Below, one piece after another: positions 1 to 64,000 of a DNA stretch of 64,000 nucleotides (position 1 is its first letter; each line of letters starts with the position of its first letter). A program made the position numbers and the translations under genes. The DNA is taken from the NCBI GenBank assembly GCA_019721075.1, contig JAHEAD010000005.1, forward strand, positions 1-64,000. Direction: 5' to 3'. The DNA is from Candidatus Sysuiplasma jiujiangense (GTDB taxonomy: Archaea; Thermoplasmatota; Thermoplasmata; Sysuiplasmatales; Sysuiplasmataceae). The notes beneath the pieces were generated by a model. The model worked only from the letters and a program-made list of their open reading frames with translations, was not told the DNA's origin and ran no database searches.

Positions 1-185
1 CGCTGGTCATGTGAAGAGACTCCTGCATACAAGGCAACACCACCTTCATTCTTCGGAGTGGGATAGACGGGAATGGTTCCAGTTGGCATCTGTTCAGACC
101 TTACGGGCAATTGCCCTGCACGGAACCAACGACAGGCCGTCTTGTAATCTATGCCTTGTTCCCGCGCCCAATCCGCCAACTTCAT
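1..185 (-). mobile_element. tnpA: IS607-family serine-recombinase transposase TnpA, 5' part (runs off the left edge)
   Basis: Manual translation from ATG 185: MKLADWAREQGIDYKTACRWFRAGQLPVRSEQMPTGTIPVYPTPKNEGGVALYAGVSSHDQ. This is an N-terminal MerR-like HTH followed by the resolvase motif YA[R]VSS.DQ, with R replaced by G. Confidence 0.85.
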
Positions 186-322
186 TTGACCCTACATAAG
201 CACATATGGTATTGAAGTTTCCTGCTGCTAATTACCCTTTGCTGTCCACTCGATATCAAGAGTAGATTGACAGGGGCTAAATAACTGCTTTGTACTGACC
301 ACGGCAAAAGTCTTTATCGGAA

Positions 323-1366
323 TTGACAGATGACGCAGCCATGCAAACTGAAGGACTTACCTATGCGTCCTCAGGTGTTGACATCGATATCAAAAGCAGT
401 TTCATCCGCACGGTTGTGAAGGAACTCAGGTTCAGCAGAAGGACATTCCGTCCTGAAATTGGTGTGGGGCACTTCACCTCAGCAATACGCATTGGATCCA
501 GACTGCTCACTCTTTCAACCGACGGCGTCGGATCAAAAATGCTCATCGCAAGGAAACTAAACAAGTGGGATACCGTAGGAATAGACTGCATAGCCATGAA
601 TGTAAACGATACAATATGCATCGGTGCGGAACCGATTGCTGTTGTCGATTATATCGCAACACCAAAGATTGAAATGGAGATCGCTTCGGCGATAGGAAAA
701 GGACTGAACAGGGGAGCAGCCAGAGCCAACGTAACCGTTGTCGGGGGCGAGGTCGCAATCCTCACCGATATGCTCAATGAAGTCGATCTGTCTGGAAGTT
801 GCCTCGGTATCGTGGAGAAAAAGAAAATGATTACCGGGAATACAATCATGCCCGGAGATAAAATAATCGGACTCTCGAGTTCCGGTCTCCATTCAAACGG
901 TTTTACCCTTGTTCGCCGGCTTCTGGAGGACGGCTTACTGGACCTTGATGCAAAAATTGGAAACAAGACACTGGCGGAAATAATAATGTCTCCGACAAGG
1001 ATTTACGTCAGGGGGGTGCTCGATGCGCTCCGATCGGGAGGCATTACGGGTCTCGCCAACATAACCGGCGGGGGGATGAGAAATATTATAAGGCTCAATG
1101 ACAGTCTTCACTTTCGAATAGATTCTCTTCCACGTATTCCTGAGATTTTTAGTCTTATTGCAGAAGCTGGAAAAGTGTCTGATCGCGAGATGTTTCAAAC
1201 CTTCAATATGGGTGTGGGATTCATGGTCGTATGCAGGGAAGATTCCTGTGAAAAGGTGATTAAGAGACTGAAGAAGAACGGTGTGTCGGCATTTGAGATT
1301 GGCAGTGTAGAAAAAGGCAGTGGATTGACGCTTGTGGACCATGACATTCATTACAGCGCATATTGA
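323..1366 (+). CDS. purM: Phosphoribosylformylglycinamidine cyclo-ligase (AIR synthetase)
   Basis: TYASSGVD, STDGVGSK, DCIAMNVND, SSGLHSNG and TFNMGVG motifs. TTG 323 start; ATG 341 is an alternative. Confidence 0.95.
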   Translation: MTDDAAMQTEGLTYASSGVDIDIKSSFIRTVVKELRFSRRTFRPEIGVGHFTSAIRIGSRLLTLSTDGVGSKMLIARKLNKWDTVGIDCIAMNVNDTICIGAEPIAVVDYIATPKIEMEIASAIGKGLNRGAARANVTVVGGEVAILTDMLNEVDLSGSCLGIVEKKKMITGNTIMPGDKIIGLSSSGLHSNGFTLVRRLLEDGLLDLDAKIGNKTLAEIIMSPTRIYVRGVLDALRSGGITGLANITGGGMRNIIRLNDSLHFRIDSLPRIPEIFSLIAEAGKVSDREMFQTFNMGVGFMVVCREDSCEKVIKRLKKNGVSAFEIGSVEKGSGLTLVDHDIHYSAY

Positions 1367-1398
1367 GCTTTACTTGCATGTTTTGGGAGATGCGGTGT

Positions 1399-2949
1399 AT
1401 GAGCCGTGATAACGGCAGCATCCTGGTATTCAATGGAAGAATTTTTACCGGGCACAGATTCGTCGAATCAATACTGATATCAGATGGTCGGGTGGTATAC
1501 GCAGGCTCTTCGGGTGAAATAACGGAAAAGTCCGCAGGACAGGGAATTGAACGACTGGATGCACAGGGGAGGATCGTACTTCCGGGCCTTACCGACAGTC
1601 ACATGCACCTGCTTGAAACCGGGACAGAGATGATGATGGGCACACTGAAAGGATATGCAAGCATCGAATCAATGGTGTCGGATCTCAGGAACAAATGCGG
1701 AAAAATGCCGTTTCTCGTGTCAGGAGGATGGGATGAGGAAAATTTCAGTGAGCGCAGGCTTCCCGAAAGGAAGGACCTGGACAGGATATCCACCGATGCC
1801 CCGGTAATGCTTTTCAGGTTCTGCCATCATGTTGTTTCTGTTAACTCATTTGTTATAGAAAGACTCGGTCTGGAAGACGCAGAGGATGTGGACGGAGGAA
1901 TTGTCGGTCACGACTCCTCCGGAAGAATGAACGGCATACTCATTGACAGGGCAATAGATTATCTCCTCGGTTACAGAAGCAGTCTCCTTCAGTCTATTGC
2001 AGCCGACGCTATGTGTCTCGCCGCCGATTATGCCATTTCGAGGGGCATCACAACACTGATGTCTCTGGATTGTGACTCGCTTGAATTGCAGAGGTGCATT
2101 GAACTCGTTTCATCAAAAAGAATGAAATGCCGACTGAGACTTTTCCTTTCGAAGAGTACATTTTCCGATTATCTTGCTTCCGGTGCAATTCCTGAGGATG
2201 ACATGTTCAGGGTTGCGGGCGTAAAGCTGTTCGCAGACGGCAGTTTTGGCGGTAGAACAGCCCTTCTGTCCAAACCGTACGAGGACAGCAACACATCGGG
2301 ATTGTGCCTGATGGATGTCGGCGACTTGACTGAGGAATTACGGAAGGCAGCCGCTGCAGGAAAAATGGCTGCGGTTCATGCAATCGGGGACAGGGCAATA
2401 GCAAACGTTCTGAAAGCGGCGTCGAATGCGCAGATCCCCGGCAACAGGTTGAGAATAGAACATCTGGCTCTCACTCCCCCGGAAATAGTGAAAAGGTTAT
2501 CCGAGTTCAGGCCGCTGCTTGTTGTGCAGCCACATTTTCTCGTCGGCGACTGGTGGCTGCCGGCAAGACTGGGAGATCGAGCCAAACACTGCTATCTTTT
2601 CAGAACATTTGCAGAGAAGGGCCTGGAACCGGTAGGTTCCAGCGATTCTCCGGTGGAACCCCTGGATCCGTGGACAGGCATACTGTCAGCGACAGACAGG
2701 GGGAAGCACGCGGGTGTTGAGATGTCAGCCATCACTTCTTCGGAAGCTGTTGATACCATCGATGCAATCAAGATGTATACTGCATGGTCAGGCAAAGCAA
2801 GCAATGAATCGGGCATAATAGGGTCTCTTGAGCCCGGAGGTTACGGGGACTTTATTATGATGATGGAGAAAGACATAGATGCCTTGCTCCGGAACAGCAT
2901 GGTTATGAGGAGTTATGTCGGCGGGCGGCTGGTTTTTGAGGCGGAATGA
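1399..2949 (+). CDS. Metal-dependent amidohydrolase (YtcJ / amidohydrolase_3 type)
   Basis: PGLTDSHMH, KLFADGSFGGRTA, HAIGD, RIEH and SSDSP motifs. ATG 1399 preferred over the ORF-track TTG 1363. Confidence 0.85.
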   Translation: MSRDNGSILVFNGRIFTGHRFVESILISDGRVVYAGSSGEITEKSAGQGIERLDAQGRIVLPGLTDSHMHLLETGTEMMMGTLKGYASIESMVSDLRNKCGKMPFLVSGGWDEENFSERRLPERKDLDRISTDAPVMLFRFCHHVVSVNSFVIERLGLEDAEDVDGGIVGHDSSGRMNGILIDRAIDYLLGYRSSLLQSIAADAMCLAADYAISRGITTLMSLDCDSLELQRCIELVSSKRMKCRLRLFLSKSTFSDYLASGAIPEDDMFRVAGVKLFADGSFGGRTALLSKPYEDSNTSGLCLMDVGDLTEELRKAAAAGKMAAVHAIGDRAIANVLKAASNAQIPGNRLRIEHLALTPPEIVKRLSEFRPLLVVQPHFLVGDWWLPARLGDRAKHCYLFRTFAEKGLEPVGSSDSPVEPLDPWTGILSATDRGKHAGVEMSAITSSEAVDTIDAIKMYTAWSGKASNESGIIGSLEPGGYGDFIMMMEKDIDALLRNSMVMRSYVGGRLVFEAE

Positions 2950-2961
2950 GACGATTTGTCG

Positions 2962-3792
2962 TCATCTTGCTCCCCTGTATATTACCACAGGACACGGAGA
3001 TTCCCTGATAATGTGTTCAAAGAGGCTTCCATGATAGAATGGCAGAGCTGATGTCGAGAGTCTTGAGGAAAGGACAAGTACGGAAAATTTCCCCTTCGAG
3101 ACTTCATTGATTATGAGCTCCGCAGGGCTACCTCTGCGTGTCACGTTCATTACGCCGGCGGAAAAGTCTGCCGGTGCCGCCGCACTATCATTCCGCGATG
3201 ACGAAATGTGGAGCTCCGAAATTGAACCGTTTCCAATTCCCCGGGAGAGCGCTTTTGCAATCGCGATTACCGTCCTCCTGTTGCTCCATTCGCTGGTTAC
3301 TGCAAGTATTTTTCTTGCCTGCCTGCTGTCCATAAGAAGCGTCAGCTGGGTGACCATCATAATGTCCACTACCGAATTCTTCGCGATGCTTCTTGTTTTG
3401 CTCCCTAATCTGAAATTCCTCTTTCCAGGATGAGGCTTTATGACAAAAAGCAGCAGGTCATAGTTCTCTTTCCTGATCTCCTCCAGTATCCCTCCGGCAA
3501 TCGATCTGTGGTTGACAACTTTAGGAATCACTTTCACTTGATTTCTGTAACCTGTTTCCACTGCGGCAAGCGAAATTCTGGTTCCTCTTTTCCATTGCCC
3601 AATGATCTCCAGCGGGTGCGACGAATCAATGACATGTATTGTAACAATTTCCCCCCCTCTCCTCAGAAATCTCATTGCAAACGGTATGATCAGCTCGACT
3701 ATCTCTTTCGAATCTGCAGGAATGAGAATGCGTCCGTACTGGGGGGTTGCATCCTTCCGCTCTTCTTCCGTATCTTCGCTCTGTGCATCCAT
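2962..3792 (-). CDS. Tandem universal stress protein (USP) domain protein, KdpQ-like position
   Basis: Two USP-like halves (RILIP...GSKTRSIAKNSVVDI; KILAV...GSLFEHIIRESPCPVVI). Directly downstream of kdpC on the same strand. Confidence 0.75.
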   Translation of the reverse strand: MDAQSEDTEEERKDATPQYGRILIPADSKEIVELIIPFAMRFLRRGGEIVTIHVIDSSHPLEIIGQWKRGTRISLAAVETGYRNQVKVIPKVVNHRSIAGGILEEIRKENYDLLLFVIKPHPGKRNFRLGSKTRSIAKNSVVDIMMVTQLTLLMDSRQARKILAVTSEWSNRRTVIAIAKALSRGIGNGSISELHISSSRNDSAAAPADFSAGVMNVTRRGSPAELIINEVSKGKFSVLVLSSRLSTSALPFYHGSLFEHIIRESPCPVVIYRGAR

Positions 3793-3861
3793 GTGTATGC
3801 TACCTTATATTATTTGTTTAATTTAATTTTTACCCATGATAGAATTAAGCAATGCAGAATT

Positions 3862-4467
3862 TTATCGAATCAATCCGTCCTTCAGCAGTATGGAATGAAG
3901 TGCAAGATCTAAAAGGACGACGTTCACATAGGTGCTTCCTATGAATCCGAGGAACGGATGAACTGTGTATCTGGTCACAAGCGAATCAAGTAGAGAAACG
4001 CTCAGATTTGTGTTGAAATGTACCCTCGGAATCTGGAACAGTGCAAAGCTGACAGTTATGTCCGGATCGAAACCAGAAGCGCTTGGCTCAACACCGTTTG
4101 CCGGGACCTTCTGTCCTGGTTTGAGATGGCCTGTCTGGATAAGATATGTGGTATAATTGAGCGTCTGATTGTAAAATTCCAGTGTCGCGATCCCAATTGC
4201 CTGTCCGCCTGAACCGTTAAGCGAATTGTAATTTACCGAAGATACTCTGGGCCAGAAGTACATCGGCGAGCTGAAATTTTGGCCTATCAGTTCCGAACCC
4301 ACCACTGTCCCGTTAACACTGATGAGGCTTCCATTCTCCTGCCAGCCCAGGCCGAGAGCTTCTCCCGCACCTGCAACAAAAGCCGGATATGCGAAACCGC
4401 ACAGGATGAAGGAAAGCAGCGTCAGCACTAGAACCGGCCTCAGATGCCTGAAATGAGCATCAGACAT
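3862..4467 (-). CDS. kdpC: K+-transporting ATPase subunit C
   Basis: N-terminal TM helix, GSELIGQNF, YFWPR, SASGFDPDI and VNVVLL motifs. Overlaps the kdpB stop. Confidence 0.95.
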   Translation of the reverse strand: MSDAHFRHLRPVLVLTLLSFILCGFAYPAFVAGAGEALGLGWQENGSLISVNGTVVGSELIGQNFSSPMYFWPRVSSVNYNSLNGSGGQAIGIATLEFYNQTLNYTTYLIQTGHLKPGQKVPANGVEPSASGFDPDITVSFALFQIPRVHFNTNLSVSLLDSLVTRYTVHPFLGFIGSTYVNVVLLDLALHSILLKDGLIR

Positions 4468-6481
4468 GAATTATCAACCCCATCAGTATGGATATGAGTT
4501 TAATTCCTATAAATGCGGAGATCAGGCCACCGCCGCCATAAAGTACTATGTTTCTCCTTAACAGCGCGACTGGCCCTGTCGCCTCGAATCGTACCCCTCT
4601 CATTGCTATCGGTATCAACAGCGGGATCACAATAGCGTTGAACAACAGTGTGGAAAGTATTGCTATCTGAGGGGATTGTATTCCAAGTATATTCACTGCA
4701 GCAAGCGATGGAAGGAAGGCAACAAACATTGCTGGTATTATGGCAAAGTATTTCGCTACATCGTTGGTAACGCTGAATGTGGTCAGCGCCCCCCGTGTAA
4801 TCAGAAGCTGCTTGCCAAGCGCAACGATCTCGATGAGTTTGGTCGGATCGGAGTCAAGGTCGACCATGTTTGCGGCATCCTTTGCTACAGCGGTTCCTGA
4901 GTTCATTGCCAGGCCAACGTCGGCCTGTGCCAGCGCTGGCGCATCGTTTGAGCCATCGCCTGTCATGGCTATCAGGTGACCCCTGGACTGCTCCCTGACA
5001 ATGATCTCCATTTTGTCCTGCGGTTTTGCTTCCGCTCTGAATTCGTCTACACCCGCCTTCTTCGCGATTGTCTGTGCGGTGAGGAAATTATCTCCCGTGA
5101 CCATGATTGTCCTTATCCCCATGTTCTTCAGCTCCTGAATTCTGGAATCGATACCGGGCTTAATCAAATCCTGAAGGACAATCAGCCCCTGAACCTCGTT
5201 ATTAAGCGCGAGAACAAGCGGAGTCGAACCTTCAAGAGCAGCGGCATGGATTTCTTTCCTGATCGTCTCAGGAATTATCACGCCGCTCTTTTCCATTGCG
5301 TCGGCAGAGCCTTTTCTTATTCTGTCCTGATCGATATCGGCTCCACTCATTCTTGTTTCTGCAGTGAATCTCACCGGTCTTATCCTCGATATTATATCCT
5401 TGTCGACTCTCGCTCCCCGGGCATAAGCCAGTTTCATTGTCGAAACGCCTTCGGGCGTATTGTCAATTGCAGATGACAGATATGCAAGATTCAGTATGCT
5501 GGCCTCGTCCTTGCCTGGAGCGGGCACTATTCTGGTCGCGACCCTGTTTCCTATAGTTATTGTTCCGGTCTTGTCAAGCAGCAGAACGTCAACATCGCCG
5601 GATGTTTCAACAGCCTTTCCCGACTTCGCAATGACATTGTATCGAATAACCCTGTTGACTCCGGCAATTCTTATTGCAGGCAGCAGCGCACCTATCGTTG
5701 TCGGAAGGAGACATACAAGTAGTGCGACGAGCGCACCCATGTCGACTGTGAATTTGAAGAACTGCGCCACCGGTATTATCGTTGCTATTACAATTACAAG
5801 AACAAGACTCAGGGCCACAAGCAGCTGCGACAGTGCAATCTCATTCTGTGTCTTCTGTCTGTTTGCACCTTCCACAAGAGCAATCATCTGATCCAGGAAT
5901 GTATGGCCGGGATCGTTGCTCACCTTGACCTTTGCCTGGCCGGATATAACTGTTGTGCCGCCAAGAACAGAATCTTTGTCGCCTCCGGTTTCCTTCACCT
6001 GAGCTTCGGATTCACCCGTCATCATTGACTCGTTGACAACGAGTGCCCCCTCAATGATCTGGCCGTCTATTGGAACCGTGTCCCCCTCGTTCAGCAGAAC
6101 AATATCTCCTTTCCTGAGTTCATTGTTGTTCACGAGTTCCGGCTTTCCTGCACTGTCTATCCTTCTTGTCTTGATTTCGGTTCTTAGGCTCTTGAGTGAC
6201 TCTGCATTTGCCTTTCCCTGTGCATCAGCAAAAGACTCCGAAAAATTCGCAAACCACAGGGTCGCGATCAAAATAAGCAGGATAGCAAGGTAGTATGAAA
6301 ATCCATACCCTTTCCCAATCATACCGCTGAACAGGCCGGGAAGGAAAGTTATCATCGCCACAAATATCGTGCTGATGTAGACAACAAACATTACCGGATT
6401 TTTGAAAGCAATTCTCGGATCAAAACCTCTCAGTGATCCAGTCAGAGCATTGGACAGGAAGCTCCTCCGTAGCTTTCTCAT
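4460..6481 (-). CDS. kdpB: K+-transporting P-type ATPase subunit B
   Basis: KNPVMFVV, TGES, DKTGT, TGDN, GDGSNDAPALA and NDVAKYF motifs. Confidence 0.97.
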   Translation of the reverse strand: MRKLRRSFLSNALTGSLRGFDPRIAFKNPVMFVVYISTIFVAMITFLPGLFSGMIGKGYGFSYYLAILLILIATLWFANFSESFADAQGKANAESLKSLRTEIKTRRIDSAGKPELVNNNELRKGDIVLLNEGDTVPIDGQIIEGALVVNESMMTGESEAQVKETGGDKDSVLGGTTVISGQAKVKVSNDPGHTFLDQMIALVEGANRQKTQNEIALSQLLVALSLVLVIVIATIIPVAQFFKFTVDMGALVALLVCLLPTTIGALLPAIRIAGVNRVIRYNVIAKSGKAVETSGDVDVLLLDKTGTITIGNRVATRIVPAPGKDEASILNLAYLSSAIDNTPEGVSTMKLAYARGARVDKDIISRIRPVRFTAETRMSGADIDQDRIRKGSADAMEKSGVIIPETIRKEIHAAALEGSTPLVLALNNEVQGLIVLQDLIKPGIDSRIQELKNMGIRTIMVTGDNFLTAQTIAKKAGVDEFRAEAKPQDKMEIIVREQSRGHLIAMTGDGSNDAPALAQADVGLAMNSGTAVAKDAANMVDLDSDPTKLIEIVALGKQLLITRGALTTFSVTNDVAKYFAIIPAMFVAFLPSLAAVNILGIQSPQIAILSTLLFNAIVIPLLIPIAMRGVRFEATGPVALLRRNIVLYGGGGLISAFIGIKLISILMGLIIHV

Positions 6482-6501
6482 TTCGCTGTTTTCTTCCGCA
6501 G

Positions 6502-8193
6502 TTATCCCCCCAGGAATCCTGCTAGCGGACCGAGAACCAGCACAGGCAGGAAGAGTAGGGCGCTAAGCACTATTATGAAGCCGAACAGAAAAATCCCGAA
6601 AACAGGATCATCGGTCATCATGATCGTTTTCGTCTGGGACGCTGTCTTGGTCGATGAGAGAACCCCGCCTATTGAAAGCGCTATTGCGATAGGCACATAT
6701 CTGCCTATTATCATCACAACCGCTTCCGCAATATAGAAAAAGGCCGAATTCTGGGCAACAACAACTCCTCCCATGGCCGATCCGTTGTTTGCAGCGGCTG
6801 AGGTGAATTCATAGAGGAGGGCGGTGAACGCTTCATTTGGCGGCAAAAAAATGAATCTGGAAAAACCGGAAAGTATCGCTATTGCTGTTGGAATGAGAAT
6901 AAGTACCGGATGCAACAACACAAAAATGACAGCATACCTCATTACGCCTGTTGAAATTTTTTTGCCTATGAACTCAGGCGTTCTTCCCACCATGAGGCCG
7001 GAGATAAACACGGCAAGCATCATGTAAATCAGCAGCGTGATGAGTCCGGTGCCTACTCCGCCAGGAGTTCCCTGAAGATCCATGCCGAAAAGTGCTACGC
7101 CGATGGAAAGCGGATTCATCTGGTTTATATTGACATTGGGGCCACCTGTCATAGTGTATGTGTTGAGAATCAGGCTGAAGGTCGATTCTGTAATTGAAAA
7201 GCGCGTGTCCTTGCCTGCCCAGTTGCCTGAAGTCTGGCTTATCGGAAGTGTGCTGAGAAGGTGATTCGGAAGGTATTCCGCATAGAGCGAAAGGCCGATT
7301 GCAATAATGAGGATTGACATCGTTACGGCAACCAGCACTCTTGCCTGTTTCGGATTCCGTATCATGTGGCCGAATGAGAATATCAGGCCGAACGGTATGA
7401 TTGCTTCAGTTATGAGTTCAAGATAATTAGACACGGGTCCTGGATTTTCGAAAGGATATGACGAATCTGCACCGTAGAAGCCACCGCCGTTTGTTCCCAG
7501 GAATTTAATAGATTCCAGGCTTGCAACAGGTCCCCTGAAAATGTACTGGTTTCCCATATCTACAGTATGCGCTATTATGGCGGCCTGGAATGTCTGGGGC
7601 ATTCCGAGGTATATGAAAACTATTGCCTCCACAGCACTTATGGGTATCAGGATGCGTGTTATGGTTGTGACAAAGTCCTTATAAAAGTTTCCGACCTTTG
7701 AGTTCTGATTTATAATGCTCCTGATGAAGGCAACTGCAGAAACAATGCCTGTTGCTGCGGAAGTGAACATCAGGAAGGTGATAACGCCCATCTGGGAAAA
7801 GTAACTCAGCTGCAGCTCCCCCGTGTAGTGCTGCAGGTTGGTGTTCGTCAGGAAGGATGAGACAGTCGTGAAGTTGAGGAGTACCGGCAGGCCACCTGCA
7901 TGATTCGGATTCAGGGGCAGCAGCGGCTGAAAATAAAGAATGATGAATGATAGAATTCCAAAGGAAATATTTGTAAATAATATGGCCTTAAGATATTCCT
8001 TCCAGTCCATTTCAGACTTCGGATTCACTCCAAGGAGCCTGTAAATGAAATTTTCAATCGGCAGCATCAGGCGATCCGCTGCCATGCGCTTGCCGAGGAA
8101 GAGTCTTCCCATGTAGTTTCCAAGAATCGCCGAAAGAAACACAATGACAAAAAGGAGAAAACCGATCTGAACGAAGGAGATTAATGGTATCAA
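6502..8193 (-). CDS. kdpA: K+-transporting ATPase subunit A
   Basis: Pore motifs TNTNLQHY, GTNGGG and ANNGS; GLMVGRTPE. TTG start. Confidence 0.97.
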   Translation of the reverse strand: MIPLISFVQIGFLLFVIVFLSAILGNYMGRLFLGKRMAADRLMLPIENFIYRLLGVNPKSEMDWKEYLKAILFTNISFGILSFIILYFQPLLPLNPNHAGGLPVLLNFTTVSSFLTNTNLQHYTGELQLSYFSQMGVITFLMFTSAATGIVSAVAFIRSIINQNSKVGNFYKDFVTTITRILIPISAVEAIVFIYLGMPQTFQAAIIAHTVDMGNQYIFRGPVASLESIKFLGTNGGGFYGADSSYPFENPGPVSNYLELITEAIIPFGLIFSFGHMIRNPKQARVLVAVTMSILIIAIGLSLYAEYLPNHLLSTLPISQTSGNWAGKDTRFSITESTFSLILNTYTMTGGPNVNINQMNPLSIGVALFGMDLQGTPGGVGTGLITLLIYMMLAVFISGLMVGRTPEFIGKKISTGVMRYAVIFVLLHPVLILIPTAIAILSGFSRFIFLPPNEAFTALLYEFTSAAANNGSAMGGVVVAQNSAFFYIAEAVVMIIGRYVPIAIALSIGGVLSSTKTASQTKTIMMTDDPVFGIFLFGFIIVLSALLFLPVLVLGPLAGFLGG

Positions 8194-8205
8194 TTGCTTA
8201 TCCCT

Positions 8206-8295
8206 TCAGAATCTCTCTGGATAGAGAAGTGCATAGGTAAGGTATGTGACAGTGAGCACAATGAATGCAATAAGGACGACATAACCTGCTGTCAA
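8206..8295 (-). CDS. kdpF: K+-transporting ATPase subunit F (29 aa; absent from the ORF track)
   Basis: TTG start, MTAGYVVLIAFIVLTVTYLTYALLYPERF*, with the KdpF C-terminal signature YL.YAL..PERF. SD GGAGGTG lies 7 nt upstream, and the gene ends 12 nt before kdpA. Confidence 0.93.
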   Translation of the reverse strand: MTAGYVVLIAFIVLTVTYLTYALLYPERF

Positions 8296-8547
8296 ATTAT
8301 GGCACCTCCCGGTGATTTTCCGTTAGAGTAAGACCAACTTAATTAAATTTTGCTCTCGCGAAAGCCGGAATTACAGAATCGACTGCGCTTGTCGGTCCAC
8401 ATTCACATATCACGAAATCCCACAGGTTTGTAAATCTGCTGACTGTTTTAAAGCATTGGCGCAGTACACTGCCAATCCCGGTTTCCATTGGTATGGTTTA
8501 GTTTTTCCTGCAAAAATACTAAATGAAATTATACCCTATGACAGATA

Positions 8548-9060
8548 ATGAAGCGAGGTAATAACGTGATATCTGAAAAGAGAGTGGCAGACAGCGTGTC
8601 CCACATATCGAGGGTCATGATGCCGACCGATGCTAATATAGCAGGAAATGTCTTTGGAGGAACGATACTAAAGCTCGTGGATGAAGTTTCGGGTCTTGTT
8701 GCCCTGAGGCATTGCAATTCAAATGTCGTCACGGCCTCTATCGAACACATGGATTTTCTTTATCCAGTCCATATCGGAGACCTGCTGTCACTGGACGCGA
8801 AAATGACTTATGTCGGTAACAGCTCTATGGAAGTACTGGTAAACGTGACCGCAGAAAATCTGATGACCGGCGAGAAGCAGCATGCGGGCGATTCAATAGT
8901 CACACTTGTAGCCCTTGACAGGGACGGTCATACCAAGTCTGCTCCGAAACTGATACTTACCACTGATGAGGAAAGAAGGTTGTTTTCAGAAGGTGAAAAG
9001 AGAAGGGCCCTCAGACTGGTAAGGGCGAACGAAAGGAAAAAACAGTCCCAGTCATCATGA
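8548..9060 (+). CDS. Acyl-CoA thioesterase (hotdog fold, YciA-like)
   Basis: PTDANIAGNVFGG.IL..VD, VVTAS, F..PV..GD and VGNSSMEV motifs. Confidence 0.9.
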   Translation: MKRGNNVISEKRVADSVSHISRVMMPTDANIAGNVFGGTILKLVDEVSGLVALRHCNSNVVTASIEHMDFLYPVHIGDLLSLDAKMTYVGNSSMEVLVNVTAENLMTGEKQHAGDSIVTLVALDRDGHTKSAPKLILTTDEERRLFSEGEKRRALRLVRANERKKQSQSS

Positions 9061-9122
9061 GCATCGTATCCGGGAAAGGTAACAGATGCCAATAAACTCA
9101 GCAGAATGAACCCTGTGCAGTT

Positions 9123-10454
9123 ATGGAAAGAGATAATTTCGACGAGAGACATTACTCTGCTGCCCTTGCTGTAAATGGCGCAGAAGCGGTAAATGCGGCA
9201 ATTCTCGCATTCTCCGAATTAGGTTACAGACAGAATTTCGGCATTATAGCCGGCAGATCAGTCAACTTGGATTACGGGATCAGCGAAAATTATCTTCCTG
9301 TGAGAATCGTTCATCATTCAAGGCATTTGAATCGTTTTATCTCTGGGAGGGAAACACAGCTGCCGCTTCTTCATGCAGTTTCTCTGATGTCTGGCAGAAC
9401 AGAGCGCAAAGTGAAAGAGGCTAGAGGCGGATCACTCACAGATCGACAGCTGATTTTCGAGCTGGTCTCCTCACTTGAAAAGAATGAAACCGGCAGGGCA
9501 GAGGGTATCATCGTGGAATTAGTTTCAAGAGGTATGTTCGAGGAGCTGATGGGTGTCCTCCGGGATGAAGCTGTCAGGCGTTACTCTTATATGTTTCCCG
9601 CTTTTATTCTCTGGAATGCTGTCCGGTGCATCGTCAGCGATGTCCCGGCCTATGAAGGTGGTTCCGTGTCTTTGCTCCGATGCCTTTCCGCAAGCACTGT
9701 TTCAGACGAATACATTTCGGTCCGGAAGGCAATTGGAAGGAAGGAGCTGAAGCTGCATAATGTTCTGGAAAACAGCTACGTCCCCGATGAGAAAGTTGAT
9801 TGGAAAATAATCTCGGCCCTGAGAAGTGGAATTCCGGAACTTGCATTGAACATGCTTCTGGAAAAGATCTCCGACGGAATGAGTCAGAATCACATACTTT
9901 CTCTTGTCTTCAGGGAAATACTTGCTCAGTCACTAAATTCGGACAGAAAGGCGCTGTTCGAACACCTCATTCAGAATTGCTCTTCCATGATTGAGGTGAA
10001 TATTTCCGGGAACGACAGAAGTGAAATCTCAGTGTACGAACTGCTGCTGACTGCCTCACACCTTGCTCAGATTTCTGTCGCCCATCCACTACAGCGGCCC
10101 TCCTCAGAAGGAAATGATGGCCTCAATGATGCTCTTCTCGTCATAGAGAGTGCCTTATCCGAAAAGACAGGTTCAATCCTGCCGGCGAAGCACAACACAT
10201 TGTCGAACCAGGGGATAGCTGAATTTCTTGTCATGGCATCAATAAAGTGTGATCAGCTGAAAAACTTCAGTGAAGCCCTCTGCCACTGCTCATCTGTTCT
10301 GTCGGCCGGTGAAGTTCTCGGCGGCGGTAATGTTGCCAAATACGTCATCGACGAAAGCGCAGATTATCTTTCAAAACTGTTTTTGATCGGCGGCAGGTAC
10401 GCCACTTCGATATATGACAGATTCGGAAGTTTCAGTGAATCCGATTCTCATTAA
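9123..10454 (+). CDS. Hypothetical protein, probably largely alpha-helical
   Basis: 443-codon ORF filling the gap on the same strand as its neighbours. No recognised motif. Confidence 0.7.
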   Translation: MERDNFDERHYSAALAVNGAEAVNAAILAFSELGYRQNFGIIAGRSVNLDYGISENYLPVRIVHHSRHLNRFISGRETQLPLLHAVSLMSGRTERKVKEARGGSLTDRQLIFELVSSLEKNETGRAEGIIVELVSRGMFEELMGVLRDEAVRRYSYMFPAFILWNAVRCIVSDVPAYEGGSVSLLRCLSASTVSDEYISVRKAIGRKELKLHNVLENSYVPDEKVDWKIISALRSGIPELALNMLLEKISDGMSQNHILSLVFREILAQSLNSDRKALFEHLIQNCSSMIEVNISGNDRSEISVYELLLTASHLAQISVAHPLQRPSSEGNDGLNDALLVIESALSEKTGSILPAKHNTLSNQGIAEFLVMASIKCDQLKNFSEALCHCSSVLSAGEVLGGGNVAKYVIDESADYLSKLFLIGGRYATSIYDRFGSFSESDSH

Positions 10455-10619
10455 ACAGACTGACGGAGATCAGAATATTGCAATTGATATTGTAAAAACA
10501 CTCATAGAATTTCCGGAAGCATTCTATAATTCTGCGATTTTTTTCTGACATCAGCGTCGGCAAAATTTTGGTAAATTATATTTGTATGAATGTATATGTG
10601 GTAGACGGAGTGATTGTTT

Positions 10620-10676
10620 TTGCCAACTAAGAAAAAAGCAAAGACTGCAAAAAAGGCAAAGAAGGGAAAGAAATAG
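10620..10676 (+). CDS. Putative 18-aa lysine-rich basic micro-peptide (MPTKKKAKTAKKAKKGKK)
   Basis: TATA-like AAATTATATTT at 10573-10583, SD GGAGTGA at 10607-10613, TTG start, TAG stop, then a hairpin plus T-tracts. Confidence 0.6.
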   Translation: MPTKKKAKTAKKAKKGKK

Positions 10677-10695
10677 AAACCTGAGGATTCTGAAT

Positions 10696-10730
10696 GGGGG
10701 AAACGGTTTTCCCTTCTATTTTTCATTTTT
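10696..10730 (+). terminator. Hairpin followed by T-rich tracts after the micro-peptide gene
   Basis: GGGGGAAA-CGGT-TTTCCCTT followed by CTATTTTTCATTTTT. Confidence 0.5.
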
Positions 10731-10855
10731 GTCATTCAGGGTGAATTTTTTAAGAATCTTTTTTGTTTCCCATTGCCGGCTGCACTATTCAGCCAACTGC
10801 TGCCACAAGTGAATAACAATAAAGGTATCTATCTGTTAAGTGATCCTTATTTTCA

Positions 10856-12946
10856 ATGGCGGATACTGGTAATTCTGCAAACAGGCTTGTTAATGAGAGA
10901 AGTACATATCTCAGAGATGCGGCCATGCAGCCAGTTGACTGGTTTCCATGGTGTCATGAAGCATTTGAAAAGGCACACAGGGAAGGGAAACCAGTTCTGC
11001 TCGACATCGGCGCTTCATGGTGTCACTGGTGCCATGTTATGGATGAAGGAACTTATGAAGACAAACATATTGCGCAACTGATTAATGAAAAGTTTGTTGC
11101 TGTAAAGGTCGACAGGGATGAAAGACCAGACATTGACGGGCGTTACCAGAAGGCTGTAAATGCGATGACGGGCCAGGGAGGATGGCCCCTTACAGTCTTC
11201 CTTGATGATGAAGGAAGACCGTTTTACGGCGGAACATATTTCCCTCCCAAACAGTCAGGGCAGCTTCCCGGCCTGGACGAAGTGCTTGAAAAAGTCCATG
11301 ACTATTACTCCTCAAACAGAGACGATGCATCGGAGGTCGGAAAGAGGGTTTTGTCAGCCCTCAAAACAGAGAGAAAGGACAAATCTGAGGCAGTCAGGAC
11401 ATCCCTGCTTTCGGCAGCCTGCCTGCAGATGATTGCCGAATCGGATATGAAATACGGTGGATTCGGTTACTCGCCCAAATTCCCGCATACAGCCGCAATT
11501 GAATTCCTCATGGCTGCATTTCGCAGGGGTAATAATAATGCTCTTCCAGTAATAATAGCCACTCTGAACAAAATGCAGGAAGGAGGAATCTTCGATCAGT
11601 TGGGCGGAGGGTTTCACAGGTATTCCACGGACGAGAAATGGGTAGTCCCCCATTTTGAGAAGATGTCCTACGACAATGCATTTCTTCTGAAAAACTATGT
11701 TCACGGTTACCAGATTTTCAGGGACGAGGAATACAGAAAAACTGCGGACCTCATCATTAACTTCGTCATGACTAAACTGAAGTCAGAAGCCGGATTCTAT
11801 TCGACCCAGGACGCCGATGCGATTCCGGGGGATGACGGCGATTACTGGACGTGGTCTCCCTCAGAACTATCTTCTGTGCTTAGCGGAAAGGAAAGGGAGG
11901 TAGCATCCTTCGTCTATCATATTCGGGGAGAGGCGGAAATGCATGGCAGGAGTGACAGGCATGTACTCTACAGGGCGATGACTGTGCCTCAGGCAGCCGA
12001 ACGTCTCTCCCTGACAAGGACTGAGGCGGAACAAATGCTGAATACTGCAAGAGACAAAATGCTTCTCGCAAGACAAAAAAGACCTTCCCCGCGCGTAGAC
12101 AGAACCGTCTTTTCCAACTGGACCGGCATGGTCATTTCTTCGGTCTATGAGTATGCACGTGCATTCAATCTTGACAATGACGCAGATTTCTGCAGGAAGG
12201 CAATAGAATATTCTATTGCGCATTCATTCGATGAGGAAACCGGATTCCTGCATGTAGTAGATTCTTCAAGGAAAGTTACAGGTATGCTTGAGGATCAGGT
12301 GCAGATGGGTCTGTCCCTGATAGATGCCTTTTGCTATCATGGAAATGAAATTTTTCTGAGGACTGCGGTTTCAGTTGCAAAGATACTGTCCAGCAGGTAC
12401 GCGCTGTCCTCCGGGCTTCTTTCAGATACAGACAGATATCTTGCAACGCCTGATTTCAACGAACTATCCTCGATTGAGAACATACAGCTGTACGATTCAC
12501 CTAATCCTTCCCCGAATGCCTCTGCTGCAATATTTTTTCAAAGGCTCGAAGCCGTCACGGGTGAACATTCGTATCTCGACAGTTCGCAACGTATTTTGAA
12601 CGCTGCGTCACATTTTTGCTCTGAGAGCGGCTCTTTTGCAGGTTCATATTTTCAGGCTCTGGACAGCCATATGAATGGTATGGCATCACTGGTTATAGTC
12701 GGATCAGAGGGAGAGCGGAATTTCGAAGAACTGAAAGCCGCCTCCTCGCAAATCTATCTTCCTGCAAAGGAGACAATATTTGTCGACCTTTCCGGTGGCT
12801 GCAGGAAACTCTATTCCGAAACAATAAAAGGCATGATTGAAAGGGCCGAAAAAGGGAAAAAGGCATTTGCATTCCTGTGCAGGGGAACAACATGTTCTTC
12901 TCCTTCAGGTTCTGCGGACGAACTGATTAAAACAGTGGGAGTCTGA
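10856..12946 (+). CDS. Thioredoxin-domain protein, YyaL/SSP411 family
   Basis: [45 protein letters not shown] and PHFEKM.YDNA motifs. Confidence 0.93.
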
Positions 12947-13053
12947 TTTCCGGAATTACGTCTGAAGGGGAGTGTAAAGCTTGTGAAGAATTGACTACAT
13001 TATGCCTTATTTCACATTATCATCAGGACTCTCTGCATTTACCGGAAATGGCG

Positions 13054-13218
13054 TTACTCATCCGGTGAAGGCTCGCACAATTTCCCTTTCTCCCATTTCA
13101 ATCCCCTGCCTTCGGAACAATCACGGCACAGTATGACATATCCCCTGGGATTCATGAGGTCGCTGAATCTCTTTAGATCAATAAGCTCGACAGGCATCTG
13201 GCAATCTTCACACTGCAT
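13054..13218 (-). CDS. Small CxxC...CxxC zinc-finger protein
   Basis: MQCEDC...LCRDC, with a GGAGTGG SD-like motif upstream of ATG 13218. Confidence 0.6.
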   Translation of the reverse strand: MQCEDCQMPVELIDLKRFSDLMNPRGYVILCRDCSEGRGLKWEKGKLCEPSPDE

Positions 13219-13318
13219 TTGACTTCCACTCCACATTACGTCCGACTTCTAATTAACTTTGCCGTAATTCGCGCAGGAGCTTCTGCCAAAAGCTTCTGGA
13301 GGCGGCCCGTCTTTTGTT

Positions 13319-14263
13319 TCAACGTTCTCTTCTTCCAGATCTTCCCCGCCTGGATGCTATTGCGTATACGGAAAAAAGTGAAACCGCGATTATTACAGTC
13401 GCTATTGCCGCTTCTTCGAAGGGCTGGCCAGGCGGCGACACCGCGTAAATGGTGTTTCCTATTGCATAGCCTCTTCCTTTAAACACTATCATCGCTGACG
13501 GATCCTCCCGTAGCGACATGGTGTAGTTGCCTGTTGCATTTCCGGAAATGAAAGGTATCCTGAACACCGTTTCGTTCAGGGCACTGGCCTGGTAAGAATA
13601 GACTGTCTGTTTTACGGTAGCAGAGTAAGTCCTTGTCCAGTTTGCGAGAGGAATTGAAAATTCTCCAAAATTCAGTATGTTCACTCTCTTCAGATACGGA
13701 ACGCTGCTGTTCAGTACCGAAAGCTCGGTGATGTTTTCAAGATAGCTTGCAGGACTGTTCAGATTGATTTCATTTCCGCTGCTGCCTATCGAATTGAGCG
13801 TACCGCTGAAATTGAAACTCTTCCAGGTCATGTTGTATGCCCCCGCGGTGCCGTTCGGCAGCCACCTCAGAGACATGTTGAGCCTCGTTATTGCAACTAG
13901 CCCGATGCCGGATGCTGTCTGAGTGACAGTCAAATTCATGCTGCTGTCCAGGTAGAAAACCTGAATTGAGTCGTTGAAATCCGAAATCGTCTGATTGATT
14001 TTTTCTTCATCCTTCAGGCCTAGGGGCGTGGTTGTGTTTACGGACGCGCCAGATGAGAAACCGCCGGTTCCAATTTTTGTGTAATTGGTGAAATTTCCGC
14101 CGGTAATATTTATGTATGTTGCGATCTCCGAATTCCAGTAGGCGACCCCGTTTGAAGGATTGAGGTAGATATGCAGGCTTGAGCCTGCTGCAGGAGGAAA
14201 CACCTGAACAAGGATAAACAGCGATAGCAAAACAGTCAAGACCGATATTGCCTGCGATTTCAC
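13319..14263 (-). CDS. Secreted, membrane-anchored surface glycoprotein
   Basis: Signal peptide, Asn/Ser/Thr-rich body with about 17 N-x-S/T sequons, C-terminal TM helix and an Arg-rich tail. Confidence 0.75.
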   Translation of the reverse strand: MKSQAISVLTVLLSLFILVQVFPPAAGSSLHIYLNPSNGVAYWNSEIATYINITGGNFTNYTKIGTGGFSSGASVNTTTPLGLKDEEKINQTISDFNDSIQVFYLDSSMNLTVTQTASGIGLVAITRLNMSLRWLPNGTAGAYNMTWKSFNFSGTLNSIGSSGNEINLNSPASYLENITELSVLNSSVPYLKRVNILNFGEFSIPLANWTRTYSATVKQTVYSYQASALNETVFRIPFISGNATGNYTMSLREDPSAMIVFKGRGYAIGNTIYAVSPPGQPFEEAAIATVIIAVSLFSVYAIASRRGRSGRRER

Positions 14264-14338
14264 AGTGTTCCAGCAACTGTTTTTACTATAATTTTATTGC
14301 TGATCGCTTTAGACAGTACCCGCGCCGGATAGCAGTTA

Positions 14339-14617
14339 TCAGCCGCCGGACACCGCCGGAACTATGTCGACAACTGAACTTTTACTGAGTTCTGTTTTCT
14401 GTCCGTTGAGAAATCTTATATCCTTCCCGTCCACGTATACATTGATATACCTGCGTATCCGGTCCCCGTCCTCGTATGTCCTTCGTCTGAATTCTTCTCC
14501 AAAAATAGAAGCAAGTCTGGAAAAAAGGGCATCTATGCTGCCCTCAAACTCAATTTCAATTTCCCTGTTTCCCTTTGTTATTGACTGCAGTGCAGATGAG
14601 AAGTGCACAGTAACCAT
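14339..14617 (-). CDS. MoaD/ThiS/SAMP-family ubiquitin-like sulfur carrier
   Basis: RRYINVYVDG.DIRFL and C-terminal PAVSGG. Start overlaps the thrC-like stop. Confidence 0.9.
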   Translation of the reverse strand: MVTVHFSSALQSITKGNREIEIEFEGSIDALFSRLASIFGEEFRRRTYEDGDRIRRYINVYVDGKDIRFLNGQKTELSKSSVVDIVPAVSGG

Positions 14618-15906
14618 CAGTTCAAACCTCCGATGCCCTTTTCAAAAATTTTTTCGACCTCTTCAGTATTATTTCCCACCTTATATGTGCGTCCCATTGA
14701 TTTGGCATCCAGATGCCTTTGAGATTTAAGGCCGTTTCCTGTGATGAGGCATACGATTGTCTCGTCTCTTCCTATTGTCCCGTCCTCCAGCTTCCTGCGC
14801 AGGGAGGCAATGACGCATCCTCCTGCAGGTTCGGTGAATACGCCTTCATGACGGGCAAGGAGCATCTGCCCCTCAAAAATCTCTCTGTCATCCGGCGCAT
14901 CAGCGAAACCTGCGGATTTCCTGATTATGGACAGGGCCTCATAACCCGAGGCAGGATCACCTATTGCCAGCGACTCGGCCACTGTTTCCGGTCTCTCAAC
15001 AGGATGTATCATGCCATCCGTTCCGGAGTAGGCATCAGAAATCGGAGAGCATCCATACGGCTGCGTGCCTGAAATCATTACTTCTGCAGAATCATCTATG
15101 AGACCTGTTTCAGCAAACTCATTTAATCCCTTGCTCACAGCAGTCAGCAGCGCCCCCGAACCCATGGGTACAATTACCCTGTCAGGCAGTGCCCACCCAA
15201 GCTGCTCTACCGTTTCCATCGCTATTGTTTTGGATCCCTCCACATAATACGGCCTGAGATTTATGTTGACGAACCCTATCCTGTATCTGTCGGCGATCAG
15301 GTTTGAAATCCTGTTTGCTTCATCATATGTTCCGTCAACCTCAATCAGATTTGCACCATATGCCAGCGCCGGCAATATCTTCCCTCTGTCCGTGCTGGAC
15401 GGAACGAGCACATATGACGGGATACCGTATTTTGCCGATGCTGCAGCTACAGCTCCCGCAAGGTTTCCCGTGGATGCGCAGCCCGAACCCGCGAGACCGA
15501 ACTCAACGATCTTTGTTATGGACACCGCAACGGGTCTGTCCTTAAAGGAATAAGTCGGATTCACAGTATCGTCCTTGACGAGAATCCTTCTGGCCCCCAG
15601 CATCCTGGCGAGATTCCTGCACTCTCTCAAGGGAGTCATTCCGGGATTGAGTCCGTCTGCTCCGACAACCGGATCAGCAGGTAGAAGAGGCCAATATCGC
15701 CACATGCTGCCCGGCTGCGATCGGATATAATCCCTGTCAAGAAATTCCCTGACTTCCTCGGTTCGGTATTTTACCTCCAGGGAATGGAAGCATTCATCAC
15801 ATGCATTCCTCAGGCCCACCGGAAACTTTTTTCCGCATCCCTTGCACTCAAAGCCATCTATGTAGCTTCCGCGCTGATTGCCTCCTCTGCTGGTATATAG
15901 CGTCAT
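14617..15906 (-). CDS. thrC: Threonine synthase-family PLP enzyme
   Basis: N-terminal Zn ribbon (CKGC...CDEC), NPTYSFKDR (PLP Lys), ASTGN, EGSKT, PMGSG, EPAG and TGNGLK. ATG 15906 preferred. Confidence 0.8.
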   Translation of the reverse strand: MTLYTSRGGNQRGSYIDGFECKGCGKKFPVGLRNACDECFHSLEVKYRTEEVREFLDRDYIRSQPGSMWRYWPLLPADPVVGADGLNPGMTPLRECRNLARMLGARRILVKDDTVNPTYSFKDRPVAVSITKIVEFGLAGSGCASTGNLAGAVAAASAKYGIPSYVLVPSSTDRGKILPALAYGANLIEVDGTYDEANRISNLIADRYRIGFVNINLRPYYVEGSKTIAMETVEQLGWALPDRVIVPMGSGALLTAVSKGLNEFAETGLIDDSAEVMISGTQPYGCSPISDAYSGTDGMIHPVERPETVAESLAIGDPASGYEALSIIRKSAGFADAPDDREIFEGQMLLARHEGVFTEPAGGCVIASLRRKLEDGTIGRDETIVCLITGNGLKSQRHLDAKSMGRTYKVGNNTEEVEKIFEKGIGGLN

Positions 15907-16093
15907 TTTGCAGACCATTATCGAACTTCGATATAGCATTGGTTGATATAAAAATTCTAAAAGGAATTTTACTTTTGCCTGCGCCATATATCGCTGTTTG
16001 CACCGGATATGCATGAGACGGCGGTTGAAACAGCAGGATTGTAGCTCGCACTATTCCGATACGAATTAATATTGGAGAACAATCGGTAACCAT

Positions 16094-16657
16094 ATGTCCT
16101 TTCCGAGGATTGAAGACATTAAGAAGATCAGAAAGCAGCTGGACATGACTCAGAGCCAGCTTGCAAGAGCGGCCAATGTGAGCCAGTCGACGATAGCAAA
16201 GCTGGAAAGGAACAGCATATCTGCAAGTTACGATATTGTAACCAGGGTTTTCAATACACTTGAATCCGAGGGACGGAGCAGAAAGCTCAGAAAGACTGCC
16301 AAGGATGTTCTTCACCCCTCTGTGGTGAGCGTCAATAATTTCGCAACGCTTGCCGAGGTTTCGGAACTCCTCAAAAGAAAGGGCTATTCACAGTTGCCGG
16401 TAATGAGCGGTGAACGGGTGATGGGCAGCATATCCGAAGAGGCAATACTTGACAAGCTCAGGGACGGCATAAGCATTGAGGAGCTCGCAGGGATCAGGGT
16501 CGAGGAAGTGATGAATGAAGCATACCCTGTTATATCTGAAGAAACACCTGTTGAAGCAGTCGCCTCCCTCCTCACACACAGCACTGCGGTTCTGGTTCAG
16601 CGAAGGGGCAGGATCTCAGGCATTATCACGAAGTCAGATCTTCTCAAGCTCATCTGA
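16094..16657 (+). CDS. Xre-HTH plus tandem CBS domain transcriptional regulator
   Basis: RKQLDMTQSQLARAANVSQSTIAKLE HTH; YSQLPV and GIITKSDL CBS motifs. Confidence 0.9.
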   Translation: MSFPRIEDIKKIRKQLDMTQSQLARAANVSQSTIAKLERNSISASYDIVTRVFNTLESEGRSRKLRKTAKDVLHPSVVSVNNFATLAEVSELLKRKGYSQLPVMSGERVMGSISEEAILDKLRDGISIEELAGIRVEEVMNEAYPVISEETPVEAVASLLTHSTAVLVQRRGRISGIITKSDLLKLI

Positions 16658-16718
16658 AGAGGGAGGAAAAGTGTTTTGGTGAAAATGTTTGAGTTAACGA
16701 TCTAACCGCCGCAAAAAT

Positions 16719-17972
16719 TCAGGGCCAGAGTCCTCTTGCCCTGTGGGCGTCCACGACCTTCTTTACCGCATAGACATACGCTGCTGTCCTCATGTCTATG
16801 TTTTCCTTCTTTGATATCGGTAGGATATCATTGTATGCCGACGTCATAACCCTTTCGAGTTTCTGATTGACCTCTTCCAGCGACCAGAAGAAGCTCTGTA
16901 TATCCTGAACCCACTCAAAGTAGCTCACTGTGACGCCTCCTGCATTTGCAAGCACATCCGGTATCAGAAATACACCATTCTTGAAAAGTATCTCATCGGC
17001 CTTTGGTGTTGTGGGTCCATTCGCCTCTTCGACAACCATTTTTGCCTTGATCTTGGATGCATTCTTTTCCGTTATCTGATTTTCAAGAGCAGCTGGAACG
17101 AGTATGTCCGTATCCAGCATGAGAAGCTCATCGTTTGAAATGTTCCTTGTTCCGGGGAAATTTACAACCGAACCTGTTTTCGCCTTATGTTGTTCAAGCT
17201 TGGGAATATCAATGCCCTCTTTGCTGTATATGGCGCCTCTGCTGTCGCTTGTTGCAATGATCTTTGCCCCCAGATCACTGTGGAAAAGTCTGGCACCTAT
17301 CGAGCCGGCATTTCCGAATCCCTGAACCGCTACCGTTGCCTTTTTTGTGTCTATTCCCGCGGTTTTTGCGGCAGCCCTTGCAACATACATCGCGCCCCTG
17401 GCGGTTGCTTCCCCCCTTCCCTCGGATCCTCCAATGCTCAGTGGTTTTCCTGTGACCACTCCGGGCACTGAGTAGCCCTTTATCATGCTAAATGTGTCCA
17501 TCATCCATGCCATCGTCTGGGAATCTGTGTAAACATCCGGAGCAGGAATGTCCTTCTCAGGTCCTATTATTATGCTTATTTCCGATGTGTATCTTCTTGT
17601 CAGTCTTTCAAGCTCATTCCTGCTCAATTGCTTCGGATCAACGACAACACCACCTTTTGCGCCTCCGTAGGGCAGATTTACGACAGATGTCTTCCATGTC
17701 ATCCATGCGGCCAATGCCCGTACCTCGTTCAGGGTTACATTGGGATGGAACCTGACTCCACCCTTGCAGGGTCCCCTTGAATAGTTATACTGAACACGGT
17801 ACCCGGTAAAGACTCTGACCGAATCATCGTCCATTCTTACCGGGAAATTGACTGTCAGCTCCCTCTTGGGGTGTGTCAGTATTTCTACCATTCCGTTGTC
17901 GAGGTTGAGTATCTTAGCAGCCTTCTTAATCTGCTCAACAGCAATCCCAAATTGATCTAGTTGTTCTGCCAT
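16719..17972 (-). CDS. gdhA: Glutamate dehydrogenase
   Basis: GPCKGGVRFHP, MTWK, GGAKGG, DIPAPDV, QGFGNAG and ANAGGVTVSYFEW. SD AGGTG precedes ATG 17972. Confidence 0.95.
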   Translation of the reverse strand: MAEQLDQFGIAVEQIKKAAKILNLDNGMVEILTHPKRELTVNFPVRMDDDSVRVFTGYRVQYNYSRGPCKGGVRFHPNVTLNEVRALAAWMTWKTSVVNLPYGGAKGGVVVDPKQLSRNELERLTRRYTSEISIIIGPEKDIPAPDVYTDSQTMAWMMDTFSMIKGYSVPGVVTGKPLSIGGSEGRGEATARGAMYVARAAAKTAGIDTKKATVAVQGFGNAGSIGARLFHSDLGAKIIATSDSRGAIYSKEGIDIPKLEQHKAKTGSVVNFPGTRNISNDELLMLDTDILVPAALENQITEKNASKIKAKMVVEEANGPTTPKADEILFKNGVFLIPDVLANAGGVTVSYFEWVQDIQSFFWSLEEVNQKLERVMTSAYNDILPISKKENIDMRTAAYVYAVKKVVDAHRARGLWP

Positions 17973-18294
17973 TTTATTGCACCTGATTGATTTTCCCTGC
18001 ACTATTTATGTCCCTATAGCGCAGGTGTATTGAAGCTAGTATGCCCGTATATTTTAATACTGCCGATGTGAAAATTAGGCATGGCGGTAAAGTGCAGAAT
18101 TGTGAATACCGTTCACGTTAAGCCAGGAAGAATTAATCCGGGCGCCGACTCCATTCAGAAGACGCATTCCGGGTACGATAACTGCAATGGAAGCGATTTA
18201 TGGTGCACATACGGATATAATGCCTGCAGCCTTAACCTAATTTCCTTCGGAAATAGGTTGAAATACAGGTTCGCGGTAAACGCGATCGGGAGGT

Positions 18295-19227
18295 ATGGCA
18301 AATATGGGACCCCGGACCGGTGTCATTGCGTTGTTTGCTGCGCTTACCCTGCTGTTTTTGTTAATAGGATCAGCTGTAGGTTATATGTTCTACGGTGATC
18401 CGTTGCTTGGTGCGCTAATATTTCTCGTGCTTTCGGCGGCAATCAATATTTTTACATATTTCTTTTCAACAGCGTTCGTCCTCCGGAGCAACAGGGCAGT
18501 GATGGTTAACGAATCCCAGGCGCCACGTCTTTTTGCCGCTATAAGGCAGGTCTCACAGACATATAATCTGCCAATGCCGAGGGTTGCCATTTCGGACTAT
18601 CCAACGCCAAATGCGTTTGCAACCGGAAGGAACCATTCAAACGCAGTTGTATGTGCTACATCCGGTCTTCTCAACATTCTGGATGACAGGGAGCTCAGGG
18701 GTGTTATGGCTCATGAACTGGCTCACATAAAGGATCGTGACATACTTGTAATGAGCATTGCAGCTACGATAGCCGGAGCCATATCCTGGGCAGCCAATTC
18801 CCTCTTTTTTGCTGCGTTATTCGGGGGGCGCCGCAATCAGACCGGTATTTTAGGACTCCTGGTTATGATGGTTACAGTCCCAATAGCAGCGGCGATTCTC
18901 CAGCTGGCAATCTCCAGGAGACGGGAGACTGAGGCCGATGTGGTTGGTGCAAGGACCATTGGAGATCCGCTTTCCCTTGCTTCAGCACTAAAGAAGCTGG
19001 AATATGCAAACACCACTGCGCCTCTGCATGTCAGTCCTTCTTCTTCATCACTTTACATTGTTGGCGCCGGTCGCGCCCGCAGTCTGATGGCAAGGCTAAT
19101 GTCAACACACCCTCCCCTGGAGCAGAGGATAGCAAGGCTCCAGAAACTGGCTTATGACATGGGTTACTGGTCACCTTCTGCACAGGGACCTGCTTACAGT
19201 GGCAAACTACAGAAAATGAGGTTCTGA
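18295..19227 (+). CDS. htpX: M48 zinc metalloprotease HtpX
   Basis: PNAFATGR, HELAH, SRRRE.EAD and STHPP..RI motifs. Confidence 0.93.
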   Translation: MANMGPRTGVIALFAALTLLFLLIGSAVGYMFYGDPLLGALIFLVLSAAINIFTYFFSTAFVLRSNRAVMVNESQAPRLFAAIRQVSQTYNLPMPRVAISDYPTPNAFATGRNHSNAVVCATSGLLNILDDRELRGVMAHELAHIKDRDILVMSIAATIAGAISWAANSLFFAALFGGRRNQTGILGLLVMMVTVPIAAAILQLAISRRRETEADVVGARTIGDPLSLASALKKLEYANTTAPLHVSPSSSSLYIVGAGRARSLMARLMSTHPPLEQRIARLQKLAYDMGYWSPSAQGPAYSGKLQKMRF

Positions 19228-19237
19228 GGTACTAACC

Positions 19238-19822
19238 TCAGTGATTCCAGTCCTTTCGCAGCACATCTATTATGCCAGGGGTCAGAATAAGTTTTTCATT
19301 CACAACTGGATAGCCGTAGGGCAGCAAAGTTGTATGGACATCGTCCCACCTTATTTCCACTTCTGAACTTATTTCAAGCTCACCAACTGATGCTCCCAGA
19401 AGAATCGCCCTTGCAACAAATGCCGCACTATCAATTGTCAGCTGTATCTTGCCCATGTTTCTCGTTATGTTATTGATTCTATCAAATTTGCTCGTTATGA
19501 GTTTTGCAGTCCTGCCCAGGGGTCTGTCGTAACCGAGGATGCCGCCTACGATCAGGTATTCATAACCTCTTATTTCCTTTTTTTTCAGCTCCTCTGCAGC
19601 CATGTGATCCAGAATTATGCATCCGCTGCCTCCGGTATATTCAAGAGAATCGAGCTCGCTTACTTCGCCTATCTCCTCCAGCAACTTTCTGTCCTTTTTC
19701 CTTCTTATGCTTGTAAATACCAGTCCCGGCCAGATTTCACCGCAATGTCTGTATTCGGCAAGAAGCCAATCTGACAGCCTTTCTTCGCAATTCTCGATGA
19801 CCATCCTCGGTCCTTTTTTCAT
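19238..19822 (-). CDS. SFM1/DUF431-like SPOUT methyltransferase
   Basis: VIE..E..LSDWL.AEY.H, VGGILG...P.GRT, Q.TIDSA and LPYGYP motifs. Confidence 0.75.
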   Translation of the reverse strand: MKKGPRMVIENCEERLSDWLLAEYRHCGEIWPGLVFTSIRRKKDRKLLEEIGEVSELDSLEYTGGSGCIILDHMAAEELKKKEIRGYEYLIVGGILGYDRPLGRTAKLITSKFDRINNITRNMGKIQLTIDSAAFVARAILLGASVGELEISSEVEIRWDDVHTTLLPYGYPVVNEKLILTPGIIDVLRKDWNH

Positions 19823-19973
19823 TCACCTGAGTGATTGGAACACCTACTAAAAAACCCAGCGGGCCTGTTTAATTCTTAATCGCTTCCCGGAAGATGAGTT
19901 TTCCCGTTATCATTTGCCGTTACTGTTGTAAAAAGGTTGATAATTGTAAAGCTGGTCAATTGAACGGTTACAG

Positions 19974-20756
19974 ATGAGAACGGTTTCGGACGAAAGGGCT
20001 GTTCAGGCTGAGGGAAGCCTCAGCATTGGTCGAGAAAAATGTCTCACCGGCATCGAAGGGCTGGACAGCATTCTGGGAGGAGGAATCCCTAGAAACAATA
20101 CTGTTCTACTCACTGGAAACTGCGGTACCGGAAAAACATCCCTATCGCTCGAATATCTCCTCCACGGTGCTATTTCCGGCGAAAACGGGCTATATCTTTC
20201 GGTCACGGAACCGTTCGAAAAACTGATAGCAAACATGATACCGTATGATTTTTTCAAAAGAGACTTCTTAAAAAACGGGAGACTCACCTTCATCGACATT
20301 TCTACAATATACAGCAAACTCGGTTTCAGCAGAGACAGGATGAGTCTGGAGGACGTCGACCTGCTTGTTGTTGCCATAGGAGATCTGGCCAGGGAAACAA
20401 AGGCGAGAAGGCTGGTCATTGATTCCATTACTTCCGTTGCTTATCAGCTCGATACGCAGGAAAAGCTCAGAAATTTAATGCTCGGACTGAGCAAGATGCT
20501 CTCCGGGCTGGGAACAACATCGCTCATCATATCGGAACTGACTGCAGCCGATGCAAGTTACTCAAAATATGGCGTGGAGGAAGCAATAGCTGACGGCGTA
20601 GTCCTCATGGGGAATCTTGAAAGGAAGGGAGATATGCTCAGGACCCTTCAGGTAATAAAGATGAGGGGAACATCGCATTCGCGTGCGAAATATGTTCTGG
20701 ATCTGACTACGGCCGGGACGCTTCTTGTTCCGCTGCTCAAGGGTGGCCAGTCATGA
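19974..20756 (+). CDS. KaiC/RAD55-family ATPase
   Basis: TGIEGLD.ILGGG, Walker A GNCGTGKT, Walker B LVIDS and R.LQVIKMRG. Confidence 0.92.
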   Translation: MRTVSDERAVQAEGSLSIGREKCLTGIEGLDSILGGGIPRNNTVLLTGNCGTGKTSLSLEYLLHGAISGENGLYLSVTEPFEKLIANMIPYDFFKRDFLKNGRLTFIDISTIYSKLGFSRDRMSLEDVDLLVVAIGDLARETKARRLVIDSITSVAYQLDTQEKLRNLMLGLSKMLSGLGTTSLIISELTAADASYSKYGVEEAIADGVVLMGNLERKGDMLRTLQVIKMRGTSHSRAKYVLDLTTAGTLLVPLLKGGQS

Positions 20757-21319
20757 ACGATATTGCCAGCCAGGTTGCAGGCGAGGTTAACAAGCTGGAG
20801 CCTAGTACCTCCACATCGCTTGAGATTGGGACAGATGTCTATTTTGATGCCATCAAGGGCATGCTAAGTCTTTCCGACAAGGGCTCGCAGATAATATACG
20901 TGGCATCGACTGTCCCGGCGGACGCAATAATGAATGCAATGGAACTCATCGGGGTTAGCACGAAACAGATCAAGTTTATTGATTGTATTTCAAACATGAT
21001 GACGGGACAGCATAAGAGGGAGGACAACATAATATTCATCGAGAGCCCGACGATGCTGGAAAACATCATGCTGAAAGTGGAATACCTGAGAAGGAAATCG
21101 TCAGGCAAAAATGTTCTCGTCATTCTCGATTCGATAAACACGCTTCATATACACAACGACTGGAAAATTATGGGTGAGTTTCTCCACATCCTGGTCAACA
21201 GCCTGCGTTCAAGAGGTGCAATGATTCTTATGATAAGCATAAAGGAACAGCAGACACAGGAAGTCAGCACTCTCCTGGGCCTTGTGAGCGATAAACTTGT
21301 CAGATTCGGAGGAGAATGA
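20753..21319 (+). CDS. Inactivated RecA/KaiC-like domain protein
   Basis: FIDCIS and VILDSIN (Walker-B-like) present, no Walker A. ATGA overlaps on both sides. Confidence 0.7.
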   Translation: MNDIASQVAGEVNKLEPSTSTSLEIGTDVYFDAIKGMLSLSDKGSQIIYVASTVPADAIMNAMELIGVSTKQIKFIDCISNMMTGQHKREDNIIFIESPTMLENIMLKVEYLRRKSSGKNVLVILDSINTLHIHNDWKIMGEFLHILVNSLRSRGAMILMISIKEQQTQEVSTLLGLVSDKLVRFGGE

Positions 21320-22041
21320 TGTCGTTCACGTCAGGCATAAAGAACCTTGATGTGGCACTGGATGGAGGTTTTGCGGAGGGTTCACTCTGTGCTGTAGTAG
21401 GTCATCCGGGATCCGGGCTTGGCGTCCTCGCCATGCAATTCGCCTCTTCCGGGAACGAGAAGAGCTACTATTTTTCCACCATGGACAGCAATGATGAGAT
21501 TCTGCACACGATAAAGCGGTTCGGCTGGAACAAAGACATAAACATAGTGGACATCGGAGACAAATACTATGATTCTGTGCTTCTGAAGAAACTGGAAGTG
21601 ACAAGATACAGGCAGGAGGGAATAAAGGTTATTGACGTTTTCGACTCTGAACCTGACGGTTCCAGACCGTTCAACTTTCTTACATTCCTGACGCATGAGA
21701 TTTTCAAAGTCAAGCCGCCATTCAGGATAACAATAGACTCCCTTGATTTCTTCCTTGACAATTATGGCGTGGATGAGGTTCTCAGCGCCCTCAGGACATT
21801 AAAGGCCTATAACAAGCGCAGCCAGGGCGTAATTCTTGCAACAATGACAAAGGATATTTTCGACAGCAAGACGCAGAACGCGATAGATGCGCTGTGCGAT
21901 ACACTGATTGAACTGGAGAGAGAACGCGCAGGTAAGAAGTTCGAGAACAATTTCATATTGAGCAAGGTTAAGAGTTTTCCTGAGAAGGCAAAGATCCTGC
22001 AATATGCGATTACATCGGAAGGTTTCACTTTATTCGAATAA
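21316..22041 (+). CDS. RAD55/KaiC-family protein with degenerate Walker A
   Basis: SGIKNLD.ALDGG, GHPGSGLG (no Lys), ITIDSLD and Y.IT.EG. Confidence 0.85.
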   Translation: MMSFTSGIKNLDVALDGGFAEGSLCAVVGHPGSGLGVLAMQFASSGNEKSYYFSTMDSNDEILHTIKRFGWNKDINIVDIGDKYYDSVLLKKLEVTRYRQEGIKVIDVFDSEPDGSRPFNFLTFLTHEIFKVKPPFRITIDSLDFFLDNYGVDEVLSALRTLKAYNKRSQGVILATMTKDIFDSKTQNAIDALCDTLIELERERAGKKFENNFILSKVKSFPEKAKILQYAITSEGFTLFE

Positions 22042-22049
22042 TTGCTGCC

Positions 22050-22565
22050 TCAGGGATGAAAGGTGCCCGTTTTTTTTATTTTTACCTTAATCAGCGAGCT
22101 GGCGGGCTGAGCGGATACAACAGTCGTCCCGAAAACGCGGTCGCTGAATCTCTGCCTGGGGTCGCCAAATGTGAAAAAGCCGAGTATGAGGTCGAGTGGC
22201 AGAAGTATGTACCAGAATAGTTTGGATATGTTCCTGAACGCCGCTTCACGGAGCATTATCTGTCCCCTTTCTGAAGAAACGCGGAGTGACATTATTTTCT
22301 TTCCAACAGTATAGCCGTAATAGTATTCTGTCAGAGTCCCGTAGATAAGCCAGCATATTCCAGATGCAACACCCAAAAACAAGTCAAAATATAGTCTGCT
22401 GAATCCGAATGTCATGCCCACTGCCCATATTGGCACGAATATAGTCACCATGTCAATTACGCCGGCAGCAATTCTCTTCAGCCAGTGTGTTCTGAGAACG
22501 CTGTTCCTGAGTATAATCTCCGCAGCTATGGGCATCCCTATTCCCGATGTAGTAATGCTCATCAT
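22050..22565 (-). CDS. RDD-family membrane protein
   Basis: KRIAAGVID, G.TVGKKIMSLRV and QRFSD...GT.V motifs. Confidence 0.85.
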   Translation of the reverse strand: MMSITTSGIGMPIAAEIILRNSVLRTHWLKRIAAGVIDMVTIFVPIWAVGMTFGFSRLYFDLFLGVASGICWLIYGTLTEYYYGYTVGKKIMSLRVSSERGQIMLREAAFRNISKLFWYILLPLDLILGFFTFGDPRQRFSDRVFGTTVVSAQPASSLIKVKIKKTGTFHP

Positions 22566-22764
22566 GAATATAATTCTATCGCATTTGACTGACGATCGTC
22601 TGACGGCTGTAACATACTTGTAGATGTTTCAGGAATAGACAGCCGGCTTATGACCGGTCTGTCTGCTTTCTCGTCAATTTGATCGTCTAACCGGCGTTGT
22701 ACCGGTTCAGGCAGCCAGTTCCGGACATCAGTCCATTATATACCGGTTCTTCATAAGCGCGATC

Positions 22765-23241
22765 ATGGTAGAACTTGCGTCGATGGCCGAAGACGATTTT
22801 CTGGCTTACCTGAAGAACAGCATTGAGCTTTATGCCGGTGAGAAGACCAGATCAGGCGACTGGAGTGAAATGGAATCACGGAGCCTTTCCGAGAAGACTT
22901 TCAACAGCCTTCTCCCGGACGGCATGGCGACAAAGGATCATTTCCTCTTCTCCATTGTGGATGAGAACAGCGGATTGAAGGTAGGTGTCATATGGGTGGG
23001 AATCGGGAATGCCAGTCCGGCTAAGGGAGCATGGGTGTGGGATCTGCTCATATTTGAAGGATTCAGGAGGCGAAGGTATGCACTCGATGCTCTTCGAAAG
23101 CTGGAACAGTTCCTCCAGACCAGGGGAATCACCCGCATTTCACTGCATGTATTCGCGCACAACACAGCGGCGCAGCATCTTTATGAGAAGTCGGGATTCA
23201 CTGTTCTGGATATGACGCTGTCAAAGAGCATCACCTGTTAG
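22765..23241 (+). CDS. GNAT-family N-acetyltransferase
   Basis: FRRRRYA acetyl-CoA-binding region, L.VF.HN..A..LYEK.GF. Confidence 0.85.
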   Translation: MVELASMAEDDFLAYLKNSIELYAGEKTRSGDWSEMESRSLSEKTFNSLLPDGMATKDHFLFSIVDENSGLKVGVIWVGIGNASPAKGAWVWDLLIFEGFRRRRYALDALRKLEQFLQTRGITRISLHVFAHNTAAQHLYEKSGFTVLDMTLSKSITC

Positions 23242-23362
23242 TCATCTTTTATCTTTAAAGGCAAAATTGTTCGTTGTGCAGAGCGACATTGGACAACGGC
23301 CAGGTGCAGCTGCCTGATGACCGTCAGGGGGCAGTATAAGCCGGTCTGAGATTTTACGACGC

Positions 23363-26329
23363 CTATTCAATGTACCTGATGGCAGCGGATGGTTCTATCC
23401 GTGAAACTGCCCGAACCGAACTTATCACGGCCAGTATCGTCAGTGTGGCGGATATGGCAACAAGATAAAGGACGCTCGCGGGGGAATATGTAAATGAAAG
23501 TACGGGACTGAGTCTGCTTGCTATGATATTTCCGTTTATTAGGCTCATGATTACACCAATTACTGAGCCCGATACCGCTATGAATACGAACTCAAGGAGG
23601 AATGATGCGCTGACCATTCTTCTCGTGAATCCGAGTGCGCGCAGAAGACCTATGCTCTGATAGCGTTCCACCACGGAACGCATGGCTATTATACCGAGTC
23701 CGGCTGTTCCCGCAACCAGCCCCATTGCAATGAAAATTTCAGTCATTTCCACTATTCCGTTTATGTCCATGGTGATTTGTTGTGTAATCAGGTAGAGATT
23801 GAGTAATACGGGATTGTATTCCGTGAGAGCTTTCCTTATCTGTATGGATGCTGTGGTTGGTGAAACACCGTCTGCAAGGCTTATGAAAAGAACCGGAAAG
23901 GATGATCCCCTGAGGCCAAGGGAATCCATTGCCGTCGCCGAAACAAAGACCCCCTGAAAACCGAACTCATCGAGTATTCCCGCCACGACCACATTATGGG
24001 AAGTATGGTTGTTGCCGTACACAGTAAGTGTCTGGCCGAGTTTGATATTCACGTGAGGGTTCATGCCAGAACCGAAATTTCCCTGCTTTACGCCTGCAAG
24101 CGTCATGTCTATGACCGCCAGAGACGAATTGTTTTGAACAGCATTCCATACGCTGCGCTGTGAGTTGAATCGGGGGAGGTAGCTGTAAAACTGGTACCTG
24201 TTCCCGGAAAAGAAATCCCCTGTTCCATTATATGATGGTATTCCGACCAGCGGATAGATGAAGAGGCCGGAATCGTTGCCGCTGGCGGTAAACGCTGTTG
24301 TCGTATCATAAATCAGACTTGCCCGGGAAATATACCGGCTCAGTGAATTATTGTTTTCAATTGCGGAGGTTATGTTTGTACCATCACCGCTGTATACGAC
24401 AAAATTGTATCCACCGCTCTGCTTTGCAACCGTCTGGACTGCAGCCTGATCAACCATACTTCCAAGGACAGAAACCGATACAATCCCGAAAATGACAAAG
24501 GAAAACAGCGCCAGCGAGATCGCCGTTCTGGTCTTCTTCTGAGTGGTGAACGCAAGCGCCTGCCTGACCGTTGCGCTTATTCCTCCGCGATTAATCTTTT
24601 TTGGTTTCATCGCACTAAGCAGAAACGGCTCCAGTGCGAAGAATACCAGTATGCCTCCTGAAACGAGGAAAATACCTGATTCCACATAGACGTAATAGGA
24701 ATAGCCAAAATAATCCGGAAAAATACTCCATGCCTGTGGGATGCCCCACTGGATGATCAGACCGATTCCCGCAATTCCGGCAACAAAACTCCTGCCTGTG
24801 ATGACAACGATTAACCAGACCACCGATAATATCAGCAGAGACAGGCCAAGCATGGAAATTTCCAGAGATGTGGTGAAATAGCCTGCTGCCAGCAGGAACA
24901 CCGACACAATGGCGAGTAAAGCGAGCACAGTATTTTTGGGGCCGACTGCAACCTTACGCTGATTTACATTTCCTCTTATCGCATCTATTATGCTGAATCG
25001 ACTCATAAAAATGCTTGCGGCAATTATTACTGCAAAAGTGGCAATGCCTCCAGTAGAGAAGCCAATAACTATATCAGACAGGGAAGGGCTGAATGATGCA
25101 AGCAGTATGCCAGTATTTCTCACAGGCAGTGAAAATGTATGACCAAACAGCGCCACAAACCCGTACATCATCAAGAATCCAATTGCTATCCCGAGAAGTG
25201 AGCCTGCAAAGCATGAAATCGCGGTATACACGAAACCTTCGGAGACAAATCCGTATGTTATTCCGGCCCTGCTTGCACCCAGCGCCCTGAGAGTGCCAAG
25301 ATCCCTCATTCTTTCTTCGGCAAGCATGTAGAAAATGACAAGAACAAGTATCAGACCGGTTGCTACCGCGAACAGGCTCAGTGCCAGGTACAGATCGGAA
25401 AGATCACTTATTTCGGCATGGATTGTATTGAGCTGCTGCTGCAATAACGGATAAGCTGCAAGGGAAGTGCCAAATTCCGAATTGATTGACGGCAGTATGG
25501 AATCGATTTTTCTAATGGCACTGCCTGAGACTTTTACAGCAGAAAGTACTGTTCCGCTGTTGGCGATGGCAATGATGCTAATCCTTCCCTGGGAGCGAAG
25601 TGCAATTTGCGCGCCGCTCAGCCTCATGAATATGTTGAAACCAGAATCAAAATATCCTCTGTAATTGTCCCTGACAATACCGGCGACCCTTCCGGTGTAA
25701 TGCACTCCAGGACCAAAATACAGTGTAACAGTGTCGCCAGTGGTGGCATTAAGCTGGTTTGCGGCAAGTTCATCTATGAGTATCCCATCTGCGGGAAGCG
25801 AAGTTATCACGCTTCCATTGGCGGATATGAAGTTTCCCAGTACGCTGCTGGACCACCATGGCGTCCCGACCAAACCAATATCCTGGTATGGGACACCTGT
25901 TGTGTTGTCGAACACGCTGACAGTTTCATATATCATCGGAATGGCGGCTGAAATTCCGGAATAACCTGATATCGATGAGTTCAATGCGCTATAGGCTGAA
26001 TAATTGAAAAATGCTCCGTACAGCGAATTTCCGGAATCGGTGATTGTTTCGTCTATATGTCCGTAACTTAGCGCAACAAGGTTGTCGCTGAGTTCAAGCA
26101 TGCTGCTCCTCATAACCAGCGCCCCGCTGATCATTGCGGAGCCCACCATCAGCCCTGCTATTATGAGCGCTGCCCTCTTTCTGTTGCCGAAAGCATTCCG
26201 TATGAACATCCTGAATATTGTTCTGTCTTTCAGTATTATCGAGACCGAGAATACGCTGATTATGGCGAACGTGATTAGCAGCAACAAAGAAACATCAGGT
26301 ACCATTATCTGCATCTGATTCACCGTCAT
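23363..26329 (-). CDS. ABC transporter permease, duplicated FtsX/MacB-type
   Basis: Two ER...G.LRALG repeats, many TM helices and sequon-rich extracellular loops. Confidence 0.9.
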   Translation of the reverse strand: MTVNQMQIMVPDVSLLLLITFAIISVFSVSIILKDRTIFRMFIRNAFGNRKRAALIIAGLMVGSAMISGALVMRSSMLELSDNLVALSYGHIDETITDSGNSLYGAFFNYSAYSALNSSISGYSGISAAIPMIYETVSVFDNTTGVPYQDIGLVGTPWWSSSVLGNFISANGSVITSLPADGILIDELAANQLNATTGDTVTLYFGPGVHYTGRVAGIVRDNYRGYFDSGFNIFMRLSGAQIALRSQGRISIIAIANSGTVLSAVKVSGSAIRKIDSILPSINSEFGTSLAAYPLLQQQLNTIHAEISDLSDLYLALSLFAVATGLILVLVIFYMLAEERMRDLGTLRALGASRAGITYGFVSEGFVYTAISCFAGSLLGIAIGFLMMYGFVALFGHTFSLPVRNTGILLASFSPSLSDIVIGFSTGGIATFAVIIAASIFMSRFSIIDAIRGNVNQRKVAVGPKNTVLALLAIVSVFLLAAGYFTTSLEISMLGLSLLILSVVWLIVVITGRSFVAGIAGIGLIIQWGIPQAWSIFPDYFGYSYYVYVESGIFLVSGGILVFFALEPFLLSAMKPKKINRGGISATVRQALAFTTQKKTRTAISLALFSFVIFGIVSVSVLGSMVDQAAVQTVAKQSGGYNFVVYSGDGTNITSAIENNNSLSRYISRASLIYDTTTAFTASGNDSGLFIYPLVGIPSYNGTGDFFSGNRYQFYSYLPRFNSQRSVWNAVQNNSSLAVIDMTLAGVKQGNFGSGMNPHVNIKLGQTLTVYGNNHTSHNVVVAGILDEFGFQGVFVSATAMDSLGLRGSSFPVLFISLADGVSPTTASIQIRKALTEYNPVLLNLYLITQQITMDINGIVEMTEIFIAMGLVAGTAGLGIIAMRSVVERYQSIGLLRALGFTRRMVSASFLLEFVFIAVSGSVIGVIMSLINGNIIASRLSPVLSFTYSPASVLYLVAISATLTILAVISSVRAVSRIEPSAAIRYIE

Positions 26330-27035
26330 TCTCTATTTTCCCATCGCGGATCTTGATTTTTCTCTTTGAGTACGAAGCAACATCCTCATTGTGCGTCACA
26401 ACTATTACTGTCGAATCGGTCTCCCGGTTAAGCTGGCTGAAGAGTTCAAGGACTGCCTTGCCTGAAATGCTGTCGAGATTGCCGGTCGGTTCGTCAGCCC
26501 ATATCACAGCAGGTCTGTTTATCAGTGCCCTTGCTATGGCTACCCTCTGCTGTTCGCCGCCGGAGAGTTGATTCGGCCTGAATTTTGCCCTGTCGGCAAG
26601 TCCGACGTACTTCAGAATCTCGATTGCCCTTGCCCGCGTCTCTGTCCCACGGACGCCCGCAATTAGTGCTGGAAGTTCAACGTTTTCAACCACGTTGAAC
26701 ACAGGCAGCAGGGCATAGTTCTGAAAGACAAAACCCATTCTAATCGATCTGAAATAACTGATTTCTCTGTCGCTCAGCGCACTTATGTTCCTGCCGTCTA
26801 CTATGACTTCGCCTTCACTTACCGTGTCCAGGCCGGACATGCAGTTCAGCAGCGTACTCTTTCCGGAACCTGAGGGGCCTGAAATAGATACAAATTCCCC
26901 TTTCCTGAACTTCAGGCTCACATTTCTTAGAACTGATATGGACTCTTTTCCAATCATATAGTATTTGCTGATGTTCCTTGCTTCTGCCGCGATTTCGGTC
27001 ACTGTAGCCCTCGGCTGCCCGTTGTATTGAATCAA
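26295..27035 (-). CDS. ABC transporter ATP-binding protein (LolD/MacB type)
   Basis: GPSGSGKST, LSGGEQQRVAIARAL, ADEPTGNLD and VTH motifs. Confidence 0.95.
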   Translation of the reverse strand: MIQYNGQPRATVTEIAAEARNISKYYMIGKESISVLRNVSLKFRKGEFVSISGPSGSGKSTLLNCMSGLDTVSEGEVIVDGRNISALSDREISYFRSIRMGFVFQNYALLPVFNVVENVELPALIAGVRGTETRARAIEILKYVGLADRAKFRPNQLSGGEQQRVAIARALINRPAVIWADEPTGNLDSISGKAVLELFSQLNRETDSTVIVVTHNEDVASYSKRKIKIRDGKIENDGESDADNGT

Positions 27036-27088
27036 GTTATTTCCAGTTAATTAACTGAGTCCCGAAGAAATCGTACGAGGACATGGTG

Positions 27089-27150
27089 TGCCACTCGGCT
27101 CGCCCGTCACTCATCACAGTATCAGCGCTGGGTTTCTCGTCACCGTGGCA
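27089..27150 (-). ncRNA. Archaeal box C/D 2'-O-methylation guide sRNA (predicted targets 16S Cm1402 and 23S Gm2581, E. coli numbering)
   Basis: Minus strand reads TGCCAC-g-[C GTGACGA]-GAAACCCAGCG-[D' CTGA]-tact-[C' GTGATGA]-GTGACGGGCGAG-[D CCGA]-GTGGCA. It has a 6-bp terminal stem, 11- and 12-nt guides antisense to conserved rRNA (GCUGGGUUU and CGCCCGUCA), and a TATA-like TTTCTAAA about 21-28 nt upstream. Confidence 0.9.
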
Positions 27151-27347
27151 GCATGGTCATTTCATAAGAGTTTAGAAAGTTATCGATCCAAACACTGCCG
27201 GCTGACCGTGAAACGGCACTCTTCGCTCAATGTCCAGATCTTAAATTAAAGTCCGTACACGTCTGCTGTCTATGCAGCCAGGCACAGAACGAATTTGCCG
27301 CATTGCCGCACAAAAGACTTTTAAGACTGAGCTGTTATGCTGCAGTT

Positions 27348-27530
27348 GTGAAAAGAAAACTGATGGAAATACTTGCCTGCCCTGTATGCAAAAACCATCC
27401 GCTGGATATCGCAGTAACCAAAGAGGATGGAGGCGAAATTATCTCAGGCACAATAACCTGTTCGAAATGCGGAGGCACGTATCCCATAGAAGACTCTATT
27501 CCGAACATGCTCCCGCAAAATATGCGATAA
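27348..27530 (+). CDS. trm112: Trm112-family methyltransferase activator
   Basis: MKRKLMEILACPVCK...ITCSKC..YPIEDSIPNML. GTG start about 23 nt after a TTTTAAG TATA-like box (leaderless). Confidence 0.88.
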   Translation: MKRKLMEILACPVCKNHPLDIAVTKEDGGEIISGTITCSKCGGTYPIEDSIPNMLPQNMR

Positions 27531-27538
27531 GGGCGAGA

Positions 27539-28696
27539 TCATGTTCGCAGTGTTTTAAGCGCCCTTTCCATAGAATCCAGACCCTTCTCCAGGTTGTTCA
27601 TGCTAGTTGCATACGATAACCTGAAATGCCTCTCCCCAAATTTGCCGAAGGATGATCCTGGTGTTACGGCGACCTGTGCCCTGTCAAGAAGGAATTCGCT
27701 GATGCTCTCTGAATCCATTTCGTAATCATATTTCGGGAAGGCATAGAACGCTCCCTGCGGCTCCACCACATTCATACCTTCAATCTCCTTCAGTCGCCTG
27801 ACAACGAAGTCGCGTCTTTTTCTGAATTCCGAAACCATCTTTTCAACGGGCTCCTTGGGTCCTCTGAGCGCTGCGACTCCTGCTTTCTGCACAAACGAGG
27901 TCACACAGGTAATGGAGTGCGTCTGGATCTTGAGTATGTCCTTCAGGAGGCGCTTATCGGCGTGAAGGTATCCCAGCCTCCATCCTGTCATCGAATAAGT
28001 CTTGGAAAATCCATTTACGGTGATAACTCTCTCTTTCATTCCTGGAAAAGAGCCAGGTGAATAGTTTACTGCATCATATATGATCTTCTCGTAAATCTCG
28101 TCACTAAGGATGAGTAAATCATGCTCTCTGGCCAAATCACACAATCCCTCAATGTCCTCCTTCCCGGCTACCGCTCCAGTAGGGTTATTCGGCGAATTGA
28201 GTATTATCATTCTGGTCTTTTCTGTGATCTTTTCGGCAACAAGCTCTGGTGTAAGTCTGAAACCTGTCTCTTCATCGGCCCTGACAGGCACCGGGATGCC
28301 TTCGGCAATTCTCACCATCGGCTCATATGATACCCAGGAAGGGTCTGGAATTATTACCTCCATGTTCCTGTCGACAAGTGCAAGTACTGCCATGAATAGT
28401 GCCTGTTTTGTAGGAGTGACGACGATCTCGGAACTTTCCGCATCTATGCCATTCTCAGCCTTCAGCTTCTGTGATATCGCCTCTCTCAGTTCAGGTATAC
28501 CTGCAGAGGCGGTGTATTTTGTGAAACCAGATTTAAGGGCCTCTATACACGCATCCACAATATGCTGTGGCGTTGGGAAATCCGGTTCGCCTATGGAAAA
28601 CGAAGTCACATCAAGCCCCCTGGATTTGAGCTCCTTGACCTTGTCAGCCACCTTTACTGTCCCGGATTCAACTATGTTTTCCATTCGTCCCGGCAT
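27539..28696 (-). CDS. Class I/II PLP aminotransferase (aspartate aminotransferase-like)
   Basis: IGEPDF.TP, NSPNNPTG, SDEIY, NGFSKTYSMTGWRLG and RLSYA. ATG 28696 preferred over the long ORF-track start. Confidence 0.92.
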   Translation of the reverse strand: MPGRMENIVESGTVKVADKVKELKSRGLDVTSFSIGEPDFPTPQHIVDACIEALKSGFTKYTASAGIPELREAISQKLKAENGIDAESSEIVVTPTKQALFMAVLALVDRNMEVIIPDPSWVSYEPMVRIAEGIPVPVRADEETGFRLTPELVAEKITEKTRMIILNSPNNPTGAVAGKEDIEGLCDLAREHDLLILSDEIYEKIIYDAVNYSPGSFPGMKERVITVNGFSKTYSMTGWRLGYLHADKRLLKDILKIQTHSITCVTSFVQKAGVAALRGPKEPVEKMVSEFRKRRDFVVRRLKEIEGMNVVEPQGAFYAFPKYDYEMDSESISEFLLDRAQVAVTPGSSFGKFGERHFRLSYATSMNNLEKGLDSMERALKTLRT

Positions 28697-28869
28697 AACG
28701 CTGCAATCATGCCGGTCCCCCTTAAAACATTTCCATGCTGTATTTCGAACATTTGCTGAATTTGTGTAATGCAATTTCTCTTTCATATAAAAAGGGCAGC
28801 TCCAAAACATGGGATATATTGATAAAGAAGTGCGTCGTTTGTAAATGTTGACAAAAGGAAGGTGGAATA

Positions 28870-29778
28870 TTGCCACTTAATCTCGACATCTCGTCGTTCA
28901 GGCACGGCACCGAATTGATAAAGAGAGGTTTTGCCAGCATGCAGAAGGGCGGCGTTATTATGGATGTCACGAATGCAGAGCAGGCGGCTATCGCAGAGGA
29001 AGCAGGCGCTGTGGCTGTAATGGCACTGGAAAGAGTTCCCGCAGACATCCGGGCCGCAGGCGGGGTCGCAAGGATGGCGGACCCTCTGAAGGTCCTGGAA
29101 ATCATCGACGCTGTAACAATTCCTGTAATGGCAAAGTGCAGGATAGGCCATGTCGCAGAAGCGCTTGTGCTGCAGTCGCTGGGTGTGGACATGATAGATG
29201 AAAGCGAAGTTCTAACGCCTGCCGATCCCTTCCACCATGTTGATAAGAAATCATTCACGGTACCTTTCGTCTGCGGAGCAAGAGATCTCGGTGAGGCGCT
29301 CAGGAGAATCAGCGAAGGTGCCGCCATGATCAGAACAAAGGGAGAACCCGGCACAGGCAACATAGTTGAAGCTGTCAGGCATCAGAAACTTGTTTTAGGC
29401 AAAATAAGGTCACTGAAGGGGATGTCGGAAGAGGAACTGCTGACTGTCTCCAGGGAGATGGATGCTCCATTTGAACTTGTCAGTGAAACAGCCAGACTGC
29501 AGAGACTGCCGGTGGTCAATTTCGCCGCTGGTGGCGTGGCATCGCCTGCAGACGCAGCGCTCATGATGCTCCTCGGCAGTGACGGCATATTTGTCGGCAG
29601 CGGTATTTTCAAGGCCAAGAACCCTGCAAGAATGGCAAAGGCAGTCGTTGAAGCCACTCTCCATTTTGACGATCCTTCCGTCGTTGCGGAGGTTTCCAAG
29701 GGTCTCGGGGAGTCGATGCACGGAGTCGAAATATCAGCACTTGCACAGGAACAGAGGATGCAGGAAAGAGGCTACTGA
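28870..29778 (+). CDS. pdxS: Pyridoxal 5'-phosphate synthase lyase subunit
   Basis: [36 protein letters not shown] and NFAAGG. SD AGGTGG before TTG. Confidence 0.97.
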
Positions 29779-29823
29779 ACAGGCCGTGTTACAAGTTTTA
29801 ATGATTTCGGTCGATCCTAAATG

Positions 29824-30405
29824 TCATCTCTTGGGGCCGGGATGATAGGGAAGCAGCAGAGGAACTGCCGTTCTGTACTGCTCATACATTGCACCGTATT
29901 TGTGTCTCATCAGCGGCTCCTGAAGGATCCTGAGATACAGGAAATAGCTTGTTACAATTGCAGGCGTAATTATGAATATGGCGATTGCCGACTGGAGCAG
30001 CACTCCGAGTCCCACGAGTATGAGCATATAGCCGAAGCCCTTTGGATTCCTGGTGAGTGAATACGGCCCCTCAATAAGCAGCCTCTCCCCTGTTTTCATC
30101 TGTGTATATGAGAGTGCCCAGAATATCCACGAACCGCCGGCAAGAAAGAGGAATGAGAACAGTACAAAATTCCAGGGAAAGATATTGAAGTAGGTCCAGG
30201 TAAATGCCTGCCCCAGAACGGGAGTCGAGTAATCAACCAGCGCAACGTATCCGAACGGTACCAGCACTGCAACAATATAGACAAGAACCGCTTTTTCAAC
30301 CGAAGCCATGAATGAAACATGCGACCTTCCCCTCCCTGCATGCCATGCTGTCTCCTTTTTTGCGTTCAGCTTAATGGGAGTTCTGTCTGCCGTCTGTTTG
30401 AACAT
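29824..30405 (-). CDS. ICMT/PEMT-family membrane methyltransferase
   Basis: L..EGPY...RNP, E..M..KYG..YE.YR..VP and several TM segments. Start uncertain (30405 or 30309). Confidence 0.75.
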   Translation of the reverse strand: MFKQTADRTPIKLNAKKETAWHAGRGRSHVSFMASVEKAVLVYIVAVLVPFGYVALVDYSTPVLGQAFTWTYFNIFPWNFVLFSFLFLAGGSWIFWALSYTQMKTGERLLIEGPYSLTRNPKGFGYMLILVGLGVLLQSAIAIFIITPAIVTSYFLYLRILQEPLMRHKYGAMYEQYRTAVPLLLPYHPGPKR

Positions 30406-30593
30406 GCGTCATACCATCCGTCAGACAATATGCACAGAACGTTATAAAAACTTAATCTGTGGACCGGAAATTTCAATGGCTGCCGATTTCCAGTACCTCC
30501 TTGGTCCCGGATGTCGTACATCATCGAAAAAACCGGTCTCGGCAATGCAAAGACTGTTAAAGCAGTAAATATATCGGCTCCAAGGGATCAAAA

Positions 30594-31532
30594 ATGTCAG
30601 GCTCTATCGTGAACACCGTCTTCAGGGAAGCAGTACTCCAGTCCTCAAGCTCGCTTGGCGTATTTGCAGGCGGCATCGTAGTGCTGATCATTGTGCTGAT
30701 ATTCCTTGCCGCAATGATCAAGATCGTCAAGGAATATGAGCGAATTGTGAATTTCAGGCTCGGAAAAGCGCAGGCTGAAAAGGGACCGGGCATCGTCTTC
30801 ATCATACCCGGAGTGGACAGGCCGGTCCGAGTGGATCTCAGGGAGCGGTTCCTTCAGATTCCCCATCAGACCTGTATTACAAAGGATAATGCTCCAGTCG
30901 ATATCGATTTTATAATTTACTTCAAGGTGATAAGTGCTGCCGACTCGGTTATTCAGGTAAACAATTTTGAGGGCGCGGCGATGGGAATCGCCACAACAAC
31001 TCTCAGGGCCGTTATTGGCGATATAAACCTCGACGAAGTACTATCCAAGAGAGAGGAAATTAACGCGATACTCAGAACCAAACTCGACGAAGTCACAACC
31101 AGATGGGGCGTTAAAGTCACAAATGTCGAAATCAGGGAAATTCTACCCCCGAAGAACGTTTCAGACGCCATGATACTCCAGATGTCTGCAGAACGGAGCA
31201 GGCGTGCTGTTGTAACGGAGGCCGAGGGTAAGAAATCAGCTACAATCACGGTGGCCGAAGGGGACAGGCAGAGCGCCATCCTGAGAGCCGAGGGAGAGAA
31301 GCAGGCTGCGATACTCAGGGCGGAAGGCTACGCTCAGGCGCTGAGCACTGTATTCAGTGCGGCCAAAACAATTGACCAGAAAACGCTCACGCTCCAGTAT
31401 CTCGACACTCTCAAGGCGCTTGGAAGCAGTGCTGCGACAAAGTTCGTGCTTCCTGCTGAATTCACACAGCTTCTTTCACCGATAAAGGCCATGATCCGGG
31501 ATGCCGAGACGGAGGCAGGAAAGGTTGACTGA
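30594..31532 (+). CDS. SPFH / stomatin (band 7) family protein
   Basis: KEYER...FRLG, ITKDN.PV.ID, TTLR.VIG, WGVKV..VEI and AER.RRA.V.EAEG. Confidence 0.93.
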   Translation: MSGSIVNTVFREAVLQSSSSLGVFAGGIVVLIIVLIFLAAMIKIVKEYERIVNFRLGKAQAEKGPGIVFIIPGVDRPVRVDLRERFLQIPHQTCITKDNAPVDIDFIIYFKVISAADSVIQVNNFEGAAMGIATTTLRAVIGDINLDEVLSKREEINAILRTKLDEVTTRWGVKVTNVEIREILPPKNVSDAMILQMSAERSRRAVVTEAEGKKSATITVAEGDRQSAILRAEGEKQAAILRAEGYAQALSTVFSAAKTIDQKTLTLQYLDTLKALGSSAATKFVLPAEFTQLLSPIKAMIRDAETEAGKVD

Positions 31533-31956
31533 TGGGGCGCCTCAGAAAAAGGAAAATATTGTAGACAGACTGTTCCTTTTTGGCATACGCCCGTTCATGA
31601 TTGTCATGGCGCTTCTCATAGGCGGGCTGTATTTCCTGATCTCTGGCGCACTGGGTTCGGGCATTTCTTCGCTTTTTACAGGCGCAGTACTTTTGCTGCT
31701 GGGCATAGGGCTGGCATACGGTTTCAAAACAACCGGAACGAGGAAGATAACTAAAAAGTATTACAACAAGGACACTAAAACCGGCAGACAGGGAAAAGCC
31801 AAGAGTGGGTTCGGACCGGGTGAAAAGGGCGTTGTCGACGTGGACAACGAATTGTGGACTGCGGTTTCAGCGGAGAAGATACTTGCTGACGATGAAATAA
31901 CAGTCATTTCGATAGAACCGGACAACGTTACACTGAGAGTGGGGAAAAGGAAATAA
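31525..31956 (+). CDS. Short NfeD-family membrane protein (TM plus OB fold)
   Basis: Two TM helices, then G..G.V.V..ELW.A.S OB-fold motif. TTG 31525 overlaps the SPFH gene end. Confidence 0.8.
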   Translation: MTDGAPQKKENIVDRLFLFGIRPFMIVMALLIGGLYFLISGALGSGISSLFTGAVLLLLGIGLAYGFKTTGTRKITKKYYNKDTKTGRQGKAKSGFGPGEKGVVDVDNELWTAVSAEKILADDEITVISIEPDNVTLRVGKRK

Positions 31957-32029
31957 CTACCGTAAAAGGCGTTCTTCCAATACATTATTCCGGTATTCCG
32001 CCCGTAAGGGCTGAAACCTGCGAGAGGAA

Positions 32030-33385
32030 CTATCTGCCGGTTTCCTGCTCTTCTGATGGTCCGGAATCTTCGATCTTCTCAACTTTGATCCTGCCCTCCC
32101 CGTATTCGATGACTCTCACCCTTGAATTCTTAGGTACAGGTTTATCTGAATAGCAGGTCCAGTCTTCAGATCGCACATTGCATACGCCATCTTCTCCCGG
32201 CACGAGATCGGTTGTCGACCAGCCTGTCGCACCGACCACCCTGTGCGGTCCCACCAGCATCGGGCTGTTCATAAGCGCCTTCCTCACCTTTGAGATATAG
32301 ACCGCACCGATTATCAGGAAGCCGGCAATGAATCCCATCAGCAGGTATTCCAGAAGACCAAACGGTGATGGGGAATAGCCTGCGGGGAGATGATTTGAGT
32401 AGCCGATGCTGTTCCCTGCAAGCAGCCAGGTGCCGAGAAGGCCCAGGAGTATGCCCGAGGTTGCAAAGAGGCCATGTCCCGCCTTCACCTCTATAAATAT
32501 CAGGACCGCGGCGGCTGCAAGCACCAGTATTGCCACTACGGGCGCTCCTATGACCTCGGCTCCCAGCAGACCGAGGGCAATCATGATTGCCCCAAAAAAA
32601 GTGAGAAACAGTGTTCTATGGAACAAATCTATGAAAATAGCCACCGCACCCACTATGAAGAACAAGCCATCAAGAGTTGCATTGCTGACAGTGCTCAGGA
32701 AAACATCGAAAAGCGGTTCCTGCAGGTTGTCGACATACGCTCCGCTCAGACCAACAGCCGAAAGAAACTGATCGAAAGTCTGTGCTTTCCCCGTAATGAG
32801 CTTTACAGCTGCTGCGGTTGTCGAGTTGTATGCAACATTGCTTCTCGCCATGTTTTCCGCGGCGCTTACATTATAACCGTTGCGTGTGGCAAGTGCTCCT
32901 ATGTAGGCTACCGAAAAATTTACCACATGCGCTTCTTCCGAAGATGTGCCACCTATTATGTATGGTGTCGACGGTCCGATTACGGATCCGTTTCCCATGT
33001 AAATTGCGTTTGTAGCGAGAGCTATGTAACTTCCCGCGGATGCCGCTGCCCCGTCAGGCGGAACGAATGTGAACACTTTCAGGCCGTGGTTTTGCACGTT
33101 TTGAATAGACGACACAATGCTCAGCATGTCCTCTAGCAGCCCTCCGGGCGTATTCATCACGATTATCATGTCCTCATGATTTGCTATGGCAAAGGACGAA
33201 ACGCTCTGGACATAGTTCGAAGCTCCCTGATCGACACCGATGTCAAAATTTACAACTGCCACCAGAGGGGCCTTCGCAGCATCCGGATGAGGCTGAATTA
33301 TTTGTGCATCGACAACCTGCGCTGTGCTGAGTATGACTGCAAAAACGACAAGGATTACTGCCACACCGTATCTGTATGAAGACAT
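32030..33385 (-). CDS. Long NfeD (ClpP-class protease domain, TM region, OB fold)
   Basis: NTPGG, AASAG.YI, M..GS.IG, multiple TM helices and a C-terminal EDW OB fold. Confidence 0.88.
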   Translation of the reverse strand: MSSYRYGVAVILVVFAVILSTAQVVDAQIIQPHPDAAKAPLVAVVNFDIGVDQGASNYVQSVSSFAIANHEDMIIVMNTPGGLLEDMLSIVSSIQNVQNHGLKVFTFVPPDGAAASAGSYIALATNAIYMGNGSVIGPSTPYIIGGTSSEEAHVVNFSVAYIGALATRNGYNVSAAENMARSNVAYNSTTAAAVKLITGKAQTFDQFLSAVGLSGAYVDNLQEPLFDVFLSTVSNATLDGLFFIVGAVAIFIDLFHRTLFLTFFGAIMIALGLLGAEVIGAPVVAILVLAAAAVLIFIEVKAGHGLFATSGILLGLLGTWLLAGNSIGYSNHLPAGYSPSPFGLLEYLLMGFIAGFLIIGAVYISKVRKALMNSPMLVGPHRVVGATGWSTTDLVPGEDGVCNVRSEDWTCYSDKPVPKNSRVRVIEYGEGRIKVEKIEDSGPSEEQETGR

Positions 33386-33549
33386 CAGTTGCGAATATAG
33401 CTCAATACGGCATTAAATCTATTGATTGTCATCAGCAGAATTACCGTTCAGGCGTCTGTTATGCACGTTAAAGAGCGTATTTCAGGATTCTCATTCATGA
33501 AACCTGTCGGATAAGTAATATAAACCGACTGACAACTTGAATTCTGGTA

Positions 33550-34266
33550 TTGGAGTTGGAGCAGAGATCGCGCAATATTGCGAGAGGCGAAAATTTGTCA
33601 TCTGAACGCACGTTTCCGTTCTTCAGGGGCGGAGATTCGGAAGTAATGAAAATACTTTCCGGCAACAGGAAGAGGATACTTCAGACTCTTTATGTTTTGC
33701 CGGCGTCAAGCGTGTCCAGAATTTCGAGAGAGGTCGGGCTTACCCCCAACACCGTCAAATGGCATCTCAACGCCCTCAAGAGGGCCGAGTTCATAAACGA
33801 AGACCGTGTTGACAATAAAGCGGTTTTCTACCCAAGCAACTATCTCGACCAGTCGGAAATACTCCTGCTCACTGTCCTGAGTGATGAAAGCTCCAGCAGA
33901 ATATTCAGGGAAGTCTACGACAACCCCGGTCTTACGCAGAAGGAGATAAAAAATGCACTCGGGCTCACCCAGAACACAACAGGCTATTTTCTCAGAAAGC
34001 TCACACACATCGGTGCAATTGACGAAGTACAGAACGGTAAATTCAAACATTATTATCCCTCAAAGAATGTAATAAAGAGATTTGAAGAAAGGAAATCAAG
34101 GTCACATGAACTTGCAAATACGCTGATACTCAGGCTGAAATCCAGCGGCATAGAAATCACGGACATAGTGGTGACCGACATCTCATTCAATTTCAGAGTT
34201 CAGCAGAGGCATGGCACAGAACTGGTGGAGTTCCAGTCCAATCCTTTCATGCATCTGCTCGGCTGA
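33550..34266 (+). CDS. Double winged-HTH transcriptional regulator
   Basis: Two wHTH units (ISREVGLTPNTVKWHL; NPGLTQKEIK.ALGL). Confidence 0.8.
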   Translation: MELEQRSRNIARGENLSSERTFPFFRGGDSEVMKILSGNRKRILQTLYVLPASSVSRISREVGLTPNTVKWHLNALKRAEFINEDRVDNKAVFYPSNYLDQSEILLLTVLSDESSSRIFREVYDNPGLTQKEIKNALGLTQNTTGYFLRKLTHIGAIDEVQNGKFKHYYPSKNVIKRFEERKSRSHELANTLILRLKSSGIEITDIVVTDISFNFRVQQRHGTELVEFQSNPFMHLLG

Positions 34267-34344
34267 CTGGTTTATGCCTGCAGGAACGTTTTTAGCCTGA
34301 TTCCTGAGGAATGAAGATTTAAATTGCCACGCTGATACGTCTCT

Positions 34345-35337
34345 ATGAAATATCTGCATCTTCATGGACTGGAAGTCTCACAGCTCTGCCTGGGTACATG
34401 GCATCTGCCTCCTTCAACGAAGCAATACACTGACGGCATTCACAGGGTCGACAGGCAGGAGACTGAACGCATTGTCAAGAAGGCGGTGGACCTAGGAATC
34501 AGTTTCTTCGACACGGCCAACACATACCACGGCACTATAAGCGAAACCCATCTTCATCCGGAGCATTCGGGAAATGCTGAAAGAATCCTGGGATCCTGCC
34601 TGTCCGGATATGAGCGTGAATCGATAGTGATCGCGACCAAGGTAAGAGCGGAGGTTGCCAAGTTCCCGAATGGCGGAGGTCTTTCGAGAAAGCATATTTC
34701 ATGGCAGATCAGGGAAAGCCTGAAGCGGTTGAAAACCAAATATGTGGATCTGTACCAGATACACTGGGAAGATGAACTCACGCCGCCGGAAGAGACGATG
34801 GGTATTCTAAACGACATTGTGCACAATGGTTTTGTTCATTACATAGGTGTGAGCAATCACTCTGCTGAAATGATGACGAGGATGCAAGAGATATCGTTAA
34901 GCAGGGGATACGAGCAGTTTATTACAATGCAGGAACCGTACAATATTGCTGAGAGAAAAGTTGAGTACGATAAGATAGCCGTGGCGAGAAAGTACAGGAT
35001 GGATATGCTTGCATATGTCCCTCTCGCTCAGGGAATACTCTCGGGTAAGTATCTTGAGGGTGTCCCCACAGGTTCCAGGGCCTCGTATATAGACGGGCTC
35101 AGGTCTGACGCACGCAGGCTAGAGGGCCTTGCAGCCCGTGTAGCGAGCACGGCCAAAGATCTGCAGATCACCCCTTCGCAGCTCTCCCTGGCGTGGATTC
35201 TGAGGATGCAGAAGGAGCTAGGCATTGCAATCGTTCCAATAATTGGAGCCACAAGCGTCAGACATCTTGAGGAGAACTGTGAGGCGGTGAATGTGAATTT
35301 GCCGGATGATGTATTCAGGGACCTGCTTGAAACTTGA
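34345..35337 (+). CDS. Aldo/keto reductase
   Basis: LCLGT, FFDTAN.Y, IATKV, DLYQIH, YIGVSN, Y.PLAQG.LSGKY and PIIGA motifs. Confidence 0.93.
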   Translation: MKYLHLHGLEVSQLCLGTWHLPPSTKQYTDGIHRVDRQETERIVKKAVDLGISFFDTANTYHGTISETHLHPEHSGNAERILGSCLSGYERESIVIATKVRAEVAKFPNGGGLSRKHISWQIRESLKRLKTKYVDLYQIHWEDELTPPEETMGILNDIVHNGFVHYIGVSNHSAEMMTRMQEISLSRGYEQFITMQEPYNIAERKVEYDKIAVARKYRMDMLAYVPLAQGILSGKYLEGVPTGSRASYIDGLRSDARRLEGLAARVASTAKDLQITPSQLSLAWILRMQKELGIAIVPIIGATSVRHLEENCEAVNVNLPDDVFRDLLET

Positions 35338-35338
35338 T

Positions 35339-36268
35339 TCAGGCAAGACATCTCTCGGTTATTGAAAATATTTTCTCATCGGCGTCTATCCTCGCCATGG
35401 CGCCCACCGGCAGAACTGTTGTCCGGCATTCATGTCCGAAGTCGTTTATTTTCAGTATCGGGAAGTCATAACTCCGGCTTACATCAAGCAGTATGTCCTC
35501 CATCTGACGTACGGGAAATGGCGAGTTCTGCAGGCTGTGGACATATCCGACGACAGCGCCGGAGATTTCTTCGAAAATACCCATCTGTTCCAGCTGATGG
35601 AACATATAGTCACAATCGTCCGGTCCGACTGTATATCCCTCCATGAATAAAATGGAATTCCTGCAGTCCGGCCAGTAGGGTGTCCCGGCAAGCTTCAGCA
35701 GGCACATTATGTTGCCCCCCACCAGTTTACCTGAGGCACTTCCGCTCCTCACTGTTTTCCTTTCACCTGAGGGATTGACCTCTCCTGTCATCCCATCGAT
35801 AAGCCTCAGCCTGAATTCGTTCAGATCGTATTCAGACGGCTTCCAGCCGAGTCCCCAGGCAACATCGTGCCCGTGGAAAGTCACGAGCCCCGTCTTACTG
35901 TTAATGGAGTTGAGAATGACTGAAATGTCGCTGAAGCCCTGGAAGATCTTTGGATTTTTTCTTATTGTATCCCAGTCGAGATGAGGCAGGCAGCTGTTCG
36001 CAGTTCCGCCTCCCTGCGAGCAGAGTATGGCACTGACATTCCTGTCGGCAAACATCTCATTGATGTCTTCGGCCTTCTCCACCGGTTCACCGGCCAGATA
36101 ACCGTTCACTTTCATTGCATTCCTTCCCAGCACCACCTCGAAGCCCATGTCGTTGAGGATGGCAATCCCATTGTTCAGTCTTGCCACCAGCTCGTTGCTG
36201 TTCAGCGGGGCGGAAGGCGTGACAACTCCAATCCTGTCCCCTTTCTTTAGTCTCTTCGGAATTATCAT
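35339..36268 (-). CDS. S66 peptidase (LD-carboxypeptidase / MccF family)
   Basis: P.RLK.GD.IGVV.PS, GGG, GFSD (Ser), GGN, FME (Glu) and FGH (His). ATG 36268 preferred. Confidence 0.9.
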   Translation of the reverse strand: MIIPKRLKKGDRIGVVTPSAPLNSNELVARLNNGIAILNDMGFEVVLGRNAMKVNGYLAGEPVEKAEDINEMFADRNVSAILCSQGGGTANSCLPHLDWDTIRKNPKIFQGFSDISVILNSINSKTGLVTFHGHDVAWGLGWKPSEYDLNEFRLRLIDGMTGEVNPSGERKTVRSGSASGKLVGGNIMCLLKLAGTPYWPDCRNSILFMEGYTVGPDDCDYMFHQLEQMGIFEEISGAVVGYVHSLQNSPFPVRQMEDILLDVSRSYDFPILKINDFGHECRTTVLPVGAMARIDADEKIFSITERCLA

Positions 36269-36328
36269 TGTAATGCAATCACATCCATGATAAAAATGGT
36301 TATGCATCTGCCCTGACCGGTAACGGAT

Positions 36329-37273
36329 TCAAATGTTCTTTCCCACACCAAGTTCGGTCGCCTTTTCATACGCGATCCTGGCAGCAGCCAGATCCTCTGC
36401 TGCAACACCCAGTGATTTAAAAAGAGTTCTTCCGGAACGGGCATTCCGGCGTCTTATGGCAGTACCGGCAAGAAGGTCGCTGAGTTCAGTAACCTCATCC
36501 CACTGGAGGTCTCCTGAGGCAACCGCGGCAATAAGTTCCCCGCTTTCCTTCATTGCCTGCGCCTTCAAGTCGGAGACAACTGTTACGCAGGAGCAAACTG
36601 TTTCAGGATCTATTTCCACCATCTGAGGTTTGTAGCCTCCCACAGCATTGATATGGCAGTCCTCTTTCACTGATCCGGCATTAATCACCGGAGTCGATGA
36701 TGTGGTGACACACGTCACTATGTCCGCGTCAGCAAACGAGGGATAAACGGCCCTTACTCCATCGACCCTTATATCATGGATTGAGTGAATATCCTCCATG
36801 AAGCTATGCATCCTCCTTTCATCCCTTCCATGCACGATTATTCTCTCGATGTTCCTGACGGCAACCACCGCATCAACCTGTGCGCGCGCCTGGTAACCTG
36901 TGCCAATGCAGCCAAATACCTTTGCATTGCGCCGGGACAGAAGATCTGTCGCCAGCCCCGAAGCGGCCCCTGTTCTCATCTGCCCCAGTTTCCCTGCCTG
37001 CATCACCGCAACGGGTTCCGGGTTGCGCGTGGAAAAGAGCGTGAGCATGAATGACATTTGCTCTCCAGAGCTGTAAAATGACTTTACAGCCGCCAGCTCC
37101 CACTCGTTTGAAATTGCTCCCATTATGCTCAGCACGCCTCCACACTCGATATTCGTGCGCGGAACCAGATGCGCTCTCCCTTTTCCCACCTGTGTGAAGA
37201 CTTCCCTTAGGGAGGCAATCGTCTCCTCCATTGTGACAAGCCTGGTGACATCGCTGTCTGTCAGATATAGCAC
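36329..37273 (-). CDS. Ornithine cyclodeaminase / mu-crystallin / archaeal alanine dehydrogenase family
   Basis: RTGAASG, IGTG.QA, HINAVG and FKS.G.A.ED.AAA motifs. Confidence 0.9.
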   Translation of the reverse strand: MLYLTDSDVTRLVTMEETIASLREVFTQVGKGRAHLVPRTNIECGGVLSIMGAISNEWELAAVKSFYSSGEQMSFMLTLFSTRNPEPVAVMQAGKLGQMRTGAASGLATDLLSRRNAKVFGCIGTGYQARAQVDAVVAVRNIERIIVHGRDERRMHSFMEDIHSIHDIRVDGVRAVYPSFADADIVTCVTTSSTPVINAGSVKEDCHINAVGGYKPQMVEIDPETVCSCVTVVSDLKAQAMKESGELIAAVASGDLQWDEVTELSDLLAGTAIRRRNARSGRTLFKSLGVAAEDLAAARIAYEKATELGVGKNI

Positions 37274-37306
37274 GCCGAAATCCCCCGGCTTATGAACGGC
37301 ACCGGA

Positions 37307-38890
37307 TTATTCTGTGCCGGGCACTGCCTCCGACGTATATTTCGGCGTATCGAATTTGCTGGAGAGACCCGACAGCACTCCCCAGGGATAAAATATGGCA
37401 ACAGACACGATCACAACGACAAGAGATGACTGATAGAAATTCAGTATGCTCAGCGCACCGGTGCTACCGATATATGTCATTGCAAGAAGGAAAGCAATGT
37501 ATGCAATGTACCACAGCGAGTTCATGATATTCTCTCGGACTCTGAATGCGATCGCGAATACAACAACACCGATGAGAAGCAGCAGGACGGAATATGATAC
37601 ATAGAGCCATCCGCTCCAGTAAACTATAAGGGAAGCGGCTACAAATGCAACTGGTGCAATCACACTTCCCAGCGGCAGCATTTCCTTGGTCATTCCCTGT
37701 CTGCGGGAAACTGTCATTGCTACGGGATTGGCTGAAAAACCTATATAACCGGCCACAACGGAATCTGTAATAAGACCGTATATATTCGGGAGAGGTGCGG
37801 CCACGAACGCAACGACCGCCCCAACGATCGCAAGCGCAATGAGGGAGACATAAGGTATGGAATAGGTTTCACTCAGCCCTTTCATGGATCTCGATGCTAC
37901 TCCTGATCTGCCCATTGCGAAGAGCACCCTTGAACCGCCGCCAAGGTAGATATAGCCGACCACAAACGGACCTATTATGCCTATGATCAGCGTCAGTATA
38001 AGCAGCCAGCCGACATTGTAGCTGTCCGCTATTGCGATGAACGGATTCCCGCTGATCGCTCCGACAGACGCCCAGTTGCCCGATACAAGACCAAGCTTTG
38101 ACCAGTTTATTCCTGTCACGAAAACAAAGTCATAGAGGAGATATATCAGCAGCTGACCTATGACAACAATCACAATTGCCGCAGGCAGCTTTTTTCTGCT
38201 CTTCGTCTCCTCGGCATAATCCGGGAGGACTCTTATCCCGCCGAATGCAAACATCGCCAGCGGTATGGCCAGGAAAACGCCGGACATGCCGAACGGTATG
38301 AAGCCGTGATATGAGGTCAGGTTTCCCGAATCGAAGAAAACAAAGACAAGGCCGAAGGCAACGGCGAGATAGAGAACGAGTTTCACAATGCCTATTGCCA
38401 CGGTTGACCGGCCGAAGGCCTTCACGCCGAAGTAGTTGAAGGGTATGAACACAAGCATGAGCGCAACGCCAAGTGCAGCGCCGCCGAAAGTCGGAAGACC
38501 CTTGACAATGAGTCCCTTTACAAAAGCACTCAAACCCTCGACGACGGCAAGAGCCTCAACAGGTGGTATAAATATGTACCACAGGAGGTCTGAGAAAGCG
38601 TTGATGAGATTCGTCATCCTTCCATGCGTGTACAGGGAATATCTCGACGGTCCTCCAGCTTCAGGATATAGCGATGAAAGCTCTACATAGGTCAGTCCTA
38701 TGAATAGGTAGAATATGCCGCCTATGAGCCAGGCGAGTATGCTGCCCGGTCCTGCAATCCCTGTCATGCCCGCTGTGCTGAACAGTATTCCGGTTCCTAT
38801 TGCACCGACAACACCTATTATGACGAGGTCGAAAAAGCTGAGCTCCTTTTTTAAATAGCGGTCCCCCTGCATGAAAGGGGAGATCGGCAA
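37307..38890 (-). CDS. APC-family amino acid permease
   Basis: G.IGTGILF, ELSS.YPEAGG..RY, FAFGG and AEETK motifs; many TM helices. Confidence 0.92.
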   Translation of the reverse strand: MPISPFMQGDRYLKKELSFFDLVIIGVVGAIGTGILFSTAGMTGIAGPGSILAWLIGGIFYLFIGLTYVELSSLYPEAGGPSRYSLYTHGRMTNLINAFSDLLWYIFIPPVEALAVVEGLSAFVKGLIVKGLPTFGGAALGVALMLVFIPFNYFGVKAFGRSTVAIGIVKLVLYLAVAFGLVFVFFDSGNLTSYHGFIPFGMSGVFLAIPLAMFAFGGIRVLPDYAEETKSRKKLPAAIVIVVIGQLLIYLLYDFVFVTGINWSKLGLVSGNWASVGAISGNPFIAIADSYNVGWLLILTLIIGIIGPFVVGYIYLGGGSRVLFAMGRSGVASRSMKGLSETYSIPYVSLIALAIVGAVVAFVAAPLPNIYGLITDSVVAGYIGFSANPVAMTVSRRQGMTKEMLPLGSVIAPVAFVAASLIVYWSGWLYVSYSVLLLLIGVVVFAIAFRVRENIMNSLWYIAYIAFLLAMTYIGSTGALSILNFYQSSLVVVIVSVAIFYPWGVLSGLSSKFDTPKYTSEAVPGTE

Positions 38891-38931
38891 CGGAGTATTT
38901 CAATGGTGCTGTCCATTACGCTTCTCCCGTT

Positions 38932-41900
38932 TTAGCGGGAGGAGGCTGACTTCAGCTCTTCTATCTCCGGAGCCTGAAGAATCCCTTCCTTCCCCTCCAT
39001 AAGCGAACTGATTTCCTTCAGCGCCAGTTCAAGCTGCGTATCAACTCCCGCCCTGTAATCCTGGGGTGAAATCTCGACTTCAATCGTTGGGTCTGTCCCA
39101 TAATTTTCAACGCTCCATCCCACATCTTTAAACCAGAAGGCATACTGAGGCTGGGTGACAGTGGTGCCGTCGACAAGTCTCAGTCTCGGATTTATGCCTA
39201 TTACACCACCCCAGGTTCTTGTTCCAATAAGGGGGCCGAGGTTGAACAGCTTGAAGCCATGGCTGAATATGTCGCCATCGGAGCCAGCATTCTCATTTGT
39301 AATTGCGACCATCGGGCCCTTAACTGAATCGGGAGGATATGGGACTGGCACCCCTCTCCTCGGTCTGTCATATCCTATCCTTTTCCTCGCGAGCTTTTCA
39401 AGCAGCAGTGCCGAAACATGCCCGCCCGAATTGTACCGCAGATCGACTATCAGCGCCTCCCTCTCGACCTCGAGCCTGTATATCCTGTGGAATTCAGCAA
39501 AACCGTTAGGTCCCATGTCTGGTATGTGCAGGTAGCCCACTTTTCCGTCTGTCCTGTCATGCACATAGTTCCTGTTCCTTTCCACCCATGTCCTGTATAT
39601 GAGTCTCTTTTCGTTCCTGAGCGCTCTGACTGTGAACTCCTTTTTCTTTCCGTTACGCATTAGTATGATGTTGACTACATCATCCGCCCTGTTTTCAAGA
39701 ACGCTCTGCGGGGCCCTGCCGGGTGTGAGTTCTATTCCGTCTATGGAAACCAGAACGTCTCCTTTACTCGCATCCACTCCGGGAGAAAGAAGCGGGGACT
39801 TTTCTCCATCGTTGGCCGGGTCACCAACATAAATGTCACTGATAACATATCTGCCGTTCTTCAGCTCAAATTCAGCTCCAAGACTTCCTATGCCGTACGG
39901 CGTGTCGGTCCTGTAATCGCCGCCCATCTCGTAGGCATGCGACGTTCCCATCTCCCCCTGCATCTCCCTGATTAAATCAGAAAGCTCGAATCTTGTACTG
40001 ATGCGCGGTATCAGAGCGCTGTAACGGCTGTATACAGCATCCCAGTTCACACCGCGCATGTCCCCCCTCCAGTAATTGTCTCGCATGAGCCGCCATGTTT
40101 CTCTGAACATCTGTTCCCATTCCTTCACAGGATCGAGCCTTATCTTGATCCTCCCGAGATCTATGAATCCAGACTTCCTTCCGGGTCTCCTGTCATCCGC
40201 GCCCTCGACCTTCTTTTCCGCGTCCCGTATACTTATCTCCTCTCCGTATTGAAGCAGAAGGTGCGAGCAGTCAGCCGAAACCTCAAAATCGGATAGGTCC
40301 TGTGCAAATGTCTCCATTTCCCCGTTAGACAGATCGAAGGACTCAATTTTCCCCTTCCTCCTCTCACGGGAGTACAGCCAGTATTTCTTTGAGCCTTCCA
40401 CCGGGAAGGAGAGTAAAAAGACCTTTCCCTTCAGCGCTCTTACTTTTCCATAGTCCGCCGATTCCACAGGAAATGCTTCCACCCTTGTCTCAATTGATGT
40501 AATGTCAATTCCGAAATTCTTCCTTTTTTTATCTTCCTCCTTCTTCACCGGTGGAGAGATAAAAGGTGATGGCACGTCCTTCCTGAGCGAAACCGCGAAT
40601 GGTCTGGATGTCTTCTGAAAACCGAGATCAAACATAATCCTGTCATAAGTCGGATCGAGTTCCCTGTCTGATATGAAGAAAAGATATCGGCCTTCAGGAT
40701 CGAAGGTCGGTGAAAAGTCGTTTGCGGAAGGTTGCGTGACATCAGTCTTCTTTCCCCCGTCTCTTCCTGCAATCCTTATGTTGCTGGCATTGTGTCCCTG
40801 CGGAATACTGTACGCTATAAAACTGCCGTCCGGTGACCACGCGAAATCATCTATCGGACCCCAGGCGCTCGAGTCAATCGGTTTTTTCCTTCCTGCACTG
40901 TCTGAAATTATGAGTTCATACCTGCTGGTGGAATAAGCAAACAGATCCCCGGCGGGTGAAGTCTTAAGTGCCATAACTGAGCCATCCACGTTTATCACTT
41001 TTTTCCGGATGCCGGATCTGTCAAAAATTTCGATTCTCTCCTCACCGTCCTCGTCGCTCACGGCTACAATAAATCCCGATTTCAGGTACCTGCCAAGTCT
41101 GTATCGGACGCCGTCTCTCCTGCCAAGCTGGAGCACCGGACCATCCCAGTTCTGCATTGCTAAAAGCTTCCCTCTTGCAACAATCACAAGATTTTTCGCA
41201 CTGCTGTCCATGCTGCACTCTTCAATGAACTCCTTCGTTTCTATGAATCTCTCTTTTGTCTGTATCCTTGTGGCCGGGATCTCCATCTTGATTTTCTCAC
41301 TTTTACCGGACGATGGATCAAAGACAAAAAGTTCACCTCCACACTGATACACAATTCTCCTCCCGTCGCTCCCCGCATTTCTGGCAAAGAACTCATTGTG
41401 CGAGGTGTGCCTTGTCAGATCCACGCCATTTGCATCAACGGAGTAGATATTTCCTGTTCCCTCGTGGTCTGAGATGAAATACAGCCTCTTTCCTATCCAC
41501 ATAGGTGAAGTCAGATTGCTGTCCAGTTCCAGGAACTTCCTGAATTTTCCGTTTCCCCTGTCATCCTTCCAGAATTTTCCCCTAGCTCCCCCCTTATATC
41601 TCTTCCACTGCGGAAGGTCTGTGGAGTTCCTCGCGAGCACAGTTCCGGCACTTCCAAACGCCAATGCTGTCGCAGGTCCAATGTTCATCTTCCTGTAACT
41701 GCCTTCTTCCAGATCGAATTCAAACAGTTCCGGATAACGCATGAAGGGTTTGCCGAAATCGCTCGACACAATGAGTCTGCCATCCTTTGACCAGCCTGCA
41801 ATTGTTGTCAGCACTGAGCCAAAGTACGTGACCCTTTTTACCTCGCCTCCGCCTGAAGGCATTGCATATATCTCTGCAGAAGACTGGGATGAATATCTGA

Positions 41901-42078
41901 CAGCCCTGAAGGCGATATTCTCACCATCCGGAGAAAATTTTGGATACGTGATTATTCCAAAACCACTGGCTATATTCCTCAACGCCCCTGTTCGCATGTC
42001 GTAAAGCCAGAGATCGTCGTCACTTACAAAAAGCACATTTTCCCCACTTATGTCAGGATAGAGGCAGTAACTCTTCAT
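38932..42078 (-). CDS. tri: Tricorn protease (S41)
   Basis: YPDI.G...F..DDLW, WKRYKGG.RG, SHAYE (His), GY.HIPDM, D.RYN.GG, GSDGD (Ser), GTRTWGG and VENYG.DP. Confidence 0.96.
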   Translation of the reverse strand: MKSYCLYPDISGENVLFVSDDDLWLYDMRTGALRNIASGFGIITYPKFSPDGENIAFRAVRYSSQSSAEIYAMPSGGGEVKRVTYFGSVLTTIAGWSKDGRLIVSSDFGKPFMRYPELFEFDLEEGSYRKMNIGPATALAFGSAGTVLARNSTDLPQWKRYKGGARGKFWKDDRGNGKFRKFLELDSNLTSPMWIGKRLYFISDHEGTGNIYSVDANGVDLTRHTSHNEFFARNAGSDGRRIVYQCGGELFVFDPSSGKSEKIKMEIPATRIQTKERFIETKEFIEECSMDSSAKNLVIVARGKLLAMQNWDGPVLQLGRRDGVRYRLGRYLKSGFIVAVSDEDGEERIEIFDRSGIRKKVINVDGSVMALKTSPAGDLFAYSTSRYELIISDSAGRKKPIDSSAWGPIDDFAWSPDGSFIAYSIPQGHNASNIRIAGRDGGKKTDVTQPSANDFSPTFDPEGRYLFFISDRELDPTYDRIMFDLGFQKTSRPFAVSLRKDVPSPFISPPVKKEEDKKRKNFGIDITSIETRVEAFPVESADYGKVRALKGKVFLLSFPVEGSKKYWLYSRERRKGKIESFDLSNGEMETFAQDLSDFEVSADCSHLLLQYGEEISIRDAEKKVEGADDRRPGRKSGFIDLGRIKIRLDPVKEWEQMFRETWRLMRDNYWRGDMRGVNWDAVYSRYSALIPRISTRFELSDLIREMQGEMGTSHAYEMGGDYRTDTPYGIGSLGAEFELKNGRYVISDIYVGDPANDGEKSPLLSPGVDASKGDVLVSIDGIELTPGRAPQSVLENRADDVVNIILMRNGKKKEFTVRALRNEKRLIYRTWVERNRNYVHDRTDGKVGYLHIPDMGPNGFAEFHRIYRLEVEREALIVDLRYNSGGHVSALLLEKLARKRIGYDRPRRGVPVPYPPDSVKGPMVAITNENAGSDGDIFSHGFKLFNLGPLIGTRTWGGVIGINPRLRLVDGTTVTQPQYAFWFKDVGWSVENYGTDPTIEVEISPQDYRAGVDTQLELALKEISSLMEGKEGILQAPEIEELKSASSR

Positions 42079-42390
42079 GGATGCGGGTATGATTCACTTT
42101 GTTTTTAAACATTGTATAAATCGCATGTAAATTATGCATCCTGACAAATTGTTTTGTTAAATGTAATTCGCGCACGGTTTATGATAACAAACTGTTTTTT
42201 ATGTCATATCTGCCGTTCAGACAGTGAGCGGCAAATATTGAGCCAAAGACATGGACAGGTTATTTGAACTGATGATAAGTACTGTCATATTGAGGCGGCA
42301 TCAATGTTCAAACTTCCAAGATTAAAACCATCCGCAATTGCCTGTTTCGTTTACCTGATTTTTAATCAGAAGACAGGGAGGCAGTGATCT

Positions 42391-43425
42391 TTGCAGTTCG
42401 AAACGAGTCACAGGATCATTAATTGCGATGCGGCTGAAGGAATAGCCCAACTACCAGACAGTTCAATTGCCCTCACTGTTACCTCGCCTCCTTATCCAAT
42501 GATAGAGATGTGGGATGCGCTCTTTTCTGAGTCCGACTCAGGCATATCAGGTTCAATGGCGTCCGGAAATGCCGAAACGGCGTTCGAATCAATGCATCAT
42601 CAACTCGATAAAATCTGGACCCTGATATGCGCAAAGACAATCGATGGCGGGATTTTATGCATTAATGTCGGCGATGCAACAAGGAGTACAGGGGGACGTT
42701 TTCGCTTATTTTCCAATCATTCACGGGTTATCAGAGGCTGTCTGGCGGCAGGATTTGACCAGTTGCCCGAAATAATATGGAAGAAACAGTCGAACAAACC
42801 TAACAAGTTCATGGGCTCAGGAATGCTCCCTACGGCAGCTTATGTCACTCAGGAACACGAATTCATACTTATATTCAGAAAGGGGCGCAAAAGAAAATTC
42901 GAACTCCCGGATGAAAAGATTCGCAGGAGACTGAGTGCATATTTCTGGGAAGAACGAAACTGCTGGTTTTCTGACATCTGGGATGACATTAAAGGCGAAA
43001 AGCAGGACAATGGGAAATCAACCCGGAAAAGGACGGCTGCGTTCCCCGTGCAGCTGCCCTACAGGCTGATATCAATGTTTTCCGTCATCGGTGACACCGT
43101 CATGGATCCATTCTGTGGCACTGGGAAGACATCAGTCGCGGCAATAGCTGCATGCAGAAACAGCATAGGCATCGACATCAATGAAGAGTATGCAGCGCTC
43201 TCAAGGTTGGATATTTCTAACTGTCTGGATGAATGCAATAACATCATTGGACGTCGCCTTGCCGGTCACACACAGTTTGTTAGCAATTCTGGTGTTGAGA
43301 ATCACCGCTACATTAATGAAAATTACAAATTCAGGGTCAAAACCGCACAGGAATCAGAAATTCTTTTCCCTGTTCCTGTGTCAATACTGTCAGCGAACGG
43401 ACAATTCACTGTAGTCTATTCCTGA
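42391..43425 (+). CDS. Beta-class N4-cytosine DNA methyltransferase, M.MthZI / haloarchaeal CTAG-type; orphan
   Basis: TSPPYPMIEMWD, INVGDATR, KFMGSGMLP..AYVT.EHE, AYFWEERN.WFSD and DPF.GTG match the CTAG m4C family as I recall it. No adjacent REase. Confidence 0.85.
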   Translation: MQFETSHRIINCDAAEGIAQLPDSSIALTVTSPPYPMIEMWDALFSESDSGISGSMASGNAETAFESMHHQLDKIWTLICAKTIDGGILCINVGDATRSTGGRFRLFSNHSRVIRGCLAAGFDQLPEIIWKKQSNKPNKFMGSGMLPTAAYVTQEHEFILIFRKGRKRKFELPDEKIRRRLSAYFWEERNCWFSDIWDDIKGEKQDNGKSTRKRTAAFPVQLPYRLISMFSVIGDTVMDPFCGTGKTSVAAIAACRNSIGIDINEEYAALSRLDISNCLDECNNIIGRRLAGHTQFVSNSGVENHRYINENYKFRVKTAQESEILFPVPVSILSANGQFTVVYS

Positions 43426-43517
43426 AAGTCGTCTCTCATTTACGTCGCCAAGTTTTTGAACAGGACCATTGTTTTCCCATTACACTTGTATAGGAATTCA
43501 TTACCTGGAGCTTATGC

Positions 43518-44420
43518 ATGACTAAATACCTGAATGCGGCATATGGGAACAGGCACGTATTGGCTTTTAGAACAGAAAACGGTATAGTTTACGCAGATTC
43601 GCTGAGAAAATTAACAGGTAAGAGCTACGGCAGCATCAACTGTGTAGACGATCTTTGCCGTGACCCTGAGAACGCGAAATTAATAGCCGCTGATATTGTG
43701 ACAAATTCCAATAGACTGGTTTCAGCCACGATTAACGGTGAGGAGGTGAAGCATCTTCCGTGTGTTCTTCATCCCGGCAAGATTGTCTGCATTGGCCTCA
43801 ATTACAGGAAACATGCTATGGAAACACACGCAAAAGTACCGGAATATCCCGTCATATTCAGCAAATTCTCCGATTCCGTTGCTGCTCACAGGCAGGACAT
43901 AGCAATCAAACCGGACGGCTGGAAAGTGGATTATGAAGCCGAACTTGGTATACTCATAGGCAGGAGGGCAATAAATGTAAGCCGCGGGAATGCGCTCAAA
44001 TTTGTTTTCGGGTATTTTCCTGCAAATGATGTTTCCGCGCGTGAGCTACAGCTGCGGACAAGTCAGTGGCTGCTGGGAAAGACGTGCACTGGTTTTGCAC
44101 CGATTGGACCCGAAGTTGTTACAACGGATGAAGTGGCAACACCCAACAACCTCCGCATCAGTTGCTCTGTAAACGGAGAAATGAGGCAGGATTCCAGTAC
44201 ATCCGACATGATATTCAAATGTGATGAAATAATCTCCTACTGTTCACAATATTTCATACTGGAGCCGGGGGATATCATACTTACGGGTACGCCTGAGGGA
44301 GTCGTTCTGGGGATGAAGGAGGGAACGCGGAAATGGATTGTACCGGGAGATACGGTAGAAGTTAAAATTGAAGGCATGTCAGCTCTTGAGAACAGATTCA
44401 TCAGCATTCAGGGAAATTAG
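43518..44420 (+). CDS. Fumarylacetoacetate hydrolase-family protein
   Basis: KIVCIGLNY, DYEAEL, NDVSAR..Q, W..GK and PGDIILTGTP.GV motifs. Confidence 0.93.
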   Translation: MTKYLNAAYGNRHVLAFRTENGIVYADSLRKLTGKSYGSINCVDDLCRDPENAKLIAADIVTNSNRLVSATINGEEVKHLPCVLHPGKIVCIGLNYRKHAMETHAKVPEYPVIFSKFSDSVAAHRQDIAIKPDGWKVDYEAELGILIGRRAINVSRGNALKFVFGYFPANDVSARELQLRTSQWLLGKTCTGFAPIGPEVVTTDEVATPNNLRISCSVNGEMRQDSSTSDMIFKCDEIISYCSQYFILEPGDIILTGTPEGVVLGMKEGTRKWIVPGDTVEVKIEGMSALENRFISIQGN

Positions 44421-44819
44421 TTTTTGGGATATATGGGAGTATTCCAGAATCAATGCTGTTTCATTTGTCATGCGATTGCCGCACAGGTTCGCGAAAAGAC
44501 ATGAATTGTCAATCGTTGGGTCGGGTCTGAATAGTATTCGGTCTGCATTAATTTCAGGCATAATTCGTTCCATGTCATACTGAAAATCCACAAACGTCGT
44601 CAGGTCCAGTCGATAAAAGCATTTGATGCTTCAGCACCATCTGTATGCGGCATTTGCCAGGTTCAACATTCACGACCTGCGGGTTGGAAACGAGCCTAAA
44701 TAATTGCAACGGCAAAACGTGCCGTTTTAGTTACTGTCTGTGCCCGCTACGGGCGCAACGTAAATAATTATAAGGAGCAGAAGGATAAACTGATCAGGAT
44801 GGAATGAAACAGGGCATCG

Positions 44820-47800
44820 TTGAGTACGGAGGATATGGGGCAAATGGTAACCGGTCGGGAGATAAGGATTCTTTACGTGGATGATGAGGAGACGCTCCAT
44901 GAACCGGTGAAGCTGCTTCTCGAAATCAATGGCGGTATCAAAGTAGAAACAGCGAAATCGGCTGCGTCTGTCCTGGCAGAAATTGAAGGAGGAGATTATG
45001 ACGCCATAATTTCTGATTACCAGATGCCTGAAATCGACGGTCTGGAATTCCTTGATCGACTTAGAAAGAAATCGATAACCATTCCGTTTATTCTCTTCAC
45101 GGGAAGAGGGAGAGAGGAGGTCGCCATTGAAGCTCTGAACAGAGGAGCCGATTATTATTTTCAGAAAGGAACGGATATTGCTTCGCAGATCAGGGAGATG
45201 CGCAATATTATCGAGACAAGTGTCGAAAAACGCCGGGCCGAAGAGGAAATCAGGGCAACCAGGGAGCTCCTTGAATCATTTGTTCAGAACACTGATGATG
45301 CAATAATATTGTTTGACACGGAGGGTCGTATAATGAGGGCAAACCCCTCTTTCCGCAGGATATACGGATGGGACGAATCAGAGGCATTGGGCAAAAGACT
45401 CCCAATGGTTCCCGATGATGATATGCCCAGAGTCGAGAATTACTTCAGATCCGTAGTGGAAACAGGGAAACCAATGACATACCGTGGAAAGAGGATCAGA
45501 AAGGACGGGACAGTCTTTCACGGTCTCATGACTGTTTCACCCGTCAGGGACGCTTCCGGAAAGGTTGTCGCCATTTCCGGAATAGGCAGGGACATTTCCG
45601 AATATGTCAGGCTTACGGAAGAAATTGAAAATCAGAATGAATGGCTGCAGACAACAATATCCAGCATAGGGGACGCACTTATGGCGACCGACGAGAAAGG
45701 CAAAATCCTGTTTCTCAACACAATGGCTGAAAAGCTGACAGGATACACAAAGGAGGAGGCAGTAGGCAGACCCGTAACGGATATTTTCAGGATAATCAAC
45801 GAGAAAACCGGATTGCCTGCCGAAGTACCCGTGGATCGTGTCATGTCTACGGGAACTATTGTCGGCCTTGCAAACCATACTGCCCTGATCTCCAAAAACG
45901 GCAGAATTCGTTCAATAAAGGACTCTGCTGCACCAATTATTGACAGTAGAGAATCGGTGATAGGCATAGTTATGGTTTTCAGCGACGTGACAGCAGAGAG
46001 GATAGCAGAAAGGGCCACGAACATGCGCTTTGCGGTCACATCGCTTCTTGCGTCCGAATCCTCTATTGAAAGCGCCGGGCCGTCCCTTCTCAGAGCGATG
46101 TGTGACGCTATCGAATGGCAGGCGGCTGAGATCTGGCTTCCCGACAGGACAAACACCTGCCTAGAACTCCTCTGCCAGTATTTTTCACGTGAAATTGACT
46201 CAGAGCCTTTCAGGAAGGAAACGGAGTCAACAGTATTCATCAGAGGTCGAGGTGTTCCAGGAATGATATGGGAAACCGGGAAGCCCTTGTGGTCAGACAA
46301 ACTGGAAGACCTTCCTGTCTACGTAAGAAAAGCAACGGCACATAAATCCGGTCTTGTCTCACTCTACGGCTTTCCAATCCGTTACGGTAATAACTGCACC
46401 GGCGTGATGATGTTTTACGGCTCGGTCAGCAAGGAAATAGAGGAGCATTTCCGCCACGTTATGGAAGATATAGGAAAACAGATTGGCCAGTTTATATCCA
46501 AACAGCATGCCGACGAGGATTTGCGGAGGATGACCGAGGTTGTATCCTCGCTGATGGAAAATGCCTCGGACTCTATAATAATTACCGACGCGCAGGGTAG
46601 GGTGATCAGCGTGAATCCTGCGTTCGAACGGATGTTTGGATGGAAGCTTGAGGAGATTGCAGGAAAGCAGCTGCCAACGATACCTGCGCCATTGCGTAAG
46701 ACTTTCGACGATTCTCTGGATAAAGTCAAAAAAGGGGAATTCGTGAAATATGAAACGAAGCGCCTCAAAAAGGGTGGAGGCGATATCGATGTAAGCGTGT
46801 CTGTTTTCCCGCTGCGCGGCAACGATGGAAAGATCACAGGCATTGCATCCATAACGAGAGATATAAGCGACATGTCAAGACTCAGAGACGAACTCATGCT
46901 TCACGACGCCGCTCTCAGGGCATCGCCTTATATTTTCCTTACAGTTGAAAACGGCGTTGCCGGCAGAAAGATCATATATTGCAATCCCGCTTTCTTTGCG
47001 TTCAGCAGACTTGATGAGGAGAACGTCATTCACCACGATATCTCCGAAGTTTTCAGCTGCTTTGCGGGCGAACAGACTGTCAGGGATATCGAGAAGATGA
47101 TCGTATCCGGAAGGCACCATGAGGCCGAATTCGAACTCAATGAAGGTGGCACGGGGAAAGCATGGATGGATATCGACATTTCACCTATATTCAATGAGCA
47201 GAAAAAGATAGAATTCTGGATACTGGGAATGAGGAATGTAAGCGATGAGGTAAGATTCAGGGAAGAATTGAAAAAGCTAAACGAAAAACTGAATCTAATG
47301 GGTGAAATAGTCAGGCATGACATTAAAAACGGCCTGCAATCAATCCTTACATATGCCGAGAGTGCCATCAGCTCAAAAAAGGAAGATGTTATTTCGAAGT
47401 GCCTTTCTGAAATAAAGAATTCCGTGAGCCGCATCAACAGGCAGCTTGAGACTTTCAGAGACTATCAGGAGAGTGTTGGAGCAGGCGCAGAGTGGCTTGA
47501 CATGCATTCCATTCTCAAGACATCCCTCTCCGGTTTCGATTTGAAGAAAATAGATGTTGAAATCAACCTGCCCGAATTTGAAATATGGGCGTCTCCGCTG
47601 GTGGAGAGAGTATTCCACAATCTCATCGATAATTCTCTCCGTCATGGAAAAAATGTGACTAAGATCAGCTTTGCAAGTTTTGTGCAAAACGGTTTCTGCA
47701 GGATAATCTATGAAGACGACGGAGTTGGGCTCAGTTTCCAGAAGAGAGAACAGATATTTTCACACAAAGACGGAATTCCGGTGAAACATGGGATGCAGCT

Positions 47801-47915
47801 TGCCAGGGAGCTTCTCGAGATCACAGGCATCACGATAAAGGAAACAGGCGAACCGGGGAAGGGTGCCAGATTCGAAATCAGTGTTCCCCCGACCTCTTTC
47901 AGGAAGAAGGTATGA
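44820..47915 (+). CDS. Hybrid sensor kinase: REC, multiple PAS, GAF, HisKA-like and HATPase domains
   Basis: ILYVDDE/ISDYQMP/FTGRG receiver, four PAS repeats, a GAF segment, RHDIKN H-box, NLIDNSLRHG and EDDGVG. Confidence 0.92.
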   Translation: MSTEDMGQMVTGREIRILYVDDEETLHEPVKLLLEINGGIKVETAKSAASVLAEIEGGDYDAIISDYQMPEIDGLEFLDRLRKKSITIPFILFTGRGREEVAIEALNRGADYYFQKGTDIASQIREMRNIIETSVEKRRAEEEIRATRELLESFVQNTDDAIILFDTEGRIMRANPSFRRIYGWDESEALGKRLPMVPDDDMPRVENYFRSVVETGKPMTYRGKRIRKDGTVFHGLMTVSPVRDASGKVVAISGIGRDISEYVRLTEEIENQNEWLQTTISSIGDALMATDEKGKILFLNTMAEKLTGYTKEEAVGRPVTDIFRIINEKTGLPAEVPVDRVMSTGTIVGLANHTALISKNGRIRSIKDSAAPIIDSRESVIGIVMVFSDVTAERIAERATNMRFAVTSLLASESSIESAGPSLLRAMCDAIEWQAAEIWLPDRTNTCLELLCQYFSREIDSEPFRKETESTVFIRGRGVPGMIWETGKPLWSDKLEDLPVYVRKATAHKSGLVSLYGFPIRYGNNCTGVMMFYGSVSKEIEEHFRHVMEDIGKQIGQFISKQHADEDLRRMTEVVSSLMENASDSIIITDAQGRVISVNPAFERMFGWKLEEIAGKQLPTIPAPLRKTFDDSLDKVKKGEFVKYETKRLKKGGGDIDVSVSVFPLRGNDGKITGIASITRDISDMSRLRDELMLHDAALRASPYIFLTVENGVAGRKIIYCNPAFFAFSRLDEENVIHHDISEVFSCFAGEQTVRDIEKMIVSGRHHEAEFELNEGGTGKAWMDIDISPIFNEQKKIEFWILGMRNVSDEVRFREELKKLNEKLNLMGEIVRHDIKNGLQSILTYAESAISSKKEDVISKCLSEIKNSVSRINRQLETFRDYQESVGAGAEWLDMHSILKTSLSGFDLKKIDVEINLPEFEIWASPLVERVFHNLIDNSLRHGKNVTKISFASFVQNGFCRIIYEDDGVGLSFQKREQIFSHKDGIPVKHGMQLARELLEITGITIKETGEPGKGARFEISVPPTSFRKKV

Positions 47916-48021
47916 AGGCTTCCTGCTGAACGAGTCTTACAGTCTGAGGCAGGGCACTCTGAATGCATACACTGCTCTGCACTGACGCATTTAAGTATTC
48001 AAGTGAACTTAATGCCTTCAT

Positions 48022-49101
48022 ATGGACGAAAACGAATTTCACATGTATCGTTCAATTGTTTCTCAGCCTGAAAAAATAACACATGCTGTGATCAACAACA
48101 TGGATTCTGTCATCCGCCTGGGCTCGATCATGCAATCCGGAAAAAGAGGCAAGCTCTTTCTTGTCGGCACAGGAACTTCACTACATGCTGCAGAACTGGC
48201 TTATTATTTCTTCACGGGGAACGGTAACGGCTCTTCGGCGGTTGACGCACTGCCGTTTTCTTCATATGAATTCGTTAATTATCCGCCCGCTCTGTCAAAG
48301 GAGGACACGGTGATGGTGATCAGTCATCGCGGCTACAAACGGTACAGCCACAGCGCGCTGGAGTTGAGCGCCCGGAAAGGATGCGTCACCGTCGCGATTA
48401 CGGGAATTGGCAGCACTGTCAGAAAAGGGGACGCCGATTTTGTATTTGAAACAGTGGAGCAGGAGAAGTCTTCGGCTCATACAGTCAGTTTCACTTCAGC
48501 TCTTGCAATACTCCTTTCAATTTCCATCGCATCACGAAAACCCGAAACTGATGCAACCGCCAGAATCATCGCGGTAACCGAAAAGATAACCTCCCTGATG
48601 GGCAGTATAATTTCCGGAAGGGATGCGATACGCAACCTGGTTTCAGGAATGACGGATCTCAGGAGGGTCTGGATATCAGGAAGCGGTCCCAACAGGATAA
48701 CAGCTAAGGAGGGTGCCCTCAAAATACAGGAGACATGTTATCTTGATGCATACGGATTTGAGATCGAACAGCTCATACACGGGCCAATGCGTGCAGCATC
48801 CATTCCGGACGATCTTTTTATTCCGATCATCTGGGGTGAAAGTGACATCAGAAGCCGCGAATTAGTGAAGTCCATAGCCGGGGCAGGAGGCAATCTGCTT
48901 ACGATTTCCAGCAGTTCAGCCGACAATTACAACTGCCTGCATTCGGACATACAACTGGAGGAGCACCTTTCGCCTTTCCTCACCGTGATTCCGCTGCAGT
49001 TCCTGGCACTATATCTTGCAGCAATCAAAGGTACAGATCCTGACGGCTTCAGGAGCAATGATACTTTCTTTTCCAAAATAGATGCAACGCTCAAGCTTTG
49101 A
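48022..49101 (+). CDS. Double-SIS-domain sugar-phosphate isomerase/deaminase (GlmD/FrlB-like)
   Basis: GTGTS.HAA, ISHRG, EGALKIQE, HGP and PLQ.LA motifs; no glutaminase domain. Confidence 0.85.
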   Translation: MDENEFHMYRSIVSQPEKITHAVINNMDSVIRLGSIMQSGKRGKLFLVGTGTSLHAAELAYYFFTGNGNGSSAVDALPFSSYEFVNYPPALSKEDTVMVISHRGYKRYSHSALELSARKGCVTVAITGIGSTVRKGDADFVFETVEQEKSSAHTVSFTSALAILLSISIASRKPETDATARIIAVTEKITSLMGSIISGRDAIRNLVSGMTDLRRVWISGSGPNRITAKEGALKIQETCYLDAYGFEIEQLIHGPMRAASIPDDLFIPIIWGESDIRSRELVKSIAGAGGNLLTISSSSADNYNCLHSDIQLEEHLSPFLTVIPLQFLALYLAAIKGTDPDGFRSNDTFFSKIDATLKL

Positions 49102-49745
49102 GTTCAATCAACTTCCAACCCCGCTGTAATGTCGTCCAAAAGACTTCCTCCGGCAAGTTTACCGAAGAAGCTTCTCAACTGCACTGAATAAATTATGAAT
49201 CTGCTCCCTGGTTAATGACTCCTGCCATGTCGTCGAAAGACAAGAGAGGTTTCAGCCCGTCATTTTTCTGTATGAACAATCCCCTTCCTGACAAGAACAG
49301 GCAGAGAGCTCCCTTTTTTCTCAAATCCGGGAAACTGTCCTTTGCTTTGATTTCGCTGAGGTAGACAGGTATGGTTACTGCATTGTTCTTCTGTGCATTT
49401 TCCACTTTGGAATAAGTGTGACATCCTTATATTAATCCGGTTCTTAATAATCCACTTATCGACTCTCTGCCAGAATCAAGCGAATTTTCAACAATGAAAC
49501 AGCTTCTTTTAATTTATTTGCTGAAAACATCCTTGAGCCTGTGTGAACGTTCTGTTATTTTCAAAGCGACCATGCTGCCCTGTACTTACTGCACGAATGA
49601 TTGAACAAGGGAATGAAATTATTCAACTGCTTCGACACGTCTAATTCGAAATAGGGCGACTCAGGGAAAGCGAAATGATTGTATCGGGCGCTTAAACGCT
49701 CCTTGCCCTGCACCCAACTCAGGTTCGCAGCTGACCATATGACGG

Positions 49746-51041
49746 TTAGAGATTGACAGTAAGCCATACAACCACAAGCGTAACAATTAACACCGGCAAT
49801 GCCAGTTTAAATCCCGTCTTCATATATTCTGCAATGCCAATTTTTATGCTGTTCTTTCTCTCAAGGGTATGAAGCCAAAGAAGAGTGGCAAGTGAACCGA
49901 TAGGTGTGAATTTTGGTCCCACGTCATTCCCAACGACATTGGCAAATATAAATTGCGAGTTCACTTGTCCAGTGAATTTCGCAATTGCCAGATTCCCGAT
50001 CATCACAGACGGCATGTTGTTCATGATCGCAGCCATGAAGGCAAAAAGCAGGCCGGCTCCGACAACATTCAGGGGTCCGGGCAGTGATACCATGTTTAGA
50101 AGGGCTGAATGAACAATCGAAGTGAGTCCTTCTCGTCCCAGTCCGAACACTGTAAGATACATTCCGAGTGAAAAAAGCACCACCTGCCATGGAGCGTCCT
50201 TCAGCACCCCGCTGGTGTCTATCTTTTTTCTAAATCTGGCAAACAGAAAAAGGAATGCAGCAGAAGGAACAGCTACAAATGAGACAGGCAGATTGTAAAT
50301 TCCTCCAATGGAATAGGCAATTATGAGGCCGATAATCATAGGCACTGCGATTCCCACTATTATTCTGTCTTTTATTGCCTCTGAAGGGACACCAATTTTT
50401 GCGGTTTCATAGATGGGTGGAATACTTCTTCTGAACAGCAACCAGAGAACCGCTATGCTTACCAAAACCGATGAAATGTCGGGAAGGATCATTACTTCAG
50501 CGTAATGCAGGAAACTTATTGAAAAATATCCGGAGGCTACAATATTGACGAGATTACTTATGACCAGCGGAAGACTGGCCGTATCTGCAATGAAACCTGC
50601 CGCCATTACAAACGCTACGATGCTCTTTTTGTCCATTCCGGTTCTTGTCATCACAGATACAACAATCGGTGTCAGTACGAGAGCGGTTCCGTCATTTGCA
50701 AAGAAGGCAGAGATCAGCGCACCGAGCAGAATTATCATTATGAACAGCTTCTTTGTATTTCCCTGTGCATTGATTGCTATCCTTGCTGCCCAGTACTCAA
50801 AGAAACCCGCTTCATCGAAAATCAACGTAAGTATTATTACCGCAACAAACGTAAAAGTCGCATTCCAGACAATCGACCAAACAATGAATACATCCCCGAC
50901 CGTTGTTGCGCCGATCAAGACACTCAGAACGCCACCCGCCATGGCGGTATATCCTATGCCGATGTTTCCCGGTCTCAAGATTACGAGGCATAGTGTGGCG
51001 ATAAATATCGAGAGGGATGCGGAAAATAGCAGATAGTTCAG
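49746..51041 (-). CDS. arsB: Arsenite efflux permease; inferred CTG start at 51041
   Basis: VWNAT.TFVAVI, AFFANDG.ALVLTP, FIADTASLP..ISNLVNI, NNMP.V and GPK.TPIGSLATLLW. The first TM helix lies upstream of the ORF-track TTG 50978. Confidence 0.9.
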   Translation of the reverse strand: MNYLLFSASLSIFIATLCLVILRPGNIGIGYTAMAGGVLSVLIGATTVGDVFIVWSIVWNATFTFVAVIILTLIFDEAGFFEYWAARIAINAQGNTKKLFIMIILLGALISAFFANDGTALVLTPIVVSVMTRTGMDKKSIVAFVMAAGFIADTASLPLVISNLVNIVASGYFSISFLHYAEVMILPDISSVLVSIAVLWLLFRRSIPPIYETAKIGVPSEAIKDRIIVGIAVPMIIGLIIAYSIGGIYNLPVSFVAVPSAAFLFLFARFRKKIDTSGVLKDAPWQVVLFSLGMYLTVFGLGREGLTSIVHSALLNMVSLPGPLNVVGAGLLFAFMAAIMNNMPSVMIGNLAIAKFTGQVNSQFIFANVVGNDVGPKFTPIGSLATLLWLHTLERKNSIKIGIAEYMKTGFKLALPVLIVTLVVVWLTVNL

Positions 51042-51194
51042 AAAAATACCGCCTTTCCTGATGTGCTTTCCCGTACTCGAGAGTGAAACCGGTGTTTTTC
51101 AGAAACGCCCGCTCCCAGAGGACTCGCCATTCGCTTGGAATCGTTCATTTAAGCCACTCAGTTTCAGACTTTCCATCCACGCCTGCCGAAAATG

Positions 51195-51584
51195 TCATGT
51201 GGACATTTCCGATATTTCTCTGAAAAGTGGATTGATCAAATTGTCTGTAAGGAAATTTTTCGACAGACTGTAGAAAACCCACCTTCCAACCCTTCTTCTT
51301 TTTATAAATTCCTCTCTTTCAAGTATCCCCAGCTCATGACTTATTGAAGGCTGAGGAATGTTGAGCGCGGCCGTCATTTCGCAGACACACATTTCTTTCC
51401 TTGAGAGCATGAGCAGGATGACAATGCGATTGTGCCCTCCTAGAGCTTTGAACATTCTTTCAATATCTGCAACTCTCTTCGATGCCGGAGGAGACATAAT
51501 CGATTCCGCCAGTTCCCTGGCATTCTTGAGATCTGCGTTTGAACACAGTTTGATTTCCTTCAGTCTTTCAAGACTTCCTTTCAA
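51195..51584 (-). CDS. arsR: ArsR/SmtB metalloregulator
   Basis: FKAL...R..I, EMCVCE metal box, PQPSISH.L and G.WV.YSL. Upstream of arsB. Confidence 0.88.
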   Translation of the reverse strand: MKGSLERLKEIKLCSNADLKNARELAESIMSPPASKRVADIERMFKALGGHNRIVILLMLSRKEMCVCEMTAALNIPQPSISHELGILEREEFIKRRRVGRWVFYSLSKNFLTDNLINPLFREISEMST

Positions 51585-51634
51585 CCGATTTTCGGACGTG
51601 GATGCACACCACGATCAACTGTATACTGAAAAGC

Positions 51635-51672
51635 AATATTAATAGTTTCATATATGTTAATTAATTAATATT
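51635..51672. promoter_or_regulatory. Imperfect AT-rich inverted repeat, candidate ArsR operator/promoter
   Basis: AATATTAAT...CATATATG...ATTAATATT, 50-90 nt upstream of arsR. Confidence 0.45.
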
Positions 51673-51752
51673 TCTAACCGACTGCGTCGACCCGATCCCG
51701 ACCTATTTGTTAAAATACGGGAATGTCAGATATCTGCAGGAGTTGACGGACG

Positions 51753-52616
51753 GTGCAAAAAGTCATGGAGCTTCATTTGCTCAATAAGCTACATCACGGT
51801 TCTATTTTCGATATACTTCCATCCATTCCTGATGAAAGTGTCGATTGTATTTTCGCAGATCCTGATTACAACGTTGGCGTCAAGTATCAGGGAAAACGGT
51901 ATACGACGGACTTCAACAGTTATTTGGGCGAGTGTATAGAATGGGCGCGTGAAAGCCGGAGAATTTTGAAGAGAGATGGAAATTTCTTTATAGTAAACTA
52001 CGGCAAAAACAGTGCATATCTCCGTGTCAATTATCTGGATAACGCCTTTTATAACGTTTATGAATACGTTTGGGTGTACAGGACAAACATCGGTCACGGA
52101 GAGCATCACTTTACAACCGCGCATCGAATAATTCTTCACTGTACGAAGTCTCCGGATAACAAATTCTATAAAGATGCCGTAGCCCAGCCCTATCAAAATC
52201 CCGGCGACAGGAGGATAAAAGAACTGATTAAGTCTGGTTCCCCAGGGAGAATGCCTTATTCCTGGCTCGAGGGGACTGCGGACGGCACGGCCAACTCAGA
52301 AAGGGACTGGTTCGAATTCAATCTCGTGAAAAATGTCGGTTTTGCAAAAACATTCCATTCATGCCAGATCCCGGAAAAACTTTCAGAAATGCTGTTCAGG
52401 GCGACCTGCAGGAAGGGAGATACAGTGTTGATTCTATTCGGCGGCTCAGGATCTGAAATTGCAGTTTGCCATCGCCTTGGACTGAACTGGATAAGCGCCG
52501 AAAGCATTCCTGAATACTGTGGGATTATCGAAAAGAGGCTTGCTAATGACGGAATGGTCGCGGAGTCAGACAGAATGATCAATTTTATGAAAAGAAAGGC
52601 AGGTCATAAGAAGTAA
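51753..52616 (+). CDS. Beta-class N6/N4 DNA methyltransferase with variant motifs; orphan
   Basis: SVDCIFADPDYN (motif IV DPDY), H.CQIP.KL and GDTVLILFGGSGS (motif I). Confidence 0.8.
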   Translation: MQKVMELHLLNKLHHGSIFDILPSIPDESVDCIFADPDYNVGVKYQGKRYTTDFNSYLGECIEWARESRRILKRDGNFFIVNYGKNSAYLRVNYLDNAFYNVYEYVWVYRTNIGHGEHHFTTAHRIILHCTKSPDNKFYKDAVAQPYQNPGDRRIKELIKSGSPGRMPYSWLEGTADGTANSERDWFEFNLVKNVGFAKTFHSCQIPEKLSEMLFRATCRKGDTVLILFGGSGSEIAVCHRLGLNWISAESIPEYCGIIEKRLANDGMVAESDRMINFMKRKAGHKK

Positions 52617-53334
52617 GCGTTAAACAGTTCCGCAGTTTATTCCCAAATTTGCACTTAAAATGTTCTGTTTATTTAATGGGATCTTCGTTTGGATGCCGCT
52701 GAAGCGATTGCTTGCTATCTAGAGCAAATGGTTGATCAGTCATATCGCGATCCGGCGCACCTATCACCCGTATTGTAATTGTTGTGTTGTTTAGGCGCTA
52801 TGCGATTCTAATTTTCAAAAGGCGGTAAAAAAAGCGTCTTCAGTCTTTCCCTCTTTTGAACGATGTATCTTACAATCGGTTCCTTTCATCTGTCTTTGGC
52901 ATCAATGAATCTTTCAGAACTCAAATGCAACAGAGAAGGTTGTATCGCAAATCTGATGGAAAACTGCAAATTGATGAAGCTGCTGCGCATCTATTCAGGA
53001 ATGCCGGGATATGAAGTCGTGCTACCCCCTCTCCATATTTTCGGAGTAAGGGATTTTCAGAGGGACTCGATTGAGAACGTGGAGCTCATAAGCAATGCCA
53101 TGAGCAGATGACTTTGTCTTTCCTGAATTCCCATTATTCCAGCGGTTCGCCTTGGTGAGGGCAAGTTGCAGAAGACACCGCTGTTCCGCCATTCTTCAAG
53201 AACATAACAATTATCTTTTTCCCGCCAGTTGTAATAAGGAGATGTCCAAGTATTTTCAAGTCGGCAATAGAGCATGCTCGTAGCCACAAAAACATCGCGG
53301 AATCAGGTAAAGATCGGGGAGAAGTGAGAACAAC

Positions 53335-53906
53335 TCACTTTGATGGGCGCGGACCTTCTCTTGGGAATCTTCTTCTGAAATGACTAGATGGCCTGCCGTA
53401 GAGAAACTCCAGGAACCACGCCTCACGTTCAGTTTCTTCAGTCATAATTCTCTGAGCGAAATCGTATGTTCTATGGTCATTGCCACCGGCAATCATGTGA
53501 CAGACCTCAGACCACACGCAAATTGCACACTGCTCAGCCCGAAGCGGCACCTTCAATATCGATTTGTGGTCCTTACAATCATCTGGCAAGTAAGCATCCG
53601 GGTACGATGACTGGTCGGCGAATTTCCTTATATCACTGGGAGGTTCTCCGTCAAGTTCGTAGATCCTTGGAGTCATCAGCTCGAAGTGCAGCCTGTCTTC
53701 AAATCTTGCATCCACTGCAATCTCCTTCAGCCTCTCGCCTTCAGGCCCAATAAGATGCATTCTGAGAATTGTGTAGTAATGGTAAGTTGCAGGTTCGGCA
53801 CCAACTGCCCTGACAGGTTTTTCAATCAATTTGTCGACGTTCACTCCTGCTTTTCAATTTCCTATCTTCCTGCGACCTGAATATTATCCTTCGCATCCAA
53901 GTTCAT
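53335..53906 (-). pseudogene. dps: Dps-like (DpsL / thioferritin) pseudogene
   Basis: [35 protein letters not shown] and EAWFLE.LYGRPS.HFRR. The reading frame from ATG 53906 hits TAG at 53862-53864 and a frameshift near 53851; conserved residues are altered. Confidence 0.85.
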
Positions 53907-54188
53907 AGTATCGGCATAATCCATCTGAGCACTTATCACTAATCGTTCTTAATAACCGGATTCAGAGAGTATGGATTTGTTTTCGATCAAATGATCCATC
54001 TGAAATGCGACTAACCTAACTGTACCAGTGCTTTGCAGATACACTTACCTATTCCATTCAGGAACAATTGTGCGTAAGAATTGAGTATCGCCTCTGCATT
54101 TACCGGTTGACTGAACACTGCGGCCAAAATCTTTCCTGATTGCAACGCAAAAATATCTTATACTTGAATAATGAATTAAAGAACAGGA

Positions 54189-54356
54189 ATGGCGAAAAAG
54201 AAAGGTGAGGGTTTCCAGTCTGCCGCGGGTCTTATCAGATATTTTGATGCGGAGGACGAAAAGGCTCTGAAATTGAGCCCTTGGCTAGTGATTGCGCTCA
54301 TAATTGCCACCGTTGTTATACTGGAATATCTTACAGCCTTCTACCCACTCGGCTGA
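54189..54356 (+). CDS. secG: Preprotein translocase subunit Sec61beta (55 aa; absent from the ORF track)
   Basis: MAKKKGEGFQSAAGLIRYFDAEDEKALKLSPWLVIALIIATVVILEYLTAFYPLG, with the SAAGL.RYFD signature and one TM helix. Confidence 0.93.
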   Translation: MAKKKGEGFQSAAGLIRYFDAEDEKALKLSPWLVIALIIATVVILEYLTAFYPLG

Positions 54357-54487
54357 ATTGCAAAAACATCACTTATTCCGTCATGACTAAAAAACGAGCG
54401 CTAGCCCGTGAATTTATACCATCTGTCAGGAACAGTATTTTTAACATGCCGCTTCATGGTCAGTGAAGCGGGTCAGGTGTGAATTCG

Positions 54488-55033
54488 ATGAGAAACAGTT
54501 CAGCGGGCACTGTATTGATCCTTGTTGACATGATTAATGAATTCGTGAGCGGGAAATACGGCTCTCCCAGGGCAGAAAAAATGGTGCCTCATGTGCTCAC
54601 ACTGTTGAATAAAGCCCGGCAGGCTGAAATCCCTGTAATCTATGTCAGGGATGCGCACAGGGAAAACGACCCTGAATTGAAGGTATGGGGAAAGCATGCA
54701 ATGGAGGGTACCACAGCCTCTGAAATAGTGACAACCCTGAAACCGGAAAAAGACGAGACTGTATTCAGTAAGCGGCAGTACTCAGCATTTCTGAATACAG
54801 GCATTGATCGGAAACTGAAAAGAATTGGCGCCAGAAGTATTATTTTTGCAGGGATAAGCGCTGACATATGCGTCCAGCATAATGTTGCTGATGCATTCTA
54901 CAGGGGGTACACCACATTGGCTGTGAGGGAATGTGTCGAGAGTATAAGCGCGGATGCGAAGGAGAGAGCGCTAAAGTATATGGAGACAATCTACGGAACA
55001 AAGATACTGAGCCTGAAACAGGTGGAACTCTGA
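54488..55033 (+). CDS. pncA: Nicotinamidase / isochorismatase-family cysteine hydrolase
   Basis: D-K-C triad (LVDM, KRQYSAF, DICV) and metal ligands RDAH...KHA. Coupled to pncB. Confidence 0.8.
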   Translation: MRNSSAGTVLILVDMINEFVSGKYGSPRAEKMVPHVLTLLNKARQAEIPVIYVRDAHRENDPELKVWGKHAMEGTTASEIVTTLKPEKDETVFSKRQYSAFLNTGIDRKLKRIGARSIIFAGISADICVQHNVADAFYRGYTTLAVRECVESISADAKERALKYMETIYGTKILSLKQVEL

Positions 55034-56232
55034 AGAAATTCTTTACGGCTACAGACAAACAGATTGATAGTGGCTATACAACCGACGTTTATTTTACGAG
55101 AACAAGAAAAATACTCAAAGAAAACGGTCTAGAAAAGCTGAAAGTGACTGCCGAAGTAACAACCAGCGAATTGCCGGAAGGATGGATATGGGGAATCTAT
55201 TCCGGACTTGCTGAGGCACTGAGACTTTTCGAGGGCAAGCCAGTGGATATATACTCCTTCAGGGAAGGGACAGTGTTCAGAGCCAAATCAAGACAGGGTG
55301 TGCTCGTCCCCGTCATGACAATAACCGGCGCTTACTATGATTTCGCCCTCTATGAAACGCCTCTTCTTGGTTTCCTCTGCCATTCGTCTGGTATTTCCAC
55401 TGTCTCATCCCGCTACAGAATGAGATGTGGCAAAAAGACACTTCTTGCTTTCGGCATAAGACGTGCGCATCCAGCTATTGCTCCGATGATTGACAGGGCA
55501 TCATATATCGGAGGATGCGATGCAGTATCTTCTATTGCAGGTGCGGAATTAATTGGTCATCCACCCCAGGGAACTATGCCCCATGCAAGTGTAATCGTTT
55601 TCGGCGATTCGGCAAAGGCATTTGCAGCTTATTCTGAATCTGTTTCAGGAGATGAAAAGAAGATAGTTCTCGTCGACACGTTTTCAGACGAAAGACAGGA
55701 ATCACTTCTGGCTGCAATGAATATCAAGGGACTCTACGGTATCCGGCTGGACACGCCAAAGTCAAGGCGCGGCAGCCTTCCGTCAATAGTATCGGAAGTG
55801 CGCTGGGAGCTAAACAGTAAAGGCCATGGTGACATCAAAATATTTGTATCAGGCGGAATCAGGGAGGATGATTTAGCCGATCTCATAGACGCCGGTGTTG
55901 ATGGTTTTGGCGTCGGCACGGCTATAAGCAACGCTTCCGTGATAGACTATTCCCTGGATATAGTCGAAGTCGACGGCAGCGCTATTGCAAAGAGAGGGAA
56001 GTTTTCCGGTCGAAAGGAAGTGTACCGCTGCCCTGACTGTTTTCAATTCGATGTCCTCCCCGAAGGTAGCGGAGTCCCCTCCTGTAATGTTTGTGACTTG
56101 AAGGAGGAGAAAATGCTGAGGAAAGTAATGTCAAAGGGCAGACTCGTTTCAAAAACAGAAAGTCCTGATGAAACACGCAATTATGTGATAAGACAGCTGT
56201 CAAAAATACGGATGCCTGACATGTCTACCTGA
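55030..56232 (+). CDS. pncB: Nicotinate phosphoribosyltransferase; inferred CTG start at 55030
   Basis: TDVYF.RT, FGIRR.HP, GTMPH, LVDTF, IRLDTP.SRRG, VSGG, FGVGT and KRGK motifs. Confidence 0.92.
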   Translation: MKKFFTATDKQIDSGYTTDVYFTRTRKILKENGLEKLKVTAEVTTSELPEGWIWGIYSGLAEALRLFEGKPVDIYSFREGTVFRAKSRQGVLVPVMTITGAYYDFALYETPLLGFLCHSSGISTVSSRYRMRCGKKTLLAFGIRRAHPAIAPMIDRASYIGGCDAVSSIAGAELIGHPPQGTMPHASVIVFGDSAKAFAAYSESVSGDEKKIVLVDTFSDERQESLLAAMNIKGLYGIRLDTPKSRRGSLPSIVSEVRWELNSKGHGDIKIFVSGGIREDDLADLIDAGVDGFGVGTAISNASVIDYSLDIVEVDGSAIAKRGKFSGRKEVYRCPDCFQFDVLPEGSGVPSCNVCDLKEEKMLRKVMSKGRLVSKTESPDETRNYVIRQLSKIRMPDMST

Positions 56233-56412
56233 TTCCTGGCAGGCCTTCCTGCCCTTCACTCTTTCAGTTACGGCATCAGTGTCGATTTTCCGGTCTGCCG
56301 ACAATTGTTTGTCTTTCCGAATTAACCTGCCATTTTATTCAGTCTGTCTTGCTGCTTGACTGCTGTTTGAAGGATGAATAAAGTTTAATGCATCCGGGGT
56401 TATGCCTGAACG

Positions 56413-56643
56413 ATGACAATTAATCCGGATGGCATAATCGCTGGCAGGAGACTGGAAAGCGGCCGAGTGACATGGTCGCATAAATACGATATGAACGTGG
56501 TATTCGTGCCTCCTGATGATTCAACAGTCTGTTCCAACTGTGGCGCGGCGCTGATAGCCGGAGATGGCAAGTGGCATCCAGTCAGGCTGAAGGATAGCAA
56601 ATATTATTGCGAGAACTGTCCAGTCACCCTACCGTCAGTGTAG
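56413..56643 (+). CDS. Small CxxC...CxxC zinc-finger protein
   Basis: CSNCG...YCENC, preceded by a TTTAAT TATA-like box about 25-30 nt upstream. Confidence 0.6.
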   Translation: MTINPDGIIAGRRLESGRVTWSHKYDMNVVFVPPDDSTVCSNCGAALIAGDGKWHPVRLKDSKYYCENCPVTLPSV

Positions 56644-56918
56644 CTCAGCACCCCGCCTGGGCATCGGCATCGGTTTGAACCAACTGTAAAGCTGGAATTC
56701 AGCAGAGACTACCCGGAGAGCAGAAGCAGGATTCAATCAGAAGAAGAAATACGAAAGAGTATATTAAATACCTTAAAGTACGAGAGTTCGGCATAATAAA
56801 TATGAATGGAGCAGACTGAATTGAAGGGCAGTGCCTCCCTGCAGGGCAAAACAGGTCGCTGCCGTCCACGCAACTGGCTTACGCTTCTCATGTCAGTTAA
56901 TGAAAGAAAGGTGATTGT

Positions 56919-59823
<2,905 letters not shown>

Positions 59824-59834
59824 CCCCAGTTATC

Positions 59835-60365
59835 TTACTGACCACTGTAGCTGCCGAAGAACCAGTCAACAGTGCTCCCCTGGTGAATTGTTTCGTGCAG
59901 CACACCGTACAGGGCCAGCGAGCCGTTTACATCATACTGCCAGTAGAGACCGAGTGTATTGCTGTTGGAAACACCGGCTATAGATGTTATGAAATAGTCA
60001 GAATATTCAGGATAGTAGGTTTTCACTATCATAAGGCCGTATCCCGCGGTAGATCGCATAATTCCCGACGATTCGTTCATCAGCACCCAGACGTCAGGAG
60101 TGCTGACGGTCACGTTCTCAAACACATATGTCGTGATATTTGATGCCTCTTCAGTGAATTCCCATTTACCGCCGGTCATTCGCCAGAAAACCTTGTATTT
60201 GTAGAAACTGTGAGGATGCCCATTGTTGAAATCAATGATCAGTGTTGCTCTCACTTTATGTCCGGCAACAGCTCCGGGAGTTAAAACGGAATAGGCAGCT
60301 ATGGACAGTATGGCAACAGCAGAGACGAAAACAGCAAGAGCTGCCTTTCTTCTTCCCCCTGTCAA
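59835..60365 (-). CDS. Membrane-anchored DUF4430-like protein
   Basis: N-terminal TM helix, FITSIAGV.N, YWQY.VNG and G.TVDW. TTG 60365 avoids the overlap with PAC2. Confidence 0.7.
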   Translation of the reverse strand: MTGGRRKAALAVFVSAVAILSIAAYSVLTPGAVAGHKVRATLIIDFNNGHPHSFYKYKVFWRMTGGKWEFTEEASNITTYVFENVTVSTPDVWVLMNESSGIMRSTAGYGLMIVKTYYPEYSDYFITSIAGVSNSNTLGLYWQYDVNGSLALYGVLHETIHQGSTVDWFFGSYSGQ

Positions 60366-60384
60366 GAGTTTCGTCCCCCTAGTT

Positions 60385-61200
60385 TCAACTATAGGCCGGG
60401 TTATTTTCGCTGAAACCCAGTTCTCCCTGAGGCCTGGATTTTGAAAGGGCATCCTTAATCGCGTTCTCTATTTCGGTCGCCTTCTTGTAGAGCGGTTTCG
60501 GATCCAGCTTTATGAGTGGCAGCATGTGGTCTAGCACTTCGATAGTTCTGGCAGCCGATCTCGCACCCGGATAATTTGCAGGCGTTTCTGCGAGTAGTGA
60601 AATGACGTTCCTCCTGCTGACCGATCCCTTGTGAAGCAGTACGCCTGACAGGCCGCCAACCATCCCGTCACTCATCTGCTCAACGCCGAAATCCTTCAGC
60701 ATGTGTCTTGCCTCCAGCGTGCTTCCGACGCCAAAAATCGACGGCTCTGTCTGAGCGGTGTCAGATGGTGTGTTTATTCCTTCGAGTGAAATTATCGTGG
60801 AACTCCTTTTCCTCGCGCTCCATTCAAGAATACAGTTAGCAAGCGCATCCATTGTGTCCGGCGGAGGTGTGAATTCTGAGGTTATCACAATGACCTGCTG
60901 GCATTTCTTCTCAGGTCCGCAAACATGGTCTCCACCATAGATCCTGACGGGCGGATTTGGAACACCGTCGATTACGACCGCTGTAGGTATGAAAAATCTG
61001 GAAGAGATGTATCCTATGCGCTTGAGATCCAGTTGCCTTATCACATGGTTGGCAACGATGGAACTAACAAGTCCTATGGTCGGGAAACCCACAAGGACAA
61101 GGGCTTCGGTTATTTCCATCCTCGTTTCTTCAACAATTGTCAGTTCGTCCGATAGTGATTCCGATACATTTGACGCGGCCGGCAACATATTGTCATCCAT
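60385..61200 (-). CDS. Proteasome assembly chaperone PAC2 family
   Basis: VGFPTIGLV..I, PPVRIY, G.VGG.SG.LL and LAET...YP.ARSAA motifs. Confidence 0.9.
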   Translation of the reverse strand: MDDNMLPAASNVSESLSDELTIVEETRMEITEALVLVGFPTIGLVSSIVANHVIRQLDLKRIGYISSRFFIPTAVVIDGVPNPPVRIYGGDHVCGPEKKCQQVIVITSEFTPPPDTMDALANCILEWSARKRSSTIISLEGINTPSDTAQTEPSIFGVGSTLEARHMLKDFGVEQMSDGMVGGLSGVLLHKGSVSRRNVISLLAETPANYPGARSAARTIEVLDHMLPLIKLDPKPLYKKATEIENAIKDALSKSRPQGELGFSENNPAYS

Positions 61201-61276
61201 AAGTCTATCACACTTGTTATTTCATAAACTATTCGTCGTTTTTGAGCCGGTAAGTTCGGAATGTGCCGAAAGAGCA

Positions 61277-61729
61277 TCAGACGGAAGAGGTGCTGTGTTC
61301 CCGTCTGCCAAGCCCTTTCATCTTCTCCATAATTTCTATCAGGCTTTCGACTTCATTGCTGCTCAGGAGGTCAAGCTTTGACTGGACTAGCTTCAAGTAC
61401 AGCTGGTTCGCCTCTCTGAATACCTGCCTGCCGGACACCGTTGTCGACACATAGATAAGCCTCCTGTCCCCCTCCTTCCTTGTCCTCTCCAGCAGACCTT
61501 TCTCTTCCAGTCTGTCAGTAAGGAGCGTGACACCTGCCTTGGTCAATATCAGTTCTTCAGATATGGCCACCATCGTCATAGGACCGTTTTTCTCCAGAAT
61601 GGAAATTATCTTGAACTCGATAAATGAGATCCCGCACTTTCCAAGTTCCCTGTCAAAATCCCTCTTCATCATCCTGGCCGCGTCTATGAAGTTAGACCAT
61701 GCCTTCATGGATTTTTCCGCCCTAGACAT
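61277..61729 (-). CDS. MarR-family regulator
   Basis: TKAGVT.L.DRLEEKGL.ER and DRR...V..T..G motifs. Confidence 0.92.
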   Translation of the reverse strand: MSRAEKSMKAWSNFIDAARMMKRDFDRELGKCGISFIEFKIISILEKNGPMTMVAISEELILTKAGVTLLTDRLEEKGLLERTRKEGDRRLIYVSTTVSGRQVFREANQLYLKLVQSKLDLLSSNEVESLIEIMEKMKGLGRREHSTSSV

Positions 61730-61732
61730 GGA

Positions 61733-63535
61733 TTATTTAGACCCTCCTCTGTTTGCACCTGTCTCGTCGGATAGTTTTCCGGCATCCTTATACTTTCTTG
61801 CAATTTCCCTGTACCTCGTGTGCAGTCTTTTCACGGTCCTGTTTTCAGCTGCAATATCCGGCCTGGCATCTGTATTCTCTTCAAGATCGTATATGTATAC
61901 CTTCCCCCTCAAGAGCGACACTATACCCGCTATGGCCGAAAGTATCGCGCTTACCAGAAAAGCCTCGCGTAGCGCATTCATGAACGGATTTGCAATCACG
62001 GACGGAAACCAGTGCTTCCCTGTAAGCAGGGCATATGTTGCGGGAGACAGGGATGAAGTCAGCGAAGGGTAAGCTGCCAGCATTGTCAATATAGGATTAT
62101 AGCCAAGAAACGCCGAGAACAATTCGCCTGTCGCCGGCAATGATCGAATTATTGCAATCAGCTGTGAAGAGGCGCCGGCTGAGGCGAGGGCTGAAGAAAT
62201 GGCGCCGGGCAACGAGGAGGTGAGAGCATCGATAATTATGATGAAGAATATCGCGAGACTCACAGTCTGACCGGAATTCTGGAGCGTTGCCCTCATGCCT
62301 GAAGCTGCGCCCCTTTGTTCGGGCGGAACGGAATTCATTATCGAGGCAGTGTTTGGCGCGGCAAACATACCCATTCCTATGCCCTGCATCAAAAGCAGAA
62401 GACCAAATTCCCAGTACTGGAAATCATATGGCAGGAGAAGAAAGAGGAGGAAAGAAAGAGTTGCAATGCCCATGCCGGCAGTTGACAGAAACCTCGCTCC
62501 GTGCCTGTCAGACAGCCACCCGCTCAGTGGGCCCATTATGATGAAGCCGACCATCATCGGCAGCATATAGATGCCTGCCCAGAACGGTGTCGACGAATAG
62601 CTGTATCCATGCAGCGGAAGCCAGATACCCTGAAGGAGAATTATGAGCATGATCATCATGCCGCCTCTTGCAATTGCAGCAAGCATGCCCGCAAAGTTCG
62701 CAGCCGTGAATATCCTTCTCTTGAAAAGTCTCAGGTTGAACATTGGCTGTTCAACCTTCAATTCAACAAACGGGAAAATAATGAGCAGCGCCAGGCCTCC
62801 GAAAACAGATGCGGCAACCCATGGACTTGACCATCCCATGCTGGCTTTTCCGTAAGGCATCAAACCATACGTCACACCAATTAAAAGCAGTGTCAGGCCC
62901 GCGGCGAATGTTGTGTTGCCGGCGATGTCTATCCTGCTCTTCCGCTCAGGCTTTACCAGTTCCCTGAGTTTATAGTATGACCAGAGCGTTCCGAACAGCC
63001 CGAACGGAACGCTTACGAGAAAAACATATCTCCAGTCATAGGATGCGAGAACGCCGCCGAGAATAAGACCGACAAGTGAGCCCGCGAGAGCCGCAATCTG
63101 GTTTACGCCGAGTGCCTTACCGCGTTCGTTGTGCGGAAACGCGTCAGTCAGAATCGCAGCGCTGTTGGAAAAGAGAAATGCTCCTCCTATGCCCTGAACG
63201 ATCCTGAAGAGTATGATGAAGTTGGCTGCAGTGTCCCCCCTCCCGGGGGTGAGAGACAGTGCAATTGAACCGATTGTAAAGATGGCGAAGCCCATGTTGT
63301 AGAGTTTGACCCTTCCGAATATGTCAGACAGTCTCCCGAATGTCACGAGAAGGGTTGCTGTAACAATATTGTAGCCAAACAATATCCAGAGAAGGTACTG
63401 GAACGAGGTGAGCGGATTTATGCCTATGCCCTTGAAAATTGCAGGGAGCGAAATTAAAATTATTGTGCTGTTTATCATCGCCATCATAACACCAAGCGTG
63501 GTGTTTGAAAGCGCGACCCATTTGTATTCAACCAT
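61733..63535 (-). CDS. MFS drug-efflux-type transporter (DHA2/EmrB-like)
   Basis: GRLSD.FGR, R.VQG.GGA, ERGKALG, WR.VF.V.VP.G and G.LSDRHG.R motifs. Confidence 0.92.
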
Positions 63536-63538
63536 AAC

Positions 63539-63554
63539 AGTTAAGTGTTTAACT
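63539..63554. promoter_or_regulatory. Palindrome AGTTAA-N4-TTAACT, candidate MarR operator
   Basis: Perfect 6-4-6 inverted repeat between the TATA box (TTTATAATA on the minus strand, about 63561-63569) and the MFS ATG at 63535. Confidence 0.55.
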
Positions 63555-63741
63555 ACCTACTATTATAAATCATTGACGAGCCTCAACTTTGTTTTACTGA
63601 AGCAGTTTTATAGCTTCATTTCCCCGCACTGATTTTCTTTTTAACGATTCCTGTACCACTGAAATCGGTAAACGCTACATTTTTCGCATGTGCTTTCAGA
63701 TGTTGATTCTCTGATGTGTCAGTGGGTTGACACGAAAGGTC

Positions 63742-64000
63742 TTATTCAATATGCGGGGCAATCTTCGCCACGTTTGCCTCGGGCATTTTACCGAAAAAGC
63801 GGTGATACAGGTAGACATTGAAGAAGTTGAGGACAACTGCCATCTCGAAAGGGATCGAAACGGGATAGGCATCCTGGATGGCACCTGATGACAGGGAAGC
63901 GGCAACCGCGGGAAAGAGCCGCGCGGATTGATTGGTTCCCGTGGCAAACGATCTGGACTGTTCGCTCACCAGGTTCATCATCAGCGACTGCTGCGAGGGA
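63742..64000 (-). CDS. C-terminal part of a probable MFS transporter (starts beyond the right edge)
   Basis: Open frame from the edge: PSQQSLMMNLVSEQSRSFATGTNQSARLFP..., resembling MFS TM10-12. Confidence 0.6.
   Translation of the reverse strand, partial: PSQQSLMMNLVSEQSRSFATGTNQSARLFPAVAASLSSGAIQDAYPVSIPFEMAVVLNFFNVYLYHRFFGKMPEANVAKIAPHIE

What the first reader, a model, noticed from the sequence alone, without database searches (positions are those of the whole stretch)
27089..27150. Hidden double-guide box C/D sRNA aimed at the decoding centre (16S C1402) and the peptidyl-transferase region (23S G2581)
Seen: the minus strand has a full C-guide-D'-C'-guide-D layout closed by a TGCCAC/GTGGCA stem, with a variant C box (GTGACGA) and a variant D box (CCGA). 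The D guide contains GTGACGGGCG, antisense to the conserved SSU stretch CGCCCGUCA. The D' guide contains AAACCCAGC, antisense to LSU GCUGGGUUU. Established: the base paired to the 5th nt upstream of a D/D' box is 2'-O-methylated. Counting gives C1402, a site ribose-methylated by RsmI in bacteria and by snoRNA guides in eukaryotes, and G2581 (E. coli numbering). Landing exactly on C1402 is independent support. Inference: one sRNA modifies both ribosomal functional centres. It is divergent from trm112 and ends about 54 nt before the ABC-exporter start, so it may be processed from that operon's leader.
Basis: partly seen in the sequence, partly recalled or inferred. Interest (0 to 1): 0.75.

Follow-up and report, generated by a model that had tools for sequence, protein, structure and literature searches.

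The report
Archaeal rRNA methylation guide RNA
This is a genuine small guide RNA of a Thermoplasmata archaeon that very probably directs a sugar methylation onto a universally modified cytosine in the ribosome's decoding site; it is an ordinary member of a well-known RNA class, with a slightly unusual protein-binding motif.

Summary
The 62-nt element on the minus strand (27150..27089) is a real box C/D sRNA. The layout is exactly as described. It is the only such layout in the 2.29-Mb genome, and 6 shuffled genomes gave none. All 9 of 9 same-family genomes keep it at 91-95% identity, confined to the 62 nt. A covariance model finds the family in 39 of 41 class genomes. The terminal stem covaries. 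Fibrillarin, Nop5 and L7Ae are encoded.

The D guide points at 16S C1402. The host 16S has U1404, so the duplex is 9 bp with one G.U. One relative with U1404 carries the compensating A in its guide. The D' guide points at 23S G2581 but pairs only 8 bp here, which is chance level on its own. It pairs 9 bp in a sister genus. Its target is therefore plausible, not shown.

The "variant" C and D boxes are one paired change, U.U to C.C, in the kink-turn. Published Methanopyrus sRNAs show the same boxes.

The sRNA has its own promoter-like element, and only trm112 linkage is conserved. Leader processing is not supported. C1402 guides are known, so this is a new member of a known kind.

The parts
27145..27150 (-). 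5' strand of the terminal stem (UGCCAC)
   Evidence: Pairs with 27089-27094. Across 92 homologues 88.8% of cells are paired against 54.0% in shuffles (0 of 500 reach it), with 166 cells changed on both sides.
27137..27143 (-). C box GUGACGA (consensus RUGAUGA, with C instead of U at position 5, which is k-turn position 3b)
   Evidence: The GA dinucleotides for the tandem sheared pairs are intact. Position 5 covaries with D-box position 2.
27126..27136 (-). D' guide GAAACCCAGCG (11 nt). Position 5 upstream of D' pairs with 23S G2581 (E. coli numbering; own LSU 2618)
   Evidence: 8 contiguous Watson-Crick pairs with own 23S GCUGGGUU, and 9 with the 23S of genus g3. The core AAACCCAGC is kept in 8 of 10 f1 copies and in 3 Methanomassiliicoccales-labelled MAGs.
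27122..27125 (-). D' box CUGA
   Evidence: Exact consensus. Invariant in 92 of 92 aligned homologues.
27118..27121 (-). Loop UACU between D' and C' (k-loop)
   Evidence: Length (3-4 nt) and sequence vary freely among f1 relatives.
27111..27117 (-). C' box GUGAUGA
   Evidence: Exact consensus.
27099..27110 (-). D guide GUGACGGGCGAG (12 nt). Position 5 upstream of D pairs with 16S C1402 (own SSU 1341)
   Evidence: 9 contiguous pairs with own 16S C1400-A1408, one of them G.U at U1404. Identical in 10 of 10 f1 copies. The core GAYGGGCG is spread across Euryarchaeota and DPANN MAGs. G032, whose 16S also has U1404, carries GACAGGCG.
27095..27098 (-). D box CCGA (consensus CUGA, with C instead of U at position 2, which is k-turn position 3n)
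   Evidence: 19 of the 20 full-architecture hits with CCGA have C at C-box position 5; the exception is a bacterial chance match.
27089..27094 (-). 3' strand of the terminal stem (GUGGCA)
27171..27184 (-). Promoter-like element (GAUAA-CUUUCUAAA) at about -34 to -21 from the sRNA 5' end
   Evidence: Over 92 homologues, A-rich at -34..-30, 73-86% A/T (T-dominant) at -28..-24, and a second A/T peak at -9. Background is about 55%. Inferred to be an archaeal BRE/TATA element; no transcript data.
27363..27530 (+). Divergent neighbour: Trm112p-like protein (55 aa from the ATG; the ORF listed from TTG at 27303)
   Evidence: PF03966, E 6.6e-11. Linked to the sRNA in 9 of 9 f1 relatives.
26295..27035 (-). 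Downstream neighbour: ABC transporter ATPase, followed by an FtsX-type permease at 23363-26329. Not part of the element
   Evidence: PF00005 and PF02687. It follows the sRNA only in the 3 of 3 same-genus relatives and in 0 of 6 other f1 genomes.

Best explanation
A stand-alone gene for a 62-nt archaeal box C/D sRNA, transcribed from its own promoter. Inferred mechanism, from the established C/D sRNP model: L7Ae binds the terminal C/D kink-turn and the internal C'/D' k-loop, and a Nop5 dimer brings two fibrillarins. The 12-nt D guide pairs with 16S nucleotides 1400-1408, so fibrillarin 2'-O-methylates C1402 in the decoding site. The 11-nt D' guide probably pairs with 23S 2578-2585 and methylates G2581 at the base of helix 90, next to the peptidyl-transferase centre. 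The unusual C and D boxes are one compensated change: k-turn position 3b.3n is C.C instead of U.U. Shown here: the anatomy, conservation, covariation, complementarity and the presence of the protein genes. Inferred: expression, RNP assembly and both methylations.
For: 1. The architecture is exact and unique in the genome, and absent from 6 shuffles at strict settings.
2. In 9 of 9 same-family genomes a 91-95% identical copy ends exactly at the 62-nt borders, with unrelated flanks.
3. Model R1 finds the family in 39 of 41 class genomes and in 27 of 27 high-quality ones.
4. The terminal stem is 88.8% paired against 54.0% shuffled (0 of 500), and 23-40% when slid.
5. Fibrillarin (177.7 bits), Nop5 (157.4) and L7Ae (102.8) are encoded.
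6. No RsmI (TIGR00096) or RsmH (PF01795) hit was found in a 97% complete genome.
7. The D guide is invariant in 10 of 10 f1 copies and its core is shared with many archaeal orders.
8. G032 has 16S U1404/A1497 and a guide with A opposite U1404. Both lie on one contig.
9. An alternative 16S site (own SSU 1290-1299) is lost in genus g3, which keeps the same guide.
10. Cm1402 equivalents are reported in P. abyssi (Cm1369), yeast, human and plants (PMC11542601, table rows) and in N. equitans by RiboMeth-seq (PMC5389701, passages).
11. The D' guide is nearly as conserved as the D guide while loop and linker vary. It pairs 9 bp in genus g3. The same core occurs with canonical boxes in 3 Methanomassiliicoccales-labelled MAGs.
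Against: There are no expression or methylation data. All Rfam hits lie below their gathering scores. The host 16S gives a G.U two pairs from the target nucleotide, and f1 and G030 have not compensated it. The D' duplex is only 8 bp in this genome. Noise candidates from the loose scan reach 8-10.5 pairs against rRNA. The D' guide pairs equally (8 bp) with C63-U70 of two tRNA-Ala genes. G002 and G003 have A at D' guide position 3, opposite an unchanged C2579. The homologues are kin, so the shuffle controls overstate significance.
Confidence: 0.85

Rival explanations
1. The sRNA is real and guides Cm1402, but in this organism the D' guide is an orphan or decaying. Alternatively it serves another target, such as G67 in the acceptor stem of tRNA-Ala, rather than 23S G2581.
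For: The 23S pairing is only 8 bp here, after U2586 became C in genus g1. There is an equal 8-bp match to the 3' end of two tRNA-Ala genes. Two of the 4 g1 genomes have a mispair at N3. Random candidates reach similar pairing. No Gm at this position appears in the rows of the eukaryote/archaea table I saw.
Against: The guide's 5' AAA, which pairs only with the 23S UUU and not with tRNA-Ala, is kept in f1 and in 3 Methanomassiliicoccales-labelled MAGs, whose N1 differs. The 23S pairing is 9 bp in genus g3. An N3 mispair is also tolerated in the D guide of G010, G023 and G034. Acceptor-stem ribose methylation by C/D guides is not something I know of (recalled).
Confidence: 0.35
2. The RNA acts mainly as an assembly chaperone that transiently masks the 16S 1400 region, and perhaps helix 90 of 23S, with methylation secondary or absent.
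For: Chaperone roles are proposed for archaeal C/D sRNAs (PMC4644070 and PMC7994747, abstracts and passages). The G.U and mispairs near the target in several lineages would weaken catalysis more than binding.
Against: The register is kept strictly so that N5 faces C1402 in all homologues inspected. C1402 is ribose-methylated in all three domains. Both box pairs and the 11-12-nt spacing needed for catalysis are intact.
Confidence: 0.07
3. It is not an RNA gene. It is a chance motif cluster, part of the ABC operon 5' leader, or part of the 53-codon plus-strand ORF at 27088-27249.
For: All Rfam matches are sub-threshold. The ORF exists mechanically.
Against: Conservation is confined to the 62 nt and does not extend over the ORF or the leader. 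Stem covariation is strong. The family is class-wide, with changing neighbours. No equivalent turned up in 6 shuffled genomes.
Confidence: 0.01

Closest known systems
Methanopyrus kandleri MKAsR114 (Dennis et al. 2015, PMC4644070, Additional file 1; rows seen)
   Same: It carries the same guide core (GUGAUGGGCGGA next to a CCGA box) and the same box variants, AUGACGA with CCGA. It was detected by RNA-seq in that study.
   Different: There the C1402-type guide sits between C and D', not between C' and D. The second guide is unrelated. The host is a hyperthermophile with 127 sRNA genes (Table 1), whereas my scans found two guides here.
Sulfolobus acidocaldarius Sac-sR122 (same file) and the P. 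abyssi guide behind 16S Cm1369 (PMC11542601 Table 2)
   Same: They share the GAUGGGCG guide core and the C1402-equivalent site.
   Different: Box positions, partner guides and lineages differ. I did not see the P. abyssi sRNA sequence itself.
Eukaryotic U43-type snoRNAs (AtU43 named in PMC11542601; yeast snR70 and human SNORD43 recalled)
   Same: They are fibrillarin guide RNAs for the same universally conserved cytidine (yeast Cm1639, human Cm1703, Arabidopsis Cm1645).
   Different: They are eukaryotic snoRNPs (Nop56/Nop58/Snu13) with poorly conserved C'/D' boxes. No sequence homology was tested.
Bacterial RsmI (with RsmH)
   Same: It gives the same product at the same nucleotide, 2'-O-methyl C1402 (PMC11551388 and PMC11542601, passages).
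   Different: It is a stand-alone protein enzyme with no guide RNA. No RsmI or RsmH hit was found in this genome.
M. kandleri MKAsR56 and eukaryotic Am2946/Cm2948 (yeast numbering)
   Same: MKAsR56 has the D guide ACCCAGCUCACG, complementary to the same 23S helix-90 strand. By my N+5 count it faces the A2577 equivalent. Yeast Am2946 and Cm2948 map to E. coli 2577 and 2579 by the offset Um2921 = U2552 (offset arithmetic is mine).
   Different: None of these addresses G2581. A Gm there would be a new position within a known methylation hotspot.

Membership tests
Archaeal box C/D sRNA (guide RNA of the L7Ae-Nop5-fibrillarin methyltransferase) | Terminal C box (RUGAUGA) and D box (CUGA) able to form a k-turn with tandem sheared G.A pairs | tested here: met
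   GUGACGA with CCGA: both GA dinucleotides and the 4b-4n G-C pair are intact. Only 3b.3n differs, C.C for U.U. The two changes co-occur in 19 of 19 archaeal CCGA copies. Actual L7Ae binding was not tested.
Archaeal box C/D sRNA (guide RNA of the L7Ae-Nop5-fibrillarin methyltransferase) | Internal D' and C' boxes | tested here: met
   CUGA and GUGAUGA, both exact, 4 nt apart.
Archaeal box C/D sRNA (guide RNA of the L7Ae-Nop5-fibrillarin methyltransferase) | Guide spacers of about 10-12 nt between C and D' and between C' and D | tested here: met
   11 nt and 12 nt. Dennis et al. give 10-12 nt as typical (PMC4644070, passage).
Archaeal box C/D sRNA (guide RNA of the L7Ae-Nop5-fibrillarin methyltransferase) | Terminal stem closing the C/D motif, supported by covariation | tested here: met
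   6 bp here. All 6 of 6 pairs show changes on both sides across 92 homologues, and the covariation score is 0.804 against 0.180 shuffled.
Archaeal box C/D sRNA (guide RNA of the L7Ae-Nop5-fibrillarin methyltransferase) | Guide complementarity to rRNA or tRNA, with the N+5 nucleotide paired | tested here: met
   D guide: 9 pairs (one G.U) with own 16S 1400-1408, with N5 facing C1402. There is guide/target compensation in G032. The D' guide is rated separately below.
Archaeal box C/D sRNA (guide RNA of the L7Ae-Nop5-fibrillarin methyltransferase) | Second (D') guide has a credible target | tested here: inconclusive
   8 bp to 23S with N5 facing G2581, and an equal 8 bp to tRNA-Ala. Both are at the level of noise candidates. 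The 9 bp in genus g3 and the conserved core argue for 23S.
Archaeal box C/D sRNA (guide RNA of the L7Ae-Nop5-fibrillarin methyltransferase) | Host encodes fibrillarin, Nop5 and L7Ae | tested here: met
   PF01269 177.7 bits, PF01798 157.4 bits and PF01248 102.8 bits, all above cut-off.
Archaeal box C/D sRNA (guide RNA of the L7Ae-Nop5-fibrillarin methyltransferase) | Expressed as a ~60-nt RNA bound by L7Ae; target is methylated | not testable with these tools
Curated Rfam C/D families (sR2 RF01139, snoPyro_CD RF00095 and others) | Score at or above the family's gathering threshold | tested here: not met
   The best is 19.8 bits against 42 (sR2). All 7 of 7 hits are below threshold. These models are built on Pyrococcus or Sulfolobus sRNAs with other guides, so it is not a member of any of those specific families.
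Pan-archaeal C1402-guide sRNAs (guide core GAYGGGCG abutting a D or D' box) | Guide core in N+5 register with 16S C1402 | tested here: met
   The same core and register occur in 102 full-architecture homologues out of 135 pattern occurrences in 137 loci, and in the published MKAsR114 and Sac-sR122.

The most novel reading that the evidence does not exclude
This lineage keeps the whole fibrillarin-Nop5-L7Ae machine for as few as two guide RNAs, this one and the tRNA-Trp intron guide. This one would couple Cm1402 in the decoding site with a so far unreported Gm2581 beside the peptidyl-transferase centre. Its terminal kink-turn has switched 3b.3n from U.U to C.C by a paired change. By the rule in the abstract of McPhee et al. 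2014 (3b = C permits ion-induced folding), it might fold without L7Ae. In an acid-habitat archaeon it might be held by a protonated C.C+ pair.
Probability: 0.15. Interest if true: 0.5.

Novelty: new member of a known kind. Interest (0 to 1): 0.3.

Why it matters
It adds an unannotated core RNA gene to Thermoplasmata genomes. It also shows that the C1402 guide is close to universal in this class (39 of 41 genomes). That fits the view that ribose methylation of C1402 is kept in all three domains by different means. Three modest points go beyond routine annotation:

- The U.U to C.C change (and A.U in two other families) at k-turn position 3b.3n is a natural series for testing the published folding rules of box C/D k-turns.
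- The U1404-A1497 rRNA variant, met by a wobble in two lineages and by a compensating guide base in a third, is a natural test of how much guide-target mismatch the enzyme tolerates near the target.
- G2581 would be a new methylation position in a known hotspot, if confirmed.

Tried and rejected
- **Rfam at gathering thresholds:** 0 hits in the window.
- **RF00095 over the whole genome:** 12 hits at E 0.7-10. It did not list the window's own sRNA (only 150 of 496 candidates were scored). One hit led to the tRNA-Trp intron guide; the rest look like noise.
- **Loose motif scan:** 25 candidates, mostly indistinguishable from shuffles (8 real against 4-10 shuffled at a comparable setting). It was used only to calibrate how much rRNA pairing noise guides reach.
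- **Alternative D-guide site in own 16S** (SSU 1290-1299, 10 pairs with two tandem G.U): rejected, because genus g3 keeps the guide but not the site.
- **tRNA-Ala as D' target:** kept only as a minor rival.
- **Leader-processing idea:** rejected on synteny and promoter evidence.
- **Plus-strand 53-codon ORF:** rejected, because conservation stops at the sRNA borders.
- **Public sequencing runs:** no RNA holder listed. Read laying was therefore not used, since DNA contigs cannot show an RNA.
- **Earlier scan notes by sequence and by place:** nothing.
- **Literature searches** surfaced no description of a Thermoplasmata C1402 guide or of a C.C box C/D k-turn. These four searches cover open-access text only, so this is not a claim of absence in print. 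Additional file 2 of PMC4644070 (box logos) was not among the files held, and it may bear on the C.C variant.
- **Not attempted:** Complex prediction, structure tools and protein searches, because the finding is an RNA.

Full report
**Observation.** On the minus strand, window 27150..27089 reads UGCCAC G GUGACGA GAAACCCAGCG CUGA UACU GUGAUGA GUGACGGGCGAG CCGA GUGGCA. This is the complete archaeal box C/D layout:
- a 6-bp terminal stem;
- C box, 11-nt spacer, D' box, 4-nt loop, C' box, 12-nt spacer, D box.

D' and C' match the consensus exactly. The C box has C for U at position 5, and the D box has C for U at position 2.

A scan of both strands of the 2.29-Mb genome for this layout returned this locus alone. 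That held even with up to 3 mismatches in the internal boxes. Six Markov-shuffled genomes gave no hit at the two strictest settings.

Rfam at curated thresholds finds nothing in the window. In E-value mode, seven archaeal C/D families align full length to exactly these coordinates and this strand, all well below threshold (best sR2, 19.8 bits against 42).

**The host.** The window is contig C45 of a 55-contig genome that is 97% complete.
- It encodes fibrillarin, Nop5 and L7Ae.
- It has no hit to RsmI or RsmH.
- Its 16S and 23S genes lie on different contigs.
- Named MAGs carrying the closest sRNA homologues are labelled Thermoplasmata, Thermoplasmatota or Methanomassiliicoccales.

**Conservation.** A BLAST of the element plus 30-nt flanks against 40 relatives gave a 91-95% identical match in 9 of 9 same-family genomes. 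In each case the match ends at the borders of the 62 nt, and the flanks are unrelated. Within the family, the loop, the linker base, the first C-box base and one stem pair vary. The D guide is identical in 10 of 10 copies, and the D' guide in 8 of 10.

The hits were Thermoplasmata, Methanomassiliicoccales, Methanomethylophilaceae, Methanobacteriales, Methanofastidiosa, Altiarchaeota, Iainarchaeota and others. There were also Archaeoglobi and Thermococci, where the same guide sits between C and D', and a minority of bacterial chance matches.

Of 135 pattern occurrences in 137 loci, 102 have the full architecture. On 92 distinct homologues, the terminal stem is paired in 88.8% of cells. Shuffles give 54.0% (0 of 500 reach the observed value) and slid registers give 23-40%. 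There are 166 cells changed on both sides.

A covariance model built from this alignment finds the family in 39 of 41 class genomes and in 27 of 27 high-quality ones. The two misses are 72% and 57% complete. It finds exactly one copy in the host genome (65.2 bits, E 2.7e-13). The homologues are kin, so these controls overstate independence. Even so, the element is beyond reasonable doubt a conserved structured RNA gene.

**D guide.** Numbering was checked against annotated E. coli rRNA. CCGCCCGUCA starts at 1399, so the nucleotide facing guide position N5 is C1402.

The host 16S, however, reads ACCGCCUGUCAA, with the partner strand AAGUCAUAACAAGG. This is a compensated U1404-A1497 pair. All 7 of 7 family genomes whose locus covers the region share it, as do G030 and G032. 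Fifteen other class genomes have C1404-G1497.

The duplex is therefore 9 pairs, C1400 to A1408, with G.U at 1404. Nine pairs alone is not decisive, because noise candidates reach 8-10.5. The support comes from three other lines:
- The guide core is kept across very distant archaea, in the same register.
- G032 has U1404 and carries GACAGGCG, with A opposite the U. Its 16S and sRNA lie on one contig.
- A second possible site in the host 16S is absent from genus g3, which has the identical guide.

The site is known to be ribose-methylated. It is E. coli Cm1402, P. abyssi Cm1369, yeast Cm1639 and human Cm1703 (PMC11542601, table rows). N. equitans Cm1402 was found by RiboMeth-seq, with no guide identified there (PMC5389701, passages).

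**D' guide.** N5 faces 23S G2581. This comes from a count on an E. coli copy of 2906 nt, corrected by 2 to the standard numbering; the standard length is recalled.

Evidence against a 23S target in this organism:
- The host 23S reads GCUGGGUUC, so only 8 pairs form.
- The guide pairs equally well, 8 bp, with C63-U70 of two tRNA-Ala genes.
- G002 and G003 carry GAAACCCAACG, a mispair at N3, although the G002 23S stretch is identical to the host's.

Evidence for a 23S target:
- Genus g3 has GCUGGGUUU, giving 9 pairs.
- Three Methanomassiliicoccales-labelled MAGs keep the core AAACCCAGC with canonical boxes. That core includes the AAA that can pair only with 23S.
- N3 mispairs also occur in the D guide of G010, G023 and G034.
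- The same 23S strand is a known hotspot. M. kandleri MKAsR56 is complementary to it, and yeast Am2946 and Cm2948 map to 2577 and 2579 by offset (arithmetic mine).

I put the 23S G2581 target at roughly 55-60%.

**Variant boxes.** C-box position 5 and D-box position 2 face each other as k-turn position 3b.3n. This geometry is from the standard k-turn nomenclature, and archaeal C/D k-turns have "a strong propensity to U:U" there (PMC5689011, passage). Among the 102 full-architecture homologues, the 3b.3n pairs are:

| Pair | Count |
|---|---|
| U/U | 76 |
| C/C | 19 |
| G/U | 3 |
| C/U | 2 (one a doubtful parse) |
| A/U | 1 |
| A/C | 1 (a bacterial chance hit) |

Every archaeal CCGA D box goes with xUGACGA. 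In the class sample, C.C occurs in families f1 and f4, and A.U in f3 and f7. The two "variants" are thus one paired change.

It is not new as sequence. Published M. kandleri sRNAs such as MKAsR114, MKAsR35 and MKAsR45 combine GAUGACGA with CCGA (PMC4644070, Additional file 1). The passages I read in that paper and in PMC3695527 do not discuss it. The abstract of McPhee et al. 2014 states that 3b = C permits ion-induced folding in Kt-7 (PMC4382518). Whether that holds in a C/D context is untested.

**Transcription and context.** The neighbours are a Trm112p-like gene (divergent), a class I/II aminotransferase, and a MacB-type ABC ATPase with an FtsX permease downstream. trm112 and the aminotransferase accompany the sRNA in 9 of 9 family relatives. 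The ABC genes do so only in the 3 of 3 same-genus relatives.

Over 92 homologues, the upstream region shows three features at fixed distances from the sRNA 5' end:
- an A-rich block at -34..-30;
- a T-rich block at -28..-24, 73-86% A/T;
- a further A/T peak at -9.

Here the sequence is GAUAA-CUUUCUAAA at window 27184-27171. This fits an archaeal BRE/TATA promoter firing at or near the first base of the stem. It argues against processing from the ABC leader.

**Repertoire.** Apart from this locus, the only other C/D guide I found lies in the intron of a tRNA at C3:63359-63533. ARAGORN calls it a tRNA with an 85-nt intron but names it Leu(gag). My reading of the anticodon arm is Trp(CCA), with the D guide's N5 facing C34, as in the known haloarchaeal case (recalled). 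My scans are not exhaustive.

**Comparison and verdict.** The element meets every sequence-level criterion of an archaeal box C/D sRNA. It belongs to the pan-archaeal set of C1402 guides already in print (MKAsR114, Sac-sR122, the P. abyssi Cm1369 site). Earlier notes of this scan on other archaea reached the same verdict for analogous guides. It is a new member of a known kind.

The points of some interest are the compensated C.C k-turn, the uncompensated wobble against U1404 (compensated in G032), the possible Gm2581, and the very small guide repertoire. There are no expression or modification data, so function rests on inference from the established C/D sRNP mechanism.

Noticed in passing
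G000:C3:63359-63533 (+), outside the window: An intron-containing tRNA whose intron holds a second box C/D sRNA (cGGAUGA ... CUGA ... GAUGAUGA ... AUGA, stem GGCAGC/GCUGCC). ARAGORN names it Leu(gag) with an 85-nt intron. By my reading it is tRNA-Trp(CCA), and the D guide's N5 faces C34. The D' guide has 9 bp to own 16S UUAAAGGAA (SSU 850-858).
   Followed up: partly
G000:C2:7428-8895 (-), own 16S; loci L038-L044, L047, L058: The 16S has a compensated U1404-A1497 pair in place of the usual C1404-G1497, within the decoding-site helix. It is present in 7 of 7 family genomes with the region and in G030 and G032. Fifteen other class genomes have C-G.
   Followed up: partly
L239 (G032:C6:335565-335648): The G032 homologue has degenerate internal boxes (D' AUGA, C' AUGAUUA) and a D guide GACAGGCG that restores a Watson-Crick pair with its U1404. 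f1 and G030 keep G, a wobble.
   Followed up: partly
G000:C32:3120-6043 (-), own 23S; loci L068-L070, L073, L074, L086: 23S position 2586 (E. coli numbering), next to the peptidyl-transferase nucleotides U2584 and U2585, is C in genus g1 and in G012, G026 and G030. It is U in the other class genomes seen.
   Followed up: no
L113, L131, L212: Contigs labelled Bacteroidaceae, Lachnospiraceae and Clostridium carry complete archaeal C1402-guide sRNAs identical in type to Methanomethylophilaceae or Methanobrevibacter copies. They are probably archaeal contigs mis-binned into bacterial gut MAGs.
   Followed up: no
L098, L114, L130, L132, L136, L147, L154, L158, L169, L185, L189, L211: In MAGs labelled Archaeoglobi, Thermococci or Hydrothermarchaeales, the same guide core follows a C box and precedes a D' box. 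The guide sits in the other half of the sRNA. Three Thermococcus-type copies have CCGA as that box.
   Followed up: no
L230, L232, L233 (G036, G011, G015): In families f3 and f7 the C box is AUGAAGA with D box CUGA. This makes k-turn position 3b.3n an A-U Watson-Crick pair. The abstract of McPhee et al. 2014 says such a pair prevents ion-induced folding.
   Followed up: no
G000:C52:5027-5626 and G000:C15:13228-13851: The fibrillarin and Nop5 genes lie on different contigs, each well inside its contig. They are therefore not adjacent, unlike the nop5-fibrillarin gene pair common in archaea (the latter is recalled).
   Followed up: no
window 26700-27700: Near-identical DNA (0.94-0.95 of sampled words) is held by 5 runs not flagged as a possible source, from 4 studies, labelled mine tailings or sediment metagenome.
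   Followed up: no
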